In this document: positions 1 through 45,883 of the stretch, in pieces
Numbering within the stretch: position 1 is the first letter of the stretch
Layout of the letters: each line of letters opens with the position of its first letter
Assembly (NCBI GenBank): GCA_937936325.1
Contig: CALGWV010000018.1
Coordinates: forward strand, 1-45,883
Direction of reading: 5' to 3'
Length of the DNA: 45,883 bases
Source: an uncultured Bdellovibrionales bacterium
GTDB lineage: Bacteria > Bdellovibrionota > Bdellovibrionia > Bdellovibrionales > UBA1609
The notes under the pieces: generated by a model
Seen by the model: only the letters and a program-made list of their open reading frames with translations
What the model was told of the DNA's origin: nothing
Database searches by the model: none
Program-made: the position numbers and the translations under genes

Positions 1-391
1 AAACACTGGCAAAGCGCACATAGGCCACTTCATCTAATTTTTTAAGTTCTGACATGACAAAACGCCCTATCAGTTCTGAAGTGACTTCTTTTTCACCGCG
101 ATTTCTGATTTTATCAGAAATTCGCTCTACTGTGCTATCTATTTCAGACTGACTAATGGCTCTTTTTTGACAGGCCGCCTGAATGCCAACAAGTAATTTC
201 GATTTTTGAAAGGGCTCTCGGCGTCCATCTTTTTTAATGAGCATGGGATAATCTAGAATATAGGTTTCCTGGGTATTAATGCGAGCTTTGCAGGAGAGGC
301 ATTCCCTTCGTCGTTTGATGCCACCTATATGTGGGAGGCTCCTTGTCTCAAGGACACGGGTTTGGGGATGGCTGCAATAAGGGCATTTCAC
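1..391 (-). CDS. nrdR: Transcriptional repressor NrdR (3' end runs off window; not in ORF track)
   Basis: Manual translation from GTG at 391 (GGAGGA RBS at 401-406 on minus strand): MKCPYCSHPQTRVLETR...IKRRRECLSCKAR...IKKDGRREPF...LDEVAYVRFASV = zinc ribbon + ATP cone. Confidence 0.96.
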   Translation of the reverse strand, partial: MKCPYCSHPQTRVLETRSLPHIGGIKRRRECLSCKARINTQETYILDYPMLIKKDGRREPFQKSKLLVGIQAACQKRAISQSEIDSTVERISDKIRNRGEKEVTSELIGRFVMSELKKLDEVAYVRFASV

Positions 392-607
392 GTCTAGTAA
401 TCCTCCATAATTCGAATCATAGAATATAAGGAAATTGAACCAGGGGGGCATTCAACGGTGTAGCATGCCTCTTTGTTGACAATTATTTAAAAGGAGCAAG
501 ACCATTGGTCCAGAATGAACTCTATCAAGGGCCAAATTGGCTCTGACCTTTGAATTGAATCTAAAGATAAAAAGCTAAACAGGAAGCTATTTTTGATAAT
601 ATTAGAT

Positions 608-1288
608 ATGAAAACAATTTTTATTTTTCTCTGTAGCTTTGTGTTTTTAAATTCTTCCCAAGGATCAGATAAGTTCTCTTATCAAGAGGCTTTGAAGTAC
701 TTCCAAGATCGTGACAAATTGCCAGTTTCGAAAGCGCTGAAATTTACACCAAAAAAAAACAACACCATGGCAGCTCCTGCTCTTGATTCTGATCCTATAA
801 AGTTTTCAAATGAAATTCGTATACCTGGAATTAAAGCCCCTAAGCGTTTTTTTGAAACCTCTTTAAGCCTGGGTGGTTTTATCCATTCTCAGCACGTGAT
901 ACCAGAAGATCTAAACTTAGAGCTCAGACTTAGACTGTCTCAACATGGGGGTTGGTCTACCTGGTTAGAGTTGGGAACTTTGATGAACTCCGCTTCGGGA
1001 GAAGCTCGACTTGCTGCCCTTCAAAAGTTAAGATACTCCATAGGACTTAGCTCCCATATTTTAGCGCTTTTTGAAGGCGGGCTTGGCGTGTCTTATACAG
1101 ATGACAAAGCCTCACTCAAGTCTTGGCAAAGACCTTGGGATCAAGCTTTTGGAGCTACCTATCGTTTTGGAGGGAGCAAAGACATTCAGCTCTCTGTAAT
1201 GATTGGGCGAAGAGGAGCATTTGCATGGACCAAGAAGCACAGTCAGGGCGATATCTACATGAGGTGGACCCTAGGTTTTCAGTTTTAG
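608..1288 (+). CDS. Hypothetical secreted protein, possible small outer-membrane beta-barrel
   Basis: ATG at 608 gives signal-like MKTIFIFLCSFVFLNSSQG; amphipathic strands; ends MRWTLGFQF (terminal Phe). Confidence 0.6.
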   Translation: MKTIFIFLCSFVFLNSSQGSDKFSYQEALKYFQDRDKLPVSKALKFTPKKNNTMAAPALDSDPIKFSNEIRIPGIKAPKRFFETSLSLGGFIHSQHVIPEDLNLELRLRLSQHGGWSTWLELGTLMNSASGEARLAALQKLRYSIGLSSHILALFEGGLGVSYTDDKASLKSWQRPWDQAFGATYRFGGSKDIQLSVMIGRRGAFAWTKKHSQGDIYMRWTLGFQF

Positions 1289-2505
1289 AAAGGTTCCCCA
1301 ACCCACTAGTTTTTGGTTTTGATGAGGCTTATAGCCTTGTTTTTGATGATCAAAGACATGGTTCAAAAGTTATCGAATCTCAATTCAAAAAAAACAAAAA
1401 ATGGGGCTCGAGAGATCGTAAAGTTTTTGCTCAGGTTTTTTACGATATTGTAAAATGGCAAATTAAAATCATGGATTGTTTAAAAAAAATGAATTTACCC
1501 CAAGACTCACATTCAGTCTTAAGGATGTGGTTAAGTTTAAACCTTATAGGGCCTTGGCCTAAATCCTTAGAGCCAAATCTGGGAGAAGAGGCTTTTAAGA
1601 TTTGGAACACGAAATCTGAGGACCTGGGGACGGAATATTCTTTTCCTGAAAACCTGATCCAACTCTTAAAAAAGAATCTTCCTTCGGAAAAGCTAGAAGA
1701 GTTTTTAGTTCAAAGCCAAGGCCAAGCCCCTGTCTTTTTAAGATTAAATACCCTGAGAACCCATGCCAAAAAACTCCAATCCGAACTTCAAGAAGAAGGC
1801 GTAGGCAGTGTTGTGAGGTCTCAAGAGACACTTGAATTAATGGAACGAAAAAATGTTTTCTTAACAACGAGTTTTAAAAAAGGTTATTTTGAAATTCAAG
1901 ATTTAAACTCTCAAAGAGTAGCTTTAGTTTTAAACCCCAAAGCTGGCGAACGTGTGATTGATGCCTGTGCCGGAGCTGGTGGAAAGAGTTTGCACCTGGC
2001 CACACTCATGGAAAACAAGGGGCAGTTGATTGCTTTAGACATTGGCGAGAGAAAACTTGAGGAGCTTAAAAAAAGATCTAAAAGGCAGGGGCTTTCTAAT
2101 ATAGAAATCAGAGTCATTGAAAGTAGTAAGACGATCAAAAGATTGGCGGGGAGCGCAGATGCACTGTTGTTAGATGTGCCATGTTCAGGTCTGGGTGTGC
2201 TCAGAAGAAAGCCAGATATTAAGTACAAATGGAATTTAGAAAGTTATAATGAAGCTCTTCAGGTTCAAGAAGATATTCTTCAAGACTATTCTAAAATGTT
2301 GAAGCCAGGTGGGCGGATGCTCTATGCGACCTGTTCTGTTTTAAAAGAAGAAAATCAAGACCAAGTTCAAAAATTTATCTCAAATAATCCTAGCTTTAGC
2401 CTAGTGTCGGATCAGCTTTATTTTCCTGAGTTAGGCCGTGGAGATGGTTTTTATGTAGCTTTACTAAAACATAATGATGCAGGTAAAACCGAGGTCGATG
2501 AATAG
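1264..2505 (+). CDS. RsmB/NOL1/NOP2/Sun family RNA m5C methyltransferase
   Basis: VIDACAGAGGKS, LLDVPCSGLG and YATCS motifs; start uncertain (GTG 1264 chosen to limit overlap; ORF track starts 1123). Confidence 0.92.
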   Translation: MDPRFSVLERFPNPLVFGFDEAYSLVFDDQRHGSKVIESQFKKNKKWGSRDRKVFAQVFYDIVKWQIKIMDCLKKMNLPQDSHSVLRMWLSLNLIGPWPKSLEPNLGEEAFKIWNTKSEDLGTEYSFPENLIQLLKKNLPSEKLEEFLVQSQGQAPVFLRLNTLRTHAKKLQSELQEEGVGSVVRSQETLELMERKNVFLTTSFKKGYFEIQDLNSQRVALVLNPKAGERVIDACAGAGGKSLHLATLMENKGQLIALDIGERKLEELKKRSKRQGLSNIEIRVIESSKTIKRLAGSADALLLDVPCSGLGVLRRKPDIKYKWNLESYNEALQVQEDILQDYSKMLKPGGRMLYATCSVLKEENQDQVQKFISNNPSFSLVSDQLYFPELGRGDGFYVALLKHNDAGKTEVDE

Positions 2506-2615
2506 GCCTGAATCGGATTGCAGTTCCCCTAGGCCCTATTGAATAAGATGTGAATTGATGATAGCTTCTTCTTATTTATTCTTATACCTAGGTACTTTAA
2601 AATAAGGCGGATAAG

Positions 2616-5042
2616 CTGAAAAACAACTCCTGGGCTCTTTTCTTTTTTTCTCTGATTCTCACTCTGCCTCACCTATGCTTGAGTCGTTCATGGGATAGGC
2701 CGACCCATGAGTTAATGATTAAGGCTTTAGAGTCTAATGATCTCACTTCAATAAAAAATATCCTGAGTTCAGGGCATGATCCTAATTATGCCTATGGTGG
2801 AAAAAAAACATTTTATCTTCATCAAGCCTCTACTCCGAAAGAGGTTCAGCTCCTCATCCAATATGGAGCCGACAAAGAGGCTCAAGATTTCGTAGGATAT
2901 ACCCCACTTCTACTAGCTTGCTACCAAGGTGATCTATTGAAAGTGAAGACTCTATTAAAGCTGGGGGTTCAAACTTATTATATTAGTCGCTATCGTATTG
3001 TTTCAGTTTTAGCTGTGGCAGCTCAAAAAAACCGGTCAGAGGTCCTTCGTTATTTGTTGTCACAAAGTCAAAATATTGAGTTCGAAACTTATGATTTAAA
3101 TCGCGCCATAATGCGAGCCCTTGAATATAAAAGCACTGAAAGTCTGGACCTTCTTTTGAAAGAGCCTGGCATTGACCCTAATTTTAAAGAGAGCGGAACT
3201 CTATCCCTCACGTTAAAAGCACTGACTCTGGGAAAACTTGAAGCGCTAAAAACTTTTATAAGCTTAGGGGGGGCTTTGCCCAAGTTGAGTGAGCAGGATT
3301 ACGGACCTCTTGAGTTTGCGATCTTGTCTAATCAACTGAGTGTTCTCAGTTACTTATTTAATGATTTAAATTTGAATTTTTCAAAAATGAATAACCTCTC
3401 TACAGATTTAGGAGTGTTGGATCAAGCCATACTCATGGGCTTTGCAGAAGTGTTGGATTTTGCGCTCTCCCATGGAGCTCAAATCCGTTCTGATGAAGCT
3501 ATAATCCGTCAGAATGCCTGGCTGTCACAAAGTATGAAACTGATCGATGTCCTAAGGAAACACGGCATTGATATCAACTGCTCAAATTCAGATTGTGGAT
3601 TTAAAACTTTAAGACAAGCTATATTCTCAAACCAACCCGAGAGTGAAGACTTTGCTTTATTTCTATTAGCTCACAATGATTATAGTTCTGAGCTCAGTAA
3701 ACCTGAAAATATTGATATTCTTCATCAAGCTTTTAAAATTGAAAATGAAGATTTGATCAAGGCTTTGCTGTCTCAAGGGGCTACTCTAGAGCCTAAAACT
3801 TATCCTTATCAATATGAAAAATTGGCTAAATATTATCTGAAGGAGTTAAAGGGTTCGGCTCCCACGCAGAATGATTTTGAAATTTTTTTGCAAAATCAAA
3901 AAGTTAGGATCCAGAACTCAGGCCGAGAGGGTCCACTACAAAGGCCAGCTTCTAAGGTTTTCGTTTATGATGAGCCTATTTCTCTAGGAGGCTTAGAAAG
4001 TCTCACAGCGACCCTGGGAAATTCATACCTTGATTGGCAGTCTAAAAGAGCTCACGGTAATCTAGTGGCTTCAGCATTTTTAAGAGCAGGAATGCAGGGC
4101 TTAAATTTTTTGGAATTAGACCAGTTCATGATCGGAGACTGTACAGAGTTAAGGTCACACCCCCAGCTTACGGAGTATTATTTAAATCACTTTAAATCTG
4201 ATGTTGTCTCTATGTCCTGCCAAGGGTTTAAAAAAAAATCTATGATAAATATTTTTAAATCCGCCTCAGACATTGCAGAGAAAAATCAAACTTTCACAGT
4301 TATGGCTGCCGGGAACTTCAGAAAGATTTTGAATGAAGTGGATTTGGGTTTTAAGCTCTCAGCTTATTTTTTTAGTGTTGCAAGTCTTTCTCAGGATGGC
4401 AGTTTAACCGAACTTCAATCACCCATTAATCCTGATGTAATAAAAGGTACAAACTACGGGACGGCGGTCACATTTGGAGTGGAAGGCAGTGAGAATGCTA
4501 AGATATATCAATACAGTTCGAAAAACCCTTTGTTCTATAAAATTTATAAATGGGCAGGAACTTCCTATTCTGCCCCACAGATTTCAGGGCTCATTGGGAG
4601 AATGCTCAATCGTTTGCCAAAAGCAGCGAGACATTACCCGCTATATATTCGTCAGCTCATACTTCAACATGCCCAGCCTATTGCAAAACTTAAAGACAAA
4701 CTGATGCATAATGTGGCTGTGCAGCCAGGAAGAACCTTGAAGTTTTTAGACGACTCTCCTTTTTTTAGTTATAAGAAAGTGAATCAAAAATTACATCTCA
4801 AATGTGACTTTAGATTGAAAGCTTTTAAGCTGGGTTCTCAAAGATTTGAGTGTTCAGATGAAATCGCAAGCGTGATAGATTTTAATTTGGAGACTGACAT
4901 TAAAGCCATTTACCTACACCCTTACTCTGATTTTCCACATAAAAAATGTAATTTGAAGTTTCCTCAAAATCTCAGAAAAGTTTTCCAAAAACATGGAGTT
5001 GAAGAGTACTCCGACGAAGGTATCATGGAGTGCTCCGCTTAG
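2616..5042 (+). CDS. Secreted ankyrin-repeat / S8 subtilisin-like serine peptidase fusion
   Basis: Ankyrin motifs (GYTPLLLACYQGDLLKVKTLLKLG, YGPLEFAI); S8 motifs VFVYDEP, AHGNLVAS, MAAGN, GTSYSAPQISG; in-frame CTG at 2616 adds a signal peptide (track start 2679). Confidence 0.82.
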   Translation: MKNNSWALFFFSLILTLPHLCLSRSWDRPTHELMIKALESNDLTSIKNILSSGHDPNYAYGGKKTFYLHQASTPKEVQLLIQYGADKEAQDFVGYTPLLLACYQGDLLKVKTLLKLGVQTYYISRYRIVSVLAVAAQKNRSEVLRYLLSQSQNIEFETYDLNRAIMRALEYKSTESLDLLLKEPGIDPNFKESGTLSLTLKALTLGKLEALKTFISLGGALPKLSEQDYGPLEFAILSNQLSVLSYLFNDLNLNFSKMNNLSTDLGVLDQAILMGFAEVLDFALSHGAQIRSDEAIIRQNAWLSQSMKLIDVLRKHGIDINCSNSDCGFKTLRQAIFSNQPESEDFALFLLAHNDYSSELSKPENIDILHQAFKIENEDLIKALLSQGATLEPKTYPYQYEKLAKYYLKELKGSAPTQNDFEIFLQNQKVRIQNSGREGPLQRPASKVFVYDEPISLGGLESLTATLGNSYLDWQSKRAHGNLVASAFLRAGMQGLNFLELDQFMIGDCTELRSHPQLTEYYLNHFKSDVVSMSCQGFKKKSMINIFKSASDIAEKNQTFTVMAAGNFRKILNEVDLGFKLSAYFFSVASLSQDGSLTELQSPINPDVIKGTNYGTAVTFGVEGSENAKIYQYSSKNPLFYKIYKWAGTSYSAPQISGLIGRMLNRLPKAARHYPLYIRQLILQHAQPIAKLKDKLMHNVAVQPGRTLKFLDDSPFFSYKKVNQKLHLKCDFRLKAFKLGSQRFECSDEIASVIDFNLETDIKAIYLHPYSDFPHKKCNLKFPQNLRKVFQKHGVEEYSDEGIMECSA

Positions 5043-5198
5043 CGCTCTGACTTTAAGCTTGTAAATGTTTAGCTCAAAAATGAGTGCCCTATGAGCAAAA
5101 TCTTGCTCATATTCACCTAAAGGCAGAAAGCTAAGCCAGGGCTTTGACCCCTGGTTTCAGAGAGATGACAGGGTTTAGAGCTTATGTGAGAGTGGGGC

Positions 5199-6539
5199 AT
5201 GTCTAAAAATAACTACTTAATTCAAGATGCCGATGTGTTTTACGAGGGCGCTTTAAAGAAGCTCAAAATTTCCATTATAGATGGGGTCATCGAAGCTATA
5301 GCTGAAGACCTTCAGCCTAAAGAGGGCCAAAGTGTATTGAGCTTGAAGTCTTTGACTGTCCTTCCAGGAATCATAGACACTCAGGTCCACTTTAGAGAGC
5401 CTGGTTTAGAATACAAAGAGACTTTAGCTGAGGGGGCGGCCGCTGCCCTTCAAGGGGGAGTCACTGGGTTTTTTGAGATGCCTAATACCAAGCCTGCCAC
5501 GGACTCTGCCATTGCGCTTCGGGACAAGGTCGATAGAATTAGTCCTAAAGCATGGACCCATTATGCCTTTTACCTAGGCTCTACGGAAAATAACTTAGAT
5601 CAACTTTCAAAACTTGAAACCCTCAAGACCTGTTGCGGAATTAAAACTTTTGTAGGCAGTTCTACAGGGTCTTTGTTGATCCATAAAGTGGAACATCTTG
5701 AAAAATTATTTCAAAATTTTAAACACCGAGCTGCCTTTCACTGTGAAGATGAATCTCGAATCAGAGCTCGCATTGATATTGCAAAAAAAGCAGCTCATCC
5801 TTCAGCTCACCCCCTTTGGCGTGATGAAGAGAGTGCTTTTTTAGCCACTCAAACTATAGTGGGTTTAGCTAAAAAATATGATCGACCCGTGCATATCCTT
5901 CATGTCACCACAGCAAAAGAAATGAACTATTTAAGACAAGAGAAAAAAAACCATCCCATCACAGTTGAAGTCACTCCACAGCATCTCACCTTAGAAGCTC
6001 CCGAGTGTTACGAAAAATGGGGAACTCTAGCACAAATGAACCCCCCTATTCGTGAGCGTCGTCACAAAGAAGCCCTGTGGGAAGGTGTTGCTGATGGAAC
6101 CGTGGATATCATTGGATCCGATCATGCCCCCCATACTTGGGACGAAAAGCAAAAACCCTACCCTGCAAGTCCTTCAGGAATGCCGGGGGTGCAAACCATA
6201 CTTCCACTGATGCTCAGTCATGTTAAAGAAAACAAACTCAGTTTATCTCGAATGGTGGATCTTTTGTCGCTGAACCCAGTCTCAATTTTTGGCATTAAAA
6301 ACTTAGGTCCTTTACAACCAGGCCGCCGAGCTGATTTAAGCGTGGTAGACTTAAGTCTGGAAAAGACTTTGGAAACTAAAGACCTATTTTACAAATGTGG
6401 TTGGTCTCCATTTGTAGGTTATAGGTTTAAAGCTTGGCCTGTATTAACAATGATTTCTGGGCATATATCTATGAGAGATGGAGAGTTCTTAGGATCACCC
6501 CAAGGGCAAAGCTTTGAATTTAATAAGGATCGTGATTAA
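5199..6539 (+). CDS. pyrC: Dihydroorotase (amidohydrolase superfamily)
   Basis: LPGIIDTQVHFREPG, EMPNT, MNPPIR, IGSDHAPH motifs. Confidence 0.88.
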   Translation: MSKNNYLIQDADVFYEGALKKLKISIIDGVIEAIAEDLQPKEGQSVLSLKSLTVLPGIIDTQVHFREPGLEYKETLAEGAAAALQGGVTGFFEMPNTKPATDSAIALRDKVDRISPKAWTHYAFYLGSTENNLDQLSKLETLKTCCGIKTFVGSSTGSLLIHKVEHLEKLFQNFKHRAAFHCEDESRIRARIDIAKKAAHPSAHPLWRDEESAFLATQTIVGLAKKYDRPVHILHVTTAKEMNYLRQEKKNHPITVEVTPQHLTLEAPECYEKWGTLAQMNPPIRERRHKEALWEGVADGTVDIIGSDHAPHTWDEKQKPYPASPSGMPGVQTILPLMLSHVKENKLSLSRMVDLLSLNPVSIFGIKNLGPLQPGRRADLSVVDLSLEKTLETKDLFYKCGWSPFVGYRFKAWPVLTMISGHISMRDGEFLGSPQGQSFEFNKDRD

Positions 6540-6643
6540 ATATTGTGAGACTCTTTTAAAGTGAAATTGGGTATTAGAACCTGAGAGATGCATAGAGGCA
6601 CTTAAAATTGAGAATTTTATAAAAAGCTTAACAGGAGCCCACG

Positions 6644-7225
6644 ATGAGTGTTTTAAATTGGTTTTTACTTTATCACTATGAGCTATTAGTTATAAGCGCC
6701 ATAGGGTTTATCCTTTCTACAATTTGGTACTTATGGACCAGAGAAAAAACAGAGCTTAATACTGAAGAAGACGATGGCGTCCCAGTTTCTGAAGACTTCG
6801 CTCATCCTGAGTTTCAAAAACCAGAAATCACAACAGACAAACCCCATTTAGTTAAAGCCGCAACAGGAGCTACAGCCGTTGCCGCAGGCGCTGTGCTATC
6901 AGGATCACTTCTTAAAAATGAAAGTACTGAAATTAAAGTTGAAGAACCTATCGAAGAGTTTCATGAAAGTCTAAAGCAAGTTCCAGATCAAAGTATATCT
7001 GATGTTACGGCTGCTGTAAAAACAGAGCCCCCAATGCTCGAGCCTATACAGATGAGCGAGCACTCTCCTACTCAAGAGACGACAACCCAACCAGAAACAA
7101 TAGAAAACTCCTCAGAGTTTTATAAGTCCTTCAATGAAATAGAAATGCCCCATGTCCAAGAAGGCGCCTTCTCCCAAAAAATCGAAGACAAACTCATAGC
7201 TCTAGAAAAGTCTATCAAAGAATAA
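6644..7225 (+). CDS. Hypothetical membrane-anchored acidic protein
   Basis: AGGAG RBS; N-terminal hydrophobic helix, Glu/Thr/Pro-rich tail. Confidence 0.7.
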   Translation: MSVLNWFLLYHYELLVISAIGFILSTIWYLWTREKTELNTEEDDGVPVSEDFAHPEFQKPEITTDKPHLVKAATGATAVAAGAVLSGSLLKNESTEIKVEEPIEEFHESLKQVPDQSISDVTAAVKTEPPMLEPIQMSEHSPTQETTTQPETIENSSEFYKSFNEIEMPHVQEGAFSQKIEDKLIALEKSIKE

Positions 7226-7261
7226 AAATGAGAAGTGAGTTCCCAAAAGATACGATAGTGT

Positions 7262-7414
7262 TTGAGTTTAGCTTTCGAGAAGAGCTCGAATTACAAGTTT
7301 GAATTGAGTGTGCAAAGTGTATTGCCAGTACATTTACTCATGCTGTGATAGGGGAGACGACTTGCGGCCACGAACGTGCTTCTAATTCGAGTGCTTCACG
7401 AAAGCTAAACTCAA
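7262..7414 (+). repeat. Family-1 rod-like palindromic element, diverged copy A
   Basis: 36-bp inverted arms 7262-7297/7379-7414 (4 mismatches); loop contains GAGACGACTTGCGGCC shared with copy B; lies between convergent genes. Confidence 0.8.
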
Positions 7415-7435
7415 CTCACTCCCTAGATCCGTGGT

Positions 7436-7885
7436 TCAGGGGAATGAGTTTCTCTTAAGTAGTCTTTGTATTTTCAATTCCCGTTTAATCCTATAAATCA
7501 GGCTGAGCTCTTCTAAACCATTAGATTTCATCTCTTGGCGAACGCCTTGAATCGGAGGGTTAGAAATAGTTTTTTCTACTTGGATCTGACATGCTTCAAT
7601 GCCATCAATAGAGCCTGGAAGCATGGTGAACCTCAGATCGTAGGAGCCGCTCTGGGCTTGAATGAGTTTAGGTGGCATCCAGATTTCTTTATAGCGGATT
7701 TTTTTTGTTTGAATCACATACTTTTCTTCATCAGTACTTGCAATCGGGTAGGCGATAATCACAGCTTGCAGGCTACTCCAGCATTCTGGTCCGCTTCCGA
7801 AAACACTCTCTTTTAGTGTAGCTCTTGATTGAAAAGCCAGGCTTAAAGAGAGGAGTAAAAAAATAATTTGAGGTTTTAAAAGCAT
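7436..7885 (-). CDS. Hypothetical secreted protein
   Basis: ATG 7885 gives signal-like MLLKPQIIFLLLSLSLAFQSRA; directly downstream of 7899-8657. Confidence 0.62.
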   Translation of the reverse strand: MLLKPQIIFLLLSLSLAFQSRATLKESVFGSGPECWSSLQAVIIAYPIASTDEEKYVIQTKKIRYKEIWMPPKLIQAQSGSYDLRFTMLPGSIDGIEACQIQVEKTISNPPIQGVRQEMKSNGLEELSLIYRIKRELKIQRLLKRNSFP

Positions 7886-7898
7886 TCTTAATTCTTCT

Positions 7899-8657
7899 TT
7901 AAATTTCGTGGAAATCACCTTCGCCTGTGATAAAGACGCTGGAGTTTTCTATAATTTTTTTAAGTGGAGTGTGCACGTTCCAATTGATGTCCAGCTGGAG
8001 TCCTGCAATGGGGCTTTTTTTTGTGCCTAAGTTAATAGGATTGCCCGTTGCAACAGAGACATTCACATCGATTCCAAAAAGAGTCCAGGGTATGTTTATG
8101 TTTTGGGGCACAACTTGGATGTTAGTGAGGTAAGAGCCAGAGCCATCTTCAGATTGTCCGCCATAAGTATAGCGGAGTACCAGATCTACCTTAAGCATTC
8201 GCTGTCCAGTGTATTTATTAGTATATTCCTTGGTGATGACTTTACGTACCGGAACTTTCCAACCCGTAAGTTTAGCCCAACAGGGGTTTTTAAAAGGGAG
8301 GACTGAGATCGAAGGCGCATCATTCATTTTAAAGCGAGCTTCACCCGTTTTGAAAAGATCAAAAACTTTTTTTCCTACTCTAAGGAGACCGTCTAATTCT
8401 TTTTCTAATTCTACAAATCTCATCATCGAGATCTTTTTACTCGATTTTTCTTTGTCAGAAAGATGGTCTTTTAAGAGTTCGTGATAGTCGGTCTTTCCGC
8501 AATCCTGGTTTGATTTTTTAAAAGTGAGCTCTCCATATTCTGTATGAGTGACTTTCATTGGCTGAGCTTGAATATCGAAAAAAGGAAAAGATGTCTTTTG
8601 GCTGAACCCAATTTGAGAGCTGAGTGAAAGTAAACCGATAAGAATAACTTTGATCAT
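7899..8657 (-). CDS. Hypothetical secreted protein
   Basis: AGGAGG RBS before ATG 8657; signal peptide MIKVILIGLLSLSSQIGFS; beta-rich C-terminal half. Confidence 0.75.
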   Translation of the reverse strand: MIKVILIGLLSLSSQIGFSQKTSFPFFDIQAQPMKVTHTEYGELTFKKSNQDCGKTDYHELLKDHLSDKEKSSKKISMMRFVELEKELDGLLRVGKKVFDLFKTGEARFKMNDAPSISVLPFKNPCWAKLTGWKVPVRKVITKEYTNKYTGQRMLKVDLVLRYTYGGQSEDGSGSYLTNIQVVPQNINIPWTLFGIDVNVSVATGNPINLGTKKSPIAGLQLDINWNVHTPLKKIIENSSVFITGEGDFHEI

Positions 8658-8857
8658 ATTTCCTCCTTGAAAAGATCGTTTAAGATAATGTATGTGGTTG
8701 GGCACAAAAAAAATTAAGGTCCCTCTGGCTTTACAGCATGAAAATCTAAAAGGCCTTATTTAATTGTAGATCTAAATTCTAAAAATTGTCTAAACTCATT
8801 CCAAGATGTTGCTGAGCAGTGGAACTCTGTTAAGTTTTGGTGATTTCTTTATTGTAT

Positions 8858-9373
8858 TTAAACCTCGAGATGCGATAAATAAAATTTATACTCACTGATG
8901 CTCTCTGTGATGTCGTCCATGGCTCTGTGAGAATCAGATTTTTTAAATTCAATGTTTTTGTGTAGGAAGTAGAGTTTCCATGCGCTCACATCTAACATTC
9001 TGTAATGCAGTTTTTTACTAAATTCGTTGAAGTAGGCTTCAAGAAATCTTCGGTCCTGCCAAATTGAGTTTCCCGCTAGAATTATAGAAGTGTCTTCTGT
9101 CCAGAACTCATTGGCCCAATTTATGAGCTTTTTTTCTACCTCTGATTCAGAAGGAGCGTCTGCAATAAGATCAACCAATCCTGAAGACCCATGCTGGTTT
9201 TTGTTCCAATCATCCATTTGGTCTAGGAGACTTTGGGGCTGGTGAACCACACTATGAAACTGGGACAGAGTGTTGAGCTCAAAGTCTGTCACTAATCCTG
9301 CAACCTCGATAATACGTTCTTTTGAGACATCGAGTCCTGTCATTTCTAAGTCGAGCCATAATAAGTTTTTCAT
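8858..9373 (-). CDS. orn: Oligoribonuclease
   Basis: LWLDLEMTGLD, LAGNSIWQDRRFL, LHYRMLDVS, HRAMDDI DEDDh motifs. Confidence 0.96.
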   Translation of the reverse strand: MKNLLWLDLEMTGLDVSKERIIEVAGLVTDFELNTLSQFHSVVHQPQSLLDQMDDWNKNQHGSSGLVDLIADAPSESEVEKKLINWANEFWTEDTSIILAGNSIWQDRRFLEAYFNEFSKKLHYRMLDVSAWKLYFLHKNIEFKKSDSHRAMDDITESISEYKFYLSHLEV

Positions 9374-9506
9374 ATAGATAGTGTAGCACCAAATCAGATT
9401 AAAAAATGCTCCTTCACTAAAATAGAGAGTTGAGCAAAGGCCTCTAGAAAATGAATCAGCTTTAGCTCACGAATTGTTAAGGTATGTTCATTGATTAGAT
9501 GTCTGA

Positions 9507-10379
9507 ATGTGCCGATATCAAATAATGCGTCTGTTATGTTTTTTAGTTTTATTATTGGGGCCTTATTGGGCTCTGGCCGAAAGTCTATGTAAAAATAAGC
9601 TGAGCTTTCTTGAAACTAATGATGATTTTCTTTACTTATTTATTTCAGATGACTTTGGGTACACCCATGAGCTAGATCTTTCTTATGAAAGGATTTGTCC
9701 TGATTCTTTGAGCTGGAGAGTGGGGGTGAATGCGGCTCTTTATACTTTGGTAGAGTTTAATAGAAATCCTCCAGATGGTTTTGATCGTTCTATTTATTTA
9801 TGGGATTGGACAAGTCTAGATTTTGATGTAAAAAAAAATTACAATAGAGCTTCAAGTTATACAGAACAGAGTTTAAATTTTGGTTTAAGCCTTGGCTTTG
9901 GCTCTAATAATCGAGGCCTGGGCTACCTTCAGCAGAAATTCTTTCACGCTTTTATTAATCTCTTTTTTGAGCCTCCGATTTATGAATATCTTTATGGATC
10001 TGAAATTAACTATTTTGTGGATTTGAGATTGAGGTATGATTTAAAACTTTATTTAACCGACCCCATAGAATCAAAGAGAAACTTCAAAATTTTACTTTCT
10101 CCTCAATTTACCTTCTCTAATTTGAGTGTGAGAAATGAACTCTTAGTGAGTTTTGGGGTGTCTTGGGGCGATGAGAACTTAGATATTAGAATCATGAATC
10201 ACCTCAAGCTTTATATTGATGATCTCTACAGCAATGACATTGAATTGGGGCTTGCTTATAAATGGAGTTCTTGGGCTGTGTATTTTTCATTTCTAGAGAG
10301 AATAGAGCCCCCATTTGAGCGAAATCGATATGATGATAACGAGCCTGTATTTAAGTTCGGTTTTAGTTATTATTACTAG
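9507..10379 (+). CDS. Putative outer-membrane beta-barrel, weakly LpxR/DUF2219-like
   Basis: Signal peptide (likely second Met, MRLLCFLV); ETNDD...DDFGYTHELDLSY; ends FKFGFSYYY. Confidence 0.55.
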   Translation: MCRYQIMRLLCFLVLLLGPYWALAESLCKNKLSFLETNDDFLYLFISDDFGYTHELDLSYERICPDSLSWRVGVNAALYTLVEFNRNPPDGFDRSIYLWDWTSLDFDVKKNYNRASSYTEQSLNFGLSLGFGSNNRGLGYLQQKFFHAFINLFFEPPIYEYLYGSEINYFVDLRLRYDLKLYLTDPIESKRNFKILLSPQFTFSNLSVRNELLVSFGVSWGDENLDIRIMNHLKLYIDDLYSNDIELGLAYKWSSWAVYFSFLERIEPPFERNRYDDNEPVFKFGFSYYY

Positions 10380-10453
10380 GCTCTATTTTTTCTCTAAAAA
10401 TTTTTCTTTACGGCCCCAATCTAATGGTATTCATTCCAGACTTGTGATATTTC

Positions 10454-11812
10454 ATGACAATGATTGAAAAAACAGTACATTTTACCTCTTTAGGCTGCTC
10501 TAAAAATCTTGTAGATTCCCAGGTGATGTTGGGCCGTCTCTATGATAAAGGTTTTCGTGTTGAAGAAAACCCAGAGTTAGCAGAAGCCATTATCGTAAAC
10601 ACCTGCGCCTTTATTGAAAGTGCAAAAGATGAGTCCATTCAAACCATAATAAAAATGGCTGAGATAAAGTCAGATGAGACGGCCCTAGTGGTGTCTGGGT
10701 GTTTGGCTCAACGTTATCCTGTAGAGCTTGAAAAAGAATTCCCTGAAGTGGATCTGTTTATTGGAACCGGTGAGTATCATAAAGTCTATCAACTTCTAGA
10801 AGCTCGTAAAGAGGGCTCTCTTGAGAAAAAGTCATTTGTTGAAATCCCAAAATACATTCATACCGAATTCGACTCCCGAGTTTCAACAACACCTTCCTAT
10901 ATGGCTTGGCTCAAAGTCTCAGAAGGTTGTGACCGAAAATGCACTTTTTGTATTATCCCAAGTCTCAGGGGCCAGCTCCGCAGTCGCAGTGTAGAGTCAC
11001 TGATTGTGGAAACAAAAAGACTGATTGCACAAGGTGTGGGTGAGATCAATTTAATCTCGCAAGATCTCTCCTCTTATGGGGCAGACCTGGGAGAAGACCA
11101 AAATTTAGTCAGCTTGATTGAAGCTTTTGAATCTATAGAGAATCTCAAATGGGTGAGACTGTTTTATCATTATCCAGATGAGTTGAGTGATGAAGTGATT
11201 GCGGCCTTAAAAGCCTCGACTAAAGTAGTTCATTATTTGGATATGCCCGTACAACATATTAACACTCAAATTTTAAAAAGGATGAACAGAAAAATCACTT
11301 CTGAAAAAATGAAAGAGCGCATCGCAGAGCTTAAAAAGAGTTTGCCTGATATCGTTTTAAGAAGTTCAGTGATTGTAGGTTTTCCTGGAGAAACTCCTGA
11401 GCAATTTTTAGAGCTTTGTAAGTTCGTAAAAGAGGTCCAGTTTGATCATCTCGGTGTTTTTAAATATTCCGATGAAGAAGGCACTCCCGCTTACCGCTTG
11501 CCAGATAAAAACTCCCAGGACGTCATTGATGAGAGATTTGATGAAATCTATAAAATTCAAAAACAGGTCGTCCACCAAAAAAATCAAAGTTGGGTGGGCA
11601 AAACTGTGGAAGTTCTAGTAGAAGGAGAACACCCAGAAACAGAACTCCTCATTTCTGGGCGCCACTACGGCCAAGCCCCAGATATTGATGGGCAAGTGAT
11701 GATCAACGACACCCACGGCCACTCACTCAAAAGCGGCGACTTCATCAAAGTCAAAATCACAGAAGCCTTTGAGTACGATCTTGTGGGGGAGTACTTGGTG
11801 CCATCACTTTAG
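10454..11812 (+). CDS. rimO: Ribosomal protein S12 methylthiotransferase RimO
   Basis: SLGCSKNLVDS, NTCAFIESA, radical SAM CDRKCTFC, APDIDG in TRAM domain. Confidence 0.96.
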   Translation: MTMIEKTVHFTSLGCSKNLVDSQVMLGRLYDKGFRVEENPELAEAIIVNTCAFIESAKDESIQTIIKMAEIKSDETALVVSGCLAQRYPVELEKEFPEVDLFIGTGEYHKVYQLLEARKEGSLEKKSFVEIPKYIHTEFDSRVSTTPSYMAWLKVSEGCDRKCTFCIIPSLRGQLRSRSVESLIVETKRLIAQGVGEINLISQDLSSYGADLGEDQNLVSLIEAFESIENLKWVRLFYHYPDELSDEVIAALKASTKVVHYLDMPVQHINTQILKRMNRKITSEKMKERIAELKKSLPDIVLRSSVIVGFPGETPEQFLELCKFVKEVQFDHLGVFKYSDEEGTPAYRLPDKNSQDVIDERFDEIYKIQKQVVHQKNQSWVGKTVEVLVEGEHPETELLISGRHYGQAPDIDGQVMINDTHGHSLKSGDFIKVKITEAFEYDLVGEYLVPSL

Positions 11813-11912
11813 AGGCTCAGGTTATTGTAAATACGATAGAAATAGTACTTTATTGTAAAATTTTTAAAAAGAAACTTTCCCAAAAACCTGTTTCATGATA
11901 GACACATGAGCT

Positions 11913-13250
11913 ATGAAAAATATTAAGAAATACATCTTAAAAACCATCACTTACACGCTATTTTTGAACTTCACTGGTGTCCTCGTTTTGGCTAATGTAG
12001 ACGATACCGGTTCTGGCAAGCCTTGTAAGTTCGATTTTATACTAAATCTAGAGCGAGCTCTACCTATAGAAAGTGCTTTAAGGCAGCAGGCTGTTGCAGA
12101 AGACCTCGAGGCTAGAGATCAGAGCTCTGCCACAGGTTTACCTTTAGGACAGAACGCCTTAGCCATTAATGTTATAAACGCTCGTAACCTAGCTGATCCT
12201 GCCGTTATTGATCGTTTATCCCTGATCGGAATAGAAGCCGCAAAAGTCTCATCAATTATAAGAGCAGGCGAATTTTTAGTTCTAACAGATATGGGGCCGA
12301 GCCTTTGGGAGCATGAAAGCTTTAATGCCTGGATGGGCTTGAGACCAACAGGAATGCTTACCGAAATGAGCACGGCTCATGAGCAGGTCGAGTATATAGG
12401 AGTTGTTCCTGAACATGCCCACCCTGGTTTATCTCCAGAACTTGTAGCCATGATGAGTGAGTCTTTCAACGTGAATATGAATGTGTTTTTAGAACAAGGT
12501 GCCTCCTCCATTAACAAAGATGCAGAAGATGAAGTTTTTGAGTACCTCTTTGGTAGCGTTGTTAGAAGAACGAGTAGGCAGGTCATTGAGTCTGAAAGAA
12601 GAAATACAGTGCGATTCCCATGGGGGGCTGGTATTGAATTTGCGGAACACAATGGTATGGATCCAGAATTAGCTCTTGGGGTGGTCGCTACTTTAGCTCG
12701 ATTCTCTTTAGTCGATAATCTGATATTCCAAAACCAAAGTGGCGACATGGTTAGAGTAAAAGATGCTCTGGACTTTGATTCTCGAATTTTTTTAGCAAGA
12801 GTTCCAAGTATGTCTATATTAGGACCTGTTCTGAGTGAGCTTCCAATAATCTTGAATCCATATCATATAGTAGCTGGACACTTGGAAAGCTTTGAGTTGC
12901 CAATTCATACTCAAAATATTATGGGCCAGGAGGTCTTTTTTAAGCCTCAGGTAAAAAAGCAAAAAACAGAGCTGGATTTCACCCCTGAGTTATTCTGGCG
13001 TGCAGACGTAGACAGAAATATTTATGATGATGTTGCGGAACCTATTAGAGATAAAATAAGTTCAGACGTATCAGAGCTATTTAAAGATTTCGTAGAGCAA
13101 CATTTCTCCGGCTTGTTACACAGGCCTCAAATTTCTTTTGAACTCAGAGAGAGGGATCCTTCTATGGTCGAAGTTTACGCACACATTGAAGGCTTAACAG
13201 AAGGCGAAAAGGCCCTCTTTGCCTATTATATTACCTCAGTAAAAAACTAA
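11913..13250 (+). CDS. Hypothetical secreted protein
   Basis: 445-aa ORF with N-terminal signal-like segment; no recognised family. Confidence 0.72.
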   Translation: MKNIKKYILKTITYTLFLNFTGVLVLANVDDTGSGKPCKFDFILNLERALPIESALRQQAVAEDLEARDQSSATGLPLGQNALAINVINARNLADPAVIDRLSLIGIEAAKVSSIIRAGEFLVLTDMGPSLWEHESFNAWMGLRPTGMLTEMSTAHEQVEYIGVVPEHAHPGLSPELVAMMSESFNVNMNVFLEQGASSINKDAEDEVFEYLFGSVVRRTSRQVIESERRNTVRFPWGAGIEFAEHNGMDPELALGVVATLARFSLVDNLIFQNQSGDMVRVKDALDFDSRIFLARVPSMSILGPVLSELPIILNPYHIVAGHLESFELPIHTQNIMGQEVFFKPQVKKQKTELDFTPELFWRADVDRNIYDDVAEPIRDKISSDVSELFKDFVEQHFSGLLHRPQISFELRERDPSMVEVYAHIEGLTEGEKALFAYYITSVKN

Positions 13251-13341
13251 CAGTTTAAGCCTCTTTATCCTTGCCCGAGTCACATCTCTATTTGAAACTT
13301 TGGTGCCAGTCCTCTTTTGAGTATGTGGAGCGTTATTAGAA

Positions 13342-15468
13342 TCAGCCGATTTTAGCTAGCTCAAAGTCTTGTTTGAACTTTTCTAGCCTTGCTTTGAGCT
13401 TTTGATTTTTGGGGAGACTCACATTGGGGTCTTCTTTTAAAATCTCAAAGGCTGTCTCTCTTGCCGCATAAAGAGCTTTTGTGTGTGTCAATAGATTGGC
13501 AAACTTAAACCCAGGAAGGCCCGACTGTTTGGCTCCGAGATACTCACCAGGGCCTCGAAGTAACAGATCCTGTTCTGAAATGTAAAAACCGTCAGTACTT
13601 TTTTCCATAATTTTAGCGCGCTCAATTGAAACCTTTGAAAGCTGCTCTCCGAGCATTAAAAAACAATAGCTTTGGTGCTGGCCTCGCCCCACTCGACCTC
13701 GTAGCTGATGGAGTTGTGAGAGCCCAAATCTTTCAGAGTGTTCAATAATAATTATGTTAGCGTTAGGCACGTCTACACCCACTTCCACAATAGTGGTGGC
13801 CACTAGAACATCGAAATCGTGGTTTTTAAATTTAGCCATGAGTTCATCTTTTTCTGCTGGTTTAAGTTTGCCATGAATGAGTCCAATTCTAAATTCAGGA
13901 AGCTGCTCTTCTAGCCAGTTTTTATGATCGGTGACATTTTTGAGATCTAGATTTTCGCTTTCTTCCACCAAAGGGCAGACCACATAAGCTTGGCGTCCTT
14001 GTTGAAGTTGTTGTTTTAAAAATGTGTAAGTGTCTTTGCGTCCTGATTCAAAATACTTTTTAGTTTTGATAGGCTGCCTCCCAGGAGGGAGCTCATCAAT
14101 CACTGAAATATCTAATTCTCCGTACACGGTCATGGAAAGTGTTCTGGGTATGGGTGTTGCTGTCATGACTAAAAAGTGAGGTTCCGCATTTTTGTTTTTA
14201 AGTTTTAATTGTTGTCTTTGAAAGACGCCAAAGCGGTGCTGCTCATCAATGATAACAAGTCCAAGTTGATCAAAATCCACAGTGTCTTGGATTAAAGCAT
14301 GGGTGCCCACCACAAATTGAATTTCTCCAGAGGCCAGTTTAGATTTAATATTTTTTTGCTCTGAAGTCTTTTGTCCGCCAGATAAAAAACCAACATTGAT
14401 ATTAGTGTTCTTAAAAAGCGTGAGTGTGTTTTGATAGTGTTGATTTGCGAGTATCTCAGTGGGCGCCATCAGTGCAACTTGTGATCCGGCCTCGATCACC
14501 TTGAGGCTGCAAATTTGTGCGACCAGTGTTTTTCCACTGCCCACATCTCCTTGCAGCAGGCGTGTCATGGGGTGGTTTTGTTTTAAGTCCTCTTCAATTT
14601 CAGTGAGCACTCTTGTTTGTGCCGTTGTGAGAGTGAAATTGATTTCATTCAATATTTTTTGTTTTTGTTGAGCTACAATAGGAAAACCTTGGGAGCTCGC
14701 TTTTTTAATATGTTGTTTTTTAAAAGCCAGCTTCAACTCCATATCAAAGAATTCACCAAAGATGAGGCGTTTATGATAAGGGGACTCTTCCTGGTTCAGC
14801 TGTGAGCCACGCCTTGGGTCTGGCTTATGTAAAGCATTAAGTGAAGTCCACCAATCGGGGAGATTAAACTTTTCCAGTATCCACTTTGGTAAGGGTTCCG
14901 GAAAATCATCGGCTTGAACCTTTTTGTAGTTTTCTTCAAGGCTTTTAATTGTGACATCGACTAGCTTTCTGATTTTAGTATTTGAGATGCCGTAGGGCTC
15001 TGTATAAATGGGGATCAGTTCAAGTTCGGGGTCAGCAGCATTAGTATCACCTTCTTGAAGCACTTTCATCTCGGGGTGATTGAACTCAAGTCGATTTTTG
15101 TAGGCACTCACTTTACCGATCACTTCGATGGCTTGTCCTGCAGAGAACTGATCAAAAAAACCTTTATAAGGATTTCTAAAAAACTTACACGAAATCACAC
15201 CCGATGAGTCTCTTATCTCAACACTATAAAAACTTCGTCTAGGCCCCATGGCTACTTTTTGGTACCGAATAAATTGAGCTTTGATACGAACAGAGTCTCC
15301 GGCGGCAAGACTTGCGATATTGCGACCGAGTCTGCGGTCTTGGTACTCTCTTGGTATAAACTCAACAAGGTCTTTGGCTTTATAAAGGCCCGCCTTATTA
15401 AACAATCCTCCGAGACCGGGCCCCACACCTTTTACAAACTGGATATCAGAATCTAGATACAACCCCAT
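13342..15468 (-). CDS. recG: ATP-dependent DNA helicase RecG
   Basis: RLLQGDVGSGKT, DEQHRFG, MTATPIPRTL, QLRGRVGRG; N-terminal wedge domain. Confidence 0.97.
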   Translation of the reverse strand: MGLYLDSDIQFVKGVGPGLGGLFNKAGLYKAKDLVEFIPREYQDRRLGRNIASLAAGDSVRIKAQFIRYQKVAMGPRRSFYSVEIRDSSGVISCKFFRNPYKGFFDQFSAGQAIEVIGKVSAYKNRLEFNHPEMKVLQEGDTNAADPELELIPIYTEPYGISNTKIRKLVDVTIKSLEENYKKVQADDFPEPLPKWILEKFNLPDWWTSLNALHKPDPRRGSQLNQEESPYHKRLIFGEFFDMELKLAFKKQHIKKASSQGFPIVAQQKQKILNEINFTLTTAQTRVLTEIEEDLKQNHPMTRLLQGDVGSGKTLVAQICSLKVIEAGSQVALMAPTEILANQHYQNTLTLFKNTNINVGFLSGGQKTSEQKNIKSKLASGEIQFVVGTHALIQDTVDFDQLGLVIIDEQHRFGVFQRQQLKLKNKNAEPHFLVMTATPIPRTLSMTVYGELDISVIDELPPGRQPIKTKKYFESGRKDTYTFLKQQLQQGRQAYVVCPLVEESENLDLKNVTDHKNWLEEQLPEFRIGLIHGKLKPAEKDELMAKFKNHDFDVLVATTIVEVGVDVPNANIIIIEHSERFGLSQLHQLRGRVGRGQHQSYCFLMLGEQLSKVSIERAKIMEKSTDGFYISEQDLLLRGPGEYLGAKQSGLPGFKFANLLTHTKALYAARETAFEILKEDPNVSLPKNQKLKARLEKFKQDFELAKIG

Positions 15469-15478
15469 GCTAAAAAAT

Positions 15479-16954
15479 CTAAGATTTTGGTTTCATAGTG
15501 GGGAAGAGCAAAATATCTTTAATAGAGCTTTGATCTGTAAGAAGCATAATGATACGCTCCACCCCTATGCCTACGCCCCCTGTGGGTGGCATGCCCACTT
15601 CAATGGCTTTAATAAAGTCATCATCCATGGGTTGAGCTTCTTCATCTACTAGACGTTGGCTTTCTTGCTCTTTAAGGCGAGCCAGTTGCTCCACTGGATC
15701 GTTGAGCTCGGTGTAAGCGTTCCCGATTTCCATGCCAGCACACACAGGTTCAAAACGCTCGACTAAACCTTTTTCCGTGCGGTGGTCTTTAGTGAGCGGT
15801 GAGATCTCTTTAGGGTGATCGATTATAAATGTGGGGTTCCAAATTTTGGGTTCTACATAATAATCAAAAAGCTCCATAACCAGTTGTCCGTGGGCTTTGT
15901 TTTTGGTTTCATATTTAGGGTCCACTTTAGTCACTTCTGAAGCCAAATCAGAAACACTCATTTGTTTCACATCCAGATCTGCATATTTTTTTAATGAATC
16001 ATAAACACTTAGGCGCTCCCAAGGTGTGGTGAAGTCCAGTTCTTTTTCTTGATAGGTGATTGTTGTAGTTCCGTGCACTTTCTCACAGAGGTGTGAGATT
16101 AACTCTTCAAACTGAAGCATCTGATCTTTGTAATCAGTGTAGGATTCATAGTACTCAAGCATGGTGAACTCAGGGTTGTGAGAGCGGTCGATGCCTTCGT
16201 TTCTAAAATTTTTACCAATTTCGTAAACCTTTTCAAAGCCACCTACGATAAGTCTTTTTAAATAGAGTTCTGGGCTGATTTTTAGATAAAGAGGAATGTC
16301 CAAGGCCCTGTGATGAGTTTTAAAAGGATAAGCTGATGCTCCTCCGTAAATAGGTTGCAAGACGGGTGTCTCCACTTCCATAAAGCCTTTGTTGTCTAAA
16401 AATTGTCGTATAGAGCGAATAATCATGGAGCGCACTTCAAAGAGTTTCCGGCTGTCTTCGCTCATGACCAAATCAAGGTAGCGCCTTCTGTATTTCGTTT
16501 CGACATCACTTAAGCCGTGATATTTTTCTGGGAGTGGCTCTAGGCTTTTACAAAGTATTTTAAGATCTGTAACCCTTAATGTGGCTTCGCCCTTACGGGT
16601 TTTAAAAACATAGCCTTCTACGCCGATAAAATCACCGATGTCCAACAAAGGAAATAAATTTTGTTGTTCTTCAGAAACTTCCGCAAGTTTAATATAGCAC
16701 TGGTTTTTTCCAGATTGGTCTTGAATGTTAAAAAAAGCCGCTTTGCCCATGGGCCTTTTCGTCATAAGACGTCCGGCTAATATGAGCGTTTCAGTTTCAA
16801 GAGATTCACCTTCGGATAAAGCTTCTGCACGAGGAGAGATTTCATTGCAATGATTCTTTTTTATAAATTCATGGGGATAAGGATCTATTCCTAATTTTTT
16901 GATTTCTTCAAGTTTGCGGAGTTTTTCGTCTCTAATCGGATTCGTGTCAGTCAT
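15479..16954 (-). CDS. lysS: Lysine--tRNA ligase (class II)
   Basis: OB fold, FRNEGIDRSHNPEFTMLE, GMPPTGGVGIGVER. Confidence 0.98.
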   Translation of the reverse strand: MTDTNPIRDEKLRKLEEIKKLGIDPYPHEFIKKNHCNEISPRAEALSEGESLETETLILAGRLMTKRPMGKAAFFNIQDQSGKNQCYIKLAEVSEEQQNLFPLLDIGDFIGVEGYVFKTRKGEATLRVTDLKILCKSLEPLPEKYHGLSDVETKYRRRYLDLVMSEDSRKLFEVRSMIIRSIRQFLDNKGFMEVETPVLQPIYGGASAYPFKTHHRALDIPLYLKISPELYLKRLIVGGFEKVYEIGKNFRNEGIDRSHNPEFTMLEYYESYTDYKDQMLQFEELISHLCEKVHGTTTITYQEKELDFTTPWERLSVYDSLKKYADLDVKQMSVSDLASEVTKVDPKYETKNKAHGQLVMELFDYYVEPKIWNPTFIIDHPKEISPLTKDHRTEKGLVERFEPVCAGMEIGNAYTELNDPVEQLARLKEQESQRLVDEEAQPMDDDFIKAIEVGMPPTGGVGIGVERIIMLLTDQSSIKDILLFPTMKPKS

Positions 16955-16968
16955 ATCACAGCCTTAGT

Positions 16969-17001
16969 AAAAACCCAGATCCGTGGATCTGGGCAAAAAA
17001 A
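16969..17001 (-). terminator. GC-rich hairpin with U-tract just upstream of lysS
   Basis: CCCAGATCC-GT-GGATCTGGG (16974-16993), followed by TTTTT on the minus strand. Confidence 0.5.
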
Positions 17002-17331
17002 GAATTATAATCTACATTTCTTATCTGTGTCGAGACTGATTTTGCTTAAAGTGTGGGTTCAATTAAAATTCCTGCTCATTTTTTTAAGTATGATGATTCT
17101 AAAGCCTAAAATGGAGAGTTTTATTTTTTAATATAAGAGGTAACTTTGAAAAATTTAGTAAATAAGCCTTTAAACTCTATATCAGAAAACTTCTCTTTCT
17201 GTCTCTTGAAGTAGGTAAGGTTGAGTTTACGGCCTTCAAGTCTTTGTTCATTCAAAGTTCCAACCTCAAAGCTATACATAGAAATACGATGAAAAATGTC
17301 AGCCCCGGAGCGAGCTTCAAAATTTTTAATA

Positions 17332-17513
17332 GAGACTGTGGAAGATTTATTTGTCCAAACGAGAAAAGCAGCTCACGAGAAAGTAGATTGCCCACTGAGA
17401 AAATTAAATGAAGGCTTAGTTGTGCTCAGATCAGATTTTAATTTTGTCAGTGGGCAATCTAGTTTTGACTTGAAATGTTTTTTGTAGTGGAGAAACGAAT
17501 CTTCCACAGCCCC
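17332..17513. mobile_element. Family-2 MITE-like element, copy 1
   Basis: 26-bp terminal inverted repeats (21/26 match), TA on both flanks, internal 25-bp stem 17384-17408/17437-17461; homologous to 19621-19785. Confidence 0.8.
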
Positions 17514-17516
17514 TAG

Positions 17517-18224
17517 TTAAAAAGAAACTTCAAAAAAATTTCTGATCAGAGTTTGGAGCTCATTTTTAGTAAATGGGTAAGGACCTTTTTTGTAACATTC
17601 TAGATTTAACTTATGTCCATTTAGCATATTTTCTGAAAGAGAGCCAACTTCAAAAACATATTTACTGACGCTATAATTTTTCTTTAAGGTAGTTGGGAGT
17701 CTGAAAATATTTGTACTGCCTAGATGGTGCTCAGTGCTAAATGAAGTCGCTTCTGGAATAACATAAGGAGTTTGCTCTAAGTTTTTATTTTCAACTAGAA
17801 TTCGAACTTGGCAATAGGGTTTCATTTTTCTAAAAAAACAGGGTGAGAAGATTTTACTTTGAGAACATCCAAACTCGGCAGCAAGTTGAACCTGGCTTAA
17901 AATATTTTCATTATAAAATAAGTTTCTAGCATCAGAATTTGAAAAGTAAGTACTAGGTTTTTGGCCTGTAAGTTCCAAACTATAAGTTTGATCTAAGGTC
18001 CAAGGGGTAATGTTTGAGAAAACAAAAACTTTATTTTTGTCAAAAAGCTTGTAGTAAGTTCTTGTGGGTTCATAAGTGGAGTTTATGAGTTCAGAAACAG
18101 AAGGAAGAAAATCTGTCCAAGTGAGCTCAGCTTTAGAGGCGGTGGTAAACTTTAGCAATAAGAAAAAGCAGAAAAAACTCTGAATAGTAATGGCTTTAAT
18201 ACTCACCACAATAAACCCCAACAA
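17517..18224 (-). CDS. Hypothetical secreted protein
   Basis: Signal-like N-terminus; overlaps aldolase stop; GTG at 18206 is an alternative start. Confidence 0.62.
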   Translation of the reverse strand: MLGFIVVSIKAITIQSFFCFFLLLKFTTASKAELTWTDFLPSVSELINSTYEPTRTYYKLFDKNKVFVFSNITPWTLDQTYSLELTGQKPSTYFSNSDARNLFYNENILSQVQLAAEFGCSQSKIFSPCFFRKMKPYCQVRILVENKNLEQTPYVIPEATSFSTEHHLGSTNIFRLPTTLKKNYSVSKYVFEVGSLSENMLNGHKLNLECYKKGPYPFTKNELQTLIRNFFEVSF

Positions 18225-19119
18225 TATCTTTTAATAATTCAATAGCTTCAGCTTTTGGTCTTTGAAAAGCATTCCGACCCATGATGCTTCCAAAAGATCC
18301 TCCTTGAGAAAGAGCCTTCACTTCTTCTAAGACCTCATCTTTGGCCTTAGCAGCGCCGCCACTAAAAATAACAATACGACGCCCGTTAAAAGCAGATCGG
18401 ATCACAAGCTTGGTTCTGTCTTCTAACGATTTCGTACGTAAGCTGAACTCATCAAATACTTTTTGAGCCACAGGCTGTTCAATAAATTCAGTAGGGGGTT
18501 TAACTTTAATAATATGAGCACCGAGTTGAGCCGCAATCTGAGCAGCATAGCTAATGACATCAATGCCAGTTTCTCCTTCTTTGGAAAGTTCTTTACCGCG
18601 GGCATAAGACCAGATCACTGTAATCAACCCAGCTTTACGAGCTTCTTTAGAGGCTTCTGCAATTTGTTCATACATGGAGTTTCTTGCGGTGCTTCCAGGG
18701 TAAATTGTAAAACCTATTCCTACACATCCTAACTCTAAGGCCGCTTCAACAGATGAAGTGAAAGCTGGTAGCGGGGATTCTGAATTTGAGAACAAAGAGT
18801 CAGAGTTATTGATCTTTAGAATTAAAGGTATTTCACCGGCAAAGCGAGCTGCTCCTGCTTTTAAAAAGCCGTAAGGAGCGGCATAGGCTGAGCAACCGGT
18901 TTCAATGGCTAATTCATAATGATATAAAGGATCATATGCATCTGGATTTATAGCAAAAGAGCGAATAGGGCCATGTTCAAAACCTTGGTCTACAGGTAGG
19001 ATAAGCATTTTTCCAGTACCAGCTAAGCCCCCATGATTCATAATACGAGCCAGATTTGTTAAAACGCCTGGGGTTTCAGAATCATACCAACTTAAAATTT
19101 CGCGGACTCGAGGGCTCAT
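18196..19119 (-). CDS. fbaB: Class I fructose-bisphosphate aldolase (DhnA/FbaB family)
   Basis: ILPVDQGFEHGP, GFTIYPGS, AHIIKVK, GSIMGRNAFQRP; AAGGAG RBS. Confidence 0.93.
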   Translation of the reverse strand: MSPRVREILSWYDSETPGVLTNLARIMNHGGLAGTGKMLILPVDQGFEHGPIRSFAINPDAYDPLYHYELAIETGCSAYAAPYGFLKAGAARFAGEIPLILKINNSDSLFSNSESPLPAFTSSVEAALELGCVGIGFTIYPGSTARNSMYEQIAEASKEARKAGLITVIWSYARGKELSKEGETGIDVISYAAQIAAQLGAHIIKVKPPTEFIEQPVAQKVFDEFSLRTKSLEDRTKLVIRSAFNGRRIVIFSGGAAKAKDEVLEEVKALSQGGSFGSIMGRNAFQRPKAEAIELLKDIVGVYCGEY

Positions 19120-19201
19120 AATTTCTCCTTAATAGTACAGTTCTTTATATATAGACATAAAACTGTTGGAACAAAAGGGCAATCTCGTAAAAAAGAGACT
19201 A

Positions 19202-19438
19202 GAGGCAGTTGAACATAAACTTGTATTGTACAAACAATAAAAGTCACTCACAAGAAGGCTGAGAGAACGCAGGTTGAATAAATTTTGCGCCTACTTACAA
19301 ATTTATGTTATGAGAGCGAGTATTGTTTAACTGGGGGGTATGAGGGGGATTTTATAACGCTGTATCGAATTTAGGACACGCTCTATTTTCGGTTTGAAAT
19401 TCTTTTTGCAGTGGACAAACTGAATGTTTAACGGCCCG
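19202..19438. mobile_element. Composite relic: decayed family-2 ends around a family-3 fragment
   Basis: 19386-19437 resembles family-2 right end; 19268-19383 matches 37953-38008 and the inverted end of 37893. Confidence 0.55.
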
Positions 19439-19620
19439 TAGTAGATGTTAGACCCCTTCAGGTATAACAAATCTTATTGCTACCATAGATAGTCCTTAAG
19501 TCTAATGCTGTTAAAGCTTTTCAATTAGATTTTTCCCACATAGTTTAAATGTAAGGCTTTTAGAGGGGGCGCTTTGTAAAAAGTGTATAAAAAGCTTTTA
19601 TTTTAAAGATTCTAAATTTA

Positions 19621-19785
19621 AAGGCTTTGGAAGATTCGTTTGTCCAAATGAGAAATTAGATTGCGCACAGACAAAGTAAATTGAAGGCTGAGTTGTGACT
19701 CGGTCGAGTTTAATTTTGTCAGTGCCCACTTTGGTTTCGACTTGAGATGTTGTTTCTAGTGGACAAACGAATCTTCCACAGCCTC
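19621..19785. mobile_element. Family-2 MITE-like element, copy 2
   Basis: AAGGCTTTGGAAGATTCGTTTGTCCA ... TGGACAAACGAATCTTCCACAGCCTC (24/26), TA flanks. Confidence 0.82.
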
Positions 19786-19830
19786 TAAGGTTTTAGAACG
19801 TAGAACAACAAGTAAATAGGAGGATAAGGT

Positions 19831-21555
19831 ATGAGATATTTTCTAGTTTTTAGTTTGGCTTTGTTATTTAGCCCATGGGTTTCTCAAGCTACTGTCACTT
19901 GTGACTTGAATGCACAGGACAGTTGTGAATTCCAGGTCAATTTAAATCCAGTCGGGACGGTTTTTGTACATGGTATAAATATCATCGGAGCTGCTGGAGA
20001 AATACAGGTTAGATCAAATACAGGTTTGCCTGTCATGATGAGTGAAGTGCATTATCTCACATCGCAATTTGATCCAAATAATCAGCAACATACATATAAC
20101 ATGACATCTGCAACTCAATCTTCGAGTCAGGTTCCAACGTGGGCAAGGGCTGCTCAGCAGTACTTTAGTGGGCAGTATGAAAACTCTTCTGTGAGTATTT
20201 TTATTCATCGAGCCTCATATGTACAAAATAGCCCTGCTTCAGATGTTTTAACTGTGACACCTCAAGCCTGGACACCTCCTGCTGAGTCGACCTCTGATTT
20301 TCAGTTTGTTCCAATGCCAAACCATACACCTGCGCAAACAAATCAAGTTTGCTCCTACAGGAGTAGCTTTGGGGTAGATCCCATTTACGTACGTCCAGGT
20401 GAGAAAGTCGACTGGCCTTTTGGTGAGCCTACTAAGACAGTGAGTCCGGAGGGTTGTGAATCTGGTTATGAAGGTACCGTGACTACCGTAAGTCAGAAGT
20501 TTTGGACTCAAGAGATGGGAGCTGACTGCAATTTAAAGCAAAATATACTTAATGAGTCAGAGAAAGTTGTTGATAAAATATATGACTGCACGCCCATTGT
20601 TAGCCCACAATCTCGAAAATCTGTCCCTGAAATTTCTCCAACTCCTCATGTTTACACTTGCCGCGTAGGTGGGACAATTTTAACTGGCGGAGGTTATGCT
20701 CAAGATTTAGCTGACCCTGTGCTAGAAAGTTTTCATGATTATTGTTCAAAGGGGTACTCTGGAGAAATTGTAGCTCTTACTCCTAAGTATAAATATTATG
20801 ATTGCAAAAATTTTGACTATGCTGAGTTAAATGAAGCTTACCCAGAAAAATATGGGCACAATCAAACCAAAATAGTGGACCGATGCACTCCGGCACCTCT
20901 TTCTTCTTGTTCTCATCCTCGGACTGGGGCAGAAGTCGTTCACGGTGAGCAGATTTTTGTTCGAGATCGTAATAGGTCTAAGCGCAAGAAAAGAAAGTGT
21001 TCCAATAGACGAAATGCTGAGGTGGTTTATGATATTTTCCATACAAAAATAGCAAAAAAATGTAACGGAAAAACAGGTTATTTTGAAGATGTTTATGTAA
21101 ACAGCAGTCTCTTAGAAACTTTTGGCAAGATTAAGCAAAAAGCTGAATGTCGTAAAAAGCACGAAAGAAGACGAGAGCGCGAAGCTCGAAGACAAGAAAA
21201 AGAGAGAGAGCAAAAAAGGCGTGAAGTTCGAAGACAAGAAAAAGAGAGAGAGCAAAAAAGGCGTGAAGTTCGAAGACAAGAAAGAGAGAGAGAGCAAAAA
21301 CGCGAAGCTCGAAGACAAGAAAAAGAGAGAGAGCAAAGGCGTAAGGCTCAAAGAGACAGGTCTCAGGTTCGAAAAAAAGAGAAGCCTAAATCCAAGGTTT
21401 CGTCTACTCCTAAAAAAACAAAAAATAAGCCAAGGAAAAGAAATGAGTCTGCAGCAGGTAAACCTCAACCGCACCCAGAGTGTATTTGGGATATAAGTAT
21501 AGAGGACTGGGATTGTGGCAGACGTCACGCCCCTACAGCAGACTCAAGCAAATAA
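19831..21555 (+). CDS. Secreted Cys-rich protein with three 4-Cys modules and a charged E/R/K repeat
   Basis: AGGAGG RBS, signal peptide MRYFLVFSLALLFSPWVSQA, 16 Cys, own terminator. Confidence 0.8.
   Translation: MRYFLVFSLALLFSPWVSQATVTCDLNAQDSCEFQVNLNPVGTVFVHGINIIGAAGEIQVRSNTGLPVMMSEVHYLTSQFDPNNQQHTYNMTSATQSSSQVPTWARAAQQYFSGQYENSSVSIFIHRASYVQNSPASDVLTVTPQAWTPPAESTSDFQFVPMPNHTPAQTNQVCSYRSSFGVDPIYVRPGEKVDWPFGEPTKTVSPEGCESGYEGTVTTVSQKFWTQEMGADCNLKQNILNESEKVVDKIYDCTPIVSPQSRKSVPEISPTPHVYTCRVGGTILTGGGYAQDLADPVLESFHDYCSKGYSGEIVALTPKYKYYDCKNFDYAELNEAYPEKYGHNQTKIVDRCTPAPLSSCSHPRTGAEVVHGEQIFVRDRNRSKRKKRKCSNRRNAEVVYDIFHTKIAKKCNGKTGYFEDVYVNSSLLETFGKIKQKAECRKKHERRREREARRQEKEREQKRREVRRQEKEREQKRREVRRQEREREQKREARRQEKEREQRRKAQRDRSQVRKKEKPKSKVSSTPKKTKNKPRKRNESAAGKPQPHPECIWDISIEDWDCGRRHAPTADSSK
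21181..21342 (+). repeat. Coding tandem repeat, four units of 42/42/39/39 bp
   Basis: GAAGYTCGAAGACAAGAAARAGAGAGAGAGCAAA... encoding E(A/V)RRQE(K/R)EREQKRR. Confidence 0.95.
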
Positions 21556-21562
21556 AATTACG

Positions 21563-21597
21563 AAAGAAGCGGCTCATAGAGCTGCTTCTTTTTTTTT
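21563..21597 (+). terminator. Rho-independent terminator
   Basis: AAAGAAGCGGCTC-ATA-GAGCTGCTTCTTT followed by T-run. Confidence 0.9.
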
Positions 21598-21699
21598 AAT
21601 AAAAATTAATTTTTTTTAACCCAAGTAAAAAAATACTCTATCCGTATGGGTCGACCTTCCTTGTTGCTATTTAGTTTAAACTTTGTGACTCTGATTTGA

Positions 21700-22950
21700 A
21701 TGACTGAGTTTATGACCAAACGTTTTAGCCCTTTTAAATCCAGAAACTTCAGTTTATTTTTTGCAGCTCATACTTTATCACTGGTGGGTAAGTGGTCCCA
21801 TGAGTTGGCAAGAGCTTGGCTTATTTTTGAAATCACAGGTCAGGCTGGAGCCATGGGATTCGTACTTCTAGCCGGAGCTGTTCCAGTAGCACTTTTTATG
21901 CTTTATGGGGGGGCACTTGTAGATCGTTCTGATGCAAAAAAAATGATGATAGGTACACAAACAGTCCTTGCGCTGGCTTCTTTGTTTTTTGCATTTCATG
22001 TGGAGTTTCGCCAAGTTTTTTTCTGGCATCTTGTGGCTTTTGCTGTGTTGGAGGGACTGATTATGGCTTTTGATGTCCCTTCTTTTCAAGCTCTTGTTGT
22101 TAAACTTGTTCCGAAAGAGGATTATCAACAGGCTTTGGCTTTAAATTCAACAATATTTCATTTGGGTCGTGTTATAGGACCAGTTTTAGCAGGCCTGCTG
22201 ATGGCTTTTCATGGGCCTAGCCTTGTTTTTTTATTTGATGGTATTACGTTTTTAGTTCTACTTATAATACTTTATATGATGAGATGGGATGAGCAGAGTG
22301 CTTCAGAGTGGGTCCCTAAAAAACCAAAACCAATAAAATCAAACTTTGAAGATATCAAAGAAGGTTTAGTTTATTTATTTACGACCCATCACCTTAGATA
22401 TCCTTTGTCTCAGTTATTTATCACGATTATTGTGATTTTTCCCATGTTAATTTCAGTGCTCCGCACCTATATTCCTATTAACTATAATTTAAGTGCCAGT
22501 GAATACGGGTGGGTTTTTGCCTTTCCGGCTGTAGGATCTATGATGGGAGCGCTATTCTTTATGATTTGGAAGCCGGAACAGCCATTAAAAGCCTTAAAGT
22601 TTGGAGTGCCTTTTACAGCCTTAGGTATATTTTTAATTCCTATGTGTACGAGCATAATGATGGCCTGTTTGTTGATGTCAGTGGCTGGCTTTTTTACTTA
22701 TCTGTCCTTAGCCTCTTTAACAGTGTCGCTTCACCTAAGTATATTGGAGCAATATAGAGGACGTTTGAGTTCAGTAGTGGGTCTTGGATTTTTATGTATA
22801 GGACCACTCTTAAGCTATCCAATTGGAAAACTTTCAGATTATATTGGGTACGAAGTTACCATACAAATCTCAGCAATAACTTTTTTCATCTTCTCAGTAG
22901 CTTTATATTTTCTGACCTATAAATCTTCAGAAGTCGTAAAAGTTGACTAA
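21700..22950 (+). CDS. MFS transporter (MFS_3/DHA3-like)
   Basis: About 12 hydrophobic segments; SRNFSLFF, GGALVDR, ALALNS...RVIGP, YRGRL. Confidence 0.9.
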   Translation: MTEFMTKRFSPFKSRNFSLFFAAHTLSLVGKWSHELARAWLIFEITGQAGAMGFVLLAGAVPVALFMLYGGALVDRSDAKKMMIGTQTVLALASLFFAFHVEFRQVFFWHLVAFAVLEGLIMAFDVPSFQALVVKLVPKEDYQQALALNSTIFHLGRVIGPVLAGLLMAFHGPSLVFLFDGITFLVLLIILYMMRWDEQSASEWVPKKPKPIKSNFEDIKEGLVYLFTTHHLRYPLSQLFITIIVIFPMLISVLRTYIPINYNLSASEYGWVFAFPAVGSMMGALFFMIWKPEQPLKALKFGVPFTALGIFLIPMCTSIMMACLLMSVAGFFTYLSLASLTVSLHLSILEQYRGRLSSVVGLGFLCIGPLLSYPIGKLSDYIGYEVTIQISAITFFIFSVALYFLTYKSSEVVKVD

Positions 22951-23060
22951 AAATTGAGCAAATGAATTTTTAAAAAAAATATTAATTTTCTTTAAAGTCC
23001 AACAGAACGAGAGTATTCGCCTCTTAACCCAAAACTAACATAAATTGAAAATTTTACACA

Positions 23061-23089
23061 TTGAAAACCCCTCTCAGAATTGTTACATT
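23061..23089 (+). promoter_or_regulatory. Sigma70-type promoter for carD-gltX
   Basis: TTGAAA-17 bp-TACATT with TG extension, 22 nt before ATG 23112. Confidence 0.6.
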
Positions 23090-23111
23090 ATGCGTCAGGC
23101 TAGGAGGTTTG

Positions 23112-23642
23112 ATGTCGATACGTTTTCAAATAGGTGATAAAGCAGTTTATCCAGGACGAGGAGTGGCAGAAATCAAATCCATTCAGGAAAAAACAATCTC
23201 TGGGGTTCAATACAATTTTTATAGTTTGTATCTTGAAAAAACAGGCATCACAGTGATGGTTCCTGAAAAACAACTGGTTGCTCATGGGGTTCGACCCGTT
23301 ATCGATGAAGACGGAGCCGGACAAATTCTTGAAGAGCTTCGGAAGAAAGAAATCTTAAAGCCTAAAAACACAAAACTCATTTGGAAAAAACGCGTTCAGC
23401 TTTATACAGATAAAATCAACACAGGTTGCTTATTTCAAACAGTAGAAGTTTTGAGAGAACTCTTGTACCTCAAAGAGATCAAAACTCTAAGCTACAGCGA
23501 GCAACAAATCTTTGAAACGGCTCAGTTCTTACTTTCAGAAGAGATCTCCATCGCCACTGGTCAACAAGATATTTTGAACTCCTTCTTCTTCACTGTTAGT
23601 GTGACTGAAGATGAAACTACACAACACAAACTCCACGCCTAA
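23112..23642 (+). CDS. carD: CarD family RNA polymerase-binding regulator
   Basis: FQIGDKAVYPGRGVAEI, VMVP, GVRPVI, conserved W in WKKR; AGGAGG RBS before ATG 23112. Confidence 0.88.
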   Translation: MSIRFQIGDKAVYPGRGVAEIKSIQEKTISGVQYNFYSLYLEKTGITVMVPEKQLVAHGVRPVIDEDGAGQILEELRKKEILKPKNTKLIWKKRVQLYTDKINTGCLFQTVEVLRELLYLKEIKTLSYSEQQIFETAQFLLSEEISIATGQQDILNSFFFTVSVTEDETTQHKLHA

Positions 23643-25104
23643 AAAAGTCAGAGTCCGTTTTGCCCCAAGCCCAACGGGTTACCTCCATGTAGGTGGGGCA
23701 CGAACCGCTCTTTACGATTACCTCTTTGCTCAAAAGTTTGGAGGAGAGTTCATTCTCCGTATCGAAGACACAGATGAAGAGCGTAGCAAAGACGAATACA
23801 TGTGGTCTCAACTTGAAGATTTAAAATGGTTGGGGCTCACTTGGTCAGAAGGCCCTCAAGTCGAAACTCAAAAAGAGACGGGGGACTTAGGCCCTTATCA
23901 ACAAAAATACCGCTTAGAAATTTATAAAAAATATATTGATCAGCTTCTGGATCAAGGCCAAGCTTATTACTGTTTTTTAACGGAAGGAGAACTAGACCAG
24001 CAAAGAGAAGTGGCTAAAAAAAACAAGCTTCCTTTTCGTCCTCTAAGTCCGTCAAGAGATTGGTCCAAAGACAAAGCTTTGGCCCACACTAAAGAAAACC
24101 AGCTTCAGCCTACGGTCAGGTTCAAAAATAATTTTAAAAACAAAAAGTTTGAGTTTAAAGATTTAGTTCGAGGAGACATGAGTTTTCCATCAGATATGAT
24201 CGGAGACTTTGTCATTCAAAGATCCAGTGGAATGCCTGTTTATAATTTTGTCTGCACCATTGATGATGCTTTGATGAAAATCTCACACGTCTTCCGTGCT
24301 GAAGAACATCTTTCTAATACTTTAAAACAACTGATGATTTATGAGACTCTAGGTTTTGATAGACCTGAGTTTGCTCACCTTTCGATTATGTTAGGGGAGG
24401 ACAGACAAAAGCTTTCTAAAAGGCATGGAGCCACCAGTGTGTCTCAGTTTAAAGAAGAAGGTTATCTTCCTGAAGCTCTCACAAATTTTATTGCACTCAT
24501 GGGTTGGAGCTCACCCAGTGGTGAAGAGATTCTAAGCCAAAAGGAAATGATAGATAATTTTTCTTCAGATCGTTTTAATTCCGCTTCTTCTGTATTCGAT
24601 CCTGAAAAACTAAAATGGATGAATGCTCAGTATTTAAGAAAGCTAGAGCATCAAGACCTTTGGCAACGCTTGCAGGTCTTTTTTGATAAAGAACATCTAA
24701 AGCTCCCACAGGATAAAACTTGGGTAGATATGGCATTAGAGACTTTTAAAAGTTCAATGGAGACGCTTAAAGACGCTGTTGAATTGTTTCGCCCTATTTG
24801 TCCTGATCATTTTAAACTTGAGGACTCAGCCTCGGAGGTGATGGCATGGGAGACTACAGCAAAAGTTTTAGAATATTGGAAATCTGAGGTTTCAAACTAT
24901 CCTCATGATTATCTGTCTGCAGAAGACTTTAAGGCCCTTACGAAAAAAATTCAGAAAGACTGTGAGGTTAAAGGCAAGCCGCTTTTTATGCCTCTAAGGG
25001 TGGCTCTCATTGGCGCTCCCCAAGGAGTTGAGTTAGCTAAGCTAATACCACTGCTCTCAAGACAGGAGATCCTCAGGCGTGTCAGTGTGGTCTTAGGGGT
25101 TTAG
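23611..25104 (+). CDS. gltX: Glutamate--tRNA ligase
   Basis: RVRFAPSPTGYLHVGGART, KLSKR. Confidence 0.97.
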   Translation: MKLHNTNSTPKKVRVRFAPSPTGYLHVGGARTALYDYLFAQKFGGEFILRIEDTDEERSKDEYMWSQLEDLKWLGLTWSEGPQVETQKETGDLGPYQQKYRLEIYKKYIDQLLDQGQAYYCFLTEGELDQQREVAKKNKLPFRPLSPSRDWSKDKALAHTKENQLQPTVRFKNNFKNKKFEFKDLVRGDMSFPSDMIGDFVIQRSSGMPVYNFVCTIDDALMKISHVFRAEEHLSNTLKQLMIYETLGFDRPEFAHLSIMLGEDRQKLSKRHGATSVSQFKEEGYLPEALTNFIALMGWSSPSGEEILSQKEMIDNFSSDRFNSASSVFDPEKLKWMNAQYLRKLEHQDLWQRLQVFFDKEHLKLPQDKTWVDMALETFKSSMETLKDAVELFRPICPDHFKLEDSASEVMAWETTAKVLEYWKSEVSNYPHDYLSAEDFKALTKKIQKDCEVKGKPLFMPLRVALIGAPQGVELAKLIPLLSRQEILRRVSVVLGV

Positions 25105-25232
25105 GGAAGGTAACTATTGTAAGCTTGAACGTTGAAGTTGATGATCCAGCTCTTTTAATTGAGTGGACCCTAGTTTCAGGGGAGTTGAGGCCATAGCCTA
25201 TTGAAGTGCAGATTTATGTTAATGTAGACTCT

Positions 25233-27239
25233 ATGTTCAAACTCAAGTCTAAATTTCAGCCCGCGGGAGATCAGCCTGGGGCCATCAAAGAAATCGTAGA
25301 AACCTACAAGCAAGGGCAAAGATTCCAAACTCTCTTAGGAGTCACTGGCTCTGGTAAAACTTTCACCATGGCCCATTGTATCGAGCAGCTCAAGATGCCT
25401 ACACTCATTATGGCTCCTAATAAAACTTTGGCGGCTCAGCTTTATGGTGAGTTTAAAGATTTTTTTCCGGAGAATGCCGTCGAGTACTTTGTCAGTTATT
25501 ACGATTACTATCAGCCAGAAGCTTTTATCCCATCTACAAATACTTTTATTGAAAAAGATTCTGCCATTAATGAGCAAATTGATCGCATGAGACATTCTGC
25601 CACTCGAAGTCTTTTGGAGCGTGAAGATGTGATTATAGTTTCCAGTGTATCCTGTATTTATGGACTTGGTTCTCCAGAAGAGTATTTAAATCAAGTGGTC
25701 ACTGTTGAGGTGAATCAGCAGATGACCCGAGATCAATTTTTAAAAGAGTTGGTTCGGGTGCAGTACAAAAGACAAGACGTGGATTTTGATCGAGGCTGTT
25801 TTCGTGTGCGAGGAGATAGAGTAGAGATTCACCCTCCCTATGAAGAAGAGATTGTGATCCGAGTGGAGTTCTTTGGAAATTTTATTGAAGAGATCACCCT
25901 GGTCGATCCTGTCAGAATGACACCCCTAAAATCCTTACGAAAAGCATCTGTATATCCGGCCAGCCACTATGTGACCTCAGATGAAAAAATGAAACAGGCT
26001 ATGAGTGATATTCGTGAAGAGCTCAGACATAGACTTAATGAGCTTGAAGCTGCAGGTAAAATGTTAGAGGCCGAGCGCTTAAACAAGCGCACACAGTTTG
26101 ATTTAGAGATGATGCTCGAGATGGGGTTTTGCCCTGGGATTGAAAACTACTCCAGGCATATGACAAGACAACAAGCCGGTGAAGCTCCGCCGACTTTAAT
26201 AGAATACTTCCCTAAAAAGTTTTTAACTCTAATTGATGAGTCCCATGTGACCGTCCCCCAGGTGGGGGGAATGTATCGTGGAGATCGGGCCCGAAAGTCT
26301 ACTCTTGTGGAGCATGGTTTTAGGCTTCCGTCAGCTCTTGATAATCGACCTCTTAACTTTGAAGAATTTGAAAAACTCAATGATCATGTTCTCTATGTTT
26401 CAGCCACACCTGGTGATTATGAAAAAAATAAAACCGGGGGGCAAATTGTAGAGCAGATCATTCGACCCACTGGTTTGCTAGATCCTGAGATAGAAGTGCG
26501 ACCTGCTACGGGCCAAGTTAAAGATGTCTTAGGTGAAATCAAAAAGGTGGTCGCTCAAAATTTTAGAGTTTTGGTCACCACTTTAACTAAAAAGAGTTCT
26601 GAGGATTTAACTCAATATCTCAACCAACACGGGGTTCAGGTGCGCTACCTGCATAGTGATATTAAAACTGTGGAACGCACTGAAATTTTAAGAGATTTAA
26701 GGCTTGGGGTTTTTGATGTGCTTGTGGGAATCAACCTCTTGCGTGAAGGCTTAGATCTCCCTGAGGTCAGTCTTGTTGCCATCTTAGATGCAGACAAAGA
26801 AGGTTTTTTAAGATCAAAGCGTTCTTTGGTTCAGACCATTGGGCGTGCCGCTCGAAATGAACAGGGGCGAGTGATCCTCTATGCTGACAAGATCACCGAG
26901 TCTATGGAGTACGCCATGAGTGAAACCTCAAGAAGGCGGAAGCTCCAAATAAAGTATAATATAGATCATGGGATGACCCCCAAAACTATTATACGTCCTG
27001 TGAAAGAAGGTTTGCTCGAGATGTACTCCGCTGCCGTTGACCCTGATGAGAGCCTCCAGGTTTTAAAAAATAAGGTGCAGCAATACAGAGATCAAAAAGG
27101 AGGGCTGCCAAAAGAAATCACTAAGCTTAAGAAAAAAATGAAAAAAGCCTCTGAAGAGCTGGAGTTTGAGGTCGCTGCTAATATTAGAGATGAAATCAAA
27201 CGCCTGCAGCTCATGGATATGGAACTGGCTGGGGATTAG
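25233..27239 (+). CDS. uvrB: Excinuclease ABC subunit B
   Basis: LLGVTGSGKTFT, YFVSYYDYYQPEA, DESH, C-terminal UVR domain; ATG 25233 preferred. Confidence 0.98.
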   Translation: MFKLKSKFQPAGDQPGAIKEIVETYKQGQRFQTLLGVTGSGKTFTMAHCIEQLKMPTLIMAPNKTLAAQLYGEFKDFFPENAVEYFVSYYDYYQPEAFIPSTNTFIEKDSAINEQIDRMRHSATRSLLEREDVIIVSSVSCIYGLGSPEEYLNQVVTVEVNQQMTRDQFLKELVRVQYKRQDVDFDRGCFRVRGDRVEIHPPYEEEIVIRVEFFGNFIEEITLVDPVRMTPLKSLRKASVYPASHYVTSDEKMKQAMSDIREELRHRLNELEAAGKMLEAERLNKRTQFDLEMMLEMGFCPGIENYSRHMTRQQAGEAPPTLIEYFPKKFLTLIDESHVTVPQVGGMYRGDRARKSTLVEHGFRLPSALDNRPLNFEEFEKLNDHVLYVSATPGDYEKNKTGGQIVEQIIRPTGLLDPEIEVRPATGQVKDVLGEIKKVVAQNFRVLVTTLTKKSSEDLTQYLNQHGVQVRYLHSDIKTVERTEILRDLRLGVFDVLVGINLLREGLDLPEVSLVAILDADKEGFLRSKRSLVQTIGRAARNEQGRVILYADKITESMEYAMSETSRRRKLQIKYNIDHGMTPKTIIRPVKEGLLEMYSAAVDPDESLQVLKNKVQQYRDQKGGLPKEITKLKKKMKKASEELEFEVAANIRDEIKRLQLMDMELAGD

Positions 27240-27448
27240 CTAAAGGTGAGAAGAAAGTCTTATTTAAAATATGATTTTGCACATTAATGTAAGTTATTGA
27301 TTTTCTTATGAAGTAATAGCTATATGGCCTTTGTTTCTTATCTCAGCCTATTAAAAAGTTAAGGTTTAGCCATTATACTTAGAAAAGTTGGATTTATGCC
27401 TGGAAGTAAGATATATCGAGAAGTATGACTAACAAAGGAGATCAGTCT

Positions 27449-27847
27449 ATGAAGTTATTATTATTTGTTACATTATTTATTTCGTCTCAAGTTTTTGCTG
27501 GTGTTGATGATTTAAAGATCATAACTATGGAAAAAATGACAAATGTGGATGAAAAAACAGTTGATATACCTGATTCTGTCACCAGACTCATTGTTAATGC
27601 TACTGTTGAAGTGGGAAACTGCTCTACGGAGCCTAAAATGTCTTTAACAATGGATGAGGACCGTAAAGTTTTAAAGGTATCTGCTAATGAAGGACATATA
27701 GCTTTCTCTTGTTTCAAAACAAATGAAACTCAAGAGCTTTCAGTTGCATTAGTTTATCTTTTGCCAGAAAGCGTAAAAAGCTCCGGGACTTTAAGTTTTA
27801 AGTTTTTGGGTGATAACTTTGTGGACGTGGAGTTCTTTTTTCTTTAA
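27449..27847 (+). CDS. Small secreted hypothetical protein
   Basis: AGGAG RBS, signal MKLLLFVTLFISSQVFA, two Cys, own terminator. Confidence 0.75.
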   Translation: MKLLLFVTLFISSQVFAGVDDLKIITMEKMTNVDEKTVDIPDSVTRLIVNATVEVGNCSTEPKMSLTMDEDRKVLKVSANEGHIAFSCFKTNETQELSVALVYLLPESVKSSGTLSFKFLGDNFVDVEFFFL

Positions 27848-27880
27848 TAATATTGTTTCATTATAATTATTTATAAACTC

Positions 27881-27916
27881 AAGGCGACGTGTGAAAACAC
27901 ATCGCCTTATTTTTTT
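27881..27916 (+). terminator. Rho-independent terminator
   Basis: AAGGCGACGTGT-GAAA-ACACATCGCCTT then ATTTTTTT. Confidence 0.8.
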
Positions 27917-27962
27917 GTAAAATGGACTTTATGAAAAACAATATTTCAAAAATTAGGCTCAG

Positions 27963-29690
27963 ATGACTGGATCTCGAATTGAGGCTCCATCTTCAGACCT
28001 CGATACACTTAAAATTCTTGCTAAGACCTTTCCAAAATCCCCAGGTGTTTATCTCATGAAAAACCATGCCGAAGTGGTCATTTATGTGGGTAAAGCTAAA
28101 AATTTAAAAAATCGAGTGAGTAGTTATTTTACAGGTATTAAAAATTTACCTTCAAAAGTAAAACATCTAGTTAAAAAAATTGTACATATTGATTATATGG
28201 TGACTGAAACTGAGGTTGAGGCTTTCTTACTTGAGGCGTCTTTAATTAAAAAATATCGCCCTAGATATAATATCCGACTTAAAGACGATAAGGCCTATCC
28301 CTATATTAAATATACTAAAAACGAAACCTACCCACGCCTTCTCATGAGTCGAAAGGTTAAAAATGATGGGGCTCTTTATTTTGGTCCTTATATTAGTGGT
28401 TATCATGTACGCGAGATGATTCAGTTTTTAAATCAAACCTACAAAGTGCGTGATTGTAGTAATGGATTTATGAAAATTCGTAAGCGCCCCTGTCTCACCC
28501 ATGAGATCGATGCCTGTGAGGCCCCTTGTGTAGATTTGGTTTCTAAAAAAAAATACACAAGCACCACCTTAAAAGCTGTAAAGTTTTTAGAAGGTGAGGA
28601 TCCTAAAATTCAAAAACTCATTGAAAAAAAGATGCTTAAAGCGGCGTCTCAAGAAGACTTTGAAACCGCAGCCATTTTAAGGGATCGCCTCACCTCGATT
28701 GAGCATTTGATGGAGAAACAAATTGTAGTGGGTTCTACTAAAGATGCAGATCGTGATGTCTTAGTGGTTGTGGAAGACGAAGACTCGCTTCTTTTAGAGT
28801 TTTTATTTTATAGAGCCGGTCGAGTCACTGGTTTTAAGAATCACTTTTTAACCCATAGGCAAAGGGGGGTTGAGGACCATGATTTAAGAGCCTGGCTCGT
28901 CTCCTTTTTAAATCAATATTATATGGATCAGATGATTCCCAAAAGAATCTGCCTTCCTATGGATTTGGGGCCGGAGCTCACAGCACTCTTGAAAAATGTT
29001 TTAGAAGCTCGTTTGGAAGCTCCAGTCTGGGTGTCTGCTGAAAAAGACCAGGTGGATTTAAAGCTCTATGAACTTTGTGAAAAAAATGCTCTCAAACACC
29101 TGAGTGACCAAAAAAATAAGCAAAGCCAAAAAGATCAAGGGCTCATGGATATCAAAAATAAATTGAACTTGCCTGATTTACCCAGTCGCATTGAATGCTA
29201 TGATATCTCTCACTTTCAAGGAGAGGAGACTGTAGGGTCCCAAGTCGTCTTCCAAGAGGGGTGGCCGAGTCGTGCTGATTATCGTAGGTATATTATTCGC
29301 ACAGTGAAGAACATAGATGACTATGAGTCTATGCGTGAGGTTTTAAAAAGGCGTTTTGCACATACAGAGTATAATGATCCTCAGATGATTTTAATAGATG
29401 GGGGTAAGGGGCAGCTCAAACGCGCCCTCAAAGCCCTTTCTGAAATGGGAAGGTCAGACATTCCTGTTGTAGGTATCGCTAAGGCTCGAACTCAAGGTCC
29501 GTTCAGCGACACTGAAGTCCATGGCACTCAAGAGCGATTTTACTTGCCCAACCAATTAAACCCTATCACTTTTCCCGCAAACTCAGAGGCTTTCAGGATA
29601 CTCACAAGCCTCAGAGACGAGGCCCATCGTTTCGCCATCACTCTCCACAGAAAACGTCGGGACGAAGCCCGTTTTCTTAGTTCTGACTAG
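27963..29690 (+). CDS. uvrC: Excinuclease ABC subunit C, lacking C-terminal HhH domain
   Basis: GIY-YIG (PGVYLMK...YVGKAKNL), 4-Cys region, UVR domain, RIECYDISH, IDGGKGQ, LRDEAHRFA then stop. Confidence 0.95.
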   Translation: MTGSRIEAPSSDLDTLKILAKTFPKSPGVYLMKNHAEVVIYVGKAKNLKNRVSSYFTGIKNLPSKVKHLVKKIVHIDYMVTETEVEAFLLEASLIKKYRPRYNIRLKDDKAYPYIKYTKNETYPRLLMSRKVKNDGALYFGPYISGYHVREMIQFLNQTYKVRDCSNGFMKIRKRPCLTHEIDACEAPCVDLVSKKKYTSTTLKAVKFLEGEDPKIQKLIEKKMLKAASQEDFETAAILRDRLTSIEHLMEKQIVVGSTKDADRDVLVVVEDEDSLLLEFLFYRAGRVTGFKNHFLTHRQRGVEDHDLRAWLVSFLNQYYMDQMIPKRICLPMDLGPELTALLKNVLEARLEAPVWVSAEKDQVDLKLYELCEKNALKHLSDQKNKQSQKDQGLMDIKNKLNLPDLPSRIECYDISHFQGEETVGSQVVFQEGWPSRADYRRYIIRTVKNIDDYESMREVLKRRFAHTEYNDPQMILIDGGKGQLKRALKALSEMGRSDIPVVGIAKARTQGPFSDTEVHGTQERFYLPNQLNPITFPANSEAFRILTSLRDEAHRFAITLHRKRRDEARFLSSD

Positions 29691-29825
29691 AGCATTCAGT
29701 TGCTCCATTTTTCTTCGCAGATGCCGTCTATATAAAGATATTTTTGCCCAAACATGAGCCCTCTTAGAAACACCCTTTTTCCATATTCCCTAGCTATTTT
29801 CAGCAGACCCATTAAAGTGGCACTT

Positions 29826-31469
29826 GTGTACCGTCTAATTATACTATTTTGTTTTACTCTACCTCCTCTTAGCTGGGGTAAGGAGATTTTAGTCACCGAT
29901 AGCCCCATCGAAGAACCCTTGTCTGCTTTGCCTGGAGATTCTTTTTTTGAGAATGAAGCCCTTTGGTTTATGGGGACAGGGGCTTATGGTGAAGGGCGAT
30001 GGCTGATACCTGGGTTTGAGCCTAAGGATTTAAGCCTCAGCTATAAGGGGCTTCCTTTAAATGATATTACGAGTCCGAACGGAGCTGTCTCCTCAAATCA
30101 TATGCTTGTCACTGGAAATTTAAGCCCTAAAAAACTGGGTTTGGGTGAGATCTTAAACTACGAGCTTATTTCGACCTATTCTAAAAGCTTTAAGGGGGCT
30201 TTGAATTTAGGGAACTTTCTCCATCGTTCGCTCTATTTGTCTATAGCTTCGAGAACTTCTAAATGGAAAATCCATTATGCTTCTGAGCAACAAGCGAGTC
30301 GTGCTCAAGCAGGAGTGGAAAGCGAAAATTATCAAAACTTGCATTTAGAGTGGGACCAAAAAATTATAAATCATTCTAAATATTTATGGGAGACAAAGCT
30401 GAGTTTCAATATTTTAGATCAAGATTTGGATGCCTATGGGGCCACTGGGGCTATTGATGATGAGGATGCCCACCAAAAAGAGTTTCAAGCTTTTTTTGCA
30501 ACACACTTTGAAGCCAAGATAACTAATAAGATTAAAGCCTCTGTAGGACAGTCTCTCAATTTGAATTCAAGAGAGTATATCAATGAAAGCGATGCCTTAA
30601 ATCCCTTCGGTGAAGGTGAGATGTTTTGGAATGGTTTCAGACATTATCAAAAGTGGGAACTGAAGAGGAGCGGGGGTGGGGGCGAGCTTGGAGTAGGTTT
30701 TAATTTGGATTTCCAAAGCCTTCAAGATAAAAATAATTCTGAAAGTCTTTGGGAGGGAACTCCTCAAGTTCAATTTTTGATACATGATTTTATGAACACA
30801 GAGTTTCAAAGCCAGTGGTCCTATGTGTTTGGTCTTCGGCAGTTTAATTATTCTTTGAGTGCTCAAACTCACCTATCTCCTGAGTTCGTATTGATGGGAG
30901 ACTATCAAAGTCAGGGGCGGGCCCCTAGTTTATACCAAAATAGTTTGGCCTCTTCAGAACTCACTGCGGAAAAAGTAGATCTGGTAAGGCTTGGTGCAAA
31001 ACTCTTATTTGATTCTCAAAATTTTTTAGAGTTGAAGTATCAAAGACGAAACGAAACAAACCCCATTGATTATGTTTTTACTTCAGGTGAGTTTAGAACG
31101 ACAAACTCTGATGAAACACAGATTAAAAATAGTGTTTTGGTTCAATTTCAATTTCATACTCAAAAGCTTATGCGTTTGAGTCTTTTGGGTGCTTATAATT
31201 TTAATCCTCAAAAAGCTTTTGAGGCTAGGTTTTACTTAAAAACAGGTCTAACTTGGAGAATGAACAATAGGCTCATAATGGGTTTCGAGACAAAATCTTT
31301 ATTTTCTTATCGGGATGTTCAAAAGAATTTGATTCCATACTATTTAGAAGATAAGTGGAGCCTCCGGTGGAAAAATGCAGAGCTGCAGCTTAAAAACCTT
31401 ATTAACTCCCCTTCTTTTGAAAAGGGGCTCAACCGCCAAACACGAGTGCACTTTTTGTATCACTTTTGA
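29826..31469 (+). CDS. Divergent TonB-dependent receptor-like outer-membrane protein
   Basis: Signal peptide from GTG 29826, EILVT TonB-box-like segment, plug remnant (YKGLPLND), terminal FLYHF; track start 29754. Confidence 0.55.
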   Translation: MYRLIILFCFTLPPLSWGKEILVTDSPIEEPLSALPGDSFFENEALWFMGTGAYGEGRWLIPGFEPKDLSLSYKGLPLNDITSPNGAVSSNHMLVTGNLSPKKLGLGEILNYELISTYSKSFKGALNLGNFLHRSLYLSIASRTSKWKIHYASEQQASRAQAGVESENYQNLHLEWDQKIINHSKYLWETKLSFNILDQDLDAYGATGAIDDEDAHQKEFQAFFATHFEAKITNKIKASVGQSLNLNSREYINESDALNPFGEGEMFWNGFRHYQKWELKRSGGGGELGVGFNLDFQSLQDKNNSESLWEGTPQVQFLIHDFMNTEFQSQWSYVFGLRQFNYSLSAQTHLSPEFVLMGDYQSQGRAPSLYQNSLASSELTAEKVDLVRLGAKLLFDSQNFLELKYQRRNETNPIDYVFTSGEFRTTNSDETQIKNSVLVQFQFHTQKLMRLSLLGAYNFNPQKAFEARFYLKTGLTWRMNNRLIMGFETKSLFSYRDVQKNLIPYYLEDKWSLRWKNAELQLKNLINSPSFEKGLNRQTRVHFLYHF

Positions 31470-31538
31470 AAGACTAGACCTAAGGCATAGGTTTTGTTTT
31501 CTTTGATAAAGACTGTAAAATAAAGTTTTGGGGGAATA

Positions 31539-33806
31539 TTGAAAGTTTTAGTGGTTTTGTGTCTTATTTTCTTGGCTTATCAGGCTCATGCTGAACGTCA
31601 GCCCGATCAAGTTAAGCCGGCAATTCAAAACGCAACAGTCCCCTTTTCTTTGAGCTTGAATCACGCTTCTTTTCTAAATGCAGTAAAAAGTTTCGAAAAA
31701 GCTGACCTTAAAGCGGCGAAAGAAGTTTTCTTGCAGATCAACTCCCAGGCCCATCCTCTTAAAGCTCATTTGCATTTTTATTTAGCGAAAATCTACCTTC
31801 AAGAGCAGCAATATTCTAAGGCCGAAGTGTCATTTAAGTTGGCCCTGGATTCAGAGCCTAATTTTAATATTCGAAGACAAAGTCATAAAGGTCTAGGGGA
31901 CACCTATCGCCTCAGGAGGTTCCACACTGAAGCCTACAGTTCCTATAAAAAAGCTTTCAAACATTTTTATTTGCCTGAAGAAAAAAAAGAACTGTTAGTC
32001 TTACTCTTAGATCAAGCCCTTATTGTTAAGAAAAAAGAAAGTTGTAAATGGTTCACTTCACTTTTTGTAAATCACCCTGTGACAACGGGTAAAGATTTCG
32101 AGAGAGATTTAAAATCTTGGACCTTAGATTCGAAAACATGGACCCTGAATGCAAGGCCTATTAATTGTCCTGTGAGAGTTTCTCAAATAAAAAGAAGGAT
32201 GAAGAACTTTATCTGGAATGGTATTAAAGATAAACCTTTGATATCACTTTCTTATTATTATAAGACACACCCTCAACATAAGATTGAGCTTGAAACATCA
32301 AGGCTCTTGGCAATGTCTGAGCCTGATCAAGCATTTAAACTTTATAATGAAAACTATAAATATAATTACGAAGAACTTTATAATTTTTATGTTGCCAGCT
32401 CGAGAGCAGACAAGTATCTCGAAGCTGAGAAAATGATTAAAAAAATTCAAAAACTCAAGGGCTTAAGCCGTTCCCGTATTCAGAAGACCAAACTCCACGA
32501 GGGTTTTTTGCACTATGAATTTGGCAGTTATAAAAAAGCAGCGCAGAGATTTAAAGAATACCTAAAGTATGGTCGTGGAGCTAGAAACTATGGAGATGCC
32601 CTCTGGTATGAGGCCTGGACCACATATTTGAGTGGAAATTTTAACAAAAGCCAAACTTTGTTTTCAAATTATTTAAAAGCTGTTCAAAAAAAGAAACGCT
32701 ATAAATCCAGGGATCGATACTCTCCAGATCGCTTGAAATATTGGTTAGCTAAAAGTCACCAAAATCTAAAGCAAACAACCAAAGCTAAAGAGATTTACTC
32801 TTCCATTAACAAGGATACCTATTACATTAATTTAGCTCGTGAACAGATCCAAAAAATAAACTCTATTTACCCTAAATCCACTTTACCTTGGGGCAATGAG
32901 CTCGTTGTAGATCATTCTACTTACGCTCGGATTTTAGATCTTTGGACAGAAAATAAAAAAGAAGAGCTATACTCATTAGTTCAGAGCTTCTATAAGTCAG
33001 CCAAAGATGTCTCGGCACTTAAGAGAGCTAAACTCTTAAACGGATTAGGTTTAGGGGAGATGGCCTACTGGGAAGTTTATGATTTAGCCCAGAATTCAAA
33101 GTCCTACTACCAGAGGTTAGGAGTGGCATGGCTTTATGAGCAAGCGGGGCGTTTGGACCGTAGGTCAAGAACTCTGACAGGTTTATTGTCAGAGTTAAAA
33201 TTAGAGCTAAAAAGTGAAACTTTAAAAAAATATTGGCTTTTGGCCCATCCCAAAAACCATGACTCTTTAGTGAATAAAATTTCAAAAATAAATGAGCTCA
33301 GTCCTAATTTTGTTCACGGCCTCATGAGAAGCGAGAGTTTTTATAATCCTAAGGCCCACTCTTCTGTTGGAGCTCGTGGGCTAATGCAGCTCATGCCGGC
33401 TACAGCCAAAGAGCTTATGAGGTTGCTTGGACAAGAAGATGATATTGAGTCTAAGGATTTATATGACCCTTTTGTAAATGTGTTCTTAGGGGGGAGTTAC
33501 CTGGGGCGTATCAGTAAACAGTTTAATGCTTCAGAACTTCTCATGGCGGCCAGTTACAATGCCGGACCCCATAGAGCCAATTGGTGGCTGTATCGATTTG
33601 GTCAGCTTAAAAAAGATGAGTTTGTCGAGCATATTTTGTTCACAGAAACTAGAAATTACGTCAAGAAAGTCATCAAAACGAGGTGGATTTATGATGAGCT
33701 CTATAATTCAAAAAGGGGTTCCTCCAAAAACACATTTGCAGGTTTAATGGAAAATTTCGAAATTCAACGTAACAGAACCCCCTCTTTCAAAGAGTCCTGG
33801 AACTAA
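31539..33806 (+). CDS. Soluble lytic transglycosylase with TPR-like region
   Basis: MRSESFYNP, SSVGARGLMQLMP, ASYNAGP, ETRNYVKKV. Confidence 0.93.
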   Translation: MKVLVVLCLIFLAYQAHAERQPDQVKPAIQNATVPFSLSLNHASFLNAVKSFEKADLKAAKEVFLQINSQAHPLKAHLHFYLAKIYLQEQQYSKAEVSFKLALDSEPNFNIRRQSHKGLGDTYRLRRFHTEAYSSYKKAFKHFYLPEEKKELLVLLLDQALIVKKKESCKWFTSLFVNHPVTTGKDFERDLKSWTLDSKTWTLNARPINCPVRVSQIKRRMKNFIWNGIKDKPLISLSYYYKTHPQHKIELETSRLLAMSEPDQAFKLYNENYKYNYEELYNFYVASSRADKYLEAEKMIKKIQKLKGLSRSRIQKTKLHEGFLHYEFGSYKKAAQRFKEYLKYGRGARNYGDALWYEAWTTYLSGNFNKSQTLFSNYLKAVQKKKRYKSRDRYSPDRLKYWLAKSHQNLKQTTKAKEIYSSINKDTYYINLAREQIQKINSIYPKSTLPWGNELVVDHSTYARILDLWTENKKEELYSLVQSFYKSAKDVSALKRAKLLNGLGLGEMAYWEVYDLAQNSKSYYQRLGVAWLYEQAGRLDRRSRTLTGLLSELKLELKSETLKKYWLLAHPKNHDSLVNKISKINELSPNFVHGLMRSESFYNPKAHSSVGARGLMQLMPATAKELMRLLGQEDDIESKDLYDPFVNVFLGGSYLGRISKQFNASELLMAASYNAGPHRANWWLYRFGQLKKDEFVEHILFTETRNYVKKVIKTRWIYDELYNSKRGSSKNTFAGLMENFEIQRNRTPSFKESWN

Positions 33807-34005
33807 ATCATCCAGAAATACGCATTGAGCTTAACGCAACGAAATTTGTGGGATCCTATTATATTCGCTAGCATTTTGACTATTCCTGGGGACTTTCATT
33901 TCAAATTTAAATTTTTGATGAGTTTAAACTCCCTTCAGATGGAATTGCCCATGCTAGAGGAGCCATTTTGATTTCTCAATAGCATTTAAAAAATATCATG
34001 GAGCT

Positions 34006-35598
34006 ATGAGAGTGATCTTAAACAAGTTTCTTCAATATTTTGTAATATGTTTGACGTTATTTTCTTGTCAAAAAAAACCATCAGGTGAGTATGGGCTGGA
34101 TCCATCAGATACATTGAGGATCGCCTTTGGGGCAGAACCCCCGACGTTGGATTGGAATAAATCCTCTGACACCACTTCATCATCAGTCATTGATAACCTC
34201 ATGGACGGGTTGGTTGTTTTTGAATACTTAGACAATAAAATTAATTTAGGCGCGGGCTTAGCCACGAATTGGGAAGGCTCCCAAAAGAACACAGTATGGA
34301 AATTCCAAATTCGAAAAAATGTTCAATGGGAAGACGGCCAGCCTTTTGAACCCAGTCAGGTGATCGATGGATGGCAGCGACTCTTGGATCCTAAGACAGC
34401 CTCGCCTTATGCTTACTTCTTGTTTGGGATTCAAGGGGCTGAAGATTATAATAGTGGTAAGATTAAAGATTTCTCTAAAGTGGGAGTGAAGCTCAAGGGG
34501 CATGAGCTCCAGGTGAAGTTAAACAACTCTATGTATTTTCCCTACGCATTAACTCATACCTCAACCTACCCTGTGCGCAAAGATCTTATTGCAAAATACG
34601 GTGAAGATAAGTGGATGCAAGCTGGAAACTTTGTAGGCCTAGGGGCCTATAGTTTGAAACGCTGGGATCATGATAAAGTCATTATTTTAAAAGCAAATCC
34701 TAAGTATTATGGAACAGCTCCAAAAACGCCAAATATTTTGGGCTATATTATAACTGATGTGAACACTCAACTGAATATGTTTAATGCTGGTCAAATTGAT
34801 GTGTTAGATTCGGTTCCGTCGGTACAACTTAGAGAGCTCAAAAAACGAAGTGACTTTGTGGAATACGGGATTTTGTCTTCATACTATTTTGGCTTTAATA
34901 CGCAAATTGAACCTACAAATAATCCTCTTGTCCGTAGAGCCATTGCCCATGCCATTGATCGCACTAAAGTGACGCGCATGATGGCAGGAGGGCAAAAGCC
35001 TATGTCAGGTTGGATTCCTGAAGGCATACTGGCCCACGACCCAGAGGCGGGTTTAAAATTTGATCCAGTGAAAGCTAAAGACCTCTTAAAGCAAGCGGGC
35101 TATGATGAGAGCAACCCTCTTCCGCCCATACAACTTTCGTTTAATACGAACCAAGATCACAAACGTATTATTGAAAATGTCCAATCACAAATTAAGAAAA
35201 ACTTAGGGGTTGAAATTCAAGTTCAAAATAATGAGTGGAAAGTATATCTTGGAAATTTAAAAGCTAAACCGACTCAGATCTACAGGATGGGTTGGGTGGC
35301 TGATTATCCTGACCCTCATAACTTTTACGAACTTATGACTTCAAAATCAGAAAACAATTACACGGGTTGGAAGAGCCCAAAATTTGATAAAGCCGTGGTT
35401 CAAGCCGTCAGTGCACCAACTGATGAGCAAAGGTTAAAGTACTATAAAGAGGCGTCAAAGCTTTTACTTGAAGAAGGGGTCTCGGTGATCCCCATGTTCT
35501 CAGGTGTAGCCCATAAACTGATTCACCCCAGTGTCATCTCATACCCCATGAATCCCATGTCCCAAAGGCGTTTAAAAAATGTGAGTCTACAAAGATGA
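34006..35598 (+). CDS. oppA: Oligopeptide ABC transporter substrate-binding lipoprotein
   Basis: Lipobox LFSC, EPPTLD, RMGWVADYPDP. Confidence 0.92.
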   Translation: MRVILNKFLQYFVICLTLFSCQKKPSGEYGLDPSDTLRIAFGAEPPTLDWNKSSDTTSSSVIDNLMDGLVVFEYLDNKINLGAGLATNWEGSQKNTVWKFQIRKNVQWEDGQPFEPSQVIDGWQRLLDPKTASPYAYFLFGIQGAEDYNSGKIKDFSKVGVKLKGHELQVKLNNSMYFPYALTHTSTYPVRKDLIAKYGEDKWMQAGNFVGLGAYSLKRWDHDKVIILKANPKYYGTAPKTPNILGYIITDVNTQLNMFNAGQIDVLDSVPSVQLRELKKRSDFVEYGILSSYYFGFNTQIEPTNNPLVRRAIAHAIDRTKVTRMMAGGQKPMSGWIPEGILAHDPEAGLKFDPVKAKDLLKQAGYDESNPLPPIQLSFNTNQDHKRIIENVQSQIKKNLGVEIQVQNNEWKVYLGNLKAKPTQIYRMGWVADYPDPHNFYELMTSKSENNYTGWKSPKFDKAVVQAVSAPTDEQRLKYYKEASKLLLEEGVSVIPMFSGVAHKLIHPSVISYPMNPMSQRRLKNVSLQR

Positions 35599-36668
35599 AA
35601 ATCGAAAAATACATTCCTCTTTTGTTACTAGGGCTCATAGTTTGGGCCATTGGCTTGGACCTCTTTGGATATATAATTCCTTCAGTTTTATTTTATGCTA
35701 TTGGACTCACTTTTGTGTGCGGGCTTGGAGTTTTTATTTATAAAAATTCCCTGCTCAAATACACCATGAAAAGAATTGGGGAAGCCTTTTTTGTCATTTT
35801 CCTCATCATGACCGCCACCTTTTTATTGCTAAGAACTATTCCCGGGGGGCCCTTTGATGAAGAAAAAGCTCTCCCGCCAGAGATCAAAGCCAATATTGAA
35901 AAAAAATATAATTTAGATCAACCCTTGCTCACACAGTATGCCTTATACATAGGGCAGGTGGTGCGCGGGGATATGGGAGAGAGTTTTAAATATGTTGGGC
36001 GCTCTGTCACTGACATTATAAAAGAGGCCCTGCCACCATCTTTGCTTCTGGGCTTTTATGCTTTGATCTTAGCTTTTTTGATGGGGATACCTCTGGGGCT
36101 TTTTGCAGCGGCCAGGCATAACACCTGGATTGATAATTTATGTATGGGCTTTGCCGTAAGTGGGATCGCTTTGCCCAATTTTCTTGTGGCCACACTTTTA
36201 GTGTTGTTCTTTTCATTAAAGTTGCAAGTATTGCCCGCAGCACTTTGGGTGACCCCTTGGCATTACATCTTGCCGGTCATTGCACTTGGGATCCGCCCTG
36301 CGGCTTTTATTGCCCGCCTCACACGATCCAGTGTTTTGGATGTCATTCAATCTGATTATATTCGTACGGCAAAAGCCAAGGGTCTGTCTGCTCGAAAAGT
36401 TTTATGGAAGCATGTTTTAAAAAACTCACTTCTGCCAGTGCTCACTTTTTCAGGACCACTGGCTGCTGGGATTATGTCAGGTTCATTTGTTATTGAATTT
36501 ATTTTTGCTATCCCAGGATTAGGTCCTCATTTAATATCAAGTGTGTCTAACCGAGACTATCCGCTGATTTTAGGTTTAACACTTTTGTATTCTATTATGC
36601 TTATTTTTGCGAACTTAATTGTGGATTTGTTGTACACATTTTTTGATCCAAGGATAAAACTATCATGA
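35595..36668 (+). CDS. oppB: Oligopeptide ABC transporter permease
   Basis: PGGPFD, DYIRTAKAKGL, NRDYPLI; ATGA overlap; extra N-terminal TM segments. Confidence 0.93.
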   Translation: MKIEKYIPLLLLGLIVWAIGLDLFGYIIPSVLFYAIGLTFVCGLGVFIYKNSLLKYTMKRIGEAFFVIFLIMTATFLLLRTIPGGPFDEEKALPPEIKANIEKKYNLDQPLLTQYALYIGQVVRGDMGESFKYVGRSVTDIIKEALPPSLLLGFYALILAFLMGIPLGLFAAARHNTWIDNLCMGFAVSGIALPNFLVATLLVLFFSLKLQVLPAALWVTPWHYILPVIALGIRPAAFIARLTRSSVLDVIQSDYIRTAKAKGLSARKVLWKHVLKNSLLPVLTFSGPLAAGIMSGSFVIEFIFAIPGLGPHLISSVSNRDYPLILGLTLLYSIMLIFANLIVDLLYTFFDPRIKLS

Positions 36669-37546
36669 TGAAATCAAACAGCTTATGGCAAGACTCTTGG
36701 GTAAGACTTCAAAAAAATAAGGGAGCCATGTTCTCCATGTACTTTATTATTTTAGTGAGTGTGTTAGCACTTTTTGCTGGAGTACTGAGTCCTTACCCTT
36801 TTGATGAAATCTTCGATGGGAAAGAGTTCTTGAGTCCGAATTCAAAATTTTGGTTTGGAACAGACAGCTTAGGGAGAGATCTCTTTTCAAGAACGCTATA
36901 CGGCGCACGAATGTCTATGGCCGTTGGGATAATCACAGCTTTAATATCAATGGTGATTGGCACAGTTTACGGATCTATATCGGGTTGGTTCGGAGGACGC
37001 ATAGACTCCATCATGATGCGTTTTGTGGACACACTCATAGCCATACCCTCACTCGTTCTTTTAATTTTAGTGAAAGTCTTTTTTGATTCTTTTCAGCTTT
37101 TTGAAAGCCTAGAGGCCAGAGCCTTAACAGGAATGGTCGTGGCATTAAGTATGGTGGGCTGGGTGACCTTGGCTCGAGTCGTCAGAGGCCAGGTTCTACA
37201 GGTTAAAGAGCTCACCTATGTGGAAGCAGCCCGGGCCTTAGGGTTTAAACCTGCACATATTTTAAGAAAATATATTATCCCTAATATACTAGGACCTATT
37301 ATTGTCTTACTGACTTTTCAGATCCCAAGTAATATTTTATCAGAAAGTTTTTTAAGTTTTATAGGCCTCGGCCTTCAACCTCCATATAGTAGCTGGGGAG
37401 TGCTCGCCAATGATGGTTGGAAAGCCATGCAAACTTATCCCCATCTGATATTCCCACCAGGAGTAGCTATTTTCCTAACACTCTTAGCTTTCAACCTTTT
37501 TGGTGATGGCCTCAGAGATGCCCTTGATCCTAAGATGAAGACGTAA
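36665..37546 (+). CDS. oppC: Oligopeptide ABC transporter permease
   Basis: FGTDSLGRDL, YVEAARALG, FNLFGDGLRDALDP. Confidence 0.94.
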   Translation: MMKSNSLWQDSWVRLQKNKGAMFSMYFIILVSVLALFAGVLSPYPFDEIFDGKEFLSPNSKFWFGTDSLGRDLFSRTLYGARMSMAVGIITALISMVIGTVYGSISGWFGGRIDSIMMRFVDTLIAIPSLVLLILVKVFFDSFQLFESLEARALTGMVVALSMVGWVTLARVVRGQVLQVKELTYVEAARALGFKPAHILRKYIIPNILGPIIVLLTFQIPSNILSESFLSFIGLGLQPPYSSWGVLANDGWKAMQTYPHLIFPPGVAIFLTLLAFNLFGDGLRDALDPKMKT

Positions 37547-37649
37547 AAATCAAATTTGAAGCCTTTAAATATTCGTGTTTGGCTTCGAGCTAATTCCTAT
37601 ATTTAAAGATTAAACTCTAATCACTGAGAAAGTTAATTTAAGTAATGGG

Positions 37650-37873
37650 TGTTAAGCACTTTTAATTCTTGTGTCTTCTTTGTGAACTCTTGAAGTCATT
37701 TCCCACTGGATAAAAAAAGCCCGCTTTCGGCCGCAAGTCGTCTCATGGAATGTATTATGAATACATTCCACACCCCAAGGTACGCCTTGCCGCGACGCTC
37801 AAAGCTTTCTTTTCTAGTGGGAAATGACTTCAAGAGTTCACAAAGAAGACACAAGAATCAAAAATGCTTAACA
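37650..37873 (-). repeat. Family-1 rod-like palindromic element, copy B
   Basis: About 70-bp inverted arms containing a 43-bp perfect stretch, around an 83-nt core (37721-37803). Confidence 0.92.
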
Positions 37874-37892
37874 TGCTAATAATTTTATTCTA

Positions 37893-38060
37893 AGGCGTGT
37901 CCCGAATTCTATATGGTGCTACAAAATACAGGTCGTATTCAAAGTCAGTGAGCGCAGGTCGAATAAATTTTTAGCTAGCCATGGGCTTACTTACAAATTT
38001 GAGAGGGCGAGCATTGTTGAGTTTGGATCTGAGATGGGTTATGTAGCTTTATGACCTGAT
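37893..38060. mobile_element. Family-3 MITE-like relic (right end decayed, boundary approximate)
   Basis: Begins CTA|AGGCGTGTCCCGAATTC; shares CGCAGGTYGAATAAATTTT, TACTTACAAATTT and GCGAGYATTGTT with 19268-19327. Confidence 0.6.
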
Positions 38061-38314
38061 GCCGTACCAAAATGGCATTACTTTTGGCTCCATGTGCTCA
38101 TTCGAGGGTCGGAGAAGTATAGAGGTGGAAATACTTGATGAGCAACAGATATTAAAAACTAAAATTATATCCTCAGATGACTGCTCATCTGGTCAATTCC
38201 AGTAATATGTTCGTGAGCCCAAATCACAATCACTCTCTTGGAAATACTTACTATTTTAAAACTTCTAATAGTAGAGGTCTGTAAGTGTATTAGTAAATAA
38301 GATACAATCAATTC

Positions 38315-39532
38315 ATGAATAAAAAAATTGCAATTATTGGGGCTGGACTATCAGGTTTAGCAGCAGCCTTAGAGCTCAAGAAACTAGGCCATCAAATTAA
38401 AGTTTTTGATCAGTCTGTTAAAGTGGGTGGGCGAGTTCAATCGGATCATATCGATGGTTATACCTTGGATCGAGGTTTTCAGGTTCTCCTTCCGTCCTAT
38501 GAAATGGCGCAACATTATTTTGATTATGAAGATCTAAAACTCTCGGGTTTTCAGCCTGGAGCGCAGATCTATAATCAGTCCTCACAAAAATTTAATATAA
38601 TATCAGACCCCCTTCGAGACCCATCAACACTGTTAGTTACAGTTTTTAATTCGGTGGCGAGTCTCAAAGACAAATATTTGATTTTAAAATTAAAACTAAA
38701 TACAAAAAATTTTGAGATGAAGAGTCTTTCAAATACAACGACTTATTCAGGGCTTAAAGAGTTTGGGTTTTCAGACAAATTTATTAACGGATTTTTAAAA
38801 CCCTTTTTCTCAGGTGTCTTTCTGGAAAAGGAATTATCTCTAGACTTTAATTTTTTCAAGTATTTATTCTCAAAGTTTAATTCTTCCCAAGCGGTGCTAC
38901 CCCTAGGTGGGATGGGTGCACTTTCAGAACAAATGGCTAAGTCTCTATCTCAGGAGGAACTCAAACTAGGTATCAAGGTTGAAAGTTTCACACAAAACTC
39001 AGTCCAGACTCAAAATGCAGGTGAAAAATTTGATCATGTGATCTGCGCCATGGGGCAAGATCAAGCTCAAAAAGTTGGAGGTTTAAAGCTTAAGGCTGAG
39101 TCTGAGTCTGCTGAAACATATAGGCCAGTCGTCACTTCCTACTTTACAACTCCATCTGAGAAACACTCCTCTAAATATTTATATCTATTACCAGGTCATA
39201 AAGTGAATCACGTGGCTTGTCTTACAGCAGTCCAAAAAAGCTATGCTCCAAAAGGGCAAGTACTCTATTCAGTGAACTCCATAGAGTCAGAGGCTAGAGA
39301 TCCAAAAGAAATAATCCAAAGCCTAGTTCCAGTTTTTGGCGAAACAGAGATGAAAACATGGAGTCATCTCAAAACCTATGAAATTAAAAAAGCTCTTCCT
39401 AAAAACTTCCTAAATCAAGATAAAACTTTATCCCAAAATGGAATATTATATATCGGAGACTACACTCAACACCCATCCATCCAAGGCGCACTGGAATCAG
39501 GATATAAATGTGCCCAAGAAATTAAAAAATAA
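38315..39532 (+). CDS. FAD-dependent oxidoreductase (amine oxidase/phytoene dehydrogenase-like)
   Basis: IAIIGAGLSGL, VGGRV, LDRGFQVL, GDY...SIQGALESG. Confidence 0.88.
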   Translation: MNKKIAIIGAGLSGLAAALELKKLGHQIKVFDQSVKVGGRVQSDHIDGYTLDRGFQVLLPSYEMAQHYFDYEDLKLSGFQPGAQIYNQSSQKFNIISDPLRDPSTLLVTVFNSVASLKDKYLILKLKLNTKNFEMKSLSNTTTYSGLKEFGFSDKFINGFLKPFFSGVFLEKELSLDFNFFKYLFSKFNSSQAVLPLGGMGALSEQMAKSLSQEELKLGIKVESFTQNSVQTQNAGEKFDHVICAMGQDQAQKVGGLKLKAESESAETYRPVVTSYFTTPSEKHSSKYLYLLPGHKVNHVACLTAVQKSYAPKGQVLYSVNSIESEARDPKEIIQSLVPVFGETEMKTWSHLKTYEIKKALPKNFLNQDKTLSQNGILYIGDYTQHPSIQGALESGYKCAQEIKK

Positions 39533-39713
39533 AACTTCAAAGCTAGCTTGAAGCAGGTTTTAGTTTTAAAGAATTAGAAGTTCGTTATATTTCTAATAAA
39601 CTTATGGACAGCGAGTAGGACGTGAAACAATTGTTTTTTGGCACACCAAAAAGTTATTGGGTTTATGTTAAAGGATGCTTTGGCACGAAAAAAATAGAAT
39701 ATCCAACTGCGTA

Positions 39714-39908
39714 TTTTAAAGCTTGAGATTGATTTTGGATTTCTTAAAGATGTTGAATAAGGCGGAAGCGTTGAACGTCGCGGCAGCGCGTATCTTGGTG
39801 TGTGATATGTACACATAGCACATTTCAGGAGACGTTCTGCGGCCGAAAGTGGGCTTCCATCTTATTCAACATCTTTAAGAAATTCAAAATCAATCTTAAG
39901 CTTTAAAA
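39714..39908 (+). repeat. Family-1 rod-like palindromic element, copy C
   Basis: 56-bp arms 39714-39769/39853-39908 (4 mismatches), 83-nt core 65/83 identical to reverse complement of copy B core. Confidence 0.92.
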
Positions 39909-40068
39909 ATAGACATGATCCACTCATATTGGCGTTGTAGCACCGCCATTCTCAAGATGTAGGCCATATTTTGGGATTTAGCGATATTTTTTTAAATTTT
40001 CTCAACCAAATCTTCATTATTTTTTAACTTCAGGCTAATTTACCGTGCAACAACACCACTCATATTTA

Positions 40069-41523
40069 TTATTTTCTTTTCCAAGTATTAAATTTTTCTA
40101 GCCAAGGAAAAACCCAGTCGGGTTTATTCTTCATTTTCCATTGACCAGCTGCAAACTTATTAGCCTCTCCCATGGTCGGATAGGGATGTATGGTGGACAT
40201 AATTTTGTTTAACCCAAAACCATGCTTCATAGCTGAACTAAATTCCAGTAACATGTCTCCCGCCTTTGAAGCCACAATCGTAGCTCCTAAGATTGTATCC
40301 TTACCTGGGGCCGTCAATACTCGAACCAATCCATGATCTGCCCCGTCGGCAATGGCTCGGTCCAAATCATCAATCCCATAGGTAGTCACTTCCACTGGAA
40401 TATTTTGAGCCTTGGCTTCACTTTCAGTTAAACCCACTGAAGCGACTTCGGGATCTGTGAAAGTGACTTTAGGGACGACTTTATATTCAGCCTTGAATTT
40501 TTTTAATGGTTGGAAGAGGGAATTCGTGGCGCAGAACCAAGCTTGGTGAGCCGCCGTGTGGGTGAACTGAAATGGCCCTGCAACATCCCCGCATGCAAAA
40601 ATATTTTTATATTTCGTAGTTCTTAAGTAAGGATCTACTTTTATGGTTCCGTTTTTATTAAATTCAACCTCAAGCTCTTCAAGCCCAAAACCCTTAGTGT
40701 TAGGGCGACGGCCGAGCGCCATTAAGCACTGGTCAAATTCAACTTCGACAATAGTTCCGTCTGCTTTTTTGGTAATGAGCTTTGGACCTTTTTCAAAACT
40801 ATCTGCAGAATGTCCTGTAAGGACTTCTACACCTTCAGCTCTAAGTTGAGCTTCTATAATTTGAGCCACCTCAGGATCCTCTCCGGCTAAAATATTTGAG
40901 CCCCTTTCAATAATACTGACTTTTGAGCCTAGGCGGGCAAAGCACTGAGCCATTTCACAGCCTATAGGCCCACCACCTAAGACGACGAACCTTTTGGGGA
41001 GTTCTTTAAGTTCCCAGAGGTTGTCCGAGGTGAGATAAGGGACTTGGTCTAAACCTTTAAAAGGGACGACTAAGGGTTTAGCCCCAGTAGCCACGACTAT
41101 ATTCTTAGTGGTTAAAACTTGATCATTCACCTTAACTTCATAGGGGCTTAAAATTTGACCATAACCTGTGAGGCAATCTACCCCTAAAGAAGTATATCGT
41201 TCAATGGAATCATGAGGTTCAATTTTTGAAATTACACTTTGTATGCGAGACATGATTTTTTGAAAATCAAACTGAATGTCCGTATCAGTCAGTCCGTACT
41301 TCGCCGCATTTTTAGATTGATATAAAACTTTGCAGCTTTGAATTAAAGCCTTGCTTGGTACACACCCAGTATTTAGGCAATCGCCTCCCATTTTATGGGC
41401 CTCAACAAGAGCGACTTTGGCTTTAAGTAGTGCCCCAATATAAGAGGTCACAAGCCCGCCACTGCCGGCTCCAAGTATAATCATATTATAATCAGTTTTA
41501 TTAGGTTTTTTGAATTTTTTCAC
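40069..41523 (-). CDS. Class I pyridine nucleotide-disulfide oxidoreductase (MerA/Lpd-like)
   Basis: GAGSGG, GGDCLNTGCVPSK, GGGPIG, IHPYPT; no C-terminal Cys-Cys. Confidence 0.9.
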   Translation of the reverse strand: MKKFKKPNKTDYNMIILGAGSGGLVTSYIGALLKAKVALVEAHKMGGDCLNTGCVPSKALIQSCKVLYQSKNAAKYGLTDTDIQFDFQKIMSRIQSVISKIEPHDSIERYTSLGVDCLTGYGQILSPYEVKVNDQVLTTKNIVVATGAKPLVVPFKGLDQVPYLTSDNLWELKELPKRFVVLGGGPIGCEMAQCFARLGSKVSIIERGSNILAGEDPEVAQIIEAQLRAEGVEVLTGHSADSFEKGPKLITKKADGTIVEVEFDQCLMALGRRPNTKGFGLEELEVEFNKNGTIKVDPYLRTTKYKNIFACGDVAGPFQFTHTAAHQAWFCATNSLFQPLKKFKAEYKVVPKVTFTDPEVASVGLTESEAKAQNIPVEVTTYGIDDLDRAIADGADHGLVRVLTAPGKDTILGATIVASKAGDMLLEFSSAMKHGFGLNKIMSTIHPYPTMGEANKFAAGQWKMKNKPDWVFPWLEKFNTWKRK

Positions 41524-42203
41524 GGAGTTCCTTTGAATTTATAAAATATTTTTTTGATAATAATTGGGGCCACTCCAAGTAAGACCAAAGAGGCTACGAG
41601 GCTTGGGCTTAAAATATCTTTTGGGCTTTCAATAGTTGCCAATTGAGTTCCTGCGTTTACAAACAGGGCAGTGCCAATAAGCATTCCTAACTGACTTACC
41701 CAGTAAAAGCTAAAGACTTTAATGCGTGTGAGAGCCATAAGTATGTTAACCAAAAAAAATGGGACAGCAGGGATGAGTCTTAAGCTAAAAAGGTACATAA
41801 AGCCATCTTTTTCAAAGCCGTCTTGGATAGGTTTTAATTTATGACCAAACTTAGCTTCAACCCAATCTTTCAAAAGAAAACGAGAAAGAATAAAGCATAG
41901 TGTGGCTCCTATAGAGCTTGCGAACGAAGCAATAATCACTCCCTTGAAAAAGCCAAACAAAGCCCCACACAGAAGAGTCATCACTGCTGCTCCTGGTAAA
42001 GAGAGTGCGGCCATAAGCATATAGCTTATAAAAAAGAAAAACATAAAAAATAATGGATTTTCTTTGAATTGGTTTTGGGCTAAGGCTTGGAGCTCTTCGA
42101 TTTTTTCAAAACTCATCCAGTGATGAAAGTCTAAATAGAAAAAAAGTAAAATGAAGAAACCCAAAATAAGGACGATTAAAAGTTGAAAAGTTTTTTTGTT
42201 CAT
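41520..42203 (-). CDS. TVP38/TMEM64 (DedA/VTT) family membrane protein
   Basis: ALSLPGA, GALFG, LRLIPAVPFFLVN, SQLGM. Confidence 0.92.
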   Translation of the reverse strand: MNKKTFQLLIVLILGFFILLFFYLDFHHWMSFEKIEELQALAQNQFKENPLFFMFFFFISYMLMAALSLPGAAVMTLLCGALFGFFKGVIIASFASSIGATLCFILSRFLLKDWVEAKFGHKLKPIQDGFEKDGFMYLFSLRLIPAVPFFLVNILMALTRIKVFSFYWVSQLGMLIGTALFVNAGTQLATIESPKDILSPSLVASLVLLGVAPIIIKKIFYKFKGTP

Positions 42204-42289
42204 GAGTCTTAATTGTGACCTAAATTTTCAAAATAAAAAAGTCAAAGCCAAATAATGAATGAGATTTTATTATATTTTGAGATATTTGT

Positions 42290-42452
42290 GGGCTGCAGAA
42301 GATCCATATTGATTTATAAGTCTCACTTTTAAAGAGCTCGATGTGATTATTGAGTTTATATAAGTCTGAATTTATTTTTTAAATTGGTTGAGTCGGATAC
42401 AGTTCTAATGTTTATTAGGGGCTGCAGAAGATTCAAATTGGTTTTAGAAGTA
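42290..42452 (+). repeat. Two ~30-bp direct repeats resembling the family-2 terminus
   Basis: GGGCTGCAGAAGAT at 42290 and 42419, similarity continuing about 20 bp. Confidence 0.55.
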
Positions 42453-42597
42453 TTAGACTCAACTCAAAATTGAGCAAAGCACAGACTTGGCTTTCCAGAG
42501 GAGTGGCCTTGAGCTGCTTTAGACCCAGAACAGAGTTTTATACTGCTAAAAGAATAAAAATTGGGATCATTTAATTGAAATTAGTTGTCAAAAGAGC

Positions 42598-42626
42598 TTG
42601 CAAAATCGTTTAAGTTTTTTTAAACT
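42598..42626 (+). promoter_or_regulatory. Sigma70-type promoter upstream of folE2
   Basis: TTGCAA-17 bp-TAAACT. Confidence 0.55.
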
Positions 42627-42731
42627 AAATCAGTTTTTTGGTTAGACATTAGGAATTTTTGTATTGGCGGTCTTCCACACTAATTTGGAGACCTAAGCTA
42701 AATAACTCTAATTTACCTGGAGATCTTGGAC

Positions 42732-43658
42732 ATGGATAATTCACTTATTAAAAGCATGCCTGACATCACTAATAATGGAAAGTCTCAAATCGAAGTCCCA
42801 TTAGAAGCTGTTGGAATGTCTGAGGTTGAGACTCTGTTTTCTTATAGTGAGGGGGTAGGATCTTGGACAAATATCCCTGCTGAAGCTTCAATGTATGTGA
42901 ACCTTATTGATCCAAAGGCCAAAGGCATTCATATGTCTCGTCTCTACAGACTTGTCAGTAAACATTTAGCAGCAGGTCCTCTGAGTAGAACTTCAGTAGA
43001 GTCTTTGTTATTAGAGATGATAGAGTCTCAAGATAAAAAAGCAGATTGGAGTGAGTTTAAGATTGAGTTTAAACTTCCACTTGAACGCAAAGCCTTAGTG
43101 AGTGAGCTTAAAGGTTTAAGGCATTATAAGCTTTATCTCTTAGGGTCTAAAAAACTGGGAGAGCCTGCAAAATTGAAATTAGGATTAGAGATTTATTACT
43201 CCAGCACATGTCCTTGCTCGGCAGCGCTTTCCCGACAGCTTGTACAAGAACATTGGAAAAATGAATTTAAATCAAAAGAATCCGTGAGCGTAGATGAAGT
43301 CTTTAAATGGTTGGGCCAAGAGAGCTCAATTGTAGCTACGCCTCACGCACAAAGAAGTACGGCAGAAGTCGAAGTCACTTTAGGTGATGCTCAGAGTTTA
43401 AATTTTGTGGACCTTATTAACAGCACTGAAGCCTGTTTAGGGACTCCTGTTCAATCGGCAGTAAAAAGAGAAGACGAGCAAGAGTTTGCTCGTTTAAACG
43501 CAAGCCAATTGATGTTTTGCGAAGATGCCGCTAGAAAAATTCATAGTTTGCTTGCAGAAAAAAAATTAAAAAAAGAAATCGTCAGCTTTAAAGCCAAGGT
43601 CTCCCATATAGAGAGTTTGCATCCTCACAATGCTGTGGCATTCACAAAAAGCAGTTAA
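42732..43658 (+). CDS. folE2: GTP cyclohydrolase I type IB
   Basis: KGIHMSRL, YSSTCPCSAAL, ATPHAQRS, VKREDEQEFA, ESLHPHNA; GGAG RBS before ATG 42732. Confidence 0.96.
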   Translation: MDNSLIKSMPDITNNGKSQIEVPLEAVGMSEVETLFSYSEGVGSWTNIPAEASMYVNLIDPKAKGIHMSRLYRLVSKHLAAGPLSRTSVESLLLEMIESQDKKADWSEFKIEFKLPLERKALVSELKGLRHYKLYLLGSKKLGEPAKLKLGLEIYYSSTCPCSAALSRQLVQEHWKNEFKSKESVSVDEVFKWLGQESSIVATPHAQRSTAEVEVTLGDAQSLNFVDLINSTEACLGTPVQSAVKREDEQEFARLNASQLMFCEDAARKIHSLLAEKKLKKEIVSFKAKVSHIESLHPHNAVAFTKSS

Positions 43659-43688
43659 AGAAAATGTATTATAAAAAGGTGGTCTGTC

Positions 43689-44195
43689 TTGAATAAATCT
43701 GAAATCCCCCACTTATTAAGAGGGGATCAAAATCCCCCAGAAAAACTCATTGTTCGTGAACCTTTGGTTATCGATGATTTTAAAAGAATCATAAGAGATA
43801 TGGGTTTAAAAGTCACAAAACAAAGAATGGGTATTTTGAAGTCTCTAAACCAAGGGCGTGTACACGTAACCGCACAAGAGGTTTTTGAAGAGGTAAGCCA
43901 AGAGTATCCAGATATGGGTTTTGCCACGGTTTATCGTTTTTTAAGAAAGCTCACTGAGAAAAATTTTGTAACTGAAGTGCGCCTAGGTGGTCAGGCTGCT
44001 CGTTACGAGTTGACCCCAAAACAGCACCATGATCACATAACTTGTGTGAGATGTGGGCGAATTGTTGAGTTTCAAAATTTAGAAATTGAACAGCTACAAG
44101 AAGAAGTCGCAGTAGAAAATGGCTTTCGTCTCACTCATCATGTGCTAGAACTTTATGGCATTTGTGGGGATCCGAATTGTCATCAAACAAATTAA
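43689..44195 (+). CDS. Fur family transcriptional regulator
   Basis: GLKVTKQR, ATVYRFL, HHDHITCVRCG, LYGIC; metal specificity not assignable. Confidence 0.93.
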   Translation: MNKSEIPHLLRGDQNPPEKLIVREPLVIDDFKRIIRDMGLKVTKQRMGILKSLNQGRVHVTAQEVFEEVSQEYPDMGFATVYRFLRKLTEKNFVTEVRLGGQAARYELTPKQHHDHITCVRCGRIVEFQNLEIEQLQEEVAVENGFRLTHHVLELYGICGDPNCHQTN

Positions 44196-45883
44196 ATAAT
44201 CATATACAAATTCGTGGGGCCAAAGAGAACAACCTCAAAAATATCGATGTCGATATCCCACGAAATGCCATCACTGTAGTTGCGGGACTCAGTGGTTGTG
44301 GGAAGTCCTCCTTAGTTTTTGACACCCTTTACGCCGAAGGCCAACGTCGATTTTTAGACTCACTGTCCGTTTATTCCAGACACTTTATTGGGTCTGCTAA
44401 AAAACCAGAGGTTGACTCCATACAAGGACTCACTCCTTCGCTTTCAGTAGATCAGCGTACGACTTCATATAGTCCGAGATCCACAGTGGGGACAGTCAGT
44501 GAAACTCTGGATTACTTAAGACTTCTTTTTGCACGTAAGGCCACTCCCTTATGTCCAAAACATGGTATCAAAGTCCAGTCTCATACTCCCGAGGTTCTAT
44601 GGAGTCGGTTGTTAGAGCAGTTTAAAAATAAAAAAGCCAGAATTTTAGCTCCTGTGGCACAGTCAAAAAAAGGTGAGTTTCAAAAAGAAATCGACTACTG
44701 GGAGAAAAAATCTTTTATTAAAGCCTATATAGATGGTGAATTGAAAGACCTGGCTGACGTTATAAAATTAGAAAAAAACAAAGCTCACGATATATTTTTA
44801 GTAGTGGACCAGGTGCAAATCTTAGAATCTGCCAAGGTGAGAATTATTAAAAGTCTAAAAAAGAGTTTTGAGGTCACCCATGGGCTTGTAGCTATTGAAG
44901 TTCTAGGTGAAGAGATTGAAGTGTTTTCATTAAGCTCTTCTTGCCCGGAGTGTGGATATAGCTTTCCTGATTTAGAGCCAAATCATTTTTCATTCAATAA
45001 CCCAAGGGGTTCTTGTGCTGCTTGTGGTGGCCTAGGGGCTAAAACTATTGAGGCTCAGGATGAAGACGAAGACGACAAAGTTGTCGTCTGTAAAAAGTGT
45101 AAGGGCCAAAGGCTCAATGAGCGCTCACTCAATGTCTTTTTTGAAAATAAAAACATTGCCGATCTTGCTGATGACTCTATTGAAACTCTTTATAGTTGGT
45201 CGGAGCAGATGTTAGCTCATCTCAACTATCAGGACGATATCACCCAACCTATTTTAAAAGAACTCAATTTAAGGTTGGGGTATTTGCTGCGTATTGGAGT
45301 GGGATATTTGAGTTTGTCCCGCCCATCGAGGAGCCTTTCTGGAGGGGAGAGCCAGAGGATTCGCTTGGCTTCTCAACTAGGGGCTTCTTTAGTAGGCGTT
45401 TCGTATATATTAGATGAGCCCTCTATTGGACTCCACCCTAAAGACCACCACAAGCTTCTCAGTGTATTAAAAGAAATAAAAGACAGAGGTAACACCCTTG
45501 TGATTGTGGAGCATGATTTAGAAACCATGAAAATCGCAGATCAGCTTATTGACATAGGACCTGGAGCTGGGGTACATGGCGGAAAGATTGAAGCCGAAGG
45601 CTCCTATTCTAAATTCATTAAGCAGAACTCTTTAACAGGGCAATATTTATCGGGTAAAAAATCAGTCATAAAACCTAGGTCTAAACTTGAGTCTACAAAA
45701 TTTATTTATATTGAAAAAGCTTGCGGACATAATTTAAAAGAGATTTCTGTAGAAATCCCTCAAAATGCTTTAGTCGGTGTGGCAGGCGTTTCTGGGAGTG
45801 GCAAGAGCACCCTGATCATGGACACTTTGTATAAACACGGGGCCCAAGTCTTAAATAAAAACACATCCGTGGAGACTCTGGGT
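44177..45883 (+). CDS. uvrA: Excinuclease ABC subunit A (3' partial; not in ORF track)
   Basis: Manual translation from TTG 44177: IRGAKENNLKNID, GLSGCGKSSL, YAEGQRR, LSGGESQRIRLA, LDEPSIGLH; second Walker A GVSGSGKST in same frame near 45785. Confidence 0.96.
   Translation, partial: MSSNKLNNHIQIRGAKENNLKNIDVDIPRNAITVVAGLSGCGKSSLVFDTLYAEGQRRFLDSLSVYSRHFIGSAKKPEVDSIQGLTPSLSVDQRTTSYSPRSTVGTVSETLDYLRLLFARKATPLCPKHGIKVQSHTPEVLWSRLLEQFKNKKARILAPVAQSKKGEFQKEIDYWEKKSFIKAYIDGELKDLADVIKLEKNKAHDIFLVVDQVQILESAKVRIIKSLKKSFEVTHGLVAIEVLGEEIEVFSLSSSCPECGYSFPDLEPNHFSFNNPRGSCAACGGLGAKTIEAQDEDEDDKVVVCKKCKGQRLNERSLNVFFENKNIADLADDSIETLYSWSEQMLAHLNYQDDITQPILKELNLRLGYLLRIGVGYLSLSRPSRSLSGGESQRIRLASQLGASLVGVSYILDEPSIGLHPKDHHKLLSVLKEIKDRGNTLVIVEHDLETMKIADQLIDIGPGAGVHGGKIEAEGSYSKFIKQNSLTGQYLSGKKSVIKPRSKLESTKFIYIEKACGHNLKEISVEIPQNALVGVAGVSGSGKSTLIMDTLYKHGAQVLNKNTSVETLG

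Follow-up and report, generated by a model that had tools for sequence, protein, structure and literature searches.

Bacterial hairpin repeats such as REP/REPIN sequences and MITEs are recognised by their conserved ends. REPINs are doublets of REP sequences that form hairpins, and they go together with RAYT transposases of the Y1 HUH type. MITEs keep terminal inverted repeats, usually with target-site duplications, and take their place beside the Correia/NEMIS, ERIC, RUP, BOX and RPE elements among the small dispersed repeats of bacteria. Large palindromes, in turn, are kept identical by gene conversion from arm to arm. In the part of the REPIN description drawn on here, no two spacers are alike and all of them form a hairpin (PMC3337134). 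In E. coli, template switching is an established route by which quasi-palindromes are corrected (PMC7202029).

Like REPINs, the elements analysed here are intergenic, non-coding, multicopy long hairpins, and they have a middle portion that varies between copies and always pairs, for which the spacers in that part of the REPIN description offer a comparison (PMC3337134). However, a REPIN conserves its ends, the REPs, without a conserved centre, whereas here conservation falls on the apex, where a structured core of about 80 nt is common to several arm classes and genera. The same part of the REPIN description contains no conserved structured apical module that recurs across different ends and genera (PMC3337134). 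We class these elements as foldback or REPIN-like repeats whose tip is conserved, and not as REPINs proper, because conserved ends and a cognate RAYT (Y1) were both looked for in the genome that carries the elements A, B and C and neither was found there.

Hairpins A, B and C and their copies in the host genome

The window is the whole stretch of DNA that was analysed, positions 1–45,883 of contig CALGWV010000018.1 from the assembly GCA_937936325.1 of an uncultured Bdellovibrionales bacterium, whose genome is called the host genome below. A first-pass annotation of this DNA had marked three long hairpins. All three are borne out by the inverted-repeat search, with arms of 36 (A), 68 (B) and 56 nt (C) and centres that span 81–88 nt (Table 1). 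By gapped alignment, B has arms of 70/71 nt and an 83-nt loop. All three hairpins are intergenic: B is flanked by genes for an OppC-type permease and a flavin amine oxidase, and C by that same amine-oxidase gene and a convergent gene for a pyridine-nucleotide disulphide oxidoreductase. The 65 of 83 positions at which the cores of B and C had been reported to agree without gaps were reproduced exactly when core C (39770–39852) was laid against the reverse complement of B (37721–37803). Core A is a divergent member, with just 30 of 83 positions identical in an ungapped comparison, yet the covariance model described below gives it a score of 50 bits.

Table 1. Coordinates of hairpins A, B and C in the window; arms are from the inverted-repeat search and model matches from the covariance model.
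Feature	Position	Strand	Evidence	Inverted arms	Model match
Element B, whole hairpin	37650..37873	− (core sense on minus strand)	inverted arms and model match	37650–37717 / 37806–37873; 68 nt, 93% complementary, 88 nt between	37711–37809 (−), 98.1 bits
Core of B	37718..37805	−	83 nt aligning with C (37721–37803); covarying helices		
Element C, whole hairpin	39714..39908	+	inverted arms and model match	39714–39769 / 39853–39908; 56 nt, 93% complementary, 83 nt between	39764–39862 (+), 100.4 bits
Core of C	39770..39852	+	between arms; covarying helices; identity with B		
Element A, whole hairpin, divergent subtype of the family	7262..7414	+	inverted arms and model match	7262–7297 / 7379–7414; 36 nt, 89% complementary, 81 nt between	7292–7387 (+), 50 bits, E 7e-15
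Core of A	7298..7378	+	between arms; model match		

The window holds several further features. A terminator scan flagged the small 3′ hairpin of B alone, with 3 sites in the region compared to 2.0 expected. A candidate sigma-70 promoter within the core was rejected, as the pair TTGAGC ... TATCTT is spaced by only 14 nt (by eye). On the 5′ side of B, positions 37886–38047 belong to another repeat family, with a unit of about 160 nt. Elsewhere in the genome, 16 contigs hold 17 more matches to it at 71–88% identity; one of its copies (C21:2021–2203) folds with 52-nt arms. Two copies of an ordinary MITE-like family lie at 17323–17522 and 19618–19788. Its members have a centre of about 130 nt between inverted ends that are conserved over about 28 nt, and the genome contains about 11 copies (by eye). 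At 2679–5042 there is a 787-residue open reading frame in which, judged by eye from the translation alone, ankyrin-type repeats are followed by a protease-like part.

The host genome comprises 2.06 Mb in 138 contigs, with 38.9% GC and 99.3% completeness. BLAST with the three cores found 33 places in it, and a covariance model built from 26 cores gave 57 matches, which were reduced to 38 distinct places by removing opposite-strand echoes; 36 of the 38 have E ≤ 2.1e-9. Inverted arms of 11–80 nt (median 50) enclose the core at 37 of the 38 places, the remaining copy, on contig C58, being without arms. The modal loop is 83 nt, found in 13 of the 37 armed copies. Chance falls far short of explaining such a pattern. 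Over all copies in the genome, 1655 arm positions are complementary to the copy's own partner arm and 131 are not (92.7%), compared to 2973 of 3086 positions (96.3%) in 48 copies from other genomes. With this level of pairing, and with cores that are about 74–91% identical by BLAST, the copies in the host genome look old.

The annotation had described the arms as specific to each copy, and across the genome they are. In 34 of the armed copies, 63 of 68 arms match only themselves and/or their partner within the genome; three of the remaining five had one extra match, and the two arms of the copy at C38:26978 had three. Arms of different copies match each other only as exact 10–12-mers. The pairwise local similarity of 33 5′ arms is 13.70; reversed controls give 13.17 (p 0.004) and shuffles 11.9, a difference that comes to next to nothing. 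No arm classes were found in this genome, and no third copy of an arm was seen at a putative source, setting aside the extra, unexamined matches of 5 of the 68 arms. Inspected by eye, about 12 of 34 copies have a T-run and then GAG at their outer end, and no target-site duplication was seen. At their inner ends, the 5′ arms are rich in purines and the 3′ arms in pyrimidines (by eye).

The family resembles MITE-type repeats in being short, non-autonomous, intergenic, foldable and patchy, with a copy number that varies among relatives. It differs from them in its termini, which are at best weakly conserved (the T-run and GAG of about 12 in 34 copies), and in that no duplication was seen. MITEs also have an autonomous relative among the insertion sequences whose ends they share, and none was found in the host genome.

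Mismatches within the arms are unevenly divided between the strands. Read on the core-sense strand, G-T mismatches outnumber A-C mismatches by 50 to 29 in this genome (p 0.024) and by 41 to 16 in the 48 copies from other genomes (p 0.0013). This bias may reflect selection on a folded sense strand, or else that strand is more often single-stranded and deaminated.

Among all inverted repeats of the host genome with arms of at least 25 nt, 30 of 79 contain the core and 49 are coreless. Only about six of the coreless ones are unique (by eye), and the genome does contain ordinary repeat families with conserved inverted ends. A separate group of perfect palindromes of about 30 nt, with loops of 1–5 nt and a common sequence, has at least seven copies by eye (for example, C129:26248–26308, C72:12547–12607 and C74:7224–7286).

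All 38 copies of the family are intergenic, that is, outside called long open reading frames. Eight lie between convergent genes, 7 between divergent genes and 18 between tandem genes, with 5 undetermined at contig ends; the tandem copies point in the direction of the genes in 7 cases and against it in 11. The 3′ side of the core is much nearer to the next gene than the 5′ side (medians of 35 and 183.5 nt), and this is so in 28 of the 32 copies having a called gene on both sides (p 2e-5). The near 3′ neighbour presents its end in 18 cases and its start in 14, and the proximity holds in both arrangements. The asymmetry is absent in 35 copies from other genomes (17/35), and in the host genome neither a shared flank sequence nor a small open reading frame in the 5′ flank accounts for it: comparison of the flanks among copies gave 0 matches on the 5′ side and 0 on the 3′ side, and the 5′ flanks have no small open reading frames in common.

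Fold of the core and its distribution among relatives

The consensus core folds into a long irregular hairpin followed by a small 3′ hairpin. In 26 cores, 86.5% of the cells of the 27 modelled pairs are paired, compared to 28–51% with the partners slid, a control that is inflated since the fold was derived from the same sequences on which it was counted. Changes on both sides of the pair were found in 15 of the 27, a number reached in 0 of 500 shuffles. Many of the pairs are G-U on the sense strand and A-C on the opposite strand. When 73 distinct cores, drawn from six or more genomes, were aligned by fitting them to the model, the motifs GCGTATC, AGACG and TGCGGCC proved nearly invariant. The core is a covarying, strand-specific fold that is conserved across genera. 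Both this fold and the contrast in identity between cores and arms agree with the annotation, which had taken the centre to be the conserved unit. It had also suggested a comparison with Rfam, which returned no matching family by gathering score or by E-value: there were 0 matches at the gathering score over the whole window, and the best match over 37600–39950 was a viral element at 21.9 bits, compared to a cut-off of 100.

In the GTDB family of the window, the core model matched 16 of 109 genomes at E ≤ 1e-5. The positive genomes belong to 11 of the 35 genera and have between 1 and at least 37 copies each. A further assembly, G041, gave 60 matches. Outside the family the core was not met: a phylum-wide sample gave matches in 3 of 151 genomes, all in the window's own family, and at E ≤ 1e-9 the 140 sampled genomes that represent 24 other families gave no match. 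A scan for the exact core pattern in one genome per species returned 44 stretches. Eleven of them are in Pseudobdellovibrionaceae or Bdellovibrionales records (8, 2 and 1 in three assemblies), and all 11 have the same hairpin architecture. The other 33, outside Bdellovibrio-like records, were set aside uninspected as chance matches, about 28 being expected by a rough estimate. The pattern was not found in viral contigs, and blastn searches with B against phages and with C against plasmids returned nothing. Metagenome contigs searched with the gene between B and C yielded no relative. A DNA search of 40 relatives with element C gave no match outside its own genome, and a covariance model was therefore needed.

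There is no genome from the same genus, and synteny is not conserved in the relatives, so that true empty orthologous sites are lacking. Within 1.5 kb of the amine-oxidase orthologues of six family genomes, neither a core nor an inverted repeat of 25 nt or more was found; since the neighbouring genes differ, these six loci do not count as true empty sites. In three sequencing runs the contigs break at the elements, and neither a filled nor an empty variant was seen. The elements break metagenome assemblies, whose contigs end in them.

One explanation that these findings bear on takes the elements for a multicopy gene of a structured non-coding RNA that serves the host. The long double-stranded stem would then aid only processing or stability, for example release of the core by RNase III, and nothing but its pairing would be selected. 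This would agree with the covariation of the core and its many G-U pairs on one strand only, with the excess of G-T over A-C in the arms on that same strand, and with the conservation of the core in 11 of 35 genera. However, the orientation of the copies is unrelated to their neighbours (7 tandem copies in the same and 11 in the opposite direction, 8 convergent, 7 divergent), and there is no common flank that could act as a promoter (0 matches on the 5′ side and 0 on the 3′ side). The distribution is patchy, with 0 to about 60 copies among related genomes, and positions are not conserved, the core being present at 0 of 6 orthologous gene loci. The nesting and the REP-type ends described in the next section point to mobile DNA instead. 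We consider an RNA gene of this kind improbable.

Arms in related genomes and the search for a partner enzyme

In 38 copies from six other genomes, every core lies between inverted arms, which measure 21–166 nt. One informative data set is a subfamily of eight copies in the genome G042, in which the cores are 88% and the arms 57% identical (mean of 28 pairs). These arms align in register between copies, with a similarity of 24.3 compared to 16.3 for the reversed control (p 9e-5), and 41 of 49 columns vary. Complementarity between the two arms of one copy is nevertheless 45/47 to 55/55. Because the arms are in register, diverged and still paired, we conclude that they are inherited together with the core, diverge fast and are kept paired.

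G047 is a complete genome of 3.33 Mb, and 20 of its at least 37 copies were read. The 20 cores are almost identical save in the middle of the apical loop. The arms are 46–81 nt long, perfectly complementary in 9 of the 20 copies, and GC-rich in AT-rich flanks, as read from the sequences. One arm was found at 32 places, in most cases as two inverted copies about 110–170 nt apart, and two other arms are unique in that genome. In two arm classes, 1 and 2, the outer parts of the arms are common at 82–100% identity, and the inner parts are alignable and much more diverged (by eye). Class-1 palindromes are present both with the core and without it, in the latter case as perfect 52-nt arms around a 7-nt loop. 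Two RAYT-like Y1 transposase genes (L157 3403–4712 and L188 1110–1978) are each flanked by inverted repeats, and these match the outer 26–36 nt of arms of classes 1 and 2. In G047 the likeness to REPINs thereby extends further than in the host genome: conserved ends, and a cognate RAYT flanked by the same REPs, are present for these two classes and absent from the host genome.

One further G047 core, at L158 450–805, is interrupted by a hairpin-forming insert of about 115 nt and is nested in a class-1 hairpin. A comparison of strand with replichore in G047 (23 vs 14 copies) was dropped, being not significant and resting on an origin assumed at coordinate 1.

G041 contains nine copies of a composite of about 440 nt that are nearly identical inside (by eye from the alignment). 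The outermost 15–40 bp of their arms differ between copies but are compensated. In the copy L109, a second core has its apical hairpin occupied by a full core that points the other way and has arms of about 45 nt, and the two halves of this outer core are 32/35 and 28/31 identical to the inner one. One arm in G099 extends over the final 13 nt of the gene upstream, and the G097 orthologue of this gene has a similar end. The intergenic site of G097 that is orthologous to the G099 core site is occupied by a different hairpin of about 426 nt (G097:C104:4759–5185, L128), with arms of about 150 nt and a centre that is only loosely core-like. A second orthologous site of these two genomes ends at a contig break.

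Two accounts of the arms had been offered with the first-pass annotation. According to one, an inserting core duplicates the adjoining target DNA in inverted form, so that one arm is the old flank and the other a new copy. The uniqueness of the arms per copy in the host genome would be expected from this, and the proximity of genes on the 3′ side (28/32) could reflect one arm absorbing flank. The G099 arm that includes the last 13 nt of a gene also fits, and this arm could have pre-existed. However, the arms of G047 are GC-rich in AT-rich flanks and are therefore not copies of the local flank, its arm classes recur at many loci and match the RAYT-flanking repeats, and one of them also forms a coreless palindrome. 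The G042 arms align between copies in register, the 35 copies of other genomes show no side bias (17/35), and in the host genome no third arm copy was seen at a putative source, with 63 of 68 arms matching only themselves or their partner. The duplication of flanks is left unsupported by this evidence, and we regard it as very unlikely. The other account, in which selection on structure only or conversion within the hairpin keeps the arms paired, fits the data, as in the G042 copies with their arms at 57%, cores at 88% and own pairing of 45/47 to 55/55.

The annotation had also stated that no partner enzyme is visible. This extends from the window to the whole host genome for the four kinds of candidate that were looked for: there were 0 matches to Y1_Tnp (at 99.3% completeness) and 0 to RVT_1, no multicopy protein (3 paralogue pairs among 2187 frames), and no recurrent neighbour among 119 frames within 1.5 kb of copies. 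Among transposase families, the search covered Y1_Tnp. Insertion sequences are often lost from metagenome bins, and for this reason the absence of an autonomous insertion sequence is not a strong argument. Elements derived from IS200/IS605 need TnpA (Y1) together with conserved subterminal hairpins, whereas the host genome has 0 Y1 matches and no conserved ends.

In the family as a whole, Y1_Tnp is present in 14 of 16 core-positive and 55 of 93 core-negative genomes, a weak association among relatives that are not independent. Weak, RAYT-like matches to Y1_Tnp occur in 69 of the 109 family genomes, with up to 24 per genome. The core was found at 0 of 24 RAYT-like loci in five genomes. Arms that fall into classes matching the ends of mobile elements had been named in advance as a result that would remove the novelty of the family. 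Such classes do exist in G047, where there are two of them, and do not in the host genome, which has no arm classes and no Y1.

Origin and maintenance of the hairpins

We propose, with a probability of roughly 0.5, that A, B and C are members of a lineage-restricted family of REPIN-like foldback DNA repeats with a conserved tip and with correction of their paired arms. The whole hairpin is the unit that is inherited and copied, and its arms change far faster than the core yet stay complementary within a copy. The core may be a cis-acting site, as single-stranded DNA or as RNA, that is read by the copying or maintenance machinery. The arms would be constrained only to pair, and would not be copies of the insertion site. 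Their pairing may be kept by arm-to-arm correction, by analogy with template switching in quasi-palindromes or with gene conversion, and/or by one arm being rebuilt from the other at each copying event. In the host genome, where the copies are probably old and no Y1/RAYT gene was found, the arms may have drifted until they looked unrelated. As in corrected palindromes, the arms stay complementary while their sequence is free, and such correction is a known way for imperfect inverted repeats to become perfect. The comparison differs in that such corrections are processes and not element families, and they are applied to 50-bp arms and an 83-nt loop by analogy.

Several findings count against this explanation. 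Near-identical cores in G047 stand beside some arms that are unique in that genome, and gradual drift there needs arms that change more than 10 times faster than cores, very strong selection per copy, or conversion of the cores. The inheritance of whole hairpins leaves the proximity of genes on the 3′ side (28/32) unaccounted for, and the host genome has no Y1_Tnp, RVT_1, multicopy protein or recurrent neighbour. In addition, the nested core of G041 and the coexistence of coreless and core-bearing class-1 palindromes in G047 fit a core that moves on its own.

Such a core, with a short stem of its own, would be a small mobile module in its own right, entering DNA hairpins that are already present at their tips. 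Its targets would include REPINs, other palindromes and its own copies, and long composite arms would be nested older hairpins. The G041 core with its ~45-nt arms inside the apical hairpin of a second core (32/35 and 28/31) would agree with this, as would the occurrence of class-1 arms in G047 both around a core and around a 7-nt loop between perfect 52-nt arms. Nearly the same G047 core is moreover found in class-1, class-2 and unique arm contexts, and a hairpin element of about 115 nt has inserted into one core there. Against this, unique coreless palindromes are rare in the host genome (about 6 of 49, by eye, compared to 30 core-bearing inverted repeats), so that a stock of targets for insertion is lacking. 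Unique arms would, moreover, still come with the inserted unit, which pushes their origin back by one step, and the coreless palindrome could equally be a deletion product. We think an independently mobile core rather unlikely. A more specific proposal also seems unlikely to us, namely that the ~80-nt core is a self-contained, structured single-stranded DNA or RNA module that homes to hairpin tips and so colonises REPINs, other palindromes and its own copies. It would do so with an enzyme other than a Y1/RAYT transposase or a reverse transcriptase of the Pfam type, and the stems would be rebuilt or corrected to keep their pairing perfect. If it were true, the core would represent a new class of mobile element that targets hairpin apices.

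For the reading that we prefer, a family of foldback repeats with a conserved tip and corrected arms, the meaning lies in which part of the hairpin is kept. The strongly conserved, covarying part is here the tip, and it is common to hairpins with different ends and in different genera. If this tip is read by the copying or maintenance machinery, it would point to an unrecognised way to mobilise or keep hairpin DNA in Bdellovibrio-like bacteria. The family also offers a clean natural system for the question of how a palindrome can keep its two arms complementary through the turnover of their sequence, with 2973 of 3086 positions paired in the copies from other genomes.

Follow-up and report, generated by a model that had tools for sequence, protein, structure and literature searches.

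The 195-base palindrome at positions 39714-39908, here called copy C, is a member of an intergenic foldback repeat family that occurs in multiple copies in Bdellovibrio-like bacteria. Our analyses support that the core of this repeat, which is about 90 nt long, is under selection for a fold on one strand. To the fuller claim, namely that the core is selected for a one-strand fold of what is likely single-stranded or extruded DNA that a putative protein would read, we give about an even chance. A sequence-only reading of the window, i.e., of the whole 45,883-nt stretch of DNA that was analyzed, had proposed selection on a single-stranded, strand-specific fold. This proposal stood for the core, and it did so family-wide, but two of the three base pairs cited in its favor did not.

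Copy C and its family in the host genome

Copy C consists of two arms of 56 nt each (39714-39769 and 39853-39908), which are 93% complementary and enclose 83 nt. Its plus strand is predicted to fold into a single rod of −110.8 kcal/mol (z −17), compared with a predicted −89.3 kcal/mol for the minus strand; the rod of ~195 nt with internal loops that had been described before is thus correct. Read against the other members of the family, copy C divides into a copy-specific left arm with a T-run at its start (39714-39765), a conserved core of 91 nt (39766-39856) and a right arm complementary to the left one (39857-39908). On the plus strand the core forms an imperfect, unbranched hairpin. At its base, the neck (39766-39776) pairs AAGC with GCTT at 39853-39856, has a left bulge of 3 nt and contains the mismatch A39774.G39851 as well as the covarying pair A39775-T39850 (GC 17, AU 11, GU 4; n=35). 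Further up follows an invariant motif, with CGTATC (39789-39794) as its left strand and GAGACG (39829-39834; GAAGACG in many relatives) as its right strand, in which A39792 stands opposite G39831. The apical stem in the family register (39795-39828) features the purine.purine mismatch A39806.G39819 and a loop at 39810-39815, and its length varies across the family from 4 bp to more than 30 bp. On the way down, a TGC pairing strand and then a conserved right-hand bulge of 2-3 nt (GGC) occupy 39838-39845. Three mismatches persist among the copies of this genome: the A.G within CGTATC/GAGACG in 35 of 36, the A.G at the neck in 34 of 35 and the purine.purine mismatch near the tip in 24 of 36. G.T pairs persist likewise, in 12-15 of 36 copies at each of four positions.

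The 5′ neighbor of copy C is a flavin amine-oxidase-family gene on the plus strand (38315-39532), whose stop codon lies 182 nt from the arm. The 3′ neighbor, a pyridine nucleotide-disulphide oxidoreductase gene on the minus strand (40069-41523), is directed into the element. Convergent genes do flank copy C, as had been pointed out earlier, but this setting is atypical and applies to 8 of the 34 copies with both neighbors known. DNA contigs over the copy C region contained no joint bypassing the element, an observation that is uninformative. A distinct 128-bp MITE (39931-40058) stands between copy C and the stop codon that follows, with 16-bp terminal repeats, a 9-bp target duplication at 39922-39930 and 40059-40067, and eight further copies of 86-97% identity; without it, copy C would stand ~24 nt from the stop codon, a typical distance for the family.

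The host genome is marine, 2.06 Mb in size and 99% complete. It likely belongs to the Bdellovibrionales, as the two best matches of its FolE2 come from this order at 49-52% identity, with gammaproteobacterial matches close behind. Iterated nhmmer searches (E < 0.01) located 42 family loci in it, every one between called ORFs, and 38 of these have arms of at least 30 bp (median arm 52, including 5 core bases). The window also holds copy B on the minus strand (37650-37873; core 37717-37807), with arms of ~67 bp and, in a shifted register, an 11-bp apical stem private to this copy, and a degenerate copy A on the plus strand (7262-7414; core 7295-7381). Among the best 19 copies, core likeness was 74% and arm likeness 49%, with the arms within one copy 94% complementary. 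The arms of different copies are barely alignable and share a loose common pattern only (Mantel 0.12, p = 0.048).

Other repeats of the window were seen alongside. A second rod-shaped family of ~190 bp with TAGGGG...CCCCTA ends (17323-17522 and 19610-19798) has some 35-40 genome copies and also folds better on one strand. A third, ~170 bp long with GAATTCG near both ends, is found at 37890-38050 and in ~18 copies, and a short repeat at ~38062-38098 recurs near contig ends. Four tandem units of 39-42 nt (21163-21337) lie inside a 574-aa ORF (19831-21555). Hairpins in the flanks of the element were stronger on the 3′ side, where they may be coding sequence.

Selection on the core and drift of the arms

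The core alignment comprised 36 of the 42 loci, six partial or decayed cores being omitted. A 32-pair unbranched structure, drawn by hand from the same 36-core alignment on which it was scored, was 83% paired versus 75.7% in shuffles, and its covariation of 0.338 versus 0.210 was reached by none of 500 shuffles, with kinship ignored. Slid-register controls gave covariation of at most 0.118. RNAalifold, which the sequence-only reading had named as a check on the genomic copies, independently recovered 16 of the 32 pairs, 12 of them with double changes.

The same reading had quoted six base differences between copies B and C as three covarying pairs. All six are present in the sequence, and pair 17/68 (columns 26-79) is indeed a family pair, Watson-Crick in 31 of 36 copies (GC 18, UA 8, AU 5). 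Pairs 36/56 and 43/49 (columns 45-67 and 52-59), in contrast, fall away as covariation. Both are part of a register that is offset by 7 nt and fully formed in copy B alone; over the 36 copies this register is 53.3% paired versus 52.5% in shuffles, 141 of 500 shuffles were as high, and the predicted fold of copy C does not use it. The perfect 11-bp apical stem described for copy B is present with 11/11 pairs; it looks as if several bases had been corrected at once in this copy only.

On a tree of the 36 cores, changes from Watson-Crick pairs to G.T outnumbered those to A.C by 58 to 27 (parsimony, averaged; p = 0.001). When the ancestral pair was A-T, 20 changes led to G.T and 4 to A.C. In unpaired core columns G>A changes (30) exceeded C>T changes (14), and neither C>T nor A>G was in excess on the core strand; strand-biased deamination is hence no explanation of the G.T bias. 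The core strand was, moreover, the better folder in 35 of 38 copies with RNA parameters and in 36 of 38 with DNA parameters.

A G-U bias had also been claimed for the arms. Its counts are correct, as three of the four arm mismatches in copy C are G.T and the fourth is C.A, and the outer arm of copy B has two G.T and one A.C. However, three out of four lies within chance, and all 38 copies gave 53:36 (p = 0.09). Elsewhere, the lean toward G.T was 42:24 in 16 other genomes (p = 0.036), a count that omits G026, whose arms align poorly without gaps, and 11:8 in G025. Arm pairing in general is weak evidence of selection, because arms drift to near-random identity yet stay 94-99% paired. For palindromic repeats, it is kept mismatches that separate selection from repair, and perfect arms prove little.

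The complete genome G025 (48 matches, 45 analyzed) illustrates both behaviors. Its cores are 94% alike, and the inner 40 nt of its arms 47% versus 45% for shuffled arms, with 26 mismatches in 2412 arm pairs. Conservation in place was seen in one genome pair, G306 and G312 (2 matches each), at a site behind dapB where 77 core bases are identical and fourfold sites differ by 55% in dapA and by 53% in dapB. The arms at this site differ by substitutions and indels, yet they still pair. An identical core at a fixed site requires host-level selection or conversion; pure selfish copying would not suffice. The invariance of the core, among copies and, in this one genome pair, in place, is strong evidence of selection.

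Could the pattern arise with no selection at all, from recent amplification and a hairpin correction that mimics covariation? Such a process accounts for the arms and for the private 11-bp stem of copy B. Correction would, however, erase mismatches, and yet 35 of 36 copies retain the A.G of the motif, which is also preserved across families; in addition, not one of 77 core bases has changed at a site whose synonymous divergence is 53%. We find this explanation hardly credible for the core.

For the arms, complementarity might be kept by template switching or fold-back synthesis, by which a change in one arm would be copied to the other. Template switching is described as perfecting imperfect inverted repeats in the cited part of PMC7202029. 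Under fold-back copying the arms would drift at about the neutral rate. Arm-to-arm copying fits the near-neutral drift of the arms, since stepwise compensation would hold them below the neutral rate. SbcD scored above cut-off in 1 of 109 genomes of the family. In E. coli, SbcCD clears long palindromic structures, according to the passage cited (PMC3733652); the near-absence of SbcD may thus explain the family's wealth of long palindromes by letting them persist.

Spread among relatives and nature of the folded molecule

A first covariance model (R1) matched 17 of 108 family-level relatives and none outside the family among 140 genomes. A second one (R2), built from the R1 matches, found 19 of the 108 and later did reveal order-level carriers, i.e., 22 of 150 genomes, which represent five families, one of these through no more than a single weak match; in two large families of the order R2 found the element in 0 of 42 and 0 of 20 genomes. 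Carrier genomes have from 1 to at least 48 matches, and copy number ranges from 0 to about 50 across sister genera. BLAST of copy C against 60 relatives yielded short arm-like matches only, and one strict pattern scan of metagenomes returned 2 matches, both genuine copies, each with arms of its own. The element was unmatched in viral contigs, phages and plasmids, and no Rfam family reached its gathering score, with sub-threshold miRNA-hairpin scores only. Among the listings and selected passages of the literature on Bdellovibrio and Bdellovibrionota repeats, on REPIN/RAYT/TIR and on TIRYT/TIRtron, no description of the family was found. Two of the listed G026 matches are one copy, because the contig ends there (L199, G026:C4:544500-554054) in ~4.7 kb that are perfectly duplicated in inverted orientation, which is likely an assembly artefact.

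In an alignment fitted to the model, the same fold holds in 90 distinct non-self cores from other genomes, and four CGTAT/AGACG pairs are kept in 89-90 of these 90. The tip is dispensable; it measures 4-7 bp in G043 and G054, and G018 and G051 have long insertions in it. In another family, minimal copies are reduced to the motif, 4-7 bp and a triloop, cGAAg or similar. What stays constant throughout is the invariant helix, including its A.G mismatch, together with the right-hand bulge, which keeps a fixed distance from it. We suggest that helix and bulge form a putative protein recognition site, which would serve copying, a host role or both. CGTAT/AGACG with the A.G mismatch and the bulge, ~60 nt in its minimal form, offers a short target for finding the reading protein.

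Loop usage bears on whether the folded molecule is DNA or RNA. The 171 apical loops from 20 sources include 48 GNA triloops (41 closed by C-G) and 30 other triloops, 27 GNRA, 14 GNYA and 0 UNCG loops, where counts within a genome are related, cGNAg occurs in 10 of 20 genomes and the terminator control comprised only 21 hairpins. On the opposite strand only 4 GNNA loops were found. In this genome, GNA or GNNA occurs in only 5 of 38 loops, and the 6-nt loop of copy C is not among them. As described in the cited portion of PMC13037366, d(GCGNAGC) and d(GCGNNAGC) are extra-stable as DNA and much less so as RNA, and functional RNAs favor GNRA and UNCG loops. As the same source reports, GNA-type DNA loops form the tips of phage priming sites and of N4 promoters, and SSB binds to them poorly.

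The strand carried by transcripts was estimated from gene orientation. With simple ORF calls, the 3′ neighbor pointed into the element in 111 of 171 copies and away from it in 48 (12 unclassified), so that read-through RNA would mostly carry the unselected strand. Co-directional contexts were antisense in 54 cases versus sense in 23 (p = 5e-4). The orientation bias is absent in this genome taken alone (21 vs 18). Sigma-70-like sites pointing into the element were equally common on the 5′ side (12) and the 3′ side (13) of 148 copies, and terminator-like sites (3 vs 1) showed no asymmetry either. No sigma-54-like sites were found, and copy C has no promoter-like site in front of it. We hold DNA to be about twice as probable as an independent RNA, and the folded molecule would hence be DNA.

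The RNA account would envisage a multicopy structured RNA, protein-binding or antisense and possibly spread as cDNA, which is made from its own core-sense promoter and has an arm stem that RNase III could trim. The G.T bias with its persistent wobble pairs, the purine.purine internal mismatches, the 27 GNRA loops and the 77-nt core kept in place would all suit such a molecule. The same is true of RNase III in 5 of 5 carriers tested, of reverse transcriptases in 4 of 5 other carriers and of the 5′ gap, which in this genome is longer than the 3′ gap (median 182 vs 38 nt, p = 3e-5). Promoter- and terminator-like sites are symmetric, however, 78 of 171 loops are triloops and none is UNCG, and no Rfam family was hit at threshold. 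Furthermore, no reverse transcriptase was found here or in G079, and a copy number between 0 and about 50 among sister genera fits such an RNA poorly. We regard it as a possible explanation, though one that takes a clear second place.

In a different scenario, the rod would act in the 3′ ends of flanking mRNAs as terminator, stabilizer or RNase III site. RNase III is present, stop codons are near on the 3′ side of the copies (median 38-42 nt) and many copies here have U-runs after the core. Yet an mRNA would usually carry the unselected strand, with its C.U and A.C mismatches (111 vs 48), and 22 of 150 copies with both neighbors lie between divergent genes. G025 lacks U-runs after the core, and both strands end in A-runs, which is also the case for the rod of copy C, where no intrinsic terminator was called. 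Such a function is therefore very unlikely; side effects of the element on its neighbors are likely, and these would not explain the conserved core. The roles offered by the sequence-only reading, i.e., terminator or stabilizer, RNase III substrate and ncRNA, hence gained no positive support, with strand, promoter and loop data against them. Its ssDNA option fared better than those built on RNA, as the loop usage fits DNA better.

Mobility and relation to known repeat systems

At the site after a NifU-like gene, the element is present in G104, the interval is empty and 2-75 nt long in G018, G105 and G107, and G106 has an unrelated palindrome; 3 of 5 genomes of the genus are thus empty. Core similarity did not support orthology of the NifU-site copies in G000 and G104, and other cross-genus shared sites amounted to about the chance number by a rough estimate. 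Direct repeats indicative of target duplication equaled the null in G000 and G025. Orientation relative to replication in G025 was 20 vs 28 (p = 0.31); a lagging-strand intermediate might show a bias. We also rejected the arms as guides for, or copies of, other genomic DNA, as matches at E ≤ 0.05 were at most 33 nt long. Arms newly made from target DNA were discarded as a general rule, because arms are related among copies in G018, G026, G079 and G025. In G025 arm lengths fall into classes near 45 and 68, a 22-nt periodicity that the added TIR explains and that is absent here. Secondary insertions or duplications in cores were noticed within a few bases of the foot of the CGTAT/AGACG helix at L390, L391, L279 (G025), L398 (G104) and L423 (G020). 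With about three independent events in three genera, they hint weakly that the foot of the invariant helix might be a cut site.

Some copies are linked to RAYT-like (TIRYT) transposases. In G025, the last 26-45 nt of 10 out of 45 arms match, at 89-100% identity, the repeats on either side of two RAYT-like genes of that genome, one of which is directly followed by a decayed core; in G104, TIR ends enclose about three of nine cores in the same way. In this genome the arms have no such ends, and the enzyme was not found. Against the NCBIfam model REP_Tyr_transpos, the RAYT-like genes reached at best E 1e-19 and 70.6 bits, below the cut-off of 80. Within the family TIRYT occurs in 17 of 19 carriers versus 35 of 89 non-carriers, kin not being independent.

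From these observations the element could be a plain REPIN of a TIRYT transposase, with the core as its recognition structure, the enzyme lost here and the copies decaying. The TIR-ended arms and the decayed core in G025, the like in G104 and the excess of the enzyme among carriers would all follow, as would arms that are ~10% mismatched in this genome versus 1% in G025. Most copies lack TIR ends, however, and TIR dimers wrap unrelated cargo. No intact core was found beside 41 Y1 loci (R1) or 30 TIRYT loci (R2). Moreover, 97 of the 151 order-level genomes have the enzyme, among them 31 of 42 in an element-free family, and it was not found in G000, G018, G076, G043 and G054, where the element has from 9 to more than 40 matches. 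Altogether, a dedicated TIRYT REPIN seems unlikely to us.

We rather read the TIR link as capture and not as obligate partnership, because TIRYT occurs in an element-free family, was not found in five multicopy carriers and has TIR dimers that wrap other cargo. TIRYT transposases would accordingly move some copies as TIR-bounded cargo and would not be an obligatory helper; the element is of interest as a concrete natural cargo for these enzymes in a complete genome. The search for other helpers returned no Y1 transposase or reverse transcriptase in this assembly, and neighbors common to several genomes were housekeeping genes only, again with no reverse transcriptase. A small GIY-YIG helper was dismissed, as most carriers have only a UvrC-sized match.

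REPINs are among the closest known systems. They are RAYT-linked and extragenic and form a long hairpin with compensatory changes, according to the parts of PMC3116915 and PMC5581495 cited here. Like them, the element is non-coding, extragenic, multicopy and patchy, has two inverted ends with a spacer that fold into one long hairpin, shows compensatory changes and contains no internal transposase. REPINs, however, keep their ends and vary the spacer, whereas the element keeps its centre and varies its ends, as cores are 74%/94% and arms 49%/47% alike (this genome/G025). It also has no GTAG-tagged end, and no cognate RAYT flanked by it was found in this genome. The element works like a REPIN turned inside out, and it falls outside REPINs, CGTC REPs and MITEs.

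TIRtrons, TIRYT and TIR repeat families have been described (PMC3733652; subclass 2.1, PMC6006769, both in the passages cited). A minority of G025 and G104 copies resembles them by ending in TIRs of TIRYT genes; most copies, by contrast, lack a TIR, and the core also occurs where the enzyme was not found. The published TIRtron passages mention no conserved central hairpin (PMC3733652, PMC6006769), and TIR sequences in figures and supplements of PMC3733652 may bear on the TIR comparison. CGTC REPs have an 8-9-bp stem, a 4-5-nt loop, an unpaired tag and no known dedicated transposase (PMC3733652, cited section); none is known for the element either. The reverse strand of our motif reads CGTC, and on that strand CCA follows the hairpin in G025-type copies; the CGTC of the element is, however, paired inside a 40-bp imperfect stem, and the element does not group with CGTC REPs. 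In PMC3733652, Bdellovibrio has 0 occurrences. The phage G4 origin, RSF1010 ssiA and N4 early promoters share with the element a one-strand hairpin with a GNA/GNNA cap, and the G4 origin, ssiA and N4 hairpins resist SSB and are read by primase or polymerase (PMC13037366, in the portion cited). Those are single phage or plasmid sites, unlike the element, which was unmatched in phage and plasmid collections.

Compared with DDE-type MITEs, the ends are unconserved and target-site duplications do not exceed the null. K-turn, hairpin ribozyme, loop E and relaxase nick site were rejected, their key bases not being conserved in the core. Integron attC sites, which stand in cassette arrays with an integron integrase and recombine through the bottom strand, are strand-specific imperfect DNA hairpins with conserved unpaired bases and a variable tip. 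The element would share the hairpin traits; it differs by having no cassette array, by being solitary, by occurring in both orientations, by its long outer arms and by the lack of RYYYAAC/GTTRRRY ends. Seven tyrosine recombinases of this genome are Xer-like or phage-like by eye. Retron msr-msd units have an adjacent reverse transcriptase and a1/a2 arms around msr and msd; they were rejected, since no reverse transcriptase was found in the own genome or among shared neighbors.

A fuller picture that would combine these elements is a new kind of DNA element, a module of single-stranded DNA whose hairpin is read by a protein. It would spread although it has no transposase to itself, gain its second arm by fold-back copying, hitch-hike in TIRYT repeats where these exist and then be kept base for base at fixed sites by host selection. 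Taken as a whole, we consider this picture tentative and rather doubtful. If true, the module would have a host role and could be, e.g., a site for loading or priming that resists SSB, in predatory bacteria that lack SbcCD. The family bears on what moves repeats without a dedicated transposase and on whether repeats serve their host.

TIR repeats themselves are abundant in G025, G104 and G106 (L390-L408), with 50-61 motif matches per genome versus 2-8 for a control. They wrap varied cargo, including other hairpins, and nested double TIRs occur in G104. A second RAYT-like clade (L258-L273, L275, L280) is without clear terminal repeats in the loci examined, with up to 24 Y1 matches per genome in relatives. 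Several of the TIR-capped G025 copies start with TAA, which is the stop codon of the flanking gene.
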